Virus genome (UHGV): UHGV-0118441 | Reading direction: 5' to 3' (one strand) | DNA from: a virus | Length of the DNA: 26,467 bases | Part shown: one piece after another, positions 1 through 26,467 of the stretch | Numbering within the stretch: position 1 is the first letter of the stretch | Layout of the letters: every line of letters begins with the position of its first letter | Made by a program: the position numbers and the translations under genes | Notes under the pieces: model-generated | What the model was told of the DNA's origin: nothing | The model's database searches: none | The model's input: the letters and a program-made list of their open reading frames with translations, nothing else

Positions 1-9
1 TTAGCAAGG

Positions 10-29
10 TTGTGTACATTTGTACACAA
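10..29. promoter_or_regulatory. Perfect 9-bp inverted repeat (TTGTGTACA-tt-TGTACACAA), candidate TetR-type operator
   Basis: Palindrome read directly, 20 bp upstream of the regulator ATG; TetR-family proteins usually autoregulate through such dyads. Confidence 0.4.
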
Positions 30-49
30 TTGCAGACAGAGGAAATGAC

Positions 50-586
50 ATGCGTCGCGCTAACGATCCGCAACGGCGAGAAAAAATTATCCAGGCCACG
101 CTGGAGGCGGTGAAACTTTACGGAATACATGCTGTTACGCACCGCAAAATTGCTACCCTTGCCGGGGTACCGTTGGGATCGATGACCTACTATTTTTCAG
201 GAATTGATGAGTTGTTGCTGGAGGCGTTCAGCAGTTTTACTGAGATTATGTCCCGGCAATATCAGGCATTTTTTAGCGATGTTAGTGATGCTCAAGGCGC
301 ATGCCAGGCTATCACCGATATGATCTACAGCTCACAGGTTGCAACGCCGGATAATATGGAGCTGATGTACCAGCTCTACGCGCTGGCTAGCCGAAAACCG
401 CTATTAAAAACGGTAATGCAAAACTGGATGCAGCGCAGTCAGCAAACGCTCGAACAATGGTTTGAACCCGGAACCGCCCGCGCGCTTGATGCGTTTATTG
501 AGGGGATGACGCTGCATTTTGTCACCGACCGTAAGCCGCTATCGCGCGAGGAGATTTTGAGGATGGTTGAGAGGGTTGCAGGGTAG
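50..586 (+). CDS. TetR/AcrR-family transcriptional regulator (host flank)
   Basis: ORF 20..586; N-terminal HTH-like segment ([38 protein letters not shown]) typical of the TetR family. ATG at 50 is preceded by GAGGA; the in-frame TTG at 20 is likely a caller artefact. About 178 aa. Confidence 0.8.
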
Positions 587-609
587 TAGATAAATTTTAG
601 ATAACAAAA

Positions 610-631
610 AACCCATTTATGTAAATGGGTT
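610..631 (-). terminator. Stem-loop (AACCCATTTA-tg-TAAATGGGTT) with T-run on the minus strand; likely terminator of the cI-int transcript near the prophage/host junction
   Basis: Perfect 10-bp stem, 2-nt loop; on the minus strand it is followed by TTTTTTGTTAT. Lies just beyond the int stop at 691. Confidence 0.5.
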
Positions 632-690
632 AGTGAAAACAACGACTTGCAAGATAATCAATAAGTTAGGTTGGTGGTCAGTGGTGGTTA

Positions 691-1743
691 TTACGGGGTA
701 ATGCCAACCGCTGCCGCCACTTTGTCGCCACTTGGCAGCGTTGCCAGAGGATTGAAACGGAGCGCCGTTTCCAGATGATCCGGTGCCAGATGTGCGTAAC
801 GCATAGTCATTTTTATATCGTGGTGTCCGAGAATTTTTTGTAAGGCCAGAATGTTTCCACCCGACATCATGAAGTGCGCCGCAAACGTATGGCGCAGAAC
901 GTGTGTGAGTTGACCGCGAGGGAGCACGATAGACGTTTTTTCCATCACGGATAAAAATTGAAAATAGCAGTCTGTGAAGAAATTGAACCCATCAAGCGCC
1001 ATGATCTCTTCGTAAAGCTCTTTACTGATAGGGATGCTTCTGTTTTTCTTCCCCTTCGTTCTTACAAAGGTAATTCGGTATTTGGTCACCTGTGAACGAG
1101 TAAGATTTACGGCTTCTCGCCAGCGTGCGCCTGTGCTTAAGCATATCTTAACTACCAGTGCCAGAATTGGGTCCTGACGTTTGCAATCAGCCAGTAATTC
1201 AACAATCTGCTCATGGGTAAGCCATGCCATCTCTTTTTCTGCGATGGTGAATTTTCGCATGTTCTCCAGTGGGTTCGGATACGACCATTCGCCCAGGCGG
1301 GATAGTTCGCTAAAAACACTACTTAGATAGCTTTGCTCCAGGTTAATGGTGACCGGGCTTGCTCCTTTCTTCCATTTCTCGCTGAAGTAGATCTCACCTG
1401 TCAGGCGTTTATCTCGATAGTGGGCAAACATTTTAGAGGTTAGATCAGTTGCAAGGGGATTGCCCAGAGCGTCAACCATCAGCAGCAATTTGTCATAGAC
1501 ATGCTGCCCAGCAGTCAGTGATTTACCATGTAGTTTGAACCATAGCTCAACCACGTCTTTCAGTGTTCGACGATCCACTGATTCACCTAGCCAGGGCTTT
1601 GCTTCGGTTTCTTCCATCGTGTGACGCTCAAAAGCCAGTGCTTCGCCTTTGGTGGCGAATTGTTTACGCACACGACGCCCACTACGTCCGGCGGGGTAAC
1701 ATTCGCAAAGCCATTTTCCTGTGGTGAGTTTTCGTACAGCCAT
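691..1743 (-). CDS. int: Tyrosine integrase (P2/186 Int family)
   Basis: ORF 691..1821; C-terminal tyrosine-recombinase signature (HVLRHTFAAHF ... LGHHDIKMTMRYAHL). The first ATG with sensible context is at 1743 (MAVRKLTTGKW), 350 aa. Confidence 0.9.
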   Translation of the reverse strand: MAVRKLTTGKWLCECYPAGRSGRRVRKQFATKGEALAFERHTMEETEAKPWLGESVDRRTLKDVVELWFKLHGKSLTAGQHVYDKLLLMVDALGNPLATDLTSKMFAHYRDKRLTGEIYFSEKWKKGASPVTINLEQSYLSSVFSELSRLGEWSYPNPLENMRKFTIAEKEMAWLTHEQIVELLADCKRQDPILALVVKICLSTGARWREAVNLTRSQVTKYRITFVRTKGKKNRSIPISKELYEEIMALDGFNFFTDCYFQFLSVMEKTSIVLPRGQLTHVLRHTFAAHFMMSGGNILALQKILGHHDIKMTMRYAHLAPDHLETALRFNPLATLPSGDKVAAAVGITP

Positions 1744-1931
1744 AAAAAATGCCCTCCAATAGAGAGCATTTTTACTGTATGTATAACCAGTGTCAATGTA
1801 TGAAATCCTGCGACCATACATCTCACTGAAGCCATAATGAAGTAGGCTATTCTTTTTGCTATGTGATCATGTAACTTTTGCGGTTAACCTGTGGCTCATT
1901 TTTATTTTAGGCGCAGATATAAAAGCAAAAG

Positions 1932-2123
1932 TTATCGTGAGTTTTTAGTACAGATTTTTTTGGATTTACTAATAGTTCCATCATTGCAAACGAATTTGCC
2001 ATCAGAGGTACAGTGAGAAACACCTCCCTTTTTCCCTGAGCAGGGATAATTTCTAGCATAGGTAGCTAGTGGGTTTAATAACAAAGAACATGACAAAACC
2101 ACAAAAAATACCTTACCAAGCAT
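1932..2123 (-). CDS. Small secreted, Cys/Lys-rich protein (63 aa), function unknown
   Basis: ATG with a strong RBS (GGGAGGAAATT-ATG). N-terminal signal peptide [23 protein letters not shown] with an A-x-A-like cleavage site; mature part about 40 aa with 4 Cys. Sits between cI and int on the same strand. Confidence 0.5.
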
Positions 2124-2138
2124 AATTTCCTCCCGGTA

Positions 2139-2708
2139 CTATTTAACATACTTGACTGTTAAACTTATAATTTTACCAATTATTTCAATGTCTTCTATCT
2201 TACATTCAAAGGCTCTGTTTCCACCCTCGACGAAGATTCTTCCACCGGGTAAACGAGTAATGTCACGGATCGTTATTTCGCCATCAATACTTATTACCCA
2301 TTTACCATCACGTATATCATCAAATTCCTTATCACAAATAAATTCAGAATTATTATCTGTGATTACAAAAAGATTCTTGAATGCCGACGGTAGAAATTCT
2401 CTATCGAAAATATAAAAACCGTCTTCACACAAGGCCCCATCAGATAATACATATTTAGCAACTTCCATAGTATTTGTATTACCTGAAGTTTGCTTTGAAC
2501 CATGCCCGGTTGTGAGCCAATTAAGCGAGGTGCCTGTTTCAAGGGCGCACTGGATTACCCATTCTGCTGGGAATGAGTCACGCATGTAGCGTGTGGCGAG
2601 TGTACTTTTAGAGATTCCTAAATGATCGCACAACGCCTGTCGAGTCTTGAATCCATAAGCTTCTACCATGCGCTCTATGGCGCCTCGTCCGCCTTTCTCC
2701 AAATTCAT
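2139..2708 (-). CDS. cI: CI-type immunity repressor (phage 186 CI-like, about 190 aa)
   Basis: ORF 2139..2714; N-terminal HTH (TRQALCDHLGISKSTLATRYMR), length and position upstream of int match 186 CI. Probable ATG at 2708 with a GGAG RBS. Confidence 0.8.
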   Translation of the reverse strand: MNLEKGGRGAIERMVEAYGFKTRQALCDHLGISKSTLATRYMRDSFPAEWVIQCALETGTSLNWLTTGHGSKQTSGNTNTMEVAKYVLSDGALCEDGFYIFDREFLPSAFKNLFVITDNNSEFICDKEFDDIRDGKWVISIDGEITIRDITRLPGGRIFVEGGNRAFECKIEDIEIIGKIISLTVKYVK

Positions 2709-2732
2709 GGTCACTCCAAGTGAACTTTTATC

Positions 2733-2761
2733 TTGACGATTTCACAGTGCGATCGTATGTT
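2733..2761 (+). promoter_or_regulatory. Candidate rightward lytic promoter (pR-like): TTGACG-17 bp-TATGTT
   Basis: Near-consensus sigma70 hexamers with 17-bp spacing in the cI/apl divergent region, directed toward apl. Confidence 0.45.
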
Positions 2762-2833
2762 TATGGTGTTCACAAAATACAAACGATCCGTATTCGTCCT
2801 GATTAATCATCATTAAACGAGGAATGTTGCATC

Positions 2834-3055
2834 ATGAGACCTAACATTTCAATCACTCTTACCACGCCTCATGTGACTATTGAACGCTATAGCGAGCTGA
2901 CAGGGCTATCCATCGATACCATCAATGACATGTTGGCTGATGGACGCCTTATCCGTCACCGTCTGCGCAAAGATAAAAAACGCGAAAAAGTGATGATCAA
3001 CATAGCAGCAATGACCGTTGATGCGCTTTCAGAATGCAATCTAAACCTTAATTAG
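2834..3055 (+). CDS. apl: Apl/Cox-like excisionase and switch regulator (73 aa)
   Basis: First gene of the rightward operon, divergent from cI; small basic protein with an HTH-like segment ([24 protein letters not shown]). Call rests on synteny with 186 apl. Confidence 0.55.
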
Positions 3056-3087
3056 TTCGATTCTGAAATACATCAGAGGCATTGACC

Positions 3088-3597
3088 ATGTTTGATTACC
3101 AAGTTTCCAAACATCCACATTTTGATGAAGCCTGTCGTGCATTTGCACTGCGCCACAATCTGGTGCAACTGGCAGAACGTGCAGGCATGAATGTGCAGAT
3201 TCTGCGGAACAAGCTGAACCCAGCTCAGCCTCATTTATTAACCGCACCAGAAATCTGGCTGCTTACCGATCTGACTGAAGATTCAACGCTGGTAGATGGT
3301 TTTCTGGCACAGATTCATTGTCTGCCATGTGTACCGATTAATGAGGTGGCAAAAGAGAAACTGCCACATTACGTCATGAGTGCAACCGCAGAGATCGGGC
3401 GTGTTGCTGCAGGTGCGGTGTCTGGCGATGTAAAAACCTGTGCCGGTCGTCGTGATGCTATCAGCAGCATTAACTCTGTAACACGACTGATGGCGCTGGC
3501 GGCTGTTTCATTGCAGGCCCGTTTACAGGCTAATCCTGCGATGGCGAGTGCAGTTGATACCGTGACTGGCCTCGGTGCTTCATTTGGTTTGCTGTGA
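3088..3597 (+). CDS. cII: CII-like lysogeny-establishment activator (169 aa)
   Basis: ORF 3082..3597; ATG at 3088 with an AGAGG RBS. Sequence ([25 protein letters not shown]...) and length match my recollection of 186 CII. Confidence 0.75.
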
Positions 3598-3604
3598 GGT
3601 GCTT

Positions 3605-3805
3605 ATGCTGACGAAAGAACCATCATTTGCATCGCTGCTGGTTAAACAAAGCCCGGCAATGCATTACGGTCACGGCTGGATCATGGGGGAGGATGGTAAA
3701 CGCTGGCATCCGTGCCGTTCACAAGATGAATTGCTGGCAGAACTATCTACGAAAAAACGGGGGAACAAATGGCTATTGAAGGCACTGCGGCGACTGTTCC
3801 ATTAA
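3605..3805 (+). CDS. Small early protein in the position of 186 fil (about 66 aa)
   Basis: ORF 3575..3805; ATG at 3605 with a GAGGTG RBS. Functional call is by synteny only. Confidence 0.45.
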   Translation: MLTKEPSFASLLVKQSPAMHYGHGWIMGEDGKRWHPCRSQDELLAELSTKKRGNKWLLKALRRLFH

Positions 3806-4110
3806 GCCCCGGTGAACGCCTGAATGGACTTAATCACATTGCGGAGTTAAGGGCGAAAGTTTTTGGCCTGAATATTGAGTCAGAGCTTGAGCGGTTTATT
3901 AAAGATATGCGTGATTCACGGGATATTAATAGCGAACAAAATAAACGGGCACTGGCTGCCATATTCTTTATGGCAAAAATTCCAGCTGAACGTCATAGCA
4001 TCAGCATTAATGAGCTGACCACTGACGAAAAGCGGGAGTTGATTAAAGCAATGAATCATTTTCGTGCAGTGGTGAGCTTATTTCCCAGACGGCTAACCAT
4101 GCCGAATTAA
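3769..4110 (+). CDS. Hypothetical early protein (113 aa; position of 186 dhr)
   Basis: ATG at 3769; overlaps the preceding gene by 37 nt in another frame. No motif recognised. Confidence 0.45.
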   Translation: MAIEGTAATVPLSPGERLNGLNHIAELRAKVFGLNIESELERFIKDMRDSRDINSEQNKRALAAIFFMAKIPAERHSISINELTTDEKRELIKAMNHFRAVVSLFPRRLTMPN

Positions 4111-4177
4111 CCAACTAATGAAATTAATGGCGTAAACCCGCCGGGCATCCCTTTATCTAAATTCAGGAGAATTGATT

Positions 4178-4411
4178 ATGCGTAATATTGAAACCCTCTC
4201 GACCAAAACCGGACCGGATGACGCAGGGCTTAATATTTTACTGACAGAGGCTCGTCTGGAAGAACGCCGGGCAAGGGCTGAAGCAATGGCAGCTCGCCTT
4301 GATAGCCTGGCGTGTCATATCACATCCCGCCAGCTAACCCACGTCGAAGCGGCAGAACTGCTTCGTGTGACTGCTGAAGCAATCCAGAACGAAGCGCAGG
4401 AGATCCACTAA
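4178..4411 (+). CDS. Hypothetical early protein (77 aa)
   Basis: ORF 4172..4411; ATG at 4178 with an AGGAGA RBS 7 nt upstream. Stop overlaps the next start (TAATG). Confidence 0.5.
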   Translation: MRNIETLSTKTGPDDAGLNILLTEARLEERRARAEAMAARLDSLACHITSRQLTHVEAAELLRVTAEAIQNEAQEIH

Positions 4412-4638
4412 TGGCTGATGCAATGGATCTCGTACAGCAGCGCGTTGAAGAAGAACGCCAACGCCATATCCGTGCTGCCCGTGCCAAAACGCCGGGCGTG
4501 TCCCGCGTGCTTTGCATTGAGTGTGAAGCGCCAATTCCGCCAGCACGCCGCCGTGCCATTCCGGGTGTGCAGCTTTGCATTACCTGTCAGGAAATCGCAG
4601 AGCTGAAAGGCAAACATTACAACGGAGGTGCTGTATGA
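4411..4638 (+). CDS. TraR/DksA-family C4 zinc-finger protein (75 aa)
   Basis: CIECEAPIPPARRRAIPGVQLCITC: four Cys in the C-x2-C-x17-C-x2-C spacing characteristic of TraR/DksA zinc fingers. AGGAG RBS. Confidence 0.7.
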   Translation: MADAMDLVQQRVEEERQRHIRAARAKTPGVSRVLCIECEAPIPPARRRAIPGVQLCITCQEIAELKGKHYNGGAV

Positions 4639-5492
4639 GCACCATCCTGAAATGGGCGGGAAATAAAACTGCCATAATGTCCGAACTAAAAAAACATCTT
4701 CCTGCTGGCCCGCGACTGGTTGAACCTTTCGCGGGTTCCTGTGCTGTGATGATGGAGACGGATTATCCCAGCTATCTGGTTGCGGATATTAATCCTGATT
4801 TAATCAACCTCTATAAAAAGGTTGCCGCTGATTGTGAATCGTTTATATCTCGCGCCAGAGTTTTATTTGAGATCGCAAACAGGGAGGTGGCTTATTACAA
4901 CATAAGGCAGGAGTTTAATTACTCAACTGAAATTACTGATTTCATGAAAGCGGTATATTTCCTGTATCTCAATCGTCACGGTTACCGTGGTTTATGTCGC
5001 TATAACAAGAGCGGGCATTTCAACATTCCCTACGGTAATTATAAAAATCCGTATTTCCCTGAAAAAGAAATTCGCGCATTTGCAGAAAAGGCCCAGCGAG
5101 CAACGTTTATCTGCGCCAGCTTTGATGAAACGCTGGCGATGTTGAAGGCGGGGGATGTGGTGTATTGCGATCCGCCGTATGACGGTACGTTTTCCGGCTA
5201 TCACACTGACGGCTTCACTGAAGATGACCAGTATCACCTGGCATCTGTTCTTGAACATCGGTCATCAGAAGGACATCCGGTCATTGTTTCTAACAGTGAC
5301 ACATCCCTGATCCGTTCGCTGTATCGCAATTTTACTCACCACTACATCAAGGCAAAACGCAGCATCGGTGTGGCAGCTGGCGAGGGTAAATCAGCAACAG
5401 AAATCATTGCTGTTTCCGGGCCGCGCTGCTGGGTGGGATTTGATTATTCGCGTGGCGTGGATAGTTCTGCCGTGTACGGAGTACGTGCATGA
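4635..5492 (+). CDS. Dam-type (D12 class) N6-adenine DNA methyltransferase
   Basis: ORF 4575..5492; ATG at 4635 with a GGAGGTG RBS ([12 protein letters not shown]...). Cofactor-binding motif FAGSCAV and catalytic DPPY ([10 protein letters not shown]). Start and stop both overlap neighbours as ATGA. Confidence 0.85.
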
Positions 5493-7903
5493 GTCATGCC
5501 GATATGAACAACTGCTGCGGCTTTAACGAAGCTGCCGCATCGTTCTCATGGAACAGCTCGAAAAAGGCCATTAACCCTTATCTGGACCCGGTGGAAGTTG
5601 CGCCGGTTTCTACGCTTTCAAACCTGATCACTCTGTACGCTGCCGATAACGAGCAGGAACAGCTGCGCCGTGAGGCGCTGAGTGATCAGGTCTGGGAGCG
5701 TTATTTCTTTAATGAATCCCGTGATCCTGTCCAGCGCGAAATGGAACAGGATAAGCTCATTAGTCGGGCAAAGCTGGCGCATGAGCAGCAGCGTTTTAAT
5801 CCGGATATGGTCATTCTGGCGGACGTCAACGCCCAGCCTTCCCATATCAGCAAGCCGCTGATGCAACGTATTGAATACTTCAGCAGCCTGGGCAGGCCAA
5901 AGGCTTATTCCCGCTATTTACGTGAGACGATTAAGCCATGTCTGGAACGACTGGAGCATGTACGCGACAGTCAGCTATCTGCATCTTTTCGCTTTATGGC
6001 AAGCCATGAAGGGCTGGACGGCCTGCTGATCCTGCCTGAAATGAGTCAGGATCAGGTGAAACGCCTGTCCACCCTGGTAGCTGCGCATATGAGTATGTGC
6101 CTTGATGCCGCTTGTGGCGATTTGTATGCCACCGATGACGTTAAGCCAGAAGAAATCCGCAATACATGGGAAAGGGTGGCAGCGGAAACCCTGCGTCTGG
6201 ATGTCATCCCGCCTGCGTTTGAGCAACTCCGTCGGAAAAGAAACCGCCGTAAACCCGTGCCCTATGAACTCATTCCGGGTTCGCTGGCGCGTATGTTGTG
6301 CGCCGACTGGTGGTATCGGAAATTATGGAAGATGCGTTGCGAATGGCGGGAAGAGCAGTTGCGTGCTGTCTGCCTTGTCAGCAAAAAAGCATCTCCCTAT
6401 GTCAGCTATGAAGCCGTGTTGCATAAACGTGAGCAGCGCCGTAAGTCGCTGGAGTTTTTCCGTTCTCATGAACTGGTGAACGAAGACGGCGACACGCTAG
6501 ACATGGAGGATGTGGTAAACGCCAGCAGCAGCAACCCTGCGCATCGCCGCAATGAGATGATGGCCTGTGTTAAAGGTCTGGAGCTTATCGCGGAAATGCG
6601 CGGTGACTGCGCCGTTTTCTACACCATCACCTGTCCGTCACGTTTCCATTCCACGCTAAATAACGGCAGGCCCAACCCGACCTGGACAAATGCGACGGTA
6701 AGACAAAGCAGCGATTATCTGGTCGGTATGTTTGCTGCATTTCGTAAGGCGATGCACAAAGCCGGGTTGCGCTGGTATGGCGTGCGGGTGGCTGAGCCGC
6801 ATCACGACGGCACAGTTCACTGGCACCTGTTGTGTTTCATGCGCAAAAAAGACCGCCGCGCCATTACAGCATTGTTGCGTAAGTTTGCTATCCGTGAAGA
6901 CCGCGAGGAGCTGGGCAATAACACGGGGCCGCGCTTTAAGTCTGAGCTGATTAACCCGCGCAAAGGAACGCCGACAAGCTACATAGCGAAATACATCAGT
7001 AAGAACATTGACGGGCGTGGTCTGGCTGGCGAGATCAGCAAGGAAACGGGTAAATCTCTGCGTGATAACGCTGAATACGTGAATGCCTGGGCGTCTTTGC
7101 ATCGTGTTCAGCAATTCCGCTTCTTTGGCATTCCGGGGCGTCAGGCTTACCGTGAACTGCGATTGCTGGCTGGTCAGGCGGTAAGGCAAAAGGGGGACAA
7201 AAAAGCAGGTGCGCCGGTACTGGATAACCCGCGCCTTGATGCCATCCTGGCTGCTGCTGATGCTGGTTGTTTTGCCACCTACATCATGAAGCAGGGCGGC
7301 GTACTGGTTCCCCGTAAATATCACCTCATCAGAACCGCTTATGAAATCAACGAAGAGCCGACCGCCTATGGCGATCACGGCATTCGTATTTATGGCATCT
7401 GGTCACCCATTGCAGAGGGCAAGATCTGCACTCATGCAGTGAAGTGGAAAATGGTTCGTAAAGCCGTTGACGTTCAGGAGGCGGCAGCCGACCAGGGCGC
7501 TTGCGCCCCTTGGACTCGTGGCAATAACTGTCCCCTTGCTGAAAATTTGAACCAACAGGAGAAAGATAAATCAGCTGATGGAGACACCAGAACGGACATT
7601 ACCCGCATGGATGACAAGGAGTTGCACGATTACCTGCACAGTATGAGCAAAAAAGAGCGCCGGGAACTGGCAGCAAGGTTACGCCAGGTGAAGCCGAAAA
7701 GGCGTAAAGACTACAAACAGCGAATTACAGATCATCAGCATCAGCAGCTCGTCTATGAACTGAAGTCCAGAGGATTTGATGGCAGCGAGAAAGAGGTCGA
7801 TTTACTCCTTCGCGGTGGCAGTATTCCGTCAGGAGCAGGCCTGCGTATTTTCTATCGGAACCAGCGTTTGCAGGAAGATGATAAGTGGCGGAACCTGTAT
7901 TAA
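5489..7903 (+). CDS. A: Replication initiation protein A (P2 gpA-family rolling-circle endonuclease), 804 aa
   Basis: Size and position; HUH-like metal-binding motif (VHWHLLCF) and paired active-site tyrosines (YIAKYISK) as in P2/186 A proteins. Confidence 0.9.
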
Positions 7904-7995
7904 TTACGCAGGTTAACAATTCGTGCTCTTAATAATACCAGACATATCAGGCTGATGAACGTAAAAAAACGTTTTACATCAGTAAGATTATTATA

Positions 7996-8015
7996 TACTG
8001 TAAATATAAACAGTG
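7996..8015. promoter_or_regulatory. LexA (SOS) box TACTGTAAATATAAACAGTG
   Basis: Perfect CTGT-N8-ACAG with an AT-rich spacer, 42 bp upstream of the small ORF at 8057. A degenerate second copy may overlap at about 8013-8032. Confidence 0.6.
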
Positions 8016-8056
8016 GTTATGTATACAGTATTTCTTGTGGTGTTATAGGAGGAAAG

Positions 8057-8245
8057 ATGCAGGACTATTTTTTGGAGTCTTTGAAGCTCCAGCGCATTGA
8101 TTTTTTTCTTAAGCTTGTAGCGGCTAGTGAGTGTAGTGATGAAGAGAAAGGGCTGGCTCTGCAGTGGGTTTCTGAACTGACAGATGAACTCATGGCAAAA
8201 ATCAGAAGCCACGAATACAACCGCTCAATGGATGTCATCAGCTGA
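8057..8245 (+). CDS. Small SOS-controlled protein (62 aa); possible Tum-like antirepressor by position
   Basis: ORF 7955..8245; ATG at 8057 with an AGGAGG RBS, immediately downstream of the LexA box. No homology recognised; the antirepressor idea is by analogy with the 186 LexA-controlled tum operon. Confidence 0.45.
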   Translation: MQDYFLESLKLQRIDFFLKLVAASECSDEEKGLALQWVSELTDELMAKIRSHEYNRSMDVIS

Positions 8246-8255
8246 GGTGACTTTT

Positions 8256-8489
8256 ATGCGCATTGAAATAATGATCGATAAAGAGCAGAAGATTAGCCAG
8301 TCTACCCTGGACGCCCTTGAATCCGAGCTTTACCGCAATCTGCGCCCCCTGTATCCCAAAACGGTAATTCGCATTCGCAAAGGTAGCTCTAACGGTGTGG
8401 AACTAACCGGACTGCAACTGGATGAAGAAAGAAAACAAGTGATGAAAATTATGCAGAAGGTGTGGGAGGACGACAGCTGGCTGCATTAA
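8256..8489 (+). CDS. dinI: DinI-family protein (77 aa)
   Basis: ORF 8184..8489; ATG at 8256 with a GAGGTG RBS. MRIEIMIDKEQ...VMKIMQKVWEDDSWLH matches the DinI N-terminal MRIEV motif and acidic W-rich C-terminal helix. Confidence 0.8.
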   Translation: MRIEIMIDKEQKISQSTLDALESELYRNLRPLYPKTVIRIRKGSSNGVELTGLQLDEERKQVMKIMQKVWEDDSWLH

Positions 8490-8895
8490 GAAACATTGCC
8501 CCCAGGAGGATTCATTCTGATGGGGGCTAGTTTGGGTAGCGAGTGAAACGAGGCGTAAGGTGGGCGGCCATTTTGATAAGTGATTGTACGATTTGTGTTG
8601 TGAGTTCAACGGGTCGATGCAACGCTATCCTTAATCAAGGGGACGTTGCTCATACCCATCGATGCAATGAAAATCCATACTCATGGGGAAGACCAGAATG
8701 TCCCTGCCTTTTTCATTTTGTTCAGCACATGCACTATGGCCATTTCCTTCCCAAGCTAGCTATCGTAATCACTCAGCGTCAGTAAACTACTGAAAAATTG
8801 TTTTACCTTGTATATCAATAATGCCAAATCATACCCAAAAAATCGAAAATAATTAGATCGACAGGCAGAAGGCAATGTGAATAATCTTAAAAACC

Positions 8896-8925
8896 TTGAC
8901 TGCCAGTGAGGTTTGGTTCTATAAA
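8896..8925 (+). promoter_or_regulatory. Candidate sigma70 promoter for darTG (TTGACT-18 bp-TATAAA)
   Basis: Hexamers read directly, about 30 bp upstream of the darT ATG. Confidence 0.45.
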
Positions 8926-8956
8926 TAGACTTACGAATTTGAAAGGATGAGTTGAA

Positions 8957-9538
8957 ATGAGCGAAAGGAAAAGAATTGAAGATCAGTATCTTCTCTATCA
9001 TTTAACATGTATGGATAATCTACCTAGTATTTTAGATACAGGATTAAGATCTCGTGCATCAGTAAAAGGTGAGTTTGTTGATGTGGCCGACGGTGAAATA
9101 ATAACAGGTCGCGAAGCATTAAATTTGCAAACAATGGTTCCTTTTCATTTCTTTACTAAGAATCCATTTGATGGAAGAGTCCTGAAAGATCATAAGGAAA
9201 AATCATTTTGTATTATTTCGGTTTGTCGGGCATTTGCCAAAGAAAATGGTTGGAAAGTTATCCCTAAACATCCATTATCCACCAGTTCTTTTATAGACCT
9301 CTTAGATTATGAACAAGGAATGGCCCAAATTGACTGGGAGCTAATGAATATAAGGGATTATAAAAATGCAGAATGCAAATCTGTATGTATGGCTGAGTGT
9401 TTATCAAGTGTAACGGTCGAGCCGAAAAATTTCCATTGCATCTTTGTCAAAAATGATAACGAAAAAAAATATGTTGAAGGGTTGATAAAACAACAAGGAT
9501 TAAGTATATTGATAACGATCAACACTTATATGTTCTAA
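8957..9538 (+). CDS. darT: DarT (DUF4433) ssDNA ADP-ribosyltransferase toxin, 193 aa
   Basis: N-terminal LYHLTCMDNLPSIL, central VPFHFF and C-terminal DWELMNIRDY...MAECL segments match the DarT family as I recall it (Thermus DarT IYHITHIDNL..IL, PFYF, QAEFLV with catalytic Glu). Followed 4 nt later by a macrodomain gene. Confidence 0.75.
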   Translation: MSERKRIEDQYLLYHLTCMDNLPSILDTGLRSRASVKGEFVDVADGEIITGREALNLQTMVPFHFFTKNPFDGRVLKDHKEKSFCIISVCRAFAKENGWKVIPKHPLSTSSFIDLLDYEQGMAQIDWELMNIRDYKNAECKSVCMAECLSSVTVEPKNFHCIFVKNDNEKKYVEGLIKQQGLSILITINTYMF

Positions 9539-9542
9539 TTCT

Positions 9543-10514
9543 ATGATTAAGTATGCAAGCGGAAATCTTCTAAACTCTACATCGCAAGCTCTTGTGAATG
9601 CTGTAAACTGCCAAGGAGTCATGGGAAAGGGTATTGCTTTGGCTTTTAAAGAAACTTTTCCCTATAATTTCGAAGTTTATAAGAGAGCATGCGCCACTGG
9701 TACAATGAAAATTGGACAGGTTTTAATTGTAGAGGAAAAGGGAAAAATAATTGTAAACTTTCCCACTAAAGATAGTTGGAGAAAAAAATCAACATATGAT
9801 TTTATCTCGCAAGGCCTTGAATCTTTAGCAAAAATTATAGATGAAAAAAAAATTACATCAATATCAATACCACCTTTAGGCTGTGGTAATGGGGGCCTCG
9901 ATTGGAATAAGGTTGAGGCTCTTATTTTAAAAACTTTTCAAAATTTAGATAATGTTGATGTGGTAATTTATCCGCCTGCAACTAACAATCAACTTTCAAA
10001 AAATAAAAATGTTATTAATGCTAAGCATCTTTTGGTTCACTACGCCTATGGAAAATTAAAAGTTAAGCAAAAATATTCCCTTTATACAGTTTTTTATATT
10101 TGCGAATGTATTGAGAAAGCAAATCTTTTTTTATTCGATTTTAAACATGGTCGGCCATACTCTTCTGAGTTAGAAAATATTATGAAGGATATAGCAAACC
10201 TTAAAGTTGAGTTGCAAGGAGATTTTGATGCTTTTATTGAAGATTATATTAATACTCATCAATCCAAAGAGTTACAAACCGAGTTTGGTAAACTAATCTC
10301 AACTTTAAATCCAAGTATAAGTTTGCTCAATGCTCTTAAAAATAAGATTGATTATACAGATAGCGTACATGTGATCACGAGAATTGCTAAAGAAAAAGAT
10401 CATGGCTTGCATATTGACAATTTCAAAGAATATGAAAATATTGTGCAGCATTTAATTAAAAATGGATTGGTAATCGAAGATATTTTTAACGAACTAAAAA
10501 TAAAGGGAAGTTAG
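9543..10514 (+). CDS. darG: DarG antitoxin, N-terminal TARG1-like macrodomain (ADP-ribosyl hydrolase), 323 aa
   Basis: N-terminus GNLL...ALVNAVNCQGVMGKGIALAF and later PPLGCGNGGLDW are hallmark macrodomain motifs of DarG/TARG1. Translationally coupled to darT. Confidence 0.8.
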   Translation: MIKYASGNLLNSTSQALVNAVNCQGVMGKGIALAFKETFPYNFEVYKRACATGTMKIGQVLIVEEKGKIIVNFPTKDSWRKKSTYDFISQGLESLAKIIDEKKITSISIPPLGCGNGGLDWNKVEALILKTFQNLDNVDVVIYPPATNNQLSKNKNVINAKHLLVHYAYGKLKVKQKYSLYTVFYICECIEKANLFLFDFKHGRPYSSELENIMKDIANLKVELQGDFDAFIEDYINTHQSKELQTEFGKLISTLNPSISLLNALKNKIDYTDSVHVITRIAKEKDHGLHIDNFKEYENIVQHLIKNGLVIEDIFNELKIKGS

Positions 10515-11066
10515 TAGCGCTATTTTCAATTTTTTTGCTGAAATTGCGCATGCACACTCTCACGCATTATAGATGCGGCGTTAATCCCGCCAGGAGTGTT
10601 GTTTAATAAATTGAACTATTTCTGCATTGAAGGATCAACTTACGCATTCGCTGACAACGCAGGCACTCTCCTGGCTAAGCAGAAATTCAGAGTAACCAAC
10701 TGGCACTTTTACAACAATTTTCTTATCAGTTGCGGCTCCATGACTTTCTGGTGGGATAACAAAGCAATTAAGGCGTGGTATTGTAAGTATCCCGCATAAT
10801 CATGCTAGTAACATTTGTCCCCCATGTAACCTAATTAAGGCAACTTCCGCTCTTCGCTCACAGTGAACCTCCATGTTTGTAAACCCGTATATTTCGTTTT
10901 TTAAGTGGTCATTCAGATACGGATTTTCACTTCTCTTGGCTGTGCATGACTATGCTGCATGAAATTGCATGATCGTTTGAGGATCGTTTTTGCTGAGGCC
11001 CCCCAGAACTGGCGGGCTTTCGCTTATGTCATGCAGGTGCATGAAAATCACTGCATAAAGCGGGCA

Positions 11067-11085
11067 GGCGTGGCGGGGATACGAG
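11067..11085. other. Candidate cos cohesive-end sequence (GGCGTGGCGGGGATACGAG), P2/186-type
   Basis: First 13 nt match my recollection of the P2/186 19-nt cohesive end (GGCG[A/T]GGCGGGGAAAGCA[C/T]), followed by CGCGCGCT as at the P2 left end. Position between gene A and portal Q fits P2 synteny. From memory, not a database match. Confidence 0.55.
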
Positions 11086-11164
11086 CGCGCGCTAACTAAA
11101 AAGCTAGAGAATCTGTGAATTTTTCAATAGTATTATTCTTAGTTAACTAAAGGAGAATCTTATC

Positions 11165-12229
11165 ATGGCAGAAAACGGACCTCGTGAAGACTTGGCGAAG
11201 CTGGTGTCCCATAAACTATTGGAAAGATTTAAGTGGAAGCAACACGGTCCGACCGATCATGATTTTCCGTGTACTGAACAAGAATTACACAAGCCAGCGG
11301 AAAAAACGCAAGACCACACACATCCAGTTGATATTGTCTTTCATTATAAAGATCCTTACTTAAATAAAATTGTTTATCTAAATACTGATTTGAAAAGTTA
11401 TTCAAAAGGGTCTTTAAATTCTAAAATGGTTGAAAATGCTTTAGATTCCTTAGCAAAAACTATTCATTGTGCGCAGAATAGTCAGGTATGGAAAAATCGC
11501 TATGAGACAACCATGTCTAAAAGTGAAGTACGAGGGTTACTTTTTGTATATAATCATGATAATGACTATAAGCATAATTTCTATGACTATTTTTATCCTC
11601 CTAAACCCAAAAAAGGGAAAAGACCTGCGGCAGTTAATTTAGACAGAGTAAATGTATCTGAAAATCAGCAAATACATATAATTGAGCCACGAACTATTAG
11701 TTATCTTATGTCTGTTGTTGCTGATATGAACGAAATGATTGCGGAAAATAAATTCCCGCGTGATGATTATGGGTTCTATTATCCTCAATTAATACTTCAT
11801 AAGGTTGTGACTGCAGAAGAATATCTTCCAGCTACAGTGGAAACTCTAACATCCCCCTACATGATAATTAAACATGGTCCAGTAATAGAATATAATAGAG
11901 CTAAAAAGGAGGACGAGCTGGTTTATCCTGAAGGGTTTATTGTTTATTACAACCGCTCCGGTAAAACAGACTTAGAGTTTAATTATTTATTAGATACTCT
12001 AGCTAACTACCAGATATTAAACTCAAAAAATAATATTAGAATTAGAGTAGCATGTATTGATAAAAGTGAGCACATACGGACTAATTTTATAAAAGCTATA
12101 GAAAAATTTTCATATCAGTGGGGATATGATGAATCTATGAAGGAAAAATTATTATCTATTGAGCTATATATTGTGCCTCTATCTCGAGAGCAATATTTAA
12201 CAGAAGAAAGATCATGGGATGTTAAATAA
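11165..12229 (+). CDS. Unknown protein, 354 aa, first gene of AT-rich cargo operon; possible PD-(D/E)xK-like nuclease motif
   Basis: ATG with an AAGGAGA RBS 8 nt upstream; AT-rich codon usage. HPVD-IVFH ... KIVYLNTDLK is compatible with a PD-x(n)-D-x-K signature. No other motif recognised. Confidence 0.6.
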   Translation: MAENGPREDLAKLVSHKLLERFKWKQHGPTDHDFPCTEQELHKPAEKTQDHTHPVDIVFHYKDPYLNKIVYLNTDLKSYSKGSLNSKMVENALDSLAKTIHCAQNSQVWKNRYETTMSKSEVRGLLFVYNHDNDYKHNFYDYFYPPKPKKGKRPAAVNLDRVNVSENQQIHIIEPRTISYLMSVVADMNEMIAENKFPRDDYGFYYPQLILHKVVTAEEYLPATVETLTSPYMIIKHGPVIEYNRAKKEDELVYPEGFIVYYNRSGKTDLEFNYLLDTLANYQILNSKNNIRIRVACIDKSEHIRTNFIKAIEKFSYQWGYDESMKEKLLSIELYIVPLSREQYLTEERSWDVK

Positions 12230-13305
12230 TGAGTGAAATACACAGTGTTACAGACAAAGCTTTATACGAGGCTTTATGCCAATCACGTGTCACTGATAAT
12301 GATATGGTGGAATTGTTTTTATCCCGTGGAATTTTGGTGTCAAAAAAAACTGAGCGTAAGCAACTAGCAAAAAATTTCTCAAAGCTCACTCATGATTATT
12401 ATTTGCATCAGAAAATTTCTGGAATATTTGGAGGTTTTTTAAGGCGAGAGAAATCTACGGCTATAGTTATTAAGAATAATATTGATAAGCCACTACTTGT
12501 TAAGGCTGCTAATAAGCTTAAAGATCAGCTGGAAAGCGAAGATGATATATGTCATGTAATCAGTGATAAAGATTCTATTAAAATTAGCATTACATACTTA
12601 TCAACCAATTTTGGTAAAAGTGAATTTAACCAAGTAGAGAAGAAAACTGCTGTTTTTGAAATCGAGTCCCTTTCGGATGGTTTTTCAATTCGTAGGCCTG
12701 ATAGTGAACAAGCTGAGATTTATAATAAAAAACTACTAAGTATTATCGAACAGGTTATACAAAAGGAAAAAGATATAGAAGCAACGACTTTAGATACAGA
12801 AGAAATCAACCTCGCGAACATCGATGACGCAGATAAAAGAACAGAATTTTTTAAGCGGCTCATCAATGGGTTGGATGGATATGTTTTAGATGATGTTACG
12901 GATGTTTATATCTACCATCCTAAACCTGCTGTCATGGAGGAGGAAGATGGGGATTCTGAAACAGGAATACATATTAGCAAAGCATCTTTGAAAGGAGAGG
13001 GGGTGCTTAAATCTGAAGAGTTGAATTCTTTGTATGATAGAGGGTTTTATATTTGGAAAATAAGATGGAGAATAAAGGATAAATCTACTACTCCAGATCT
13101 TTATGATTTTGAAGCTCAGTTTAGTGATCCTTTAGAGTTTAAGAGCTTTTCATATATTTCTAGAGGGGTGAGGAAATATAAAGGTGCCGGAGAATATAAT
13201 AAAAATCCGAGCCAATTACCGGATGATGAAGAATATCATTTTAAAAGACTTATTGAAAAAACGGCGCGTTCAATTATAATGGATATTAATAAAGAGTATG
13301 AGTGA
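12229..13305 (+). CDS. Unknown protein, 358 aa, second gene of cargo operon
   Basis: ATG overlaps the stop of the previous gene (TAATG). Highly charged, Lys/Glu/Asp-rich; no Walker A, HEPN, HTH or other motif recognised. Confidence 0.6.
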   Translation: MSEIHSVTDKALYEALCQSRVTDNDMVELFLSRGILVSKKTERKQLAKNFSKLTHDYYLHQKISGIFGGFLRREKSTAIVIKNNIDKPLLVKAANKLKDQLESEDDICHVISDKDSIKISITYLSTNFGKSEFNQVEKKTAVFEIESLSDGFSIRRPDSEQAEIYNKKLLSIIEQVIQKEKDIEATTLDTEEINLANIDDADKRTEFFKRLINGLDGYVLDDVTDVYIYHPKPAVMEEEDGDSETGIHISKASLKGEGVLKSEELNSLYDRGFYIWKIRWRIKDKSTTPDLYDFEAQFSDPLEFKSFSYISRGVRKYKGAGEYNKNPSQLPDDEEYHFKRLIEKTARSIIMDINKEYE

Positions 13306-13313
13306 GATAACAA

Positions 13314-14018
13314 ATGAAAACACTGGATAAAATTAAGTGGAGCAGAGTGAAGTTATCAATAACCTTCTCTGAACTAATTGATTATTTTAAACGTAATTCT
13401 TATGATGAAAGTAAAGGTTATGGTTATACTTTTGTGAATTTTACTGAACATGAAGTTTCCGCTTCTTATGTTGAAAAGTCATTGCGTACAGAAGTTATTG
13501 TATCGCCCGCGGGAGATGAGATAGAACAAGATTTTTTAGAGTATGAAACCATAAAATTTGCATTAAAGCCCGTATCTAAAAATCTCTCTTTATTGGCTAT
13601 TTTTAATCCCCCTAAATCTATAAAGAAATTGACGGATAGACTTAGTGTAGATTTCAATTATAGGGTTGGATTTGGTTCAATTACCTTAAATTTAAAGGAG
13701 TATATAAATTATCTAAGTTTACAGCATTCAATAAGTCTATTACATATTGATAAAATTAAAGTTAGCAATGTTGTGTTAAATGGGAACTCCAAGGCCTCGG
13801 TTGAGATAACTTCCACAAAAAATGCATTGTTAGAGCTAGAAAGTATTTTTACTAACAAAAAATATAATATAGATAAAGTTAGGTTGCATTGTTTGATTTA
13901 CGGGGAACCTTCTTTTGTTGAGCTTTCAAAAAGCGCTTTTATTAATTCAGATTCTAATCATCTGGATTTTTACTCCGACTTCCTCATTCAGCAATTATCT
14001 AATGATGAATTTCGTTAA
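13314..14018 (+). CDS. Unknown protein, 234 aa, third gene of cargo operon
   Basis: ATG 8 nt after the previous stop; same strand and AT-rich composition. No recognisable motif. Confidence 0.55.
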   Translation: MKTLDKIKWSRVKLSITFSELIDYFKRNSYDESKGYGYTFVNFTEHEVSASYVEKSLRTEVIVSPAGDEIEQDFLEYETIKFALKPVSKNLSLLAIFNPPKSIKKLTDRLSVDFNYRVGFGSITLNLKEYINYLSLQHSISLLHIDKIKVSNVVLNGNSKASVEITSTKNALLELESIFTNKKYNIDKVRLHCLIYGEPSFVELSKSAFINSDSNHLDFYSDFLIQQLSNDEFR

Positions 14019-14020
14019 TA

Positions 14021-14040
14021 AAGGCGGGTATGCCCGCCTT
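14021..14040. terminator. GC-rich hairpin (AAGGCGGG-tatg-CCCGCCTT) between the cargo operon and the 3' end of portal gene Q
   Basis: 8-bp perfect stem, 4-nt loop, 2 nt after the gene-3 stop; T-rich only on the minus strand, so it may terminate the Q-P transcript or act in both directions. Confidence 0.45.
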
Positions 14041-14124
14041 GCTGGCGATATGTTGAGCTACGCTCAATTGACTTTTCTATTTATATGGTTATTAATTGAT
14101 TTGTTTATAATATCTGAATTTTTA

Positions 14125-15162
14125 TTAAGTTGCCTTTTCAAGCTTGTAAGGGATAAAACGTATAATCTCGTGGCCGAGCCAGCAGTTAAGCTCCATTATT
14201 AGCTTCTGTAGTGGCAATAATTCATTCCTTACAAATACATTACTTGCCTTCTCCACATCCCCAAACCCCCCAACATTATTCGGCATAATCCCCATCATTT
14301 GTGGCGGCACACGATGTGCCGCCATCATGTCATCCCGGCTCACGTTCTTGATGTTCAGAAATTCATCCTTTGCCGCGACTTCTGACAACGGGATAATCTG
14401 AAGACCATCCTTTTTGCCGTTAGGTGAGTACATAAACAGGTTGCGGAAGTTGCCTGGACCTTTGGCGCTTTTCATTGCGTTGCGGAGGTTGTTCACATCC
14501 TCCTGGTTCTGCGCAGCATCGGTCATGTACATGATGAAGCCAGCATGACTGCCGTTAATGTAATACTTTCGGCGGAACAGCGTGGCGGACTCATTGAGCA
14601 GGGCGGACGGAATGGCAGAAAGATAGCCGGGCAGGCCGTAGATCTCCTGGTTAATGTCCGGTTCCATCAGATGAAAAATGCTGCCTTTCGTGAACTGATA
14701 CGGCTGGGTTGTCATACCGTATTGCACAAACCAGTAGGTATCCAGGTCTAACCCGCGTCGGGTGTATTTTGCCAGAGCAGGCTCAAGGGCGATAACTTCA
14801 CCGAAGCGGTTCGTGCGTTTCTCCAGGTAGGCGTTACCAAATACCAGATAGTCCTGCACAAAACGTGAAAAAGCCTGCTGGCTGAGCAGCGGGTGGGGGA
14901 TGTAGGTACTGGTCAGAATGTTGCATTTCACCGCAATTGGTGAACTGTGATGCACGGCGGCGCGGAAGGTGCGCGCCAGTCCGTCAAAGCTTACTGGCGG
15001 CTCATACCAGCGATCTGTCTGTACGCATTCCACATAGTCCAGTAGTTCGCGGCGGTCCAGAACAGGAACGGGATCACCGAAGCTGAATGCTTCGGCTGTA
15101 GTTTGACTTTTATGCTGGATCTGGTTCGTCGACGCAGCGCGGTTCTTCTTACTCTTTCCCAT
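14125..15162 (-). CDS. Q: Portal protein (P2 gpQ family)
   Basis: ORF 14125..15165; about 345 aa from the ATG at 15162. Size, synteny (downstream of and overlapping the large terminase gene as ATGA) and orientation relative to cos match P2 Q. Confidence 0.85.
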   Translation of the reverse strand: MGKSKKNRAASTNQIQHKSQTTAEAFSFGDPVPVLDRRELLDYVECVQTDRWYEPPVSFDGLARTFRAAVHHSSPIAVKCNILTSTYIPHPLLSQQAFSRFVQDYLVFGNAYLEKRTNRFGEVIALEPALAKYTRRGLDLDTYWFVQYGMTTQPYQFTKGSIFHLMEPDINQEIYGLPGYLSAIPSALLNESATLFRRKYYINGSHAGFIMYMTDAAQNQEDVNNLRNAMKSAKGPGNFRNLFMYSPNGKKDGLQIIPLSEVAAKDEFLNIKNVSRDDMMAAHRVPPQMMGIMPNNVGGFGDVEKASNVFVRNELLPLQKLIMELNCWLGHEIIRFIPYKLEKAT

Positions 15163-16928
15163 CAAAAAATCTCCACAATATTACTGGTATTGGCGGACTC
15201 GCCCTGCAGTGGTTCGTTAAACAGTGCGTGCATTGTTGCCCAGGCCAGATCGGCGTGGCTGGCTTCTTCGCTGCGGCTGGCTTCATAGGTCGGGCGGTTG
15301 CCACTGGCGGTGGTTGCGCGACGGATTGCCATGAATGACTGCGCAATGTCGGTGTGCCCGGCGTCAAACTCCAGACGGCGGTGGCTGATAATGTCGTAGG
15401 CCTTGAGTACCAGGGCGTTTTTAACATTGGGGTTATAGACAAACTCCCGGACGGCTGGAAAGAACGCTTTCACGTTCTCGTAAACCCCGTGACCGACGCC
15501 GGTCGAGTCAATACCGATGTACGTCACGTTGTACTGTTCGGTCAGTTTTTTGATGGCATCAGCCTGGGCGCGGAAGTCCATCCCGCGCCACTGGTGACGT
15601 TCAAGAATGCGGAACTTGCCGCCCGGTACGGCTGGCGGTGCCACCACCACGCATCCGGCGCTGTCGCCGTTCTGCGTACCTTTTGCCGGGTCATAACCAA
15701 TCCATACTTCGCGCCAGCCAAACGGGCGCAGCGCCAGTGCATGGAAGTCGGTCCAGACTTCCCAGCTGTCCACCATGCACGCCTGCAGCTCGCTGAGCGG
15801 GAACACGGACGCGAGATCGTCCACGAACTCACACATCAGCAGGTTCTGGTATTCGTCCGGGCTGTACTCCATGCGCAACTGGTCGAGGTCGAACAGGTTA
15901 CAGCCGCCGTGCACCGCATCTTCCACGGTGACTATCTGGCGGTATTGCCCGTCTGCGCACAGCAGGCCGGGGGCCAGATTGTTATGGGACAGGTCGATGT
16001 CCACCTTGTCGGCTTTGTTGCGCCCACGGTTGAACAGCGCACCGGACCAGAACGGATAAGCACTGTGGGTCAGGCTGGATGGCGTGGAAAAATAAGTTTG
16101 TCGCCATTTTTTGTGAATAGCCATACCGGAAGCCACTTTGCGCAGCTCCTGAAATTTCGGTATCCAGAAATATTCATCCAGATACAGGTTGCCGTGATAA
16201 CTCTGGGCCGTGCGGGCATTGGTGCCGAGGAAGTAAAGTGTGGCCCCGTTAGGAAGCACCATCGGATCGCCTTTCAGCTCCACCTCCACTTCTTTGGCGA
16301 AGTCGATGATGTACTGCTTAAAGACGTGAGCCTGTGCCTTACTGGCAGAAAGGAAAATCTGGTTACGTCCGGTAAGCAGGGCGTCAATCAGGGCTTCACG
16401 GGCAAAGTAAAAGGTCGCACCGATCTGGCGTGACTTCAGCAGGTTGCGGATGCGGTTGGTTTTTCCGGCTTCCCACCAGTGGCGCTGGTAGTTGAACATG
16501 GAGGAATGGAAGATTTCTTCCAGCTTCTCAATCTGTTCATCGGTGAAAACGTTCTTTTCCGGCTGACGACGCGGGCCTTTGTTGCGGTTGGCGACGTTAG
16601 GGTTTAAGTCGGCTTCGTTGCCGCCATTGTTAAACTTGCCGATCCGCGCGTGGCGCTCCGACTGGCGCGCCAGCAGATCAATTTCTTTGAAATCTTTCCC
16701 TTCTTTGTGCTCCTTCATAATGAGCTGGCAGTAACGTGCGGCGGTGGTGAGCTGCATCTGATCCAGCGGCCCGTAGTCACCCCACTTGTCGCGTTTTTTC
16801 CAGCTGTGAACGGTTGCAACTTTCTCGCCCAGCATTTCAGCAATGCGGGCGACGCGGTATCCCTGAAAGTACAGCAGCATGGCCTGCCGACGGGGATCGA
16901 GATCTGCGGGTGTCAGTGTGGTGTTCAT
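15162..16928 (-). CDS. P: Terminase large (ATPase) subunit (P2 gpP family), 588 aa
   Basis: Size and divergent arrangement from the capsid operon as in P2 P/O. The antisense 359-aa ORF on the plus strand is treated as spurious. Confidence 0.85.
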   Translation of the reverse strand: MNTTLTPADLDPRRQAMLLYFQGYRVARIAEMLGEKVATVHSWKKRDKWGDYGPLDQMQLTTAARYCQLIMKEHKEGKDFKEIDLLARQSERHARIGKFNNGGNEADLNPNVANRNKGPRRQPEKNVFTDEQIEKLEEIFHSSMFNYQRHWWEAGKTNRIRNLLKSRQIGATFYFAREALIDALLTGRNQIFLSASKAQAHVFKQYIIDFAKEVEVELKGDPMVLPNGATLYFLGTNARTAQSYHGNLYLDEYFWIPKFQELRKVASGMAIHKKWRQTYFSTPSSLTHSAYPFWSGALFNRGRNKADKVDIDLSHNNLAPGLLCADGQYRQIVTVEDAVHGGCNLFDLDQLRMEYSPDEYQNLLMCEFVDDLASVFPLSELQACMVDSWEVWTDFHALALRPFGWREVWIGYDPAKGTQNGDSAGCVVVAPPAVPGGKFRILERHQWRGMDFRAQADAIKKLTEQYNVTYIGIDSTGVGHGVYENVKAFFPAVREFVYNPNVKNALVLKAYDIISHRRLEFDAGHTDIAQSFMAIRRATTASGNRPTYEASRSEEASHADLAWATMHALFNEPLQGESANTSNIVEIF

Positions 16929-16974
16929 GGCACAAACCTACAGCCTTGAATGAAGGCTTTCCCCGCCTGCGGTT

Positions 16975-16992
16975 TGTGTGGTTGTCGGTACA
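16975..16992. promoter_or_regulatory. TGT-N12-ACA dyad, candidate Ogr/Delta-type late-activator site in the P/O divergent region
   Basis: TGTgtggttgtcggtACA read directly, about 80-95 bp upstream of the O start codon; P2-family late promoters carry this element centred near -55. Confidence 0.45.
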
Positions 16993-17070
16993 AATACCGC
17001 GCATTGTTTCACTGCCCCCATCACCGCAACCATAAGGCTCCAGTAAGTTTTTTCTAACGGAGCACGGCTC

Positions 17071-17904
17071 ATGACAGTGAAAGCAAAGCGTTTTCGCATC
17101 GGGGTGGAAGGTGCCACTACCGACGGACGCGAAATCCAGCGTGAATGGCTGGAACAGATGGCAGCCAGCTACAACCCGGCGGTGTATACCGCGCTGATTA
17201 ACCTTGAGCACATCAAGTCTTATCTGCCGGACAGCACCTTTAACCGCTACGGCAAGGTGACGGCGCTGTTTGCTGAAGAAATAACGGAAGGTCCGCTGGC
17301 GGGCAAGATGGCACTGTATGCCGACGTTGAGCCAACGGAGTCCCTGGTGGAACTGGTGAAAAAAGGCCAGAAATTATTCACCTCTATGGAAGTCAGCCCG
17401 AAGTTTGCTGATACGGGCAAAGCCTACCTGGTCGGCCTGGCTGCCACTGATGATCCCGCCAGTCTGGGTACGGAAATGCTGACATTCAGCGCCAGTGCAG
17501 CCCATAACCCGCTGGCAAACCGCAAGCAGAATCCCGCCAATCTTTTTACCGCTGCAGAGGAAACGGTGATCGAACTGGAAGAAATCCAGGAGGACAAGCC
17601 GTCCCTGTTTGCCCGTGTCACGGCGCTGTTTACCAAAAAAGAGCAGTCCGACGATGCCCGGTTCTCTGATGTGCATAAGGCCGTGGAGCTGGTCGCCACT
17701 GAGCAGCAGAACCTGAGCGCACGCACCGAAAAATCCCTGTCTGAGCAGGAAGAACGTCTGTCTGAGCTGGAGACTGCCCTGCAGGCACAGCAGACCGCCT
17801 TTAACGAACTGGTGAATAAGCTGAGTCATGAAGACAGCCGCCAGGACTACCGCCAGCGTGCAACAGGCGGTAACGCCCCCGCTGACACTCTGACCAATTG
17901 CTGA
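17071..17904 (+). CDS. O: Capsid scaffolding protein (P2 gpO family), 277 aa
   Basis: Position and size; first gene of the rightward late operon, GGAG RBS. Confidence 0.8.
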   Translation: MTVKAKRFRIGVEGATTDGREIQREWLEQMAASYNPAVYTALINLEHIKSYLPDSTFNRYGKVTALFAEEITEGPLAGKMALYADVEPTESLVELVKKGQKLFTSMEVSPKFADTGKAYLVGLAATDDPASLGTEMLTFSASAAHNPLANRKQNPANLFTAAEETVIELEEIQEDKPSLFARVTALFTKKEQSDDARFSDVHKAVELVATEQQNLSARTEKSLSEQEERLSELETALQAQQTAFNELVNKLSHEDSRQDYRQRATGGNAPADTLTNC

Positions 17905-17920
17905 TGGAGCACAAAACCTG

Positions 17921-19015
17921 ATGAAGAAGAATACCCGCTTTGCTTTTAACGCTTACCTGCAGCAACTGGCACGTCTGAACGGTGTGGCAGTTGAAGAACT
18001 GTCCAGCAAGTTCACTGTGGAGCCGTCTGTGCAGCAGACGCTGGAAGACCAGATCCAGCAGTCCGCCGCTTTCCTGACGCTGATTAACGTCACGCCAGTG
18101 ACTGAGCAGTCCGGTCAGCTGCTGGGGCTGGGAGTTGGCAGCACCATTGCCGGAACCACTGACACCACCGCGAAAGAGCGTGAACCTGTCGATCCGACGC
18201 TGATGGTCGATGTGGAATATAAATGCGAGCAGACCAACTTTGACACGGTGCTGACCTACGCGAAGCTGGACCTGTGGGCGAAGTTTCAGGATTTCCAGGT
18301 GCGCATCCGTGACGCCATCGTGAAACGTCAGGCTCTGGACCGCATCATGATCGGCTTTAACGGCGTGAAGCGTGCGAAAACCTCCAACCGTAGCGAAAAC
18401 CCGCTGCTGCAGGATGTGAACAAAGGCTGGCTGCAGAAAATCCGTGAAGATGCACCGGATCACGTCATGGGCAGCACCACCACGGGCGGTGAAACCACAC
18501 CGGGTGCGGTGAAAGTCGGGAAAGGTGGCGAATATGCCAACCTGGACGCCGTGGTGATGGATGCCGTCAATGAGCTTATCGATGTGGTCTACCAGGACGA
18601 TGACGATCTGGTGGTGATTTGCGGTCGTGAACTGCTGTCTGACAAGTATTTCCCGCTGGTCAACAAAGAGCAGGAAAACAGTGAAAAACTGGCTGCCGAT
18701 ATGATCATCAGTCAGAAACGCATGGGCGGCCTGCAGGCGGTGCGTGCGCCGTTCTTCCCGGCTAATGCCCTGCTGATCACCCGTCTGGATAACCTGTCCA
18801 TCTACTGGCAGGAGGACACCCGCCGCCGTTCTGTTATCGACAACCCGAAACGTGACCGGATTGAGAACTTCGAATCCGTCAACGAAGCGTATGTGATTGA
18901 AGACTACCGCTGCGCGGCCTTGGTCGAAAACATCACTATCGGTGACTTCAGCGAGCCAGCTGCGGTGCAGTCTGCGCCTGTGGAAGAACCCGCCGAAACA
19001 GAAACTGAGGAGTAA
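17921..19015 (+). CDS. N: Major capsid protein (P2 gpN family), 364 aa
   Basis: Position and size. The 631-aa antisense ORF 17801..19696 is treated as spurious. Confidence 0.85.
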   Translation: MKKNTRFAFNAYLQQLARLNGVAVEELSSKFTVEPSVQQTLEDQIQQSAAFLTLINVTPVTEQSGQLLGLGVGSTIAGTTDTTAKEREPVDPTLMVDVEYKCEQTNFDTVLTYAKLDLWAKFQDFQVRIRDAIVKRQALDRIMIGFNGVKRAKTSNRSENPLLQDVNKGWLQKIREDAPDHVMGSTTTGGETTPGAVKVGKGGEYANLDAVVMDAVNELIDVVYQDDDDLVVICGRELLSDKYFPLVNKEQENSEKLAADMIISQKRMGGLQAVRAPFFPANALLITRLDNLSIYWQEDTRRRSVIDNPKRDRIENFESVNEAYVIEDYRCAALVENITIGDFSEPAAVQSAPVEEPAETETEE

Positions 19016-19018
19016 CGC

Positions 19019-19669
19019 ATGAGCCTGAGTCCCGCACGGCAGCACCGCCTGCGCATTCAGGCCGAACAGGCCGCCCGGGAGGGCGGCAGTGTTCGCCATG
19101 CGTCCGGCTATGACCTGATGCTGCTGCAGCTGGCAGAAGACCGCCGCCGCCTTAAGGGTATCCAGTCCACCGTGAAAAAGGCGGCAATCAAGGTGGAGCT
19201 TCTGCCGAAGTATGCCGCCTGGGCGGAGGGCGTGCTGGCTGCCGGAGGTGCGCAGCAGGATGACGTGCTGATGTACGTGATGCTGTGGCGTATCGACGCC
19301 GGTGATTATGCCGGTGCGCTGGAAATCGGGCGTCATGCGCTGCGCCATGGCTGGGTGATGCCGCTGGGCAACCGTAACGTGCAGACCGTTCTGGCGGAAG
19401 AAATGGCGGATGCCGCACAAAGCGCCCTGCTGGCCGCTACCGGTTTTAATGCCGATCTGCTCCTGCAGACGCTGGAGCTGACTACCGATCTGGATATGCC
19501 GGACCAGTCCCGGGCACGCCTGCACAAAGCCATCGGCGCGGTACTGACCGAAAGCAACCCGGCTTCTGCCCTTAATCACCTTACCCATGCGCTGCAACTC
19601 GATCCCCGCTGCGGTGTGAAAAAAGAAAAGCAGCAGCTGGAGCGCAGATTGCGCAGTGACAGCCGCTAA
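19019..19669 (+). CDS. M: Terminase small subunit (P2 gpM family), 216 aa
   Basis: Position after the capsid gene and size. Confidence 0.8.
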   Translation: MSLSPARQHRLRIQAEQAAREGGSVRHASGYDLMLLQLAEDRRRLKGIQSTVKKAAIKVELLPKYAAWAEGVLAAGGAQQDDVLMYVMLWRIDAGDYAGALEIGRHALRHGWVMPLGNRNVQTVLAEEMADAAQSALLAATGFNADLLLQTLELTTDLDMPDQSRARLHKAIGAVLTESNPASALNHLTHALQLDPRCGVKKEKQQLERRLRSDSR

Positions 19670-19762
19670 CGAACGTGCCCCGCGCACGGGCGGCACGGGG
19701 TGGCGAAAGGCATTGCTACATCAAAACCCCGTCCACCGCCCACTATTTCAGGAGAAAGCCGC

Positions 19763-20227
19763 ATGCAGTTTATTGCGCCAGAACAGGCACCGGAACAGGC
19801 GGACGTTATTAAAAATACGCCGTTCTGGCCTGATGTGGACCTGTCGGAATTTCGCAGTGTGATGCGCACTGACGGCACGGTGACGCAGCCCCGTCTGAGG
19901 CAGGTTGCGCTGACAGCCATTTCTGAAGTTAACGCTGAGCTGTACGACTTCCGCAACCGTCAGCAGATGCTGGGCTACCGGGATCTGGCTGACGTGCCGG
20001 CGGAAATGCTGGACGGCAAAAGCGAGCGCATCCAGCACTACCTCAACGCCGTGTATTGCTGGGCGCGCGCCGTGCTCAATGAGCGTTACCAGGATTATGA
20101 CGCCACGGCGTCCGGGGTAAAGCGAGGGGAGGAACTGGCGGAGGCCAGCGGCGATCTGTGGCGTGATGCCCGATGGGCTATCAGCCGGGTGCAGGATGCA
20201 CCGCACTGTACGGTGGAGCTTATCTGA
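19763..20227 (+). CDS. L: Head completion/stabilisation protein (P2 gpL family)
   Basis: ORF 19700..20227; ATG at 19763 has a strong AGGAGA RBS and the upstream start is GTG. Start is uncertain (154 vs 175 aa). Confidence 0.7.
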   Translation: MQFIAPEQAPEQADVIKNTPFWPDVDLSEFRSVMRTDGTVTQPRLRQVALTAISEVNAELYDFRNRQQMLGYRDLADVPAEMLDGKSERIQHYLNAVYCWARAVLNERYQDYDATASGVKRGEELAEASGDLWRDARWAISRVQDAPHCTVELI

Positions 20228-20430
20228 TGAAAGTGCGTGCGCATCAGTATGACACGGTGGACGCGCTTTGCTGGCGTCATTACGGGCGCACGCAGGGTGT
20301 CACGGAGCAGGTACTGAAGGCAAATCCGGGGCTTGCCGAATACGGCCCCTTTTTACCTCACGGGCTGCAGGTGGAGCTGCCGGACATTCCGACAACCACC
20401 ACCGTGCAGACCGTCCAGCTATGGGACTGA
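20227..20430 (+). CDS. X: Tail protein X (P2 gpX family), 67 aa
   Basis: ORF 20173..20430; ATG at 20227 overlaps the L stop (ATGA). MKVRAHQYDTVDALCWRHYGRT and the 67-aa length match P2 gpX. Confidence 0.8.
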   Translation: MKVRAHQYDTVDALCWRHYGRTQGVTEQVLKANPGLAEYGPFLPHGLQVELPDIPTTTTVQTVQLWD

Positions 20431-20433
20431 ATT

Positions 20434-20649
20434 ATGACGCTTGAGCGAATCAGCGCCTTTATCACGTATTGCATCGCCGTCGTGCTGGCCTGGCTGGGAG
20501 ATTTGTCCATCAAGGATGCCTCAACGCTGGGCGGCCTGATGATTGGTGTGCTGATGCTGGCTATCAACTGGTACTACAAACACAAAGCCTACCAGCTTCT
20601 GCGCGACGGGCAGATTTCGCGGGAGGACTATGAATCCATCAATCGTTAA
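20434..20649 (+). CDS. Putative holin (71 aa, two TMDs; pinholin-like architecture)
   Basis: Two hydrophobic segments (ISAFITYCIAVVLAWLG; LGGLMIGVLMLAINWYY) and a charged C-terminus, immediately upstream of and overlapping the endolysin gene. Confidence 0.6.
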   Translation: MTLERISAFITYCIAVVLAWLGDLSIKDASTLGGLMIGVLMLAINWYYKHKAYQLLRDGQISREDYESINR

Positions 20650-21142
20650 ACGCTGCCTTGTCGGGGCCGTGCTGGCTATTGCTGCCACGCTGCCGGGGTT
20701 TCAGCAGCTTCACACCTCCGTGGAGGGGCTGAAACTGATTGCCGATTACGAAGGTTGTCGTCTGCAGCCGTATCAGTGCAGCGCGGGTGTCTGGACCGAC
20801 GGCATTGGAAATACGTCGGGCGTCATTCCCGGCAAAACAATCACGGAACGACAGGCAGCAGAAGGGCTTATTTCCAACGTGCTGCGTGTGGAGCGGGCGC
20901 TGGAAAGGTGTGTGAAGCAACAGCCGCCGCAGAAGGTATATGACGCTACGGTGTCGTTTGCCTTCAACGTGGGAACGGGCAATGCCTGCAGTTCTACGCT
21001 GGTGAAATTGCTCAATCAGCGGCGCTGGGCAGAAGCGTGCCGACAGTTGCCGCGCTGGGTTTATGTGAAAGGTGTGTTTAATCAGGGGCTGGATAACCGC
21101 CGTGCGCGGGAGATGGCCTGGTGTTTACAGGGAGCAAACTGA
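20630..21142 (+). CDS. Endolysin, GH24 lysozyme with probable N-terminal SAR (signal-anchor-release) domain, 170 aa
   Basis: Catalytic region YEGCRLQPYQCSAGVWTDGIGNT (E-x8-C-x5-T variant of the T4-lysozyme-type triad); weakly hydrophobic Gly/Ala-rich N-terminus (CLVGAVLAIAATLPGF). Confidence 0.8.
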   Translation: MNPSIVKRCLVGAVLAIAATLPGFQQLHTSVEGLKLIADYEGCRLQPYQCSAGVWTDGIGNTSGVIPGKTITERQAAEGLISNVLRVERALERCVKQQPPQKVYDATVSFAFNVGTGNACSSTLVKLLNQRRWAEACRQLPRWVYVKGVFNQGLDNRRAREMAWCLQGAN

Positions 21143-21143
21143 A

Positions 21144-21521
21144 ATGAAAAAGAAATTAATCAGCGGGCTGTTTCTGATGTTATGGATGGCGCTGTTAATC
21201 GCAGCAATGGTGTATCCGCAGGGGATTTTTCCGGTACTGGCAGCGTCCGGCGTTTGGGTAGCCTGTTTACTGACATGGGCGGTAATTCCGGTAGCACTGG
21301 CTGCGTTAATTAAGAATGGCCCGCTCTGGCAGGAGTTGAGGGCATCTTTGCTTAAGACCATTACCCGAAAAGAAAACGTATTTATCAGCTGGGTGATGCG
21401 ATTGCTGATTGTCGTAAGTCTCGCCTGGACGGGGTGGGCTATTACTCTGGTCTTTTATCTACTGACCGTTATTGCCTTCTGGATCACCCGTAATCAGATG
21501 GCGCAACAGGTAGCAGCATGA
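21144..21521 (+). CDS. Lysis-accessory membrane protein (P2 LysA-like), 125 aa
   Basis: ORF 21072..21521; ATG at 21144 right after the endolysin stop. About four predicted TM segments; position as in P2 lysA. Confidence 0.6.
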   Translation: MKKKLISGLFLMLWMALLIAAMVYPQGIFPVLAASGVWVACLLTWAVIPVALAALIKNGPLWQELRASLLKTITRKENVFISWVMRLLIVVSLAWTGWAITLVFYLLTVIAFWITRNQMAQQVAA

Positions 21522-21946
21522 ACCGGTTGCTGCTGGTTATGCTGGCGTTATTACTGGCGGCGCTGGGCTGGCAGACGTGGCGGCTGGCTGATGCCAGCCA
21601 GACCATCAGCACGCAGGCAGACGAGCTGCAGCGCCAAAGCCAGGCACTGGCAAAGAGCAACAGCCAGCTTATCAGCCTGTCCATTCTGACTGAAACCAAT
21701 AACCGGGAGCAGGCGCGGCTCTATGCCGAAGCAGAACAGACCAGCGCACTGCTGAGACAACGACAACGCCGGATGGAGGAACTGAAACGTGAGAACGAGG
21801 ATTTACGCCGCTGGGCTGATACTCCTTTGCCTGCTGACATTATCCGGCTGCGGGAACGTCCGGCACTCACCGGAGGTGCAGCTTACCGTCAGTGGTTGTC
21901 CGCGAGTGACGCCGTGTCGGCTGGATCAGGCAACGCCGCGCACTAA
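21518..21946 (+). CDS. i-spanin (Rz/LysB-like), 142 aa
   Basis: N-terminal TMD (LLLVMLALLLAALGW) followed by a charged coiled-coil-like periplasmic region; position after endolysin/LysA. Confidence 0.7.
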   Translation: MNRLLLVMLALLLAALGWQTWRLADASQTISTQADELQRQSQALAKSNSQLISLSILTETNNREQARLYAEAEQTSALLRQRQRRMEELKRENEDLRRWADTPLPADIIRLRERPALTGGAAYRQWLSASDAVSAGSGNAAH

Positions 21947-22079
21947 TGGTGATCTGAACGCGTTGCTGGATGAAACGGAGGCTGCCTGGGCGGTCTGTGC
22001 AGACAAAGTGGACATGATTATTGCGTGTCAGGAGCGAAACAGTGAACAAACCACAATCCCTGCGCCACGCCCTCAATAA
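21789..22079 (+). CDS. o-spanin lipoprotein (Rz1/LysC-like), overlapping the 3' end of the i-spanin gene out of frame
   Basis: GTG start with a GGAGGA RBS; signal peptide plus lipobox (LLCLLTLSGC). Starts inside the i-spanin gene in the +1 frame and extends past it. Confidence 0.65.
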   Translation: MRTRIYAAGLILLCLLTLSGCGNVRHSPEVQLTVSGCPRVTPCRLDQATPRTNGDLNALLDETEAAWAVCADKVDMIIACQERNSEQTTIPAPRPQ

Positions 22080-22473
22080 AGCGGTGCCTTATGTCCGCAA
22101 TAACCCGGACAAATTGCATCTGTTTGTGGATAACGGTTCGCTGGTTGCCACGGGGGCCAGCTCCATGTCGTGGGAGTACCGTTACACCCTGAACGCGGTG
22201 ATTGAGGATTTCAGCGGCGACCAGAATCTGCTGATGGCCCCGGTTTTGCTGTGGCTGAGGGATAACCAGCCCGATGCCATCAATAACCCGGCGTTACGGG
22301 AAAAACTATTCACCTTTGAGGTGGATATTCTGCGCAACGATGTCTGTGATATCAGCCTGAACCTGCAACTGACGGAGCGTGTGCTGGTCAGCACTGACGG
22401 CAGTGTGTCGAGCGTTGAAGCTGTAGCGGAACCTGATGAACCTGAAGAAATGTGGACGGTGAAACGTGGCTGA
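22042..22473 (+). CDS. R: Tail completion protein R (P2 gpR family)
   Basis: ORF 22021..22473 (TTG artefact start); GTG at 22042 with an AGGAG RBS gives VNKPQSLRHALNKAV..., resembling the P2 R N-terminus as I recall it. Confidence 0.75.
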   Translation: MNKPQSLRHALNKAVPYVRNNPDKLHLFVDNGSLVATGASSMSWEYRYTLNAVIEDFSGDQNLLMAPVLLWLRDNQPDAINNPALREKLFTFEVDILRNDVCDISLNLQLTERVLVSTDGSVSSVEAVAEPDEPEEMWTVKRG

Positions 22474-22912
22474 ACTGCAGAAAGTGGACGACTGGCTGAG
22501 TGCCTTGCTGGCGAATCTGGAGCCAGCCGCCAGAAGTCGCATGATGCGCCAGCTGGCGCAGGAACTGCGCCGGACACAGCAGCAGAATATCAGGATGCAG
22601 CGCAATCCAGATGGCAGCAGTTATGAACCGCGCAGGGTAACAGCACGCAGCAAGAAGGGGCGCATCAAACGTCAGATGTTTGCAAAGCTGCGCACCACAA
22701 AATACCTGAAAACTGCCGCCAGCGCCGACTCTGCCAGCGTACAGTTTGAAGGCAAGGTGCAGCGTATTGCCCGTGTTCACCATTACGGCCTGCGTGATCG
22801 CGTCAGTCGCAAAGGACCGGAGGTCCGTTACGCAGAGCGCCGCTTGCTGGGTGTAAATGATGATGTTGAGGCAATGACCCGCGACATGATTCTGCAATGG
22901 CTGGCGGGGTGA
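22466..22912 (+). CDS. S: Tail completion protein S (P2 gpS family), 148 aa
   Basis: GTG start overlapping the R stop; position and size match P2 S. Confidence 0.7.
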   Translation: MAELQKVDDWLSALLANLEPAARSRMMRQLAQELRRTQQQNIRMQRNPDGSSYEPRRVTARSKKGRIKRQMFAKLRTTKYLKTAASADSASVQFEGKVQRIARVHHYGLRDRVSRKGPEVRYAERRLLGVNDDVEAMTRDMILQWLAG

Positions 22913-22916
22913 TCTT

Positions 22917-22934
22917 TGTATCAGCACTGATACA
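22917..22934. promoter_or_regulatory. TGT-N12-ACA dyad inside a perfect 9-bp inverted repeat (TTGTATCAG-ca-CTGATACAA): candidate late promoter PV
   Basis: Read directly in the 68-bp S-V gap; in P2 the V-W-J-I-H operon has its own Ogr-dependent promoter here. Confidence 0.55.
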
Positions 22935-22980
22935 AGTTGCAGCACTGCCGCCTTTCTTCCCCTGATGGCAACCTTTCCCT

Positions 22981-23559
22981 ATGAACGCACAATTAACCGA
23001 AATCATGCGCCTTATCACCAATCTGATCCGCACAGGGGTAGTCACCGAAGTGGACAGGGAAAACTGGCTTTGCCGGGTGAAAACGGGCGAGCTTGAAACC
23101 AACTGGATCAGCTGGCTGACGCTGCGTGCCGGGAATGCCCGCACATGGTGGCGACCATCGGAAGGTGAGCAGGTGGTGCTGCTGAGTCTGGGCGGCAATC
23201 TGGAAACCGCATTTGCGTTACCCGCCATCTATTCGAATCAGTTCGCGCCACCGTCGACGTCGGCGGACGCCTGCGTGACAGAACATCCTGATGGTGGCCG
23301 GTTTGAATACGAACCCGCCACCGGGCGCTGGTATGTCAGGGGCATCAAATCAATGGTCATTGAGGCCGCTGAGAACATCACCATGAAAACCAGTGAGTTT
23401 GTGCTGGAGGCTGACCGCACGCGTATTAACAGCGAAGTGGTGATCAATGGTGGCGTTACCCAGGGCGGCGGTGCAATGAGTTCCAGGGGGATCGTGGTTG
23501 ATGCGCATCAACATACTGGCGTCCTGAAAGGTGGCGATACAACCGGAGGCCCGGTATGA
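22981..23559 (+). CDS. V: Baseplate assembly/spike protein V (P2 gpV family), 192 aa
   Basis: Position, size and N-terminal resemblance to P2 V (..IRTG.V.E.D....CRV.TG....W..WLT.RAG..RTWW.PS.GEQV). Confidence 0.8.
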   Translation: MNAQLTEIMRLITNLIRTGVVTEVDRENWLCRVKTGELETNWISWLTLRAGNARTWWRPSEGEQVVLLSLGGNLETAFALPAIYSNQFAPPSTSADACVTEHPDGGRFEYEPATGRWYVRGIKSMVIEAAENITMKTSEFVLEADRTRINSEVVINGGVTQGGGAMSSRGIVVDAHQHTGVLKGGDTTGGPV

Positions 23560-23915
23560 CGCTTTATAGCGGGATGAACAATACCAGCGGCAAAGTCATT
23601 ACTGATATTGACCATCTGCGCCAGTCGGTGCGGGACATTCTGCTGACGCCGCAAGGTAGCCGCATTGCCCGCCGGGAATATGGTTCCCTGCTGTCGGCAC
23701 TGATAGATCAGCCACAAAATCCGGCGTTACGCCTGCAGGTCATGTCGGCAGTATATGTGGCGCTGAGTCGCTGGGAGCCACGGCTGACGCTGGATTCCAT
23801 CACCATCAACAGCAATTTTGACGGTTCAATGGTGGTGGAGCTGACCGGGCGGCGGAATAACGGTGTGCCTGTGTCCCTTTCCGTATCAACAGGAGCAGAG
23901 AATGGCAGTGATTGA
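23556..23915 (+). CDS. W: Baseplate wedge protein W (gp25-like), 119 aa
   Basis: ATGA overlap with the V stop; size and position as P2 W. Confidence 0.8.
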   Translation: MTLYSGMNNTSGKVITDIDHLRQSVRDILLTPQGSRIARREYGSLLSALIDQPQNPALRLQVMSAVYVALSRWEPRLTLDSITINSNFDGSMVVELTGRRNNGVPVSLSVSTGAENGSD

Positions 23916-24810
23916 CCTTTCGCAGTTGCCAGCACCGCAGATTGTGGATGTGCCGGACTTTGAGACACTGCTTGCCGAACGCAAGGCAGAATTTGTGGCG
24001 CTTCATCCGAAAGATGAGCAGGAAGCAGTGATCCGCACGCTGGAACTGGAATCTGAACCCGTCACCAAATTGTTGCAGGAGAACGCTTACCGTGAGTTGC
24101 TTCTGCGCCAGCGTATTAACGAAGCCGCGCAGGCGGTGATGGTGGCTTACGCGATGGGCGGCGATCTTGACCAGCTCGCTGCCAACTACAACGTGAAACG
24201 CCTGACGGTGACGCCTGCTGATAATGACGCTGTGCCGCCCGTTGCAGCTGTGATGGAAAGCGATGAAGCGTTACGCCTGCGTGTGCCTGCAGCCTTTGAA
24301 GGGCTTTCAGTCGCGGGGCCAACTGCAGCTTATGAATTTCATGCCCGAAGCGCCGACGGTCGCGTGGCGGATGCCAGTGCAACCAGTCCGGCACCTGCAG
24401 AGGTGGTGCTGACTGTCCTGAGCCGCGAAGGCGATGGAACAGCAGAAAAAGACCTGCTGGACGTGGTGGAAAAGGCTCTGAACAGTGAGAACATCCGCCC
24501 GGTGGCTGACCGTCTGACGGTTCGCAGCGCAGAAATCATCCCGTATCGCGTGGAAGCCACCATTTTTCTCTATCCGGGACCGGAAGCAGAGCCGGTAATG
24601 GCAGCGGCAAAAGCCAGCCTGCAGAAGTACATCGCCAGTCAGACGCGTCTTGGTCGGGATATTCGCCGTAGCGCCATCTTTGCCGCCCTGCATGTTGAGG
24701 GAGTGCAGCGTGTGGAGCTGGCTTCGCCGCTGGCGGATGTTGTCCTGAACAAAACACAGGCGGCATCATGTACGCAGTGGAGCGTAACCAACGGAGGAAC
24801 GGATGAATAG
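23902..24810 (+). CDS. J: Baseplate protein J (P2 gpJ family), 302 aa
   Basis: ORF 23863..24810; ATG at 23902 with an AGGAG RBS gives 302 aa, the P2 J length as I recall it. Confidence 0.8.
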   Translation: MAVIDLSQLPAPQIVDVPDFETLLAERKAEFVALHPKDEQEAVIRTLELESEPVTKLLQENAYRELLLRQRINEAAQAVMVAYAMGGDLDQLAANYNVKRLTVTPADNDAVPPVAAVMESDEALRLRVPAAFEGLSVAGPTAAYEFHARSADGRVADASATSPAPAEVVLTVLSREGDGTAEKDLLDVVEKALNSENIRPVADRLTVRSAEIIPYRVEATIFLYPGPEAEPVMAAAKASLQKYIASQTRLGRDIRRSAIFAALHVEGVQRVELASPLADVVLNKTQAASCTQWSVTNGGTDE

Positions 24811-25408
24811 TCTGCTGCCACCGGGTTCAACACCACTGGAGCGCCGACTGGCGCAAGCCTGCAGCGGGATTTCTGATCTGCAGGTGCCGCTTCGTGACTT
24901 GTGGAATCCGGCGACCTGTCCGGTCAGCTTCCTGCCTTATCTCGCCTGGGCGTTCTCTGTGGATCGCTGGGATGAGGGCTGGACTGAAAGCGTCAAACGT
25001 CAGGTGGTGAAGGATGCTTTTTATATTCATCAGCATAAAGGAACCACCAGTGCCGTGCGGCGGGTGGTGGAGCCGTTCGGCTTTCTGATCCGCATTATTG
25101 AGTGGTGGCAGACCGGAGAAACACCGGGCACGTTTCGCCTGGATATCGGCGTGCAGGACCAGGGCATCACTGAAGATACCTATCTGGAACTTGAGCGACT
25201 GATAAGCGATGCCAAACCATGTAGCCGTCACATGATCGGCATGTCCATCAACCTGCAGACCAGCGGCCCGCATTGGGTGGGAGCCGCCAGCTATCTTGGC
25301 GAAGAAATCACGATCTATCCGTATATCAACGAAACAATTATTTCTGGCGGCACCGCGCATGAAGGCGGGGCGGTCCATGTTATTGACACAATGAGAGTGA
25401 ATCCATGA
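24803..25408 (+). CDS. I: Baseplate protein I (P2 gpI family), 201 aa
   Basis: Start overlaps the J stop; position between J and the tail-fibre gene. Confidence 0.75.
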   Translation: MNSLLPPGSTPLERRLAQACSGISDLQVPLRDLWNPATCPVSFLPYLAWAFSVDRWDEGWTESVKRQVVKDAFYIHQHKGTTSAVRRVVEPFGFLIRIIEWWQTGETPGTFRLDIGVQDQGITEDTYLELERLISDAKPCSRHMIGMSINLQTSGPHWVGAASYLGEEITIYPYINETIISGGTAHEGGAVHVIDTMRVNP

Positions 25409-26467
25409 GCACAAAATTTTATACCCTGCTGACGGATATTGGCGCGGCGAAACTTGCCAGCGCTGCCGCGCTCGGTGTGCCTTTAAAAATTACCCATATG
25501 GCGGTCGGCGATGGCGGCGGAACATTGCCAACGCCTGACGCAAAGCAGACTGCACTGGTAAATGAGAAACGCCGGGCTGCTCTGAATATGCTCTATATCG
25601 ACCCGCAGAACAGCAGCCAGATTATTGCTGAACAGGTGATCCCTGAAAATGAGGGTGGTTGGTGGATACGTGAAGTGGGCCTGTTTGATGAGTCCGGGGC
25701 ATTGATTGCCGTGGGCAACTGCCCGGAAAGCTATAAGCCGCAACTGGCTGAAGGCAGCGGGCGAACCCAGACCGTGCGCATGGTGCTGATTACCAGCAGC
25801 ACGGACAATATCACACTGAAAATCGACCCTGCAGTAGTGCTGGCAACCCGTAAATACGTGGATGATGAAGTCCTGGAATTAAAGCTGTATGTGGATGACC
25901 AGATGAGAAACCACATTGCCGCACAAGATCCTCATACCCAGTATGCGCAGAAACATAATCCGACATTTACCGGAGAACCAAAAGCGCCGACGCCTGCAGC
26001 AGGAAATAACACCACGCGGATTGCGACCACTGAGTTTGTTCAGGCCGCTATTACTGCTCTGATTAATGGTGCGCCAGCCACGCTGGACACACTGAAAGAA
26101 ATTGCCGCAGCCATTAACAATGACCCGAAATTCAGTACCACCATTAACAATGCTCTGGCACTAAAAGCACCGCTGTCGAGTCCGGCACTCACCGGAACGC
26201 CAACAGCACCTACTGCGGCACAGTCGGTCAACAATACACAGATTGCCACTACAGCTTTTGTGAAATCAGCGATTGCAGCAATGGTGGGTTCTGCACCTGC
26301 GGCACTGGATACACTGAACGAACTGGCGGCGGCACTGGGGAATGATCCGAACTTTGCCACGACAATGCTTAATGCGCTGGCAGGTAAACAACCGCTGGAC
26401 AATACGCTGACTAATTTGAGTGGAAAAGATGTAGCTGGTCTTCTCGCATACCTTGGTTTGGGAGAAG
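25405..26467 (+). CDS. H: Tail fibre protein H, N-terminal part (3' end beyond window)
   Basis: Open frame from the ATG at 25405 (ATGA overlap with the I stop) to the window end without a stop, so absent from the ORF track. MSTKFYTLLTDIGAAKLASAAALGVPLKITHMAVGDGGG is the conserved P2-family tail-fibre N-terminus; contains an internal tandem repeat. Confidence 0.8.
   Translation, partial: MSTKFYTLLTDIGAAKLASAAALGVPLKITHMAVGDGGGTLPTPDAKQTALVNEKRRAALNMLYIDPQNSSQIIAEQVIPENEGGWWIREVGLFDESGALIAVGNCPESYKPQLAEGSGRTQTVRMVLITSSTDNITLKIDPAVVLATRKYVDDEVLELKLYVDDQMRNHIAAQDPHTQYAQKHNPTFTGEPKAPTPAAGNNTTRIATTEFVQAAITALINGAPATLDTLKEIAAAINNDPKFSTTINNALALKAPLSSPALTGTPTAPTAAQSVNNTQIATTAFVKSAIAAMVGSAPAALDTLNELAAALGNDPNFATTMLNALAGKQPLDNTLTNLSGKDVAGLLAYLGLGE

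What the first reader, a model, noticed from the sequence alone, without database searches (positions are those of the whole stretch)
7960..8489. LexA-boxed two-gene SOS operon: small unknown protein plus DinI homologue
A perfect CTGT-N8-ACAG LexA box sits about 40 bp upstream of a 62-aa ORF with a strong RBS, followed by a DinI-family gene. In phage 186, prophage induction is driven by a LexA-repressed operon encoding the Tum antirepressor. The small ORF is therefore a candidate SOS-induced antirepressor acting on the 186-type CI encoded at 2139..2708, although it is much shorter than 186 Tum and I see no sequence similarity. The DinI homologue could modulate RecA during induction.
Basis: partly seen in the sequence, partly recalled or inferred. 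Interest (0 to 1): 0.5.

Follow-up and report, generated by a model that had tools for sequence, protein, structure and literature searches.

The report
Split Tum antirepressor SOS operon
This is the DNA-damage switch of a P2/186-family prophage: a LexA-repressed two-gene operon whose 62-residue first protein is the known Tum antirepressor and whose second is a DinI homologue, so the finding is real and correctly read but already known.

Summary
A perfect CTGT-N8-ACAG LexA box (7998-8013) lies 43 nt upstream of a 62-aa ORF (8057-8245, Shine-Dalgarno AGGAGG). A DinI-family gene (8256-8489) follows 10 nt later.

The DinI gene matches Tum's C-terminal half. This is the split tumA/tumB arrangement annotated in PSP3 and described for Fels-2.

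The 62-aa protein, the DinI protein and the CI repressor are each 100% identical to those of prophage DuoHS in E. coli HS. There, an in-frame deletion of this gene ("tum", ECHS_RS04495) or a lexA(Ind-) allele abolishes mitomycin-C induction (Nat Microbiol 2025).

Three refinements:
- The operator has two overlapping LexA boxes and aligns base for base with colicin and pesticin promoters.
- A LexA box is present upstream in 36 of 38 species-level relatives.
- dinI is missing in 15 of those 38.

The module occurs in 1125 of 5426 complete E. coli genomes, where the small protein is listed as "hypothetical protein".

The parts
7973..7978 (+). Probable -35 hexamer TTTACA of the SOS promoter (tentative)
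   Evidence: Read from the sequence. It lies 17 nt upstream of TACTGT. This is the layout of the annotated 186 p95 promoter, whose -10 is the TACTGT left end of its LexA box. The consensus scan did not call it, because the -10 matches only 3 of 6.
7996..8001 (+). Probable -10 hexamer TACTGT, overlapping LexA box 1 (tentative)
   Evidence: By analogy with the 186 p95 annotation, where the -10 at 29044-29049 is TACTGT and the LexA site is 29044-29063.
7996..8015 (+). LexA box 1, TACTGTAAATATAAACAGTG (core CTGT-N8-ACAG at 7998-8013)
   Evidence: It matches the consensus TACTGTATATATATACAGTA at 17 of 20 positions (on the identical operator of L007). A box is conserved upstream of homologues in 36 of 38 loci.
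8011..8030 (+). LexA box 2, CAGTGGTTATGTATACAGTA (core GTGG-N8-ACAG at 8013-8028), overlapping box 1 by one base
   Evidence: It matches the consensus at 15 of 20 positions (my count on the sequence). It aligns column for column with box 2 of the colicin R, colicin N and pesticin promoters and with the single LexA box of 186 and PSP3. The double layout is present in 23 of 38 relatives.
8047..8052 (+). Shine-Dalgarno AGGAGG for the small gene
   Evidence: A GGAGG-type motif is conserved in nearly all relatives.
8057..8245 (+). tum (tumA-type) gene: 62-aa SOS-induced antirepressor, homologous to the N-terminal half of 186 Tum
   Evidence: Sequence homology: hhalign A6 vs A5 gives probability 96.3%, E 1.7e-9, residues 2-44 to 2-44, supported by PHROG cross-matches. 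Genetics: 100% identical to ECHS_RS04495, whose in-frame deletion abolishes induction. Structure: AF2 predicts a helical hairpin with pLDDT 87.
8256..8489 (+). dinI-family gene (tumB-type), 77 aa, starting 10 nt after the tum stop
   Evidence: Pfam DinI E 6.6e-23. It is 41% identical to 186 Tum residues 71-145, E 3e-24, and aligns full-length with PSP3 TumB. It is present directly downstream in 23 of 38 relatives.
8498..8527 (+). GC-rich hairpin after dinI with a weak U tract; possible partial terminator marking the end of the conserved module
   Evidence: RNA fold gives -21.3 kcal/mol but z is only -1.4, and the terminator scan did not call it. Similarity to Fels-2 ends at about 8487. 186 has a partial terminator, t95a, at the equivalent place.
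2139..2708 (-). 186-type CI immunity repressor, the inferred target of the antirepressor
   Evidence: Phage_CI_repr plus Phage_CI_C domains. It is 33% identical to 186 CI, E 8e-38, and 100% identical to the DuoHS CI.

Best explanation
The region is the SOS operon of a Fels-2/DuoHS-type (Felsduovirus, P2/186 family) prophage of E. coli, integrated next to rcdA.

Proposed mechanism:
1. In a lysogen, LexA occupies a promoter-overlapping operator made of two overlapping SOS boxes and keeps the operon off.
2. DNA damage activates RecA, LexA cleaves itself, and the operon is transcribed.
3. The first product, a 62-residue helical-hairpin protein, is the antirepressor. It is the stand-alone equivalent of the N-terminal half of 186 Tum (PSP3 TumA). 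It binds the 186-type CI repressor, stops it binding its operators, and so switches the prophage to lytic growth.
4. The second product is a DinI homologue, equivalent to the C-terminal half of 186 Tum (PSP3 TumB). It is an accessory modulator of RecA/SOS activity and is not needed for the switch itself.

What is shown and what is inferred:
- Shown genetically, for identical proteins in E. coli HS: the small gene and cleavable LexA are both required for induction.
- Shown here by sequence: homology to Tum, conservation of the operator, and the 186-type CI.
- Inferred by homology to 186: direct binding of CI.
- Inferred from the operator's resemblance to colicin promoters: binding of two LexA dimers.
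For: Family and context:
- The region is 96.9% identical to Fels-2.
- PSP3 annotates the same gene pair as tumA ('similar to 5' end of 186 tum; UV induction of prophage') and tumB ('similar to dinI and 3' end of 186 tum').
- Lemire 2011 states that Fels-2 and PSP3 have tum split by a stop codon, and that the upstream PSP3 gene carries the antirepressor activity.

Homology of the 62-aa protein to Tum:
- hhalign against the Tum N-terminal family gives probability 96.3%, E 1.7e-9, ungapped and in register from the N terminus.
- 186 Tum residues 7-44 hit the window protein's own PHROG family at 2.4e-5. Both proteins also hit the bridging family phrog_8554, at 1e-8 and 1.4e-11.
- DinI half: Pfam E 6.6e-23, and 41% identity to Tum residues 71-145.

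Target: the CI has the 186-type domain pair and is 33% identical to 186 CI.

Genetics:
- The Tum, DinI and CI proteins are each 100% identical to those of DuoHS, and the promoter region is 98% identical.
- In DuoHS, an in-frame deletion of ECHS_RS04495 or a lexA(Ind-) allele abolishes mitomycin-C-induced lysis and virion formation.

Operator:
- A LexA box is present upstream in 36 of 38 relatives, against 0.055 expected.
- The double box aligns with the colicin R, colicin N and pesticin promoters.
- Colicin operators of this form bind two LexA dimers (PMC2994835).

DinI as accessory: dinI is absent from 15 of 38 loci that keep the small gene and its LexA box. The 186 record describes the DinI-like truncated Tum products as modulators of SOS induction.
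Against: - No direct evidence was found, here or in the papers I could read, that this 62-aa protein binds CI. That step rests on about 20% identity to the Tum N-terminal half and on a personal communication about PSP3 TumA.
- Pairwise BLASTP finds no similarity to 186 Tum or PSP3 TumA. A profile built only from close relatives gives a weak P of 4.8e-4.
- LexA binding to either box has not been measured for this operator, and box 2 has GTG instead of CTG in its left half.
- The promoter hexamers are assigned by analogy; the consensus scan does not call them.
- The DuoHS experiment shows the gene is necessary, not that it is sufficient.
Confidence: 0.9

Rival explanations
1. The small protein is required for induction but does not act on CI. 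It might instead act on LexA, RecA, Apl or CII, or serve as a chaperone or activator of DinI, so it would not be a true antirepressor.
For: No CI-binding data exist for this protein. It is only about 20% identical to the Tum N-terminal half. The Phollow legend says only that it inhibits 'pro-lysogenic regulators'.
Against: It is homologous, in register, to the part of Tum that is not DinI-like. The partner CI has the 186 architecture. PSP3 TumA is reported to carry the antirepressor activity. The small gene persists without dinI in 15 of 38 loci, so it does not work through DinI. SOS reporter activity is normal in the delta-tum strain, so it does not act on LexA or RecA signalling.
Confidence: 0.06
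2. The LexA box is a chance match in AT-rich intergenic DNA, and the operon is controlled by something other than LexA.
For: 25 of 100 shuffles of the window contain at least one CTGT-N8-ACAG. No sigma-70 promoter is called by the scan.
Against: A box is present at the same place in 36 of 38 species-level relatives, against 0.055 expected. The operator aligns with known LexA operators of 186, the colicins and pesticin. The lexA(Ind-) allele blocks induction of the prophage that carries a 98% identical control region.
Confidence: 0.02
3. DinI, not the small protein, is the functional core (for example by tuning RecA so that another repressor is cleaved), and the small ORF is a leader peptide or translational coupler.
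For: The genes are 10 nt apart and probably translationally coupled. A weak hairpin spans the tum stop codon and the dinI Shine-Dalgarno.
Against: dinI is absent in 15 of 38 loci. The small protein is conserved at 82-100% identity across genera, with a confident fold prediction. The in-frame deletion left dinI in place and still abolished induction. The hairpin is not conserved.
Confidence: 0.02

Closest known systems
tum of E. coli HS prophage DuoHS (ECHS_RS04495) with its DinI neighbour ECHS_RS04500
   Same: The Tum, DinI and CI proteins are each 100% identical, and the promoter/operator is 98% identical. The integration site next to rcdA is the same. The gene was shown genetically to be needed for LexA-dependent induction.
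   Different: Two substitutions in the N8 spacer of box 2. The cargo downstream of dinI differs: DarTG plus 3HP here, other hypothetical proteins in HS.
Fels-2 STM2728 / STM2726.1 (Salmonella LT2)
   Same: The 62-aa protein is 97% identical, the DNA is 96.9% identical, and the double-box operator is the same. Fels-2 is described in the literature as having tum split in two.
   Different: The record annotates STM2728 only as 'hypothetical protein'. The downstream cargo is different.
PSP3 tumA / tumB
   Same: The same split architecture in the same genome position after gene A: a small TumA, then a DinI-like TumB. TumB aligns full-length with the window's DinI protein.
   Different: TumA belongs to a different subfamily (phrog_1993). 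It is related to the window protein only at profile level, and BLASTP finds nothing. The operator has a single LexA box.
Phage 186 Tum (146 aa) and the p95 SOS operon
   Same: It is LexA-repressed, lies downstream of gene A, and acts on a 186-type CI. Its N-terminal half is homologous to the 62-aa protein and its C-terminal half to the DinI gene. The promoter -10 overlaps the LexA box in both.
   Different: In 186 the two halves are fused in one polypeptide, with internal starts that also give DinI-like products. There is a single LexA box. orf97 follows in the operon.
Colicin and pesticin promoters with two overlapping SOS boxes (colicin R cra, colicin N cna, pesticin pst)
   Same: The 35-bp operator ACTGT-N8-(A/C)CAGTGGTTAT-N3-TACAGTATTT is shared nearly base for base. 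This includes the one-base overlap and the GTGG left half of box 2. Operators of this form are known to bind two LexA dimers.
   Different: The downstream genes are unrelated. The -35 region and the spacing to the start codon differ.
Gifsy prophage dinI-gfoA/gftA operons
   Same: A LexA-repressed operon that pairs a DinI homologue with a small antirepressor.
   Different: The gene order is reversed (dinI first). The antirepressor family and the repressor family are unrelated.

Membership tests
186 Tum / PSP3 TumA antirepressor family | Sequence homology to the non-DinI (N-terminal) half of 186 Tum | tested here: met
   hhalign gives probability 96.3%, E 1.7e-9, residues 2-44 to 2-44. PHROG cross-hits are in register. 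Pairwise BLASTP is negative.
186 Tum / PSP3 TumA antirepressor family | Gene placed after replication gene A in a P2/186-type genome that encodes a 186-type CI | tested here: met
   gpA ends at 7903. A gpA gene lies immediately upstream in nearly all relatives. The CI has Phage_CI_repr plus Phage_CI_C domains and is 33% identical to 186 CI.
186 Tum / PSP3 TumA antirepressor family | Expression repressed by LexA through an SOS box at the promoter | tested here: met
   At sequence level: boxes at 7998-8013 and 8013-8028, conserved in 36 of 38 relatives. Genetically, lexA(Ind-) blocks induction of the prophage with a 98% identical control region. Direct LexA binding could not be tested.
186 Tum / PSP3 TumA antirepressor family | Required for SOS induction of the prophage | not testable with these tools
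   Published for the identical protein: an in-frame delta-tum in E. coli HS abolishes mitomycin-C-induced lysis (PMC12055606).
186 Tum / PSP3 TumA antirepressor family | Binds CI and prevents its operator binding | not testable with these tools
   Known only for 186 Tum (Shearwin 1998, as cited). Inferred here by homology.
DinI family (PF06183) | Full-length match to the DinI model above the gathering score | tested here: met
   81.3 bits against a cut-off of 24.2, model positions 1-63 of 63. The NCBIfam DinI equivalog scores 42.7 against a cut-off of 111, so this is a family member and not the chromosomal DinI orthologue.
DinI family (PF06183) | Binds RecA filaments and modulates co-protease activity | not testable with these tools
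   Inferred from family membership and from the 186 record's note 'modulates SOS induction'.
Colicin-type double overlapping SOS operator | Two LexA boxes offset by 15 bp that share one base pair | tested here: met
   Column-for-column alignment with the cra, cna and pst promoters. blastn E 1e-6 over 46 bp.
Colicin-type double overlapping SOS operator | Simultaneous binding of two LexA dimers giving tight or delayed control | not testable with these tools
   Stated for colicin operators in PMC2994835. Not measured for this promoter.

The most novel reading that the evidence does not exclude
Fels-2/DuoHS-type prophages replaced the single LexA box of the 186/PSP3 tum promoter with a colicin-type operator that binds two LexA dimers. 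This would give them a higher or later DNA-damage threshold for induction than 186-type phages. In addition, because no strong terminator follows dinI, SOS transcription might read through into the variable defence cargo (here DarTG and 3HP), making those systems damage-inducible, as orf97 is in 186.
Probability: 0.25. Interest if true: 0.35.

Novelty: already known. Interest (0 to 1): 0.15.

Why it matters
Biologically this is the textbook 186-type induction pathway in its split-gene form. The key experiment has already been published for an identical protein.

The practical value is for annotation. The 62-aa antirepressor has no Pfam or NCBIfam model. RefSeq lists it as 'hypothetical protein', although the module is present in 1125 of 5426 complete E. 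coli genomes, and every source name in the large protein database listing is 'hypothetical' or similar.

The profile link to Tum and the colicin-type double operator are small additions. They could help predict which P2-like prophages are SOS-inducible and how tightly they are held off.

Tried and rejected
- Pairwise BLASTP of the 62-aa protein against 186 Tum and PSP3 TumA found nothing at E <= 100. Only profiles detect the relationship.
- Pfam and NCBIfam have no family for the small protein. The only Pfam hit was a sub-threshold chance match.
- A profile search of PDB sequences found nothing. Foldseek with the AF2 helical hairpin gave only generic helical hairpins, with E >= 0.96.
The close-relative alignment A4 was used instead.
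- Bunny et al. 2002, the primary description of the Fels-2 tum region, is not held in the library. I relied on its citation in Lemire 2011.
- The terminator-like hairpin at 8234-8251, which spans the tum stop codon and the dinI Shine-Dalgarno, was considered as an attenuator. It was rejected because it is weak and not conserved in 20 related loci.
- The consensus promoter scan calls no sigma-70 promoter at the operator. The hexamers are assigned only by analogy with 186 p95.
- The 96-aa extended ORF from ATG 7955 was rejected as the gene. It starts upstream of the promoter, and its extension is not conserved.

Full report
**What is in the sequence**

The window is a P2/186-family prophage. Its parts, left to right, are:
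- integrase at 691-1821;
- a CI repressor with Phage_CI_repr plus Phage_CI_C domains at 2139-2708, minus strand;
- CII, Dam methylase and the gpA replication endonuclease (5489-7903);
- a cargo region;
- the portal, terminase and capsid genes.

The stretch 7900-8560 is 96.9% identical to Salmonella phage Fels-2 and 95-100% identical to many E. coli and Klebsiella prophages.

- CTGTAAATATAAACAG at 7998-8013 is the only CTGT-N8-ACAG in the window.
- AGGAGG lies at 8047-8052.
- A 62-aa ORF runs from 8057 to 8245.
- A 77-aa DinI-family ORF at 8256-8489 starts 10 nt later (Pfam DinI E 6.6e-23).

**Is the LexA box more than chance?**

In this window alone it is not: 25 of 100 shuffles contain such a motif somewhere. 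The comparative evidence is decisive, though. I fetched 38 loci from different species that encode a relative of the small protein. In 36 of them a CTG-N10-CAG box lies within 110 nt upstream of the gene, against 0.055 expected from the flanks. One exception is cut off by a contig end, and the other has a decayed left box.

**A second box**

It lines up with a second motif, GTGGTTATGTATACAG at 8013-8028, which shares one base with the first box.

A blastn search of the 56-bp operator against plasmids returned small mobilizable plasmids. The matches lie immediately upstream of the colicin R, colicin N and pesticin genes. The alignment is nearly base for base across ACTGT-N8-(A/C)CAGTGGTTAT...TACAGTATTT.

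[quoted passage not shown] The double layout is present in 23 of the 38 relatives. The more distant Pantoea and Erwinia loci have a single box.

The likely promoter is TTTACA (7973-7978), then 17 nt, then TACTGT (7996-8001). This copies the annotated 186 p95 promoter, whose -10 is the TACTGT of its LexA box. The assignment rests on analogy, because the consensus scan does not call it.

**What the small protein is**

Profiles disagree:
- The protein belongs to phrog_698 (E 5.9e-38). It also matches phrog_8554 (1e-8) and the PSP3 TumA family phrog_1993 (0.002).
- 186 Tum residues 7-44 match phrog_698 at 2.4e-5 and phrog_8554 at 1.4e-11, all in the same register.
- I built one alignment of diverse relatives from the exhaustive representative search and another of the 186 Tum N-terminal/TumA family. 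hhalign gives probability 96.3%, E 1.7e-9, with residues 2-44 aligned to 2-44 without gaps. A profile of close relatives only gave P 4.8e-4.

The DinI ORF is 41% identical to Tum residues 71-145 (E 3e-24). The two genes are therefore the two halves of 186 tum.

The PSP3 record annotates exactly this arrangement as tumA ("similar to 5' end of 186 tum; UV induction of prophage") and tumB ("similar to dinI and 3' end of 186 tum"). Lemire et al. 2011 state that Fels-2 and PSP3 have tum split by a stop codon, and that the upstream PSP3 gene carries the antirepressor activity.

AlphaFold2 predicts a two-helix hairpin (helices 2-23 and 28-61, mean pLDDT 87). It has no informative structural neighbour.

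**Direct experimental support**

The 62-aa protein is 100% identical to ECHS_RS04495 of E. coli HS. The DinI protein and the CI repressor are also 100% identical to their HS counterparts. The control region is 98% identical, and the prophage sits next to rcdA in both.

The Phollow paper (Nat Microbiol 2025, PMC12055606) names ECHS_RS04495 "tum". It deleted the gene in frame by fusing the start and stop codons. [quoted passage not shown]

It also shows that dinI, which was left in place, is not sufficient for induction.

**Role of DinI**

Among the 38 relatives, dinI follows the small gene at a 9-13 nt gap in 23 (two of them truncated). It is absent in 15 that keep the small gene and its LexA box. 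The 186 record describes the DinI-like internal-start products of tum as modulators of SOS induction. DinI is therefore best read as a dispensable modulator.

**Mechanism and confidence**

LexA holds the operon off, probably as two dimers on the overlapping boxes. DNA damage removes LexA. The small protein then inactivates the 186-type CI by binding it, and DinI tunes RecA.

- Requirement for the gene and for LexA cleavage: published genetics on identical proteins.
- Homology, operator conservation and CI type: shown here.
- CI binding and two-dimer LexA binding: inferred.

I put 0.9 on this reading. The rivals are a non-CI target, a chance LexA box, and DinI as the functional core. Each is contradicted by at least two independent lines of evidence.

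**Novelty**

This is already known. The additions made here are modest:
- a profile-level demonstration of the Tum relationship;
- the colicin-type double operator and its distribution;
- the dispensability of dinI;
- an annotation gap: the protein has no Pfam or NCBIfam family and is listed as "hypothetical protein" in RefSeq, although the module is present in 1125 of 5426 complete E. coli genomes.

**Surroundings**

Similarity to Fels-2 stops at the dinI stop codon. What follows is variable cargo: DarT (8957-9538), DarG (9543-10514) and a three-gene Hp1/Hp2/Hp3 set (11165-14018), all matching PADLOC defence models.

Only a weak hairpin (8498-8527, z -1.4) separates dinI from this cargo. SOS read-through, as occurs into orf97 in 186, is therefore possible but untested.

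Noticed in passing
window 8957-10514: A DarT (193 aa) and DarG (323 aa) toxin-antitoxin/anti-phage pair lies immediately downstream of the SOS operon. PADLOC gives DarT 1.7e-36 and DarG 2.8e-80; Pfam finds DarT and Macro domains. A promoter-like site at 8858-8885 precedes darT.
   Followed up: partly
window 11165-14018: Three consecutive genes (354, 358 and 234 aa) have no Pfam domains but match the PADLOC models Hp1, Hp2 and Hp3 (3.2e-62, 1.5e-40, 3.1e-14). From memory this is the '3HP' candidate defence system of P2 hotspots. Together with DarTG it fills the variable cargo slot between tum/dinI and the portal gene.
   Followed up: partly
window 8490-8956: No convincing terminator separates dinI from the cargo. 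There is only a GC-rich hairpin at 8498-8527 with a poor U tract (z -1.4). SOS read-through into darTG is conceivable, as with the partial terminator t95a and orf97 in 186.
   Followed up: no
proteins P0267, P0269, P0273, P0276, P0282, P0289, P0293, P0298, P0300, P0301: Distant relatives of the small antirepressor share a C-terminal tail that the window protein lacks: roughly K-(N/S)-P-Q-x-G-G, then a glycine-rich stretch, ending in (L/F)-Q at the very C terminus. Its meaning is unknown.
   Followed up: no
window 7955-8245: Gene callers often extend the small ORF to 96 aa (also 92 or 87 aa) from an upstream ATG that lies before the promoter and LexA boxes. Many database entries carry this spurious N-terminal extension.
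   Followed up: yes
window 8234-8251: A terminator-like hairpin (GTCATC...GGTGAC followed by TTTTAT) spans the tum stop codon and the dinI Shine-Dalgarno. It is weak and not conserved in related loci, so it is probably not functional.
   Followed up: yes
window 20-586 and 691-1821: The left end of the window is the host gene rcdA (99% identical to E. coli HS RcdA), followed by the prophage integrase. The prophage therefore occupies the same chromosomal site as DuoHS in E. coli HS.
   Followed up: yes
window 4575-5492: A D12-class DNA adenine methylase gene (Pfam E 1.2e-76) lies directly upstream of gpA and overlaps it, as in Fels-2 and DuoHS.
   Followed up: no
window 2139-2708 (-): The CI C-terminal domain gives a sub-threshold match to Peptidase_S24 (E 0.008, 16.3 bits against a cut-off of 23.3). 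This may reflect a distant fold relationship to LexA-type repressors, although induction here goes through an antirepressor.
   Followed up: no

Follow-up and report, generated by a model that had tools for sequence, protein, structure and literature searches.

A probable DarTG2-type toxin-antitoxin and anti-phage module adjoining cos in a 186/P2-like prophage

The window analyzed here, a 26,467 nucleotide stretch of the virus genome UHGV-0118441, very probably carries a functional DarTG2-type toxin-antitoxin and anti-phage module. The module is accessory cargo of a 186/P2-like E. coli prophage and lies between the SOS operon and cos. It is a clean example of the exchangeable anti-phage modules that P2/186-like prophages carry adjoining cos. 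DarTG2 as a system type, the hotspot and the presence of the protein at this locus are already known from public annotation and a published supplementary table, and RefSeq already annotates the cassette as DarT/macro. Our additions are modest: exact cassette borders, a hotspot divided by cos, a phylogenetically supported promoter, and two apparent substitutions in the DarT active site.

The first gene of the pair, darT (8957-9538, + strand), encodes a DarT-family ADP-ribosyltransferase of 193 aa, predicted to be a DNA-directed toxin. The first-pass annotation described it as a DUF4433-like protein with the N-terminal and catalytic motifs of DarT, and suggested HMM searches for both proteins of the pair. 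These were run, and both family profiles match strongly, far beyond chance. DarT matches Pfam PF14487 (DUF4433) with an e-value of 5e-22 and 79.1 bits (gathering score 22.5) over profile positions 1-199 of 201, and the PADLOC DarT profile with an e-value of 1.7e-36 and 123.9 bits over positions 5-195 of 196. The fold agrees. An AF2 model of the protein (pLDDT 92.1) was compared with the PDB using Foldseek, and the top eight matches are all solved DarT chains; the next match has a TMq of 0.39. Thermus DarT is closest (TMq 0.76-0.83), followed by those of M. tuberculosis (0.75-0.78), Thermosipho (0.70) and E. coli DarT1 (0.70). The protein scores 53.3 bits against the NCBIfam equivalog NF048013 (toxin_DarT), below the cutoff of 150, and its PGAP name therefore stays 'DarT ... 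family protein'. F112V is the sole difference from the DarT of strain S40 (WP_016239482). In our literature search, WP_016239482/3 were absent from the papers searched, and experiments on this homologue were not found.

The residues expected of a DarT active site (predicted as H15, T17, N21, R52 and E147) are in place. Y14-H15-L16-T17...N21 is invariant among 30 homologues, and this N-terminal segment pairs with YHIT...N in the alignments to 7OMV, 7OMU and 8BAQ, so that the NAD+-binding motif (H13, T15 and N19 in Thermus) is present. R52 and E147 are likewise invariant in the 30 homologues; together with H15 they align with Thermus H13 (H15), R51 (R52) and E160 (E147). In Thermus DarT, E160 is the catalytic Glu and R51 is the NAD+-polarising and proton-abstracting Arg (PMC9967889). 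The first-pass annotation left the catalytic Glu as either E147 or E139. The second of these candidates falls away, as E139 is not invariant among the 30 homologues aligned. E147, within MAECL, aligns with the Ala of a MAACL segment in the Thermosipho 7OMU construct, which is presumably an engineered mutation of the catalytic Glu. The alignments place the predicted catalytic Glu at E147, not E139.

Two other positions depart from Thermus DarT, as placed by profile alignment to Thermus and Thermosipho DarT, that is, by sequence alignment only. H64 would lie opposite the nicotinamide-stacking Y71 of Thermus, and F71 opposite the oxocarbenium-stabilising M78. Both residues are invariant across the subfamily (30 homologues). 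Given these substitutions, the base and motif specificity of DarT is not secured by homology. They appear to define an apparently uncharacterised DarT subfamily of about 190 aa, which is widespread in Enterobacterales, Pseudomonas, Vibrio and others and could merit a specificity test. H105 is also invariant in the homologues and is a candidate for the thymine-locking H119 of Thermus, with the HMM alignment to Thermus ending at residue 70.

The second gene, darG (9543-10514, + strand), encodes the DarG antitoxin. The protein is 323 aa long, with an N-terminal ADP-ribosyl-glycohydrolase macrodomain of the DarG/TARG1 type at about 1-148 (predicted catalytic K76) and a helical C-terminal domain at about 150-323. 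A macrodomain N-terminus had been read from the motifs VNAVNCQGVMGKGIALAF and GCGNGGLDW. Both are present, and the protein matches Pfam Macro (e-value 6e-19, above the gathering threshold), PADLOC DarG (e-value 2.8e-80, positions 1 to 305-313 of 329) and the M. tuberculosis DarG macrodomain structure 5M3I (e-value 2.6e-43), as well as 5M31 (e-value 3.2e-37). In a Foldseek comparison, the AF2 model superimposes on the M. tuberculosis DarG macrodomain with a TMt of 0.93 and an rmsd of 0.8 Å at about 50% identity. K76, within NFPTK, aligns with the Lys of NFPTKKHWR, which is the catalytic K80 of the DarG macrodomain in Thermus/M. tuberculosis numbering (PMC11543638); of 30 homologues, at least 90% have this Lys. 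The C-terminal helical domain is modeled confidently; a solved homologue of it was found neither in the PDB by sequence nor among the top 50 Foldseek matches. DarG falls narrowly below the cutoff of the NCBIfam equivalog NF048014 (antitoxin_DarG; 230.4 bits vs. 250), and matches that profile over positions 1-255 of 338. As both DarT and DarG are below their equivalog cutoffs, NCBI would not name them exact functional equivalents. In strain LR-46, a 297-aa DarG annotation gives the appearance of an N-terminally truncated antitoxin. The DNA has an intact N-terminus there, and the short form is a different start call.

DarTG2 systems are defined by a macrodomain rather than a NADAR antitoxin (PMC11543638), and the macrodomain of the window antitoxin places the pair, by sequence, in the DarTG2 type. 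Its closest known counterparts are the DarTG2 systems, which include those of Thermus aquaticus/Thermus sp. 2.9, M. tuberculosis, EPEC, E. coli (LeRoux et al., 2022) and P. aeruginosa 505/CW41. The window pair shares with this type a two-gene darT-darG operon, the DarT fold (TM 0.78-0.83), and the H-x-T...N, Arg (R52) and Glu (E147) residues. Its DarG macrodomain is 42-50% identical to those of Thermus and M. tuberculosis, with a like catalytic Lys and C-terminal extension. For DarT, identity to the solved Thermus and M. tuberculosis proteins is just 16-19%, phmmer misses Thermus DarT, and the protein is 193 aa long where DarTG2 systems have about 210-220 aa. Divergence of 20-26% is normal among functional DarTG2 systems (PMC13309987). 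By sequence, the closest solved DarT is that of the Thermosipho africanus DarT-macrodomain fusion, 7OMU (e-value 1.1e-12, residues 13-182), which is 22% identical to the window DarT. Unlike the window pair it is a single fused polypeptide, and where the window DarT has H64 and F71 it keeps Tyr and Met. The guanosine-specific DarTG1 of E. coli C7 (DarT1 and NADAR) has the same DarT fold (TM 0.70) and a similar N-terminal NAD-binding motif, and is also an anti-phage toxin-antitoxin; its antitoxin is a NADAR protein, whereas that of the window is a macrodomain, and the structural match of the window DarT is weaker to DarT1 than to DarT2. According to the summaries of LeRoux (2022) in PMC11543638 and PMC11825919, both DarTG1 and DarTG2 defend against phages.

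In a lysogen, darT and darG would be co-transcribed from their own conserved sigma-70-type promoter, described below, and are probably translationally coupled. The DarG macrodomain, with its predicted catalytic K76, would strip ADP-ribose from DNA while the C-terminal domain would bind DarT. The DarG proteins of M. tuberculosis, Thermus and V. cholerae are established to neutralise in these two ways. On infection by a competing phage, DarT would be released and would use NAD+ to ADP-ribosylate bases in single-stranded phage DNA. Since the macrodomain of the cognate antitoxin is so close to those of DarG, thymidine is the most likely target. DarTG antitoxins are base-specific (PMC11825919), and a macrodomain of this type thus argues for thymidine over guanosine. 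Phage replication would be blocked with no progeny produced, and the lysogen population, and so the prophage, would be protected.

The two genes are arranged as a compact operon. As the first-pass annotation had it, the macrodomain gene follows darT after 4 nt (9539-9542). Of the related loci compared, from Ewingella, Morganella and serine-recombinase prophages, all but one keep this order with a gap of 4-5 nt; in the exception, darG is called about 80 nt later. The pair was also credited with a near-consensus promoter of its own. We found a candidate at 8896-8925 (+ strand), consisting of a -35 TTGACT (8896-8901), an 18-nt spacer and a -10 TATAAA (8920-8925). Six homologous loci, the most distant with 62% DarT identity, have exactly these hexamers at this spacing, whereas the flanks diverge. 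A generic promoter scan did not list this site because the -10 hexamer is without the final T. Promoter-like sites are no commoner in the region than in shuffles (22 found vs. 24.8 expected). The scan's best candidate upstream of darT, TCGACA-16-AATAAT at 8858-8885, is not conserved in the Ewingella locus; it was rejected for that reason and TTGACT/TATAAA preferred. A Shine-Dalgarno AGGA (8944-8947, + strand) lies 9 nt upstream of the darT ATG, and an AAAGGA/ACAGG motif is kept in five of the six aligned loci.

The pair is carried on a cassette with defined borders. When the window is aligned by BLASTN to the 23CRST009 prophage, homology stops at 8499 and restarts at 10942. The cassette (8500-10941) therefore places 2,442 bp where an otherwise near-identical prophage has 68 bp. 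It had been noted that the pair is AT-rich relative to the backbone, and the composition bears this out: GC is 0.28-0.42 in the 500-bp windows that cover the cassette, and 0.28-0.35 over 9001-10500, whereas the backbone of structural genes has 0.51-0.63. There are IS scars near both edges. Many E. coli genomes have annotated transposase genes that are 86% identical to a short transposase-gene remnant near the left edge (8577-8653). Near the right edge is an IS5/IS1182 transposase fragment (10671-10778, + strand), with a PGAP pseudogene at the equivalent place in four cassette-carrying E. coli genomes. Within the cassette is a portable core (8703-10781, + strand), made up of the promoter, darT, darG and about 270 bp of 3′ flank. 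The core is shared with an Ewingella americana chromosomal island at 89% DNA identity over 2,081 bp. The island is not a prophage: no phage genes are nearby, and an Mrr_cat gene adjoins the darTG pair. The cassette is a self-contained unit of 2.1-2.4 kb that moves among P2-like prophages, other prophages and chromosomal islands. It is present in 10 of 5,426 complete E. coli genomes. No close DarT homologue was found in the isolated phage genomes of INPHARED, where the single match is at 38% identity, and thus all phage-borne evidence comes from prophages.

Upstream of the cassette is the SOS operon of the prophage backbone. A LexA-controlled DinI operon had been placed there, and we found both parts of it. 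A p95-like promoter region (7973-8015, + strand) lies outside the cassette and carries a LexA box, TACTGTAAATATAAACAGTG (7996-8015), that overlaps a TATACT -10 element (7994-7999). The box contains the sole zero-mismatch CTGT-N8-ACAG in the window, and the layout of the region matches the annotated p95/LexA site of phage 186. The first gene of the operon (8057-8245, + strand) encodes a 62-aa conserved hypothetical protein, which has a PGAP CDS at the equivalent place in S40; of 66 P2/186-like phage records with a match, 58 have it at 85-100% identity. The second (8256-8489, + strand) encodes a DinI-like (Tum C-terminal-like) protein (Pfam DinI, e-value 1.2e-22). Homologues of the latter at about 42% identity are annotated as 'SOS operon TUM protein', and the phage 186 record annotates a truncated Tum as DinI-like. 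The counterpart of the hyp-DinI operon in phage 186 is the p95-tum SOS operon. Just past the DinI stop codon is a GC-rich hairpin, GCCCCCA...TGGGGGC (8498-8527, + strand), which sits where phage 186 has the partial terminator t95a. It folds with an MFE of -19.3 kcal/mol (8485-8545), but it is without a good U-tract and was not called by the terminator scan.

This layout allows for a different reading, in which transcripts from the p95-like promoter read through the hairpin into darTG, and lesions made by DarT would induce SOS, fire the Tum-like operon and let the prophage escape. The perfect LexA box over the -10 element (7994-8015) and the missing U-tract of the hairpin speak for such wiring, and in phage 186 the p95 transcript does pass t95a into orf97, a cargo gene in the same slot. 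DarT of EPEC reportedly causes lesions that induce SOS. We nonetheless regard this wiring as unlikely. The hyp-DinI operon is found in 1,629 E. coli genomes and precedes hundreds of unrelated cargoes; DarTG is the cargo in 10, and the rest (about 1,620) have others. The arrangement is therefore not selected for DarTG. In addition, darTG has a conserved promoter of its own that accompanies it even in non-phage contexts lacking an upstream LexA box, and an IS-scarred spacer of about 400 bp separates the SOS operon from darTG. The first-pass annotation considered the juxtaposition with DinI of interest for DarTG, and here we differ from it: the juxtaposition follows from where the slot lies, whatever cargo fills it. 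A further variant, in which the His64/Phe71 subfamily would have a target base or motif other than the TNTC-thymidine of characterised DarT2 enzymes and read-through from the LexA-controlled Tum-like operon would boost its expression into a loop of damage, SOS and induction that ends in prophage escape from an infected, doomed cell, is similarly doubtful.

The functional DarTG2-type module as anti-phage cargo is also what the position of the cassette suggests. It had been assigned to the slot between A and cos, and the borders at 8500 and 10941 and a cos at 11067-11085 agree with this. The conserved cos region (10942-11093) includes a predicted 19-nt cohesive end, GGCGTGGCGGGGATACGAG, at 11067-11085. 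We placed cos by homology to the cohesive end of phage 186: positions 11028-11092 of the window align across the joined right and left ends of that phage, and 13 of the 19 bases of the predicted cohesive end are identical. A P2 cohesive-end sequence (GGCGAGGCGGGGAAAGCAC, up to three mismatches) gave no match. About 1,250 E. coli genomes have the cos segment, as do 82 phage records. We considered the 'linker' at 10942-11093 as a regulatory element or small RNA and rejected it, as it is the cos region. Rfam gave nothing at gathering score in the whole window, and at E<=1 over 8400-11200 gave only a chance miRNA match (10495-10571).

The two genes that bound the hotspot are gpA (5489-7903) and portal gene Q (14125-15165, - strand), with 99% and 93% identity, respectively, to the annotated S40 prophage. 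The DarTG cassette is variable cargo that lies between them and adjoins cos, in the gpA-gpQ interval published as the defence hotspot of P2 (PMC9122126; PMC13586616). cos splits the hotspot into an A-to-cos slot, filled by DarTG, and a cos-to-Q slot, filled by a second defence system, 3HP, for which PADLOC models match the three genes present. The cassette combines freely with varied cargo in the neighboring slot: across E. coli, its cos-to-Q partners are of at least four kinds. The gpA-to-cos cargoes of P2 (tin/old) and 186 (orf97) occupy the same slot, after gpA and the SOS operon and before cos. Like them, the DarTG cassette is AT-rich, swappable and defence-related. Table S5A of Rousset et al. 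(2022) lists P2 loci of the form 'DarT + ... + Macro + DinI', including the DarT accession WP_016239482. DarTG goes unmentioned in the main text of that paper and is not among the systems it tested. Here, cos is resolved as dividing two independently filled sub-slots.

The pair could instead serve mainly for addiction, i.e., post-segregational killing. If the prophage were lost, labile DarG would decay and DarT would kill the cured cell; any defence would then be a secondary role. Other species do have DarTG as a bona fide toxin-antitoxin pair (PMC11543638), and a cassette that has IS scars near both edges and turns up in unrelated contexts behaves like selfish mobile cargo. We think addiction as the main role decidedly improbable, as the slot is a documented defence hotspot, the neighboring cargo matches 3HP defence models, and both DarTG subfamilies tested defend against phages. 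Cargo in the hotspot is also swapped very rapidly (PMC13586616), which disfavors an effective addiction. The addiction and defence roles are not mutually exclusive.

It is barely credible that IS activity brought the pair in and that it has since decayed and lost its function: IS fragments near both edges, rarity in E. coli and scores below the NCBIfam equivalog cutoffs would fit decay, but both ORFs are full length with intact and invariant catalytic residues, and the promoter and RBS are conserved. A functional DarTG2-type module is consistent with the substitution pattern as well. Both darT and darG are under purifying selection, with dN/dS against relatives of 0.10-0.31 for darT and 0.13-0.19 for darG. 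Among the five E. coli copies (the window and four genomes), the others are 1-6 substitutions from the window, with no frameshifts.

The first-pass annotation described a DarT-DarG module in the A-to-cos cargo slot, and this was confirmed by profile matches and by a predicted cos site at 11067-11085. A DarT-like ORF of 193 aa (darT, 8957-9538, plus strand, ATG start) is followed 4 nt later by a macrodomain ORF of 323 aa (darG, 9543-10514, plus strand, ATG start), as had been read from the sequence, and the macrodomain motifs then cited are found in the second protein. Searches against DarT and macrodomain profiles matched both families. DarT matches Pfam PF14487 over nearly its full length (E = 5e-22; 79 bits, gathering score 22.5) and the PADLOC DarT model (E = 1.7e-36). 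DarG matches Pfam Macro (E = 6e-19) and, across almost its entire length, the PADLOC DarG model (E = 2.8e-80). Among solved structures, it matches the DarG macrodomain of M. tuberculosis best (5M3I, E = 2.6e-43), followed by that of Thermus aquaticus (5M31, E = 3.2e-37). Both genes are AT-rich relative to the backbone, with a GC content of 0.28-0.35 against 0.51-0.63 in the structural genes.

Because the antitoxin is a macrodomain rather than a NADAR protein, the pair is a DarTG2, the thymidine-modifying class (PMC11543638). For DarG, the model (pLDDT 87) fits onto its M. tuberculosis counterpart with an rmsd of 0.8 A and 50% identity, and K76, in the NFPTK motif, corresponds to the catalytic K80 in the alignment. 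The only strong matches to the DarT model (pLDDT 92) are DarT structures; it is closest to Thermus DarT (TM 0.80-0.83), compared with a TM of 0.70 to the guanosine-specific DarT1. Residues Y14, H15, T17, N21, R52, H64, F71, H105 and E147 are invariant across 30 DarT homologues, and H15 and R52 align with Thermus H13 and R51. Either E147 or E139 had been proposed as the catalytic Glu. E147 (MAECL) is the predicted catalytic residue, since it is invariant and lies opposite the Ala of MAACL in the Thermosipho africanus fusion structure 7OMU, presumably an engineered Glu mutation; E139 varies. In the profile alignment, H64 lies opposite Thermus Y71 and F71 opposite Thermus M78, positions that are Tyr and Met in Thermosipho too; in Thermus, Y71 stacks on the nicotinamide and M78 stabilizes the oxocarbenium (PMC9967889). 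Scores for the NCBIfam equivalogs fall below the cutoff (DarT 53 vs. 150; DarG 230 vs. 250). Together, these substitutions and sub-threshold scores mark a divergent subfamily of apparently uncharacterized specificity. Antitoxins are specific for the base modified by their own toxin (PMC11825919) and the DarG here is very close to thymidine-ADPr hydrolases, so thymidine is the best prediction for the target base.

The darT/darG operon is an intact two-gene unit under selection, with a conserved promoter. dN/dS values against relatives are 0.10-0.31 for darT and 0.13-0.19 for darG, and four other E. coli copies carry 1-6 substitutions relative to the window and no frameshifts. The first-pass annotation had assigned the pair its own near-consensus promoter. 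An upstream alignment of six loci supports this assignment: TTGACT, the 18-nt spacing and TATAAA do not vary, even in the locus where protein identity is down to 62% and the flanks are otherwise unalignable. Such a phylogenetic footprint outweighs a bare consensus match as evidence for a darTG promoter. The site was missed by a generic promoter scan, in which promoter-like sequences around it were not enriched relative to shuffled sequences. The module is also mobile between settings. A 2,081-bp unit (window 8703-10781) is found at 89% identity in an Ewingella americana chromosomal island without phage genes, and related pairs occur on a Morganella chromosome and in serine-recombinase prophages near a terminase gene. 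In nearly all related loci the macrodomain gene lies 4-5 nt 3′ of darT, the exception being contig L006, in which darG was called ~80 nt later. The pairs on the metagenome and genome contigs L006-L011 are 62-79% identical to those of the window and are in unrelated serine-recombinase prophages, with darT at 6001-6582 and the large terminase gene (GpA_ATPase) a few kb away. The placement of cargo next to packaging genes is therefore seen in more than one phage type.

The window is a 186/P2-like prophage adjoining the host gene rcdA (ORF 20-586, named by positional equivalence to the annotated E. coli S40 locus). Since the window begins in rcdA, the left attachment site must fall at about 587-690, immediately to the left of the minus-strand integrase gene (691-1821). 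A dip in GC to 0.35 at 2001-2500 spans the interval that separates the integrase from the CI repressor gene, where S40 has a gene for a 63-aa hypothetical protein; a minor defense hotspot has been reported in the integrase-CI part of P2-like phages (PMC13586616). Window 7001-11093 is 99% identical to the annotated S40 prophage, in which the gene order is integrase, CI, CII, Fil, Dam methylase, replication endonuclease gpA (window 5489-7903 by this comparison), a 62-aa hypothetical, DinI-like protein, "DarT ... family protein," "macro domain-containing protein," an IS5 fragment, three hypotheticals, portal and terminase. The cassette borders are fixed by the DarTG-free prophage of strain 23CRST009, in which homology to the window ends at 8499 and restarts at 10942; 2,442 bp in the window stand in place of 68 bp. 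Near the left edge is an unnamed 77-bp transposase remnant (8577-8653), and near the right edge is an IS5/IS1182 fragment (10671-10778). The latter is also beside the Ewingella copy, where homology extends to 10781, and thus the right-hand remnant travels with the darTG unit, leaving 10782-10941 unassigned.

The 150-bp segment at 10942-11093 is conserved in ~1,250 E. coli genomes and 82 phage records from at least four genera. When the right and left ends of the phage 186 record are joined, window 11028-11092 aligns over the junction, and GGCGTGGCGGGGATACGAG (11067-11085) is the counterpart of the 186 cohesive end GGCGTGGCGGGGAAAGCAT, from which the predicted end differs in the last six bases. 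On this alignment the segment is the predicted cos region. It forms a conserved island flanked by two AT-rich cargo blocks, and several TGCATGA/TGCAT repeats upstream of the cut site are possibly terminase-binding elements. The gpA-gpQ interval is a published P2 hotspot (PMC9122126; PMC13586616), and because the cos site falls within it, the hotspot here consists of two slots. The A-to-cos slot contains DarTG in the window and orf97 in phage 186. In P2, this slot is occupied by tin/old. Several Salmonella and Klebsiella P2-like phages, e.g., RE2010 (NC_019488) and Klebsiella phage ST11-OXA245phi3.1, have their DinI gene ~845 bp away from the cos-region segment, compared with ~70-80 bp in "empty" phages, and therefore other small cargo fills their A-to-cos slot. 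The cos-to-Q slot (11165-14018) holds three plus-strand ORFs matching the PADLOC models Hp1 (11165-12229, E = 3e-62), Hp2 (12229-13305, E = 1.5e-40) and Hp3 (13314-14018, E = 3e-14). In our reading, they are the three-gene system, lacking recognizable domains, that was shown to protect against P1 (Rousset et al., 2022, PMC9122126). An Hp1 homolog is annotated by PGAP as a PD-(D/E)XK nuclease domain protein, and the Hp1-like protein weakly resembles GapS4a, below threshold (NCBIfam, E = 1.7e-10). The two slots are filled independently of each other. Three further cos-to-Q cargoes accompany the same cassette in other E. coli genomes: three different hypotheticals, an AAA ATPase, or a hypothetical together with a STAS-like protein.

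The darTG pair is in a defense hotspot, beside a second defense system. From what is known of the family, DarG would counter DarT via de-ADP-ribosylation and binding. Infection by a heterologous phage would release DarT, which would ADP-ribosylate the ssDNA of the replicating phage, and the aborted infection would shield the lysogen population. The DarTG finding is correct and tidy, yet this is a known system at a known place. RefSeq names for both proteins already exist and PADLOC models detect both. P2 hotspots swap defense cargo rapidly, and near-identical systems are found in other mobile elements and cryptic chromosomal sites (PMC13586616). P2 loci listed as "hypothetical + DarT + ... + Macro + DinI" include WP_016239482 (Rousset et al., 2022, Table S5A; PMC9122126). 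This is the S40 DarT, and its sole difference from that of the window is F112V. Residue 112 is Phe in the window and Val in the four other E. coli copies (T vs. G at 9290), and is variable in the subfamily alignment. Our literature search found no paper discussing or testing DarTG at the P2-like A-to-cos locus.

Upstream of the cassette, the LexA-controlled DinI operon of the first-pass annotation is well supported by the sequence and by analogy with the phage 186 SOS operon. The sole perfect CTGT-N8-ACAG within the window, TACTGTAAATATAAACAGTG (7996-8015), overlaps a TATACT -10 element and precedes a 62-aa ORF and then the DinI-like gene. The annotated p95 operon of 186 is laid out in the same way: a LexA site overlaps the -10 of promoter p95 and is followed by tum, the C-terminal part of which is annotated as DinI-like. 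The 186 Tum is one 146-aa protein, whereas the window has separate 62-aa and 77-aa (DinI-like) ORFs, and 7973-8527 has the appearance of a split p95-tum operon. More distant homologs of the DinI-like protein carry the annotation "SOS operon TUM protein," and the analogy suggests that the prophage is SOS-inducible as 186 is. The adjacency of DinI and DarTG, which had been singled out as interesting, is present, but it comes from the position of the slot next to an operon that is prophage backbone: the operon was found in 1,629 of 5,426 complete E. coli genomes, with DarTG behind it in 10 of the 1,629. In 186, tum is followed by the partial terminator t95a, orf97, terminator t95b and cos. A hairpin at 8498-8527, which lacks a U-tract and was not listed in a terminator scan, sits where 186 has t95a, and SOS transcripts may read through it into the cargo, as in 186.

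Follow-up and report, generated by a model that had tools for sequence, protein, structure and literature searches.

A predicted P2-family cos site between two accessory gene slots in a 26.5-kb prophage sequence

Phage P2 and its satellite P4 share a conserved core of about 55 bp at their cohesive ends (Ziermann and Calendar 1990, as summarized in PMC9594776 and PMC5694545), and the cos region is the only region that P4 has in common with P2 (PMC9122126). Accessory genes of P2-family prophages have been described at several places: in the TO region at the right end (PMC3091744), in the gap between cosL and Q, which is presented as an insertion hotspot in a passage of PMC5694545 citing Dodd and Egan 1996 and Nakayama 1999, and between gpA and gpQ, a cos-proximal defence hotspot (Rousset et al. 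2022, PMC9122126; Moura de Sousa et al. 2026, PMC13586616). A three-gene system from this setting, 'hp + hp + hp' (3HP; pFR109), was cloned from a P2-like prophage of E. coli E1114 and protects against P1 (Rousset et al. 2022, PMC9122126).

The sequence considered here, hereafter the window, is a single stretch of viral DNA of 26,467 nucleotides. Its initial annotation placed a candidate cos site at 11067–11085, from a likeness to P2 and 186 and from synteny. A sequence check found the proposed 19-mer, GGCGTGGCGGGGATACGAG, at exactly these positions on the plus strand, directly followed by CGCGCGCT at 11086–11093; it is the sole exact match to GGCGWGGCGGGGAWA in a pattern search of the window, the other matches carrying two to three mismatches. 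Alignment to the annotated genome termini confirmed the likeness: 15 of 19 bases are the same as in the cohesive end of 186 (GGCGTGGCGGGGAAAGCAT), with the first 13 identical, and 14 of 19 as in that of P2. The last six bases read TACGAG in the window, AAGCAT in 186 and AAGCAC in P2, and the 19-mer fits the P2-family form GGCG(A/T)GGCGGGG followed by seven variable bases. An identical 19-mer forms bases 1–19 of Salmonella phage SEN8 (NC_047753), where it is annotated as a 'putative cos site' and where the record is linearised. Gene calls and Pfam likewise upheld the syntenic position, with replication gene A (5489–7903; Phage_GPA, E = 2.5e-127) on one side and portal gene Q (14125–15165) on the complementary strand on the other; the large terminase gene P adjoins Q.

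The 19-mer lies within a conserved block of 151 bp (10942–11092), composed of 125 bp on what would become the right-end side of the mature DNA, the 19-mer and a further 7 bp. Conservation was profiled base by base over 130 distinct sequences, drawn from 160 fetched loci encoding portal relatives (80 contigs, one genome per species, and 80 from IMG/VR), in 135 of which both cos and Q could be located. Across the 130 prophage loci conservation climbs sharply at 10942 and collapses beyond 11092, with unrelated sequence outside; the block is approximately 90% conserved overall, and most columns inside it reach at least 90%. The 33-bp cosN of the window is the commonest variant (68 of 130 loci). 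In blastn searches the block region matched 82–90 P2-like phage records, with E-values down to 4e-58, and the block was found in 1251 of 5426 complete E. coli genomes. Given these E-values and the conservation profile, chance resemblance is rejected. The larger part of the block (10942–11059, plus strand), bounded by the conservation edge, is assigned as the accessory, cosB-like part of cos and presumed terminase-binding region. It is rich in TGCAT repeats, with TGCATGA at 10943, 10956, 10966 and 11038, TGCAT at 11052 and an inverted copy at 11031. The 125-bp part holds six TGCAT motifs against 0.28 expected, an approximately 20-fold enrichment, and four of the five plus-strand TGCATGA copies in the window fall inside the cos block.

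For comparison, both termini of P2 (NC_001895) and 186 (NC_001317), which carry annotated cohesive ends, were retrieved together with the complete genome of P4, and the circularised junctions were aligned with the window. All four elements have one layout in common at cos: three TGCAT repeats at approximately −125 to −95, in equivalent positions in all four, a further TGCAT with (T/G)AAAA(C/T)C at −30 to −15, AAAG(C/T)GGGC(A/G) at −10 to −1, the 19-mer, and (C/T)GCGCGC at +1 to +7. Over the 55-bp core the window is identical to 186 at 45 positions, to P4 at 42 and to P2 at 41, while P2 and P4 agree at 52 of 55, which reproduces the published P2/P4 core (PMC9594776, PMC5694545). Like the window site, the cos sites of 186 and P2 follow the accessory genes on the gene A side and precede the minus-strand portal gene Q/W, in the same orientation; they share the 19-nt 5′ ends (predicted for the window), the GCGSGCR flanks and the asymmetric extent, with approximately 125 bp on the right-end side and 7 bp on the left-end side. 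They differ in the spacing between the 19-mer and the portal stop codon, 3039 bp in the window against 176 bp for 186 and 167 bp for P2. The block is 85–93% identical to the putative cos sites of the Felsduovirus type, found in SEN8, Fels-2, SopEPhi, RE2010 and P2-like phages of Klebsiella and Yersinia. SEN8 resembles the window in having the same 19-mer and in carrying genes, two in its case, between cos and Q, whereas the Felsduovirus-type phages carry other cargo on both sides of cos.

Taken together, this likeness makes it very probable that 10942–11092 represents the cos of a 186/Fels-2-like phage within the P2 family (Peduoviridae). The mechanism proposed here follows from homology with the sites of P2, 186 and P4: the terminase encoded nearby (small subunit gpM, large subunit gpP) would recognise the accessory region of approximately 118 bp with its TGCATGA repeats (10942–11059), and would introduce nicks at 11066/11067 in the top strand and at 11085/11086 in the bottom strand. 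The predicted 19-nt 5′ cohesive end, the cosN core at 11067–11085 (plus strand), rests on the match to the 186 and P2 ends and on the SEN8 label; it is flanked by GCGGGCA (11060–11066), 5′ of the predicted top-strand nick and at least 90% conserved, and by CGCGCGC (11086–11092), which flanks the predicted bottom-strand nick and comprises the last conserved cos bases before the collapse. Each nick would thereby follow a GCGSGCR heptamer, GCGGGCA on the top strand and GCGCGCG on the bottom, which agree at five of seven bases; the same pattern lies beside both nicks in P2, 186 and P4. Read most simply, the few conserved bases to the right of the 19-mer belong to a nicking site with two-fold symmetry. 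The predicted products of cleavage are 19-nt 5′ cohesive ends. The exact cut positions are placed by alignment, and the 19-mer departs from 186 at four of its last six bases. Among phages with the exact window 19-mer we found no experimental determination of the ends, the SEN8 label being only 'putative'. Contig ends, sought as a proxy for virion ends, did not coincide with the 19-mer in any of the truncated loci fetched; the Cartapus record ends approximately 32 bp upstream of it and is uninformative on virion ends.

The genes required for packaging accompany the site. The portal gene Q (14125–15165, minus strand; Pfam Phage_portal) is accompanied by the large terminase gene P (15162–16928, minus strand; Terminase_6N, Terminase_6C and Terminase_5), and the span 17071–20227 on the plus strand encodes the gpO scaffold (Phage_GPO), the gpN capsid protein (Phage_cap_P2), the gpM small terminase (19019–19669; Phage_term_smal, 1.7e-40) and the gpL head completion protein (Phage_GPL). 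All six are intact, and so are Int, a 186-type CI, CII, Dam and A. The Dam gene, encoding a D12-class methyltransferase (4575–5492), immediately precedes gene A, an order also seen in related E. coli prophages. Between Q and Hp3, the last gene of the right-hand operon described below, a GC-rich hairpin at 14021–14040 occupies the position of tQ in P2 and is terminator-like on both strands, with predicted folding energies of −20.4 kcal/mol (z = −3.9) on the plus strand and −15.4 kcal/mol (z = −3.75) on the minus strand; a consensus terminator scan did not flag it. The only other weak cos match nearby (14029–14043, minus strand, three mismatches), considered as a second cos beside Q and rejected, is this terminator-like hairpin.

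A true cos homologue could nonetheless be a relic, in a prophage that is defective or whose cos has been inactivated and that no longer packages DNA. The window covers just 26.5 kb of the element, so a defect elsewhere is conceivable; the window also departs from the consensus at two highly conserved columns, 11002 in a hairpin stem and 11048, and an IS5 remnant lies beside cos. Against this, the window carries the consensus base at 100 of the 102 columns conserved at 90% or more, its cosN is the commonest variant, the 11002 variant occurs in other loci as well, and Int, CI, CII, A, Q, P, O, N, M and L are all full length, which makes a relic quite unlikely. Very improbable indeed is a second alternative, in which the block serves chiefly in transcription, for example as a terminator or as a promoter between operons, or gives rise to a small RNA, the likeness of the 19-mer to cos being incidental. 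The block does contain a conserved GC-rich inverted repeat followed by a T-run (10998–11021, plus strand), with family consensus GCCCGCCAG/CTGGCGGGC and then TTTT; its stem pairs are kept in 80–97% of the 130 loci, the stem being mostly invariant within the clade and hence uninformative on covariation, and the window copy, which has one C·C mismatch (11002/11013), folds as RNA at −17.2 kcal/mol (z = −2.66). This repeat may be a terminator, shielding cos from read-through for example, or a protein-binding palindrome, but it accounts for only approximately 24 of the 151 conserved bases, and no Rfam family matched anywhere in the window. The 19-mer, moreover, aligns with experimentally annotated cohesive ends, and the block is the only region in common with the P4 satellite, which ties it to packaging. 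Inverted repeats of different sequence stand at the equivalent place in P4 and 186.

Turning to the genes beside the predicted cos site, the initial annotation had noted defence cargo on both flanks, and PADLOC and Pfam agree, with DarT and DarG to the left and a three-gene system to the right. The right-hand operon, which that annotation took to be unknown, can be named: its proteins match the PADLOC models Hp1 (11165–12229, plus strand; 3.2e-62), Hp2 (12229–13305, plus strand; 1.5e-40) and Hp3 (13314–14018, plus strand; 3.1e-14) and are collinear homologs of the validated pFR109 proteins, at 37, 29 and 25% identity (BLASTP E = 6e-64, 4e-43 and 6e-17, respectively). Judged by homology, the operon is a divergent member of the known and validated 3HP family; the demonstrated anti-phage activity is that of the E1114 version (PMC9122126). 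In RefSeq, a first gene 99.6% identical to Hp1 is named a PD-(D/E)XK nuclease domain protein. The cloned DNA of pFR109 carries the cos variant of the window in reverse complement, so that both 3HP operons adjoin the same cos variant; the E1114 type lies to the left of cos on the minus strand, whereas the window type lies to the right on the plus strand. The two arrangements are mirror images in a comparison of loci L274, L234 and L099 with the window, L085, L086, L031, L171, L184, L229, L249 and L270: the E1114 type is on the left (minus), the window type and a third type are on the right (plus), and Hp1 is always adjacent to cos. No promoter above the threshold of a consensus scan was found in the gap between cos and Hp1 in the window.

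On the gene A side of cos, the left slot opens with a conserved segment (7996–8489, plus strand) that resembles the LexA-controlled p95-tum SOS operon in the annotation of 186. It comprises a LexA-box-like site, TACTGTAAATATAAACAGT (7998–8013, plus strand), which is the only exact CTGT-N8-ACAG in the window, a small ORF of 62 amino acids downstream of it (8057–8245, plus strand) and a DinI/Tum-like gene (8256–8489, plus strand; DinI Pfam E = 1.2e-22); the latter two are also annotated as a pair in E. coli prophages. Given the LexA-box-like site and the p95-tum-like arrangement, the prophage is probably SOS-inducible. The segment is followed by genes for DarT (8957–9538, plus strand; PADLOC 1.7e-36, Pfam DarT) and DarG (9543–10514, plus strand; PADLOC 2.8e-80, Pfam Macro), in which a DarT ADP-ribosyltransferase adjoins a macrodomain DarG, as in DarTG systems; identical genes are annotated in RefSeq. 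An IS5/IS1182 transposase remnant lies between DarG and cos, at approximately 10671–10778 (plus strand; coordinates taken from locus L288), and is an incomplete pseudogene in a 100% identical stretch of E. coli S40. Cleavage of the P2 and 186 kind would yield virion DNA in which the sequence would begin with GGCGTGGCGGGGATACGAG, continue through the 3HP operon, Q and P, and end with the DinI/Tum-like gene, DarT, DarG, the IS remnant and the accessory region; the three-gene operon would thus stand at one end and DarTG at the other, as the initial annotation had supposed.

Cargo on both sides of cos did not prove special. The gap between cos and the portal gene has a median of 1684 bp in the 135 related loci and exceeds 500 bp in 123 of them, so that two-sided cargo is usual in the clade of the window and the arrangement is ordinary; both the hotspot and the cosL-Q site are, besides, published. 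The right slot is occupied by DprA in E. coli E2348/69. Across 87 types of right-slot cargo, the longest 150 ORFs hit numerous PADLOC models, among them retron reverse transcriptases, AriA and PDC-S06. Clustering of cargo in portal-anchored loci gave 87 right-slot and 51 left-slot clusters, in 97 distinct combinations among 106 loci. Elsewhere the right cargo of the window is found beside different left cargoes, and its left cargo beside different right cargoes. In complete E. coli genomes, the segment 10942–14200 (cos, 3HP and Q) is matched at 99.4–99.6% in five, and the segment from 8900 to approximately 11093 (DarTG and cos, ending between 11093 and 11108) at 99.1–100% in ten; the DarTG and 3HP cassettes of the window occur together in none of 5426, each being found with other partners. 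Since the cassettes are found separately and never both, the combination in the window is a recombinant one, and the homology breakpoints coincide with the edges of the cos island.

These data show cos to be a fixed, conserved island that splits the gpA-gpQ hotspot into two independently assorting slots. The published hotspot and the window are alike in locus, in kind of cargo (DarTG and 3HP) and in rapid swapping; PMC9122126 and PMC13586616 delimit a single hotspot by its core genes, whereas here the non-coding cos island divides it. The split is a refinement of a known hotspot and does not imply a new system. The cos assignment of the initial annotation is well supported by homology and its interpretation partly right, the biology is already known, and the understanding of P2-family packaging and of prophage-borne defence is unchanged. 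The value of the result is practical: the predicted packaging boundaries of the prophage are fixed, the formerly 'unknown' operon is placed in a validated defence family, and searches for cargo in P2-like prophages can be anchored precisely on the 151-bp cos island.

The orientation of the cargo bears on what its placement might mean. In the right slot, which corresponds to 11093–14124 of the window, 144 of 150 ORFs (96%; loci L005–L164) point away from cos toward Q, and in the left slot strands are mixed (63 plus versus 31 minus). One reading would have the left end of the virion DNA, with the 3HP operon, enter a new cell first, the operon being placed there for immediate expression. Packaging in lambda starts from the cosB side, where terminase binds, and the opposite end is believed to exit first (PMC10287942); the accessory region of the window is on the DarTG side, so by this analogy the 3HP end would be the last in, and the orientation of the right-slot ORFs would suit such a role. 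The analogy is weak, however, since the P2-family terminase uses circular monomers (PMC2231350), and the rule of last in, first out is disputed even in lambda (PMC10287942); a search of the available literature for the P2 end that is tail-proximal or packaged first yielded nothing usable. There is also no consensus promoter between cos and Hp1, and the defence genes of the hotspot are active from the prophage (PMC9122126). A simpler explanation of the orientation bias would be insulation from leftward read-through of the Q-P late operon, and entry of the 3HP end first for immediate expression is possible but doubtful. A broader proposal, that the placement of cargo relative to cos is functional and goes beyond a by-product of recombination, for example through cos-centred capture or inversion or through a position effect of the DNA end, draws on the 96% of ORFs oriented away from cos and on the mirror-image 3HP operons with Hp1 at cos; we regard it as unlikely. 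Were the placement functional, the cargo might be expressed from the entering linear end, or coupled to cos cleavage, to name two examples.

A corresponding position is used for cargo in the satellite. The cos of P4 has the same layout as that of the window, with a P2-type 19-mer and without structural genes, and its gop-beta-cII hotspot (L165, 1–2540) starts immediately beyond cosL, on the side of cos that in the window holds the 3HP slot; the P4 satellite hotspot thus matches the cos-to-portal slot of its helper in position. P4-like satellites with the cos variant of the window were not encountered among the 119 IMG/VR loci listed, of which 112 are P2-like and seven too short to classify. 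Finally, one locus from the same database (L232, IMGVR_UViG_3300011853_000021) carries two exact copies of the cos core in opposite orientation, at 3441–3472 and 6697–6728, approximately 3.2 kb apart, which could represent adjacent elements or an assembly artefact.

What the first reader, a model, noticed from the sequence alone, without database searches (positions are those of the whole stretch)
11165..14018. AT-rich three-gene operon of unrecognisable proteins wedged between cos and the portal gene: candidate undescribed anti-phage system
Three co-oriented ORFs (354, 358, 234 aa) are tightly coupled (TAATG overlap, then an 8-nt gap) and run opposite to the adjacent portal gene. They are conspicuously AT-rich (roughly one-third G+C by eye, not computed) against a >50% G+C structural backbone, which suggests recent horizontal acquisition. 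I cannot place any of the three in a family: no Walker A/B, HEPN Rx4-6H, TIR/SIR2, reverse-transcriptase, TOPRIM or obvious HTH signatures. The only hint is a possible PD-(D/E)xK-like motif in the first protein. The locus sits where P2-like phages carry variable defence cargo, and the cargo on the other side of cos is DarTG, a known defence module.
Basis: partly seen in the sequence, partly recalled or inferred. Interest (0 to 1): 0.9.

Follow-up and report, generated by a model that had tools for sequence, protein, structure and literature searches.

The report
Known 3HP anti-phage operon, divergent copy
The three "unrecognisable" genes are a divergent copy of 3HP, an anti-phage system already described and tested in P2-like prophages, and fold and profile comparisons suggest it is a nuclease attached to a DNA-encircling ring, related to the GAPS4 defence system.

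Summary
Three tightly coupled, co-oriented ORFs (354, 358 and 234 aa) lie at 11165-14018. They are 32.8% G+C against a 56% backbone and sit between cos (core at 11067) and the convergent portal gene.

The interpretation "undescribed system" does not hold. All three proteins hit the PADLOC models Hp1, Hp2 and Hp3 (E = 3e-62, 1.5e-40, 3e-14). They are collinear homologues (37%, 29% and 25% identity) of the "hp + hp + hp" system from E. coli E1114. Rousset et al. 2022 cloned that system from the same P2 cos-proximal hotspot and showed it protects against phage P1. DefenseFinder calls it Rst_3HP.

Across 161 related loci, the order Hp1-Hp2-Hp3 is kept in all 146 complete ones.

New here:
- Hp1 is a PD-(D/E)xK nuclease (invariant HPxD...DLK) distantly related to GapS4a.
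- Hp2 is a collinear distant relative of GapS4b.

Best mechanism (inferred): a GAPS4-like DNA-sensing ring made of Hp2 and Hp3 licenses the Hp1 DNase. This is a new member of a known kind, of moderate interest.

The parts
11067..11086 (+). P2-type cos core (GGCGTGGCGGGGATACGAGC), 98 bp upstream of the Hp1 start. It marks the boundary between the two cargo slots of the A-Q hotspot.
   Evidence: Sequence read. Pattern search. The same motif lies just 5' of Hp1 in 66 related loci.
11087..11164 (+). AT-rich leader with the Shine-Dalgarno sequence AAGGAG about 8 nt before the ATG. It presumably holds the native promoter (inferred; the consensus scan called none here).
11165..12229 (+). Hp1 (354 aa): PD-(D/E)xK nuclease and predicted effector. 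Invariant H53-P54-x-D56 and D75-L76-K77-S78. Distant relative of GapS4a.
   Evidence: PADLOC Hp1 3.2e-62. 37% identity to the validated E1114 Hp1, E = 6e-64. NCBIfam GapS4a 1.7e-10 and 15 of 38 family members hit it. Precomputed Pfam PF26115 on homologues. Invariant motif. RefSeq annotates the same protein as 'PD-(D/E)XK nuclease domain-containing protein'.
12229..13305 (+). Hp2 (358 aa): conserved N-terminal four-helix domain (residues 1-70), then an RdgC-fold body (about 76-358) with an acidic disordered loop at 230-250. Distant, collinear relative of GapS4b.
13314..14018 (+). Hp3 (234 aa): stand-alone RdgC-fold protein with no conserved catalytic residues. It is the fastest-evolving of the three and is the component that GAPS4 lacks.
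14023..14068 (.). Intergenic stem-loops between the convergent Hp3 and portal genes: GGCGGGTATGCCCGCC at 14023-14038, plus a terminator-like hairpin at 14052-14068.
   Evidence: These are consensus-level matches only.

Best explanation
The locus is a divergent member of the known three-gene anti-phage system 3HP (PADLOC 3HP, DefenseFinder Rst_3HP), carried as cargo in the cos-to-Q slot of a 186/P2-like prophage.

Proposed mechanism:
- Hp1 is the effector, a PD-(D/E)xK DNase.
- Hp2 is a GapS4b-type scaffold. Its conserved N-terminal helical domain docks Hp1, and its RdgC-fold body helps form a DNA-encircling ring or horseshoe.
- Hp3 is a second RdgC-fold subunit. It either completes the ring as a heterodimer with Hp2 (as Iml3-Chl4 do) or gates it.
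- By analogy with GAPS4, the ring senses free or linear DNA ends produced during infection and licenses Hp1 to degrade DNA. This blocks phage replication, probably at the cost of the cell (abortive infection).

Shown here: family membership, the invariant nuclease motif, the RdgC folds, remote homology to GapS4a/b, and strict three-gene synteny.

Inferred: complex formation, ring geometry, the DNA-end trigger, the abortive outcome, and activity of this particular copy.
For: Family membership: PADLOC Hp1/Hp2/Hp3 hits; BLASTP to the validated pFR109 proteins at 37/29/25% identity, collinear; PHROGs 7059, 6531 and 5850 at up to 1e-126. A homologue protects E. coli against P1 (PMC9122126).

Obligate trio: 146 of 146 complete loci keep Hp1-Hp2-Hp3 on one strand with overlapping or abutting genes, and all 15 exceptions are cut by contig ends.

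Nuclease: invariant HPxD...DLK; GapS4a HMM hits in the window protein and in 15 of 38 relatives; the equivalent Asp is essential in GAPS4 (preprint 10.1101/2025.09.07.674715).

Hp2 resembles GapS4b: 6 of 36 members hit the model, with a collinear match and the same size.

GAPS4 is an a2b2 complex in which the b subunits form a ring, and it is a DNase triggered by linear DNA. Precedents for RdgC-fold proteins in phage exclusion (RexA) and as DNA-gripping heterodimers (Iml3-Chl4) are in PMC11077077.

The Hp2 N-terminal domain is among its most conserved parts, and Hp1-Hp2 divergence is tightly correlated (r = 0.88), which fits a direct interface.
Against: No experiment exists on this copy, and identity to the validated system is only 25-37%.

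The validated homologue protected against only one of eight phages (P1), whereas GAPS4 is broad. The trigger may therefore differ.

Similarity to GapS4a/b is far below the NCBIfam cut-offs (40.7 against 270 bits; at most 36.5 against 300 bits), and the window's own Hp2 does not hit GapS4b at all.

Hp2 and Hp3 show no sequence-profile similarity to each other (hhalign probability 0.4%). No member hits Pfam RdgC.

No multimer prediction was possible, so ring formation and stoichiometry are untested. Hp2 (pI 5.4) and Hp3 (pI 6.5) are not basic overall.
Confidence: 0.6

Rival explanations
1. Same family and same parts, but a direct, non-abortive restriction-like mode. The Hp2/Hp3 ring threads only onto incoming linear phage DNA ends, and Hp1 degrades that DNA selectively. 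The circular chromosome is spared and the cell survives.
For: A closed RdgC-like ring would load most easily on free ends (general knowledge of RdgC, summarised in PMC11077077). The validated homologue blocks P1, whose injected linear, terminally redundant genome must be cyclised by recombination (my knowledge; phenotype). Deleting single components of other systems in that study was non-toxic, but this was not reported for 3HP.
Against: The related GAPS4 degrades both host and phage DNA and is described as abortive. Nothing in the sequences suggests self/non-self discrimination.
Confidence: 0.2
2. Not primarily a defence system. It would be a prophage-benefit module in which RdgC/RexA-like DNA-binding proteins modulate recombination, RecA/SOS or the lysis-lysogeny switch, with Hp1 serving as a recombination or processing nuclease. 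Any phage exclusion would be a side effect.
For: RdgC inhibits RecA functions, and RexA biases the lambda switch independently of exclusion. The operon always abuts cos with its 5' end. A DinI-like gene, also a RecA modulator, sits in the neighbouring slot.
Against: In genome representatives, 67 of 72 complete loci are not next to P2 A or Q genes, so the trio is not tied to this phage's biology. It is rare and replaceable in the hotspot, present in 5 of 5,426 genomes. A homologue gives anti-phage protection when cloned alone on a plasmid. Its closest sequence relatives outside the family are GAPS4 defence proteins.
Confidence: 0.08
3. An inactive or decaying copy: a recently acquired AT-rich cassette that is silenced (for example by H-NS) or non-functional in this host.
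For: Very low G+C (0.33) is typical of xenogeneic DNA silenced in E. coli (my knowledge; composition). The consensus scan called no promoter upstream of Hp1.
Against: All three ORFs are intact and full-length, with every invariant family residue present. The Shine-Dalgarno sequence and translational coupling are kept. Copies that are 99.6-99.8% identical persist intact in five unrelated E. coli isolates.
Confidence: 0.12

Closest known systems
3HP / Rst_3HP ('hp + hp + hp', plasmid pFR109, E. coli E1114; Rousset et al. 2022, PMC9122126)
   Same: It has three genes in the same order and of similar sizes (333/359/227 aa against 354/358/234 aa). Every protein is homologous (E = 6e-64, 4e-43, 6e-17). 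The PD-(D/E)xK motif is the same. It lies in the same P2 gpA-gpQ cos-proximal hotspot, and its 5' end abuts cos.
   Different: Identity is only 37/29/25%. The window copy sits in the cos-to-Q slot reading toward Q (24 related loci do the same). E1114-like clades sit on the A side of cos in the inverted orientation (42 loci). The phenotype of this clade is untested.
GAPS4 (GapS4a + GapS4b; Mahata et al., bioRxiv 10.1101/2023.03.28.534373 and 10.1101/2025.09.07.674715)
   Same: An N-terminal divergent PD-(D/E)xK nuclease (HGxD-SxK there, HPxD-DxK here) is paired with a roughly 355-aa partner. That partner is detectably and collinearly related to Hp2. GapS4b is predicted to form a ring carrying the nucleases on helical domains, which matches Hp2's helical N-domain plus RdgC-fold body.
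   Different: GAPS4 has two genes, sometimes fused, and forms an a2b2 complex. 3HP has an obligate third gene (Hp3) and no fusions were seen. HMM scores are far below the family cut-offs. The catalytic motif uses D in place of S. GAPS4 has a broad phage range, whereas P1 was the only phage blocked by the tested 3HP.
RdgC (E. coli 2owl, P. aeruginosa 2owy), the recombination-associated toroidal DNA-binding dimer
   Different: There is no sequence similarity (8-12% identity, no Pfam hit). RdgC is a homodimer acting alone on RecA-related processes. Here two different RdgC-fold proteins are coupled to a nuclease.
Lambda RexA (RexAB exclusion) and the Iml3-Chl4 / CENP-L-CENP-N kinetochore heterodimer

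Membership tests
3HP (PADLOC 3HP / DefenseFinder Rst_3HP) | Each of three adjacent proteins matches the Hp1, Hp2 and Hp3 family models | tested here: met
   PADLOC PDLC03004, 03005 and 03006: E = 3.2e-62, 1.5e-40, 3.1e-14, covering most of each profile.
3HP (PADLOC 3HP / DefenseFinder Rst_3HP) | Homology to the experimentally validated E1114 proteins, in the same gene order and on the same strand | tested here: met
   BLASTP gives 37/29/25% identity, E = 6e-64, 4e-43 and 6e-17, collinear. The order 1-2-3 holds in 146 of 146 complete loci.
3HP (PADLOC 3HP / DefenseFinder Rst_3HP) | Confers phage resistance when expressed | not testable with these tools
   Only the E1114 homologue was tested, and it protects against P1.
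GAPS4 | GapS4a and GapS4b proteins reach the NCBIfam family cut-offs | tested here: not met
   Hp1 scores 40.7 bits against a cut-off of 270. The window's Hp2 gives no hit, and the best relative scores 36.5 bits against 300. This is remote homology only.
GAPS4 | Two-gene (or fused single-gene) architecture | tested here: not met
   A third gene, Hp3, is present in every complete locus. No fusions appear among the listed homologues.
GAPS4 | N-terminal non-canonical PD-(D/E)xK motif HGxD-SxK with an essential Asp | tested here: inconclusive
   Hp1 has HPxD...DLK at the equivalent N-terminal position, which is the canonical D-x-K rather than S-x-K. Whether the Asp is essential is untested.
PD-(D/E)xK nuclease superfamily (Hp1) | Conserved D ... 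(D/E)xK catalytic signature on the restriction-endonuclease-like fold | tested here: inconclusive
   The signature is met: D56 and D75-x-K77 are invariant in 30- and 38-sequence alignments. A 99%-identical homologue carries Pfam PF26115.
RdgC family (Pfam RdgC) for Hp2 and Hp3 | Sequence match to the RdgC family model | tested here: not met
   No RdgC hit among 36 Hp2 members in Pfam. No PDB sequence hit for the Hp2 or Hp3 profiles.
RdgC family (Pfam RdgC) for Hp2 and Hp3 | RdgC fold | tested here: met
RdgC family (Pfam RdgC) for Hp2 and Hp3 | Ring-shaped dimer that encircles DNA | not testable with these tools
   No multimer prediction or coordinates were available. This is inferred from RdgC and the GAPS4 AF3 model.
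RexAB | RexA-like sensor paired with a RexB-like multi-pass membrane effector | tested here: not met
   The operon has no membrane protein. The partner is a soluble nuclease.

The most novel reading that the evidence does not exclude
3HP and GAPS4 form one previously unlinked superfamily of 'RdgC-ring plus PD-(D/E)xK nuclease' defence machines. In 3HP the ring has become heteromeric. Hp2 carries the nuclease. Hp3 is a rapidly evolving second RdgC-fold subunit that acts as the specificity or gating subunit, and may be the target of phage counter-defence. The complex therefore reads out a particular DNA-end or recombination-intermediate state, such as uncyclised P1 DNA, rather than any double-strand break. 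This would make the RdgC toroid a recurrent bacterial immune sensor of DNA topology, alongside RexA.
Probability: 0.35. Interest if true: 0.6.

Novelty: new member of a known kind. Interest (0 to 1): 0.35.

Why it matters
As a discovery of a new defence system it does not stand. DefenseFinder or PADLOC would label this locus 3HP, and a homologue was validated in 2022.

Its value is mechanistic. To my knowledge and in the papers searched, 3HP has had no assigned domains or mechanism. This analysis gives a concrete, testable model: a PD-(D/E)xK effector on a GapS4b-like scaffold, plus two RdgC-fold subunits. It ties 3HP to GAPS4, whose trigger (linear DNA or breaks) is known. It also points to Hp3 as the distinguishing, fastest-evolving component.

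It further documents that the two cargo slots flanking the P2 cos site are filled independently (DarTG on one side, 3HP on the other), and that 3HP always abuts cos with its 5' end.

Tried and rejected
- **Pfam on the three proteins** gave only sub-threshold noise.
- **NCBIfam on Hp3** found nothing.
- **Profile searches of all three families against PDB sequences** found nothing significant (best E = 1.3, 0.18 and 0.22).
- **Profile-profile comparison of Hp3 with Hp2** gave no similarity (probability 0.4%), so a claim of Hp2/Hp3 paralogy rests on fold only.
- **Pfam on 36 diverse Hp2 members** gave no RdgC hit and no consistent family.
- **The AFDB50 fold library** was unavailable.
- **The word-indexed homologue search for Hp3** found only 3 relatives. 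The exhaustive HMMER search was needed to find 330.
- **The promoter scan** found no more sites than shuffled sequence and none in the cos-Hp1 leader.
- **Rfam** found no RNA family in the window.
- **A search of the Rousset supplements for the window's own N-terminal peptides** found nothing, so the window is not the tested sequence.
- **Rejected readings:** a structural, packaging or replication function (no such homology; the trio occurs mostly outside P2 contexts in genomes) and a core P2 gene set (5 of 5,426 genomes).
Full report
**Observation.** The window holds three co-oriented ORFs at 11165-12229 (354 aa), 12229-13305 (358 aa) and 13314-14018 (234 aa). The first two overlap as TAATG, and the second and third are 8 nt apart. 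The operon is 32.8% G+C (GC3 about 26%). The structural genes to its right are 56% and gpA is 53% (GC3 58%). The P2-type cos core (GGCGTGGCGGGG...) starts at 11067, 98 bp upstream of the first ATG, which has an AAGGAG ribosome-binding site. The portal gene (14125-15165, - strand, Pfam Phage_portal) is convergent, and stem-loops lie in the 106-bp spacer. The rest of the window is a 186/P2-like prophage: integrase, CI, CII, Dam methylase, gpA, a DinI-like gene, then DarT/DarG at 8957-10514 on the other side of cos.

**What it is.** The three proteins are not unplaceable. Against PADLOC-DB they hit the models Hp1 (3.2e-62), Hp2 (1.5e-40) and Hp3 (3.1e-14). Against PHROGs they hit three families of unknown function at up to 1e-126. 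The Hp models derive from the "hp + hp + hp" system (plasmid pFR109, E. coli E1114). Rousset et al. 2022 cloned it from the P2 hotspot between gpA and gpQ next to cos and showed it "protect[s] against P1" (PMC9122126). Direct BLASTP against the published protein sequences gives 37%, 29% and 25% identity (E = 6e-64, 4e-43, 6e-17), collinear and in the same order. DefenseFinder reports this family as Rst_3HP (usage seen). The locus is therefore a divergent member of a named, experimentally validated defence family.

**Cargo status.** Only 5 of 5,426 complete E. coli genomes carry this operon (99.6-99.8% identity). About 1,250 share just the first ~100 bases of the query, the conserved cos flank. 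In two of those five genomes the same operon sits in a P2-like prophage that has no DarTG in the A-cos slot. One IMG/VR contig combines DarTG with a 57%-identical 3HP. The two slots flanking cos are thus filled independently.

**Family anatomy.** I fetched 161 loci encoding Hp1 relatives: 80 from species-representative genomes, 80 from IMG/VR and one E. coli genome. Iterative HMM searches of their ORFs found all three genes in 146. In every one the order was Hp1-Hp2-Hp3 on one strand, mostly with overlapping or abutting genes. The other 15 are all truncated by a contig end. The trio is therefore an obligate unit.

In viral contigs, 64 of 74 complete loci lie next to P2-type A and/or Q genes. 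In genome representatives (Vibrio, Pseudomonas, Burkholderiales, Rhizobium, cyanobacteria and others), 67 of 72 do not. So the module is mobile and not P2-specific.

Where a cos core is detectable, it always lies just 5' of Hp1. In 24 loci the operon reads toward Q (median 120 bp from cos; this is the window's arrangement). In 42 loci it is inverted and reads toward A (median 230 bp). The latter includes the clades about 36% identical to the window, and it matches the layout of the pFR109 insert.

**Hp1.** In alignments of 30 and 38 diverse members, H53-P54-x-D56 and D75-L76-K77-S78 are invariant, together with E3, N130 and D132, with E226 nearly so. This is a canonical PD-(D/E)xK signature. 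RefSeq already annotates the identical protein in some genomes as "PD-(D/E)XK nuclease domain-containing protein". Homologues carry the precomputed Pfam family PF26115, which UniRef names "GAPS4 PD-(D/E)XK nuclease domain". The window protein hits NCBIfam GapS4a at 1.7e-10 (residues 15-211 against profile positions 16-198 of 302), and 15 of 38 diverse members hit it too (best 3.7e-12). All of these scores are far below the family cut-off, so this is remote homology and not membership.

Hp2 (from residue 76) and Hp3 share the same order of secondary-structure elements, but hhalign finds no sequence-profile similarity between them. Conservation falls in the order Hp1 > Hp2 > Hp3 (mean pairwise identity 38.5%, 29.7% and 19.8%). 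Hp1-Hp2 divergences are tightly correlated (r = 0.88). The Hp2 N-terminal domain is among its best conserved segments.

**Mechanism (inferred).** GAPS4 has been shown to need both proteins, to depend on the Asp of its HGxD-SxK motif, and to purify as an a2b2 complex. In the AF3 model of that complex, the b subunits form a ring and the nucleases dock on b's helical domains. GAPS4 degrades phage and host DNA non-selectively once linear DNA or breaks are sensed (bioRxiv 10.1101/2025.09.07.674715). RdgC is a toroidal dimer through which DNA passes. RexA, a prophage exclusion protein, has the same fold. Iml3-Chl4 shows that two different RdgC-fold subunits can form a DNA-gripping heterodimer (PMC11077077).

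Putting these together, the best-supported model is as follows. Hp1 is the DNase effector. Hp2 is the GapS4b-type scaffold that carries Hp1 on its N-terminal helical domain and contributes half of an RdgC-like ring. Hp3 is a second ring subunit or a gate. Engagement of free DNA ends licenses cleavage. The fast evolution of Hp3 fits a specificity or counter-defence interface. The narrow range of the tested homologue (P1 only) could reflect a more restricted trigger, for example uncyclised terminally redundant DNA; that last point is speculation.

Neither GAPS4 paper mentions 3HP or RdgC. No paper in the searched library gives a mechanism for 3HP.

**Limits.**
- No Hp1 model and no multimer prediction were possible, so the nuclease fold, the complex and the ring are inferred.
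- The GapS4 relationships rest on sub-threshold HMM hits, though they are reciprocal for both proteins and collinear.
- This copy is only 25-37% identical to the tested one and is itself untested.
- The consensus scan found no promoter in the leader.

**Verdict.** The "undescribed system" interpretation is not supported, although "defence cargo" is. The locus is a new, divergent member of the known 3HP family. The added value is a testable mechanistic link between 3HP, GAPS4 and the RdgC fold. Interest is moderate (0.35).

Noticed in passing
window 8957-10514: A DarT/DarG toxin-antitoxin defence module (PADLOC DarT 1.7e-36, DarG 2.8e-80; Pfam DarT and Macro) fills the gpA-to-cos slot. It is equally AT-rich (32.1% G+C). 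Prophages carrying the 99.6-99.8% identical 3HP operon in E. coli FREC5 and 23CRST009 lack it, so the two slots flanking cos are exchanged independently.
   Followed up: partly
window 11067-11165; loci L082-L158: In every related locus where a P2 cos core is detectable (66 loci), it lies immediately 5' of Hp1. The median distance is 120 bp when the operon reads toward Q and 230 bp when it is inverted and reads toward A. The operon start always faces cos in either slot. The reason (promoter sharing, insertion mechanism, early expression from the genome end) is unexplained.
   Followed up: partly
Phage records OR621024.1 and OR621021.1 (Pseudomonas phages 99-2 and 54-4, about 13 kb): Hp1 homologues (31-37% identity) annotated 'nuclease related protein' occur in very small Pseudomonas 'phage' records of 13.2-13.5 kb. 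That size suggests a satellite or filamentous element rather than a P2-like phage. Vibrio prophage elements (PE003) also carry one.
   Followed up: no
window 11165-12226 (Hp1): The local Pfam-A scan reports no family for Hp1, whereas the precomputed table lists PF26115 for a 99%-identical protein and all other listed homologues. The local Pfam copy apparently lacks, or misses, this recent model. A Pfam-only annotation would therefore wrongly look empty.
   Followed up: no
window 14023-14068: Two stem-loops sit between the convergent Hp3 and portal genes. The G+C-rich hairpin GGCGGGTATGCCCGCC is followed by a T-run only on the minus strand, so it may terminate the portal/terminase transcript rather than the 3HP operon.
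   Followed up: no
window 7955-8785 and 10596-10799: There are small ORFs in the A-cos slot. 8184-8489 is DinI-like (Pfam DinI 1.2e-22), a RecA modulator. 7955-8245, 8543-8785 and 10596-10799 have no family hit. The last, a 67-aa GTG-start ORF between DarG and cos, may be spurious.
   Followed up: partly
window 4575-5492: A D12-class N6-adenine DNA methyltransferase (Pfam 1.2e-76) lies just upstream of gpA. It is an orphan Dam-like methylase typical of 186-like phages and could influence restriction or defence interactions.
   Followed up: no

Follow-up and report, generated by a model that had tools for sequence, protein, structure and literature searches.

The window considered here, namely the whole stretch of 26,467 nucleotides of the UHGV virus genome UHGV-0118441, corresponds to a P2-like prophage that carries integrase, repressor-like, portal and terminase genes, with capsid, lysis and tail genes located beyond the terminase (Table 1). 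Between the gpA replication endonuclease gene and the portal gene the GC content drops from about 0.55 to 0.31-0.37, and this stretch is the cos-proximal diversity hotspot described for P2-like phages (Rousset 2022, PMC9122126). The low-GC cargo found there comprises DarT, DarG and an operon of three consecutive genes at 11165-14018, referred to here as Hp1, Hp2 and Hp3. Since a complete DarT/DarG pair lies directly upstream of this operon, which is identified below as a 3HP system, two defence systems are housed in a single prophage hotspot. No match emerged when the window was scanned for Rfam families and tRNAs. Related prophages (L001) hold, between the methylase gene and gpA, an extra gene with a PAPS-reductase domain that is absent from the window.

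Table 1. Positions of the features discussed, numbered along the window.
Feature	Position	Strand	Remarks
Integrase	691-1821	-	
DNA adenine methylase (Dam-like)	4575-5492	+	overlaps gpA start
gpA replication endonuclease	5489-7903	+	
DinI-like gene	8184-8489		
DarT	8957-9538	+	Pfam E 5e-22; PADLOC 1.7e-36
DarG	9543-10514	+	macro domain; PADLOC E 2.8e-80
67-aa GTG-start ORF	10596-10799	+	between DarG and cos; no family match
Cos-like cohesive-end 19-mer GGCGTGGCGGGGATACGAG	11067-11085	+	P2 packaging site; 79 nt upstream of Hp1 start
Hp1 gene	11165-12229	+	354-aa ORF; predicted N-terminal PD-(D/E)xK nuclease domain, then C-terminal alpha/beta domain
Nuclease core of Hp1, predicted	11177-11584	+	approximate; residues about 5-140
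H53-P54-V55-D56, first motif half	11321-11332	+	putative counterpart of GAPS4a 'HGxD'
D75-L76-K77, (D/E)xK motif half	11387-11395	+	conserved in homologs
Hp2 gene	12229-13305	+	358 aa; N-terminal helical domain, then RdgC/CENP-N-like double alpha/beta domain; presumed DNA-binding scaffold or sensor
Hp3 gene	13314-14018	+	234 aa; third subunit
Terminator-like hairpin, possible operon end	14052-14068	+	consensus scan match just past Hp3 stop; weak
Portal (Q)	14125-15165	-	
Terminase	15162-16928	-	

The position of the operon relative to the packaging site was then considered. The 19-mer GGCGTGGCGGGGATACGAG lines up with cosR/cosL as annotated in phage P2 (AF063097), within a longer match in which 47 of 62 positions are identical across window positions 11035-11096, and conservation of the ~150 bp around cos extends to 82 P2-like phage records and over 1200 E. 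coli genomes. An interpretation of the 10800-11100 segment as an IS remnant was discarded, since its match is to the P2 cos, even though the annotation of E. coli strain S40 places an IS5 fragment nearby. Because phage P2 holds only a terminator between cos and its portal gene Q, the 3HP cassette fills a further cargo slot, this one on the Q side, and it would lie at the very end of the packaged linear genome. When searched as a whole, 10800-14100 had no full-length match among 5426 complete E. coli genomes. Five E. coli genomes share 10942-14100, a segment with cos and 3HP, but not the flank towards DarTG, and others, strain S40 among them, share DarTG and cos and then continue into a different, unrelated three-gene cargo. 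This distribution suggests two cargo slots that are shuffled by recombination at cos. The S40 three-gene cargo beside DarTG was also considered as a 3HP variant and rejected, BLASTP finding no similarity. Regarding the short ORF between DarG and cos, it is probably a remnant rather than a true gene, because its S40 counterpart is a truncated IS5/IS1182 transposase pseudogene.

The first-pass annotation had described the three-gene operon as unknown, a description that no longer holds, since the three adjacent co-directional genes match, in order, the PADLOC models Hp1 (E 3.2e-62), Hp2 (E 1.5e-40) and Hp3 (E 3.1e-14) of the catalogued 3HP (Rst_3HP) anti-phage system; they also match three PHROGs of unassigned function, Hp1 falling in phrog_7059 (E 1e-126). 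The genes are tightly packed, with the Hp1 stop and Hp2 start codons overlapping in TAATG at 12227-12231 and the Hp3 start only 8 nt past the Hp2 stop. Promoter and terminator scans were uninformative, giving no more matches than expected from shuffled sequence. Of 81 loci from Gamma- and Betaproteobacteria of many genera, 70 retain the order Hp1-Hp2-Hp3, and so do the most divergent plasmid copies (27% identity). The 11 exceptions include five short contigs, of which three stop inside the operon or shortly past it and two show nothing recognisable as a downstream gene; in the remaining six the third gene is either missing or too divergent to be detected.

The PADLOC Hp1, Hp2 and Hp3 models derive from the 'hp + hp + hp' system of pFR109, from E. 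coli E1114, and 3HP is treated as a three-gene unit by both PADLOC and DefenseFinder. That system was cloned from a P2 hotspot and protects against P1, the only one among eight phages tested for which protection was observed, and its proteins were reported to have 'no clear predicted domain' (Rousset 2022, PMC9122126); in a 2024 survey Rst_3HP was still unclassifiable. The window shares with E1114 the same three genes, in the same order and in the same niche, the cos-proximal hotspot of a P2-like prophage, although in the window the cassette is found between cos and the portal gene (Q), and in E1114 on the gpA side, where it also reads away from cos. Since Hp1, Hp2 and Hp3 are, respectively, 37, 29 and 25% identical to the validated E1114 proteins, the window operon is regarded as a divergent 3HP subtype. 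The validated E1114 Hp1 contains HPSD...TDLKSY, the same HPxD...DLKSY motif as the window Hp1, and the window operon, a homolog of this P1-active allele, may likewise have anti-phage activity.

Within Hp1, the residues previously proposed as a PD-(D/E)xK core were located as described, residues 54-77 reading P54-V55-D56-IVFHYKDPYLNKIVYLN-T74-D75-L76-K77, with codon 54 starting at 11324 and codon 77 ending at 11395; the opposite strand of the gene contains no overlapping ORF of at least 60 aa. The bare pattern D-x(10-30)-[DE]-x-K is uninformative in this protein, being no more frequent than expected by chance: it occurs four times, against a mean of 5.3 per shuffle, and 97% of 2000 shuffled Hp1 sequences hold at least one match. 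Such figures favor a reading in which Hp1 lacks nuclease function and owes its D...DxK spacing to coincidence alone, being an AT-rich, Asp/Lys-rich protein, and the lack of local Pfam-A and PDB sequence matches points in the same direction. Nonetheless, this reading is effectively refuted by residue conservation together with the predicted fold, and we regard it as having hardly any likelihood. Thus, the motif is considered non-random because it is conserved family-wide, not because of the pattern itself.

Conservation was evaluated on sets of increasing diversity. D56...D75-x-K77 is the sole one among the four pattern matches whose residues are conserved throughout the family; these three residues, together with H53, are invariant in 118 of 118 full-length database homologs and in all 81 sequences of the genome set (genome loci plus the window, covering many genera). 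In 139 diverse representatives, taken from mutually diverse clusters with 24-45% identity to the window Hp1, H53, D56 and K77 are present in every sequence, and position 75 is Asp in 138 and Glu in one, an exchange that corresponds to the classic (D/E)xK tolerance. Altogether, more than 330 homologs, with identities down to 24%, sustain the invariance of a motif that can be written family-wide as H-P-x-D ... (D/E)-[LFV]-K-S-[YF], and the family is sizeable, with 500 representatives of 50%-identity clusters (E <= 1e-3) in a search of 1.8 billion representative proteins. D63 was also evaluated as the catalytic aspartate and rejected: it is invariant in close relatives only and is located at the distal hairpin turn. 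Because its conservation falls to 91 of 139 in the diverse set, D56 is the better candidate for the first catalytic aspartate. No conserved glutamate was seen within helix 1 of Hp1, the sole invariant one being E3, in the low-confidence N-terminal tail.

The AlphaFold2 model of Hp1 (pLDDT 91, pTM 0.89, from an 89-sequence alignment) displays in its N-terminal 140 residues a helix (5-20), a hairpin of strands 58-63 and 68-79, helices spanning 86-113 and a strand at 120-130. This is consistent with the alpha-beta-beta-beta-alpha-beta core fold of the PD-(D/E)xK superfamily, the modelled elements following the expected alpha-beta-beta-alpha-beta order. D56 directly precedes strand 58-63, and D75-L-K77 is inside strand 68-79, near its end. 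An aspartate placed before one strand with (D/E)xK in the next is the canonical arrangement of PD...(D/E)xK enzymes, and Hp1 follows it, with the conserved Asp where the second core strand begins and D-x-K in the third. D56 and D75-x-K77 would face each other across the hairpin, as deduced from its topology. The structure prediction suggested as a check by the first-pass annotation thus gave a positive outcome; the restriction-endonuclease-like core anticipated there is supported by the modelled fold, by residue invariance and by independent annotation, and residues 53-77 are proposed as a PD-(D/E)xK active site with predicted catalytic activity. PDB sequence and profile searches, run with full-length Hp1 and with the N-terminal domain separately, returned no solved nuclease, so the nuclease assignment is built on the fold and the motif. 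Scanning the three proteins against the local Pfam-A copy likewise gave no meaningful match, and even homologs named for PF26115 score nothing there; since this family is evidently absent from that Pfam-A copy, the empty scan is not evidence against a nuclease domain.

Public databases already contain part of this assignment. Precomputed Pfam PF26115 is found on all 120 Hp1 homologs among the matches listed, and several UniRef names of such homologs read 'GAPS4 PD-(D/E)XK nuclease domain-containing protein'. The operon is found at 99.4-99.6% DNA identity in five complete E. coli genomes; two of these, a 99.6%-identical copy among them, have Hp1 named 'PD-(D/E)XK nuclease domain-containing protein' by PGAP/RefSeq. 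The nuclease label is thus already known from RefSeq and UniProt and the operon is already called by defence-finder tools, so that genome annotation gains little from the present analysis. New here are the kinship of two 3HP subunits with GAPS4, a residue-level definition of the active site (H53, D56, D75 and K77) and the prediction of an RdgC-like fold for Hp2.

The relationship with GAPS4 was evaluated by means of the NCBIfam profiles. GapS4a (NF047933) matches Hp1 with 40.7 bits and E 1.7e-10, aligning residues 15-211 to positions 16-198 of a 302-position profile, a score well under the family cut-off of 270 bits. Among 89 Hp1 homologs, 70 are matched by the same profile, the best at E 3e-13 and all with scores far below that cut-off. 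The GapS4b profile does not match the window Hp2, and within the Hp2 alignment A2 it matches one of 69 members. It gives collinear matches to divergent Hp2 relatives, including the E1114 protein, at 21-36.5 bits against a cut-off of 300, with E values of 2.4e-9 (residues 12-273 to profile positions 1-270 of 355), 2.2e-5 (14-314 to 8-329) and 9.4e-5. Searches aimed at retrieving GAPS4a and GAPS4b sequences recovered only 3HP-type proteins, the best 150 matches of the representative search all being Hp1-like and the plasmid tblastn searches with Hp1 and a divergent Hp2 reaching 3HP-like loci only; because no GAPS4 sequence was returned, the link between both systems is drawn from the NCBIfam profile matches. 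By these profiles, Hp1 and Hp2 are distant homologs of GAPS4a and GAPS4b that fall outside the families as NCBI curates them.

GAPS4a carries a non-canonical HGxD-SxK motif, and its D59A/D49A mutants lose defence (Mahata, bioRxiv 10.1101/2025.09.07.674715). Compared at the level of motif strings, H53-P-V-D56...D75-L-K77 of Hp1 has the H, D and K in common with it, with G replaced by P and S by D; H53/D56 would accordingly correspond, residue for residue, to the HGxD of GAPS4a. GAPS4 forms an a2b2 complex with a ring-like GAPS4b dimer (the ring being predicted), and acts as a non-selective DNase on phage and host DNA that is triggered by DNA breaks or linear DNA (bioRxiv 10.1101/2025.09.07.674715). 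Likenesses between both systems include (i) a putatively equivalent N-terminal H-x-x-D...x-K nuclease motif, at the same protein position, (ii) the nearly end-to-end match of Hp2 relatives to GapS4b, and (iii) the predicted RdgC-like fold of Hp2, which fits the 'ring-like' GAPS4b dimer. On the contrary, 3HP comprises three genes, whereas GAPS4 has two or a fusion and no third gene has been described for the two-gene form; the canonical D-x-K of Hp1, with P after the His, differs from the S-x-K of GAPS4a, with G after the His; and trigger by DNA breaks, a2b2 stoichiometry and DNase activity have been demonstrated for GAPS4 only. The two GAPS4 papers (bioRxiv 10.1101/2023.03.28.534373 and 10.1101/2025.09.07.674715) name neither 3HP nor RdgC, and neither the 3HP-GAPS4 link nor an RdgC-like second subunit is stated in the searchable literature.

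Shedu (SduA) and Hachiman (HamA) are further defence systems with PD-(D/E)xK effectors answering to DNA ends or damage. Hp1 shows no sequence homology to either of them and differs in having an extra C-terminal domain and in being paired with an RdgC-like protein, whereas the Hachiman partner HamB is a helicase and Shedu is partnerless.

The Hp2 model (pLDDT 87.5) begins with a four-helix domain and continues with two alpha/beta domains that conform to the RdgC two-domain fold. RdgC, lambda RexA and the CENP-L/N counterparts Iml3/Chl4 share one common DNA-binding fold, RdgC being a ring-shaped dimer with a basic pore (PMC11077077). Hp2 has no sequence similarity to these proteins and differs from them in the extra four-helix domain, and its Foldseek TM-scores against RdgC-type folds are low, about 0.25, which reflects different domain orientations. 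A ring dimer and DNA binding are presumed for Hp2 by analogy with RdgC and with the predicted GAPS4b ring. PDB searches with Hp2 and Hp3 gave no match, and no enzymatic fold or motif was found in either protein.

Hp3 is the most variable member of the operon. It has no relatives in Pfam, NCBIfam or the PDB, a word-index protein search returned three homologs only, and its alignment shows a mean column identity of 27% with no invariant residue. A paralogous origin from Hp2 or from the C-terminal domain of Hp1 was considered and rejected, hhalign probabilities being about 1% or lower. Conservation decreases from Hp1 to Hp2 and much more steeply to Hp3, a gradient that fits a conserved effector (Hp1), a scaffold or sensor (Hp2) and a fast-adapting regulatory or specificity subunit (Hp3). 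This is the most likely role for Hp3, and it constitutes the least certain step of the proposal.

The lack of a recognisable domain in Hp3 also agrees with the operon being a plain two-component system that works exactly as GAPS4 does, with Hp3 as an unrelated passenger. GapS4a and GapS4b have their homologs in Hp1 and Hp2, and the match of an Hp2 relative takes in almost the full length of the GapS4b profile (positions 8-329 of 355), so nothing would seem to be missing. Nonetheless, a Hp3 homolog follows Hp2 in 70 of 81 loci, spread over many genera and with frames overlapping or nearly abutting, which departs from a two-gene or fused GAPS4 architecture; a gene of matching size follows even in the most divergent plasmid copies; separate PADLOC models exist for all three proteins; and GapS4a and GapS4b scores are far below the family cut-offs. 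A passenger role for Hp3 is accordingly quite improbable, and it is retained here as a subunit of the system.

The same set of data bears on whether Hp1 is the effector. Some PD-(D/E)xK enzymes act on RNA, and Hp1 could have the fold and yet be an RNase or a non-catalytic DNA-binding or scaffold module, with killing or defence due to Hp2, Hp3 or a host factor. Considering that (i) the three catalytic positions are strictly invariant, with the only tolerated exchange being D to E at position 75, as in an active-site signature, (ii) the nearest characterised relative, GAPS4, breaks down DNA in vivo and depends on the motif Asp, and (iii) Hp2 and Hp3 are free of enzymatic folds or motifs, this possibility is judged unlikely. 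The best explanation is instead that the H-P-x-D...D-x-K stretch at residues 53-77 is a PD-(D/E)xK active site and that Hp1 is the first gene of a three-gene operon, a divergent 3HP subtype beside cos that probably follows a GAPS4-like mechanism, an explanation that we hold with considerable confidence. The in silico support for it comes from the Hp1 fold, the position and invariance of the motif, the conservation of the operon as an obligate trio of genes, the distant homology to GAPS4a and GAPS4b, and the RdgC-like fold of Hp2.

By analogy with GAPS4, from which complex stoichiometry, Hp2 ring and trigger are all borrowed, the system might operate as follows. A Hp2 dimer would engage DNA as an RdgC-like ring or clamp, and Hp1 would dock on it and supply metal-dependent DNA cleavage. 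Phage-derived DNA ends or damage arising during infection would act as the trigger, and activation would lead to degradation of phage DNA, and probably of host DNA, resulting in abortive infection.

A predicted effector activity is in this way assigned to 3HP, a system catalogued with no clear domain in 2022 and unclassifiable in 2024, and its connection to the experimentally characterised GAPS4 yields testable predictions, namely loss of defence in D56A or K77A variants, DNA degradation upon infection, sensitisation of cells to DNA-breaking agents, and a complex between Hp1 and Hp2. More tentatively, as a view that we entertain without favoring it, 3HP and GAPS4 might represent the two branches of a single ancient family of defence DNases able to sense DNA ends or breaks, in which an RdgC-fold ring (Hp2/GAPS4b) would thread onto or clamp free DNA and license the docked PD-(D/E)xK nuclease (Hp1/GAPS4a), while the fast-evolving Hp3 would tune the trigger or the restraint between self and non-self.

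Finally, a divergent 3HP-like trio was detected on the Citrobacter freundii plasmid NZ_CP070546.1 (L082), at 4977-7970, encoding proteins of 363, 415 and 215 aa, all three annotated as hypothetical. Its Hp1 is 27% identical to that of the window and keeps the motif intact as HPTD...TDLKSY. Similar trios are also present on about 15 related Enterobacter and Klebsiella plasmids, the carriers, that of Citrobacter included, being IncF-type clinical plasmids.
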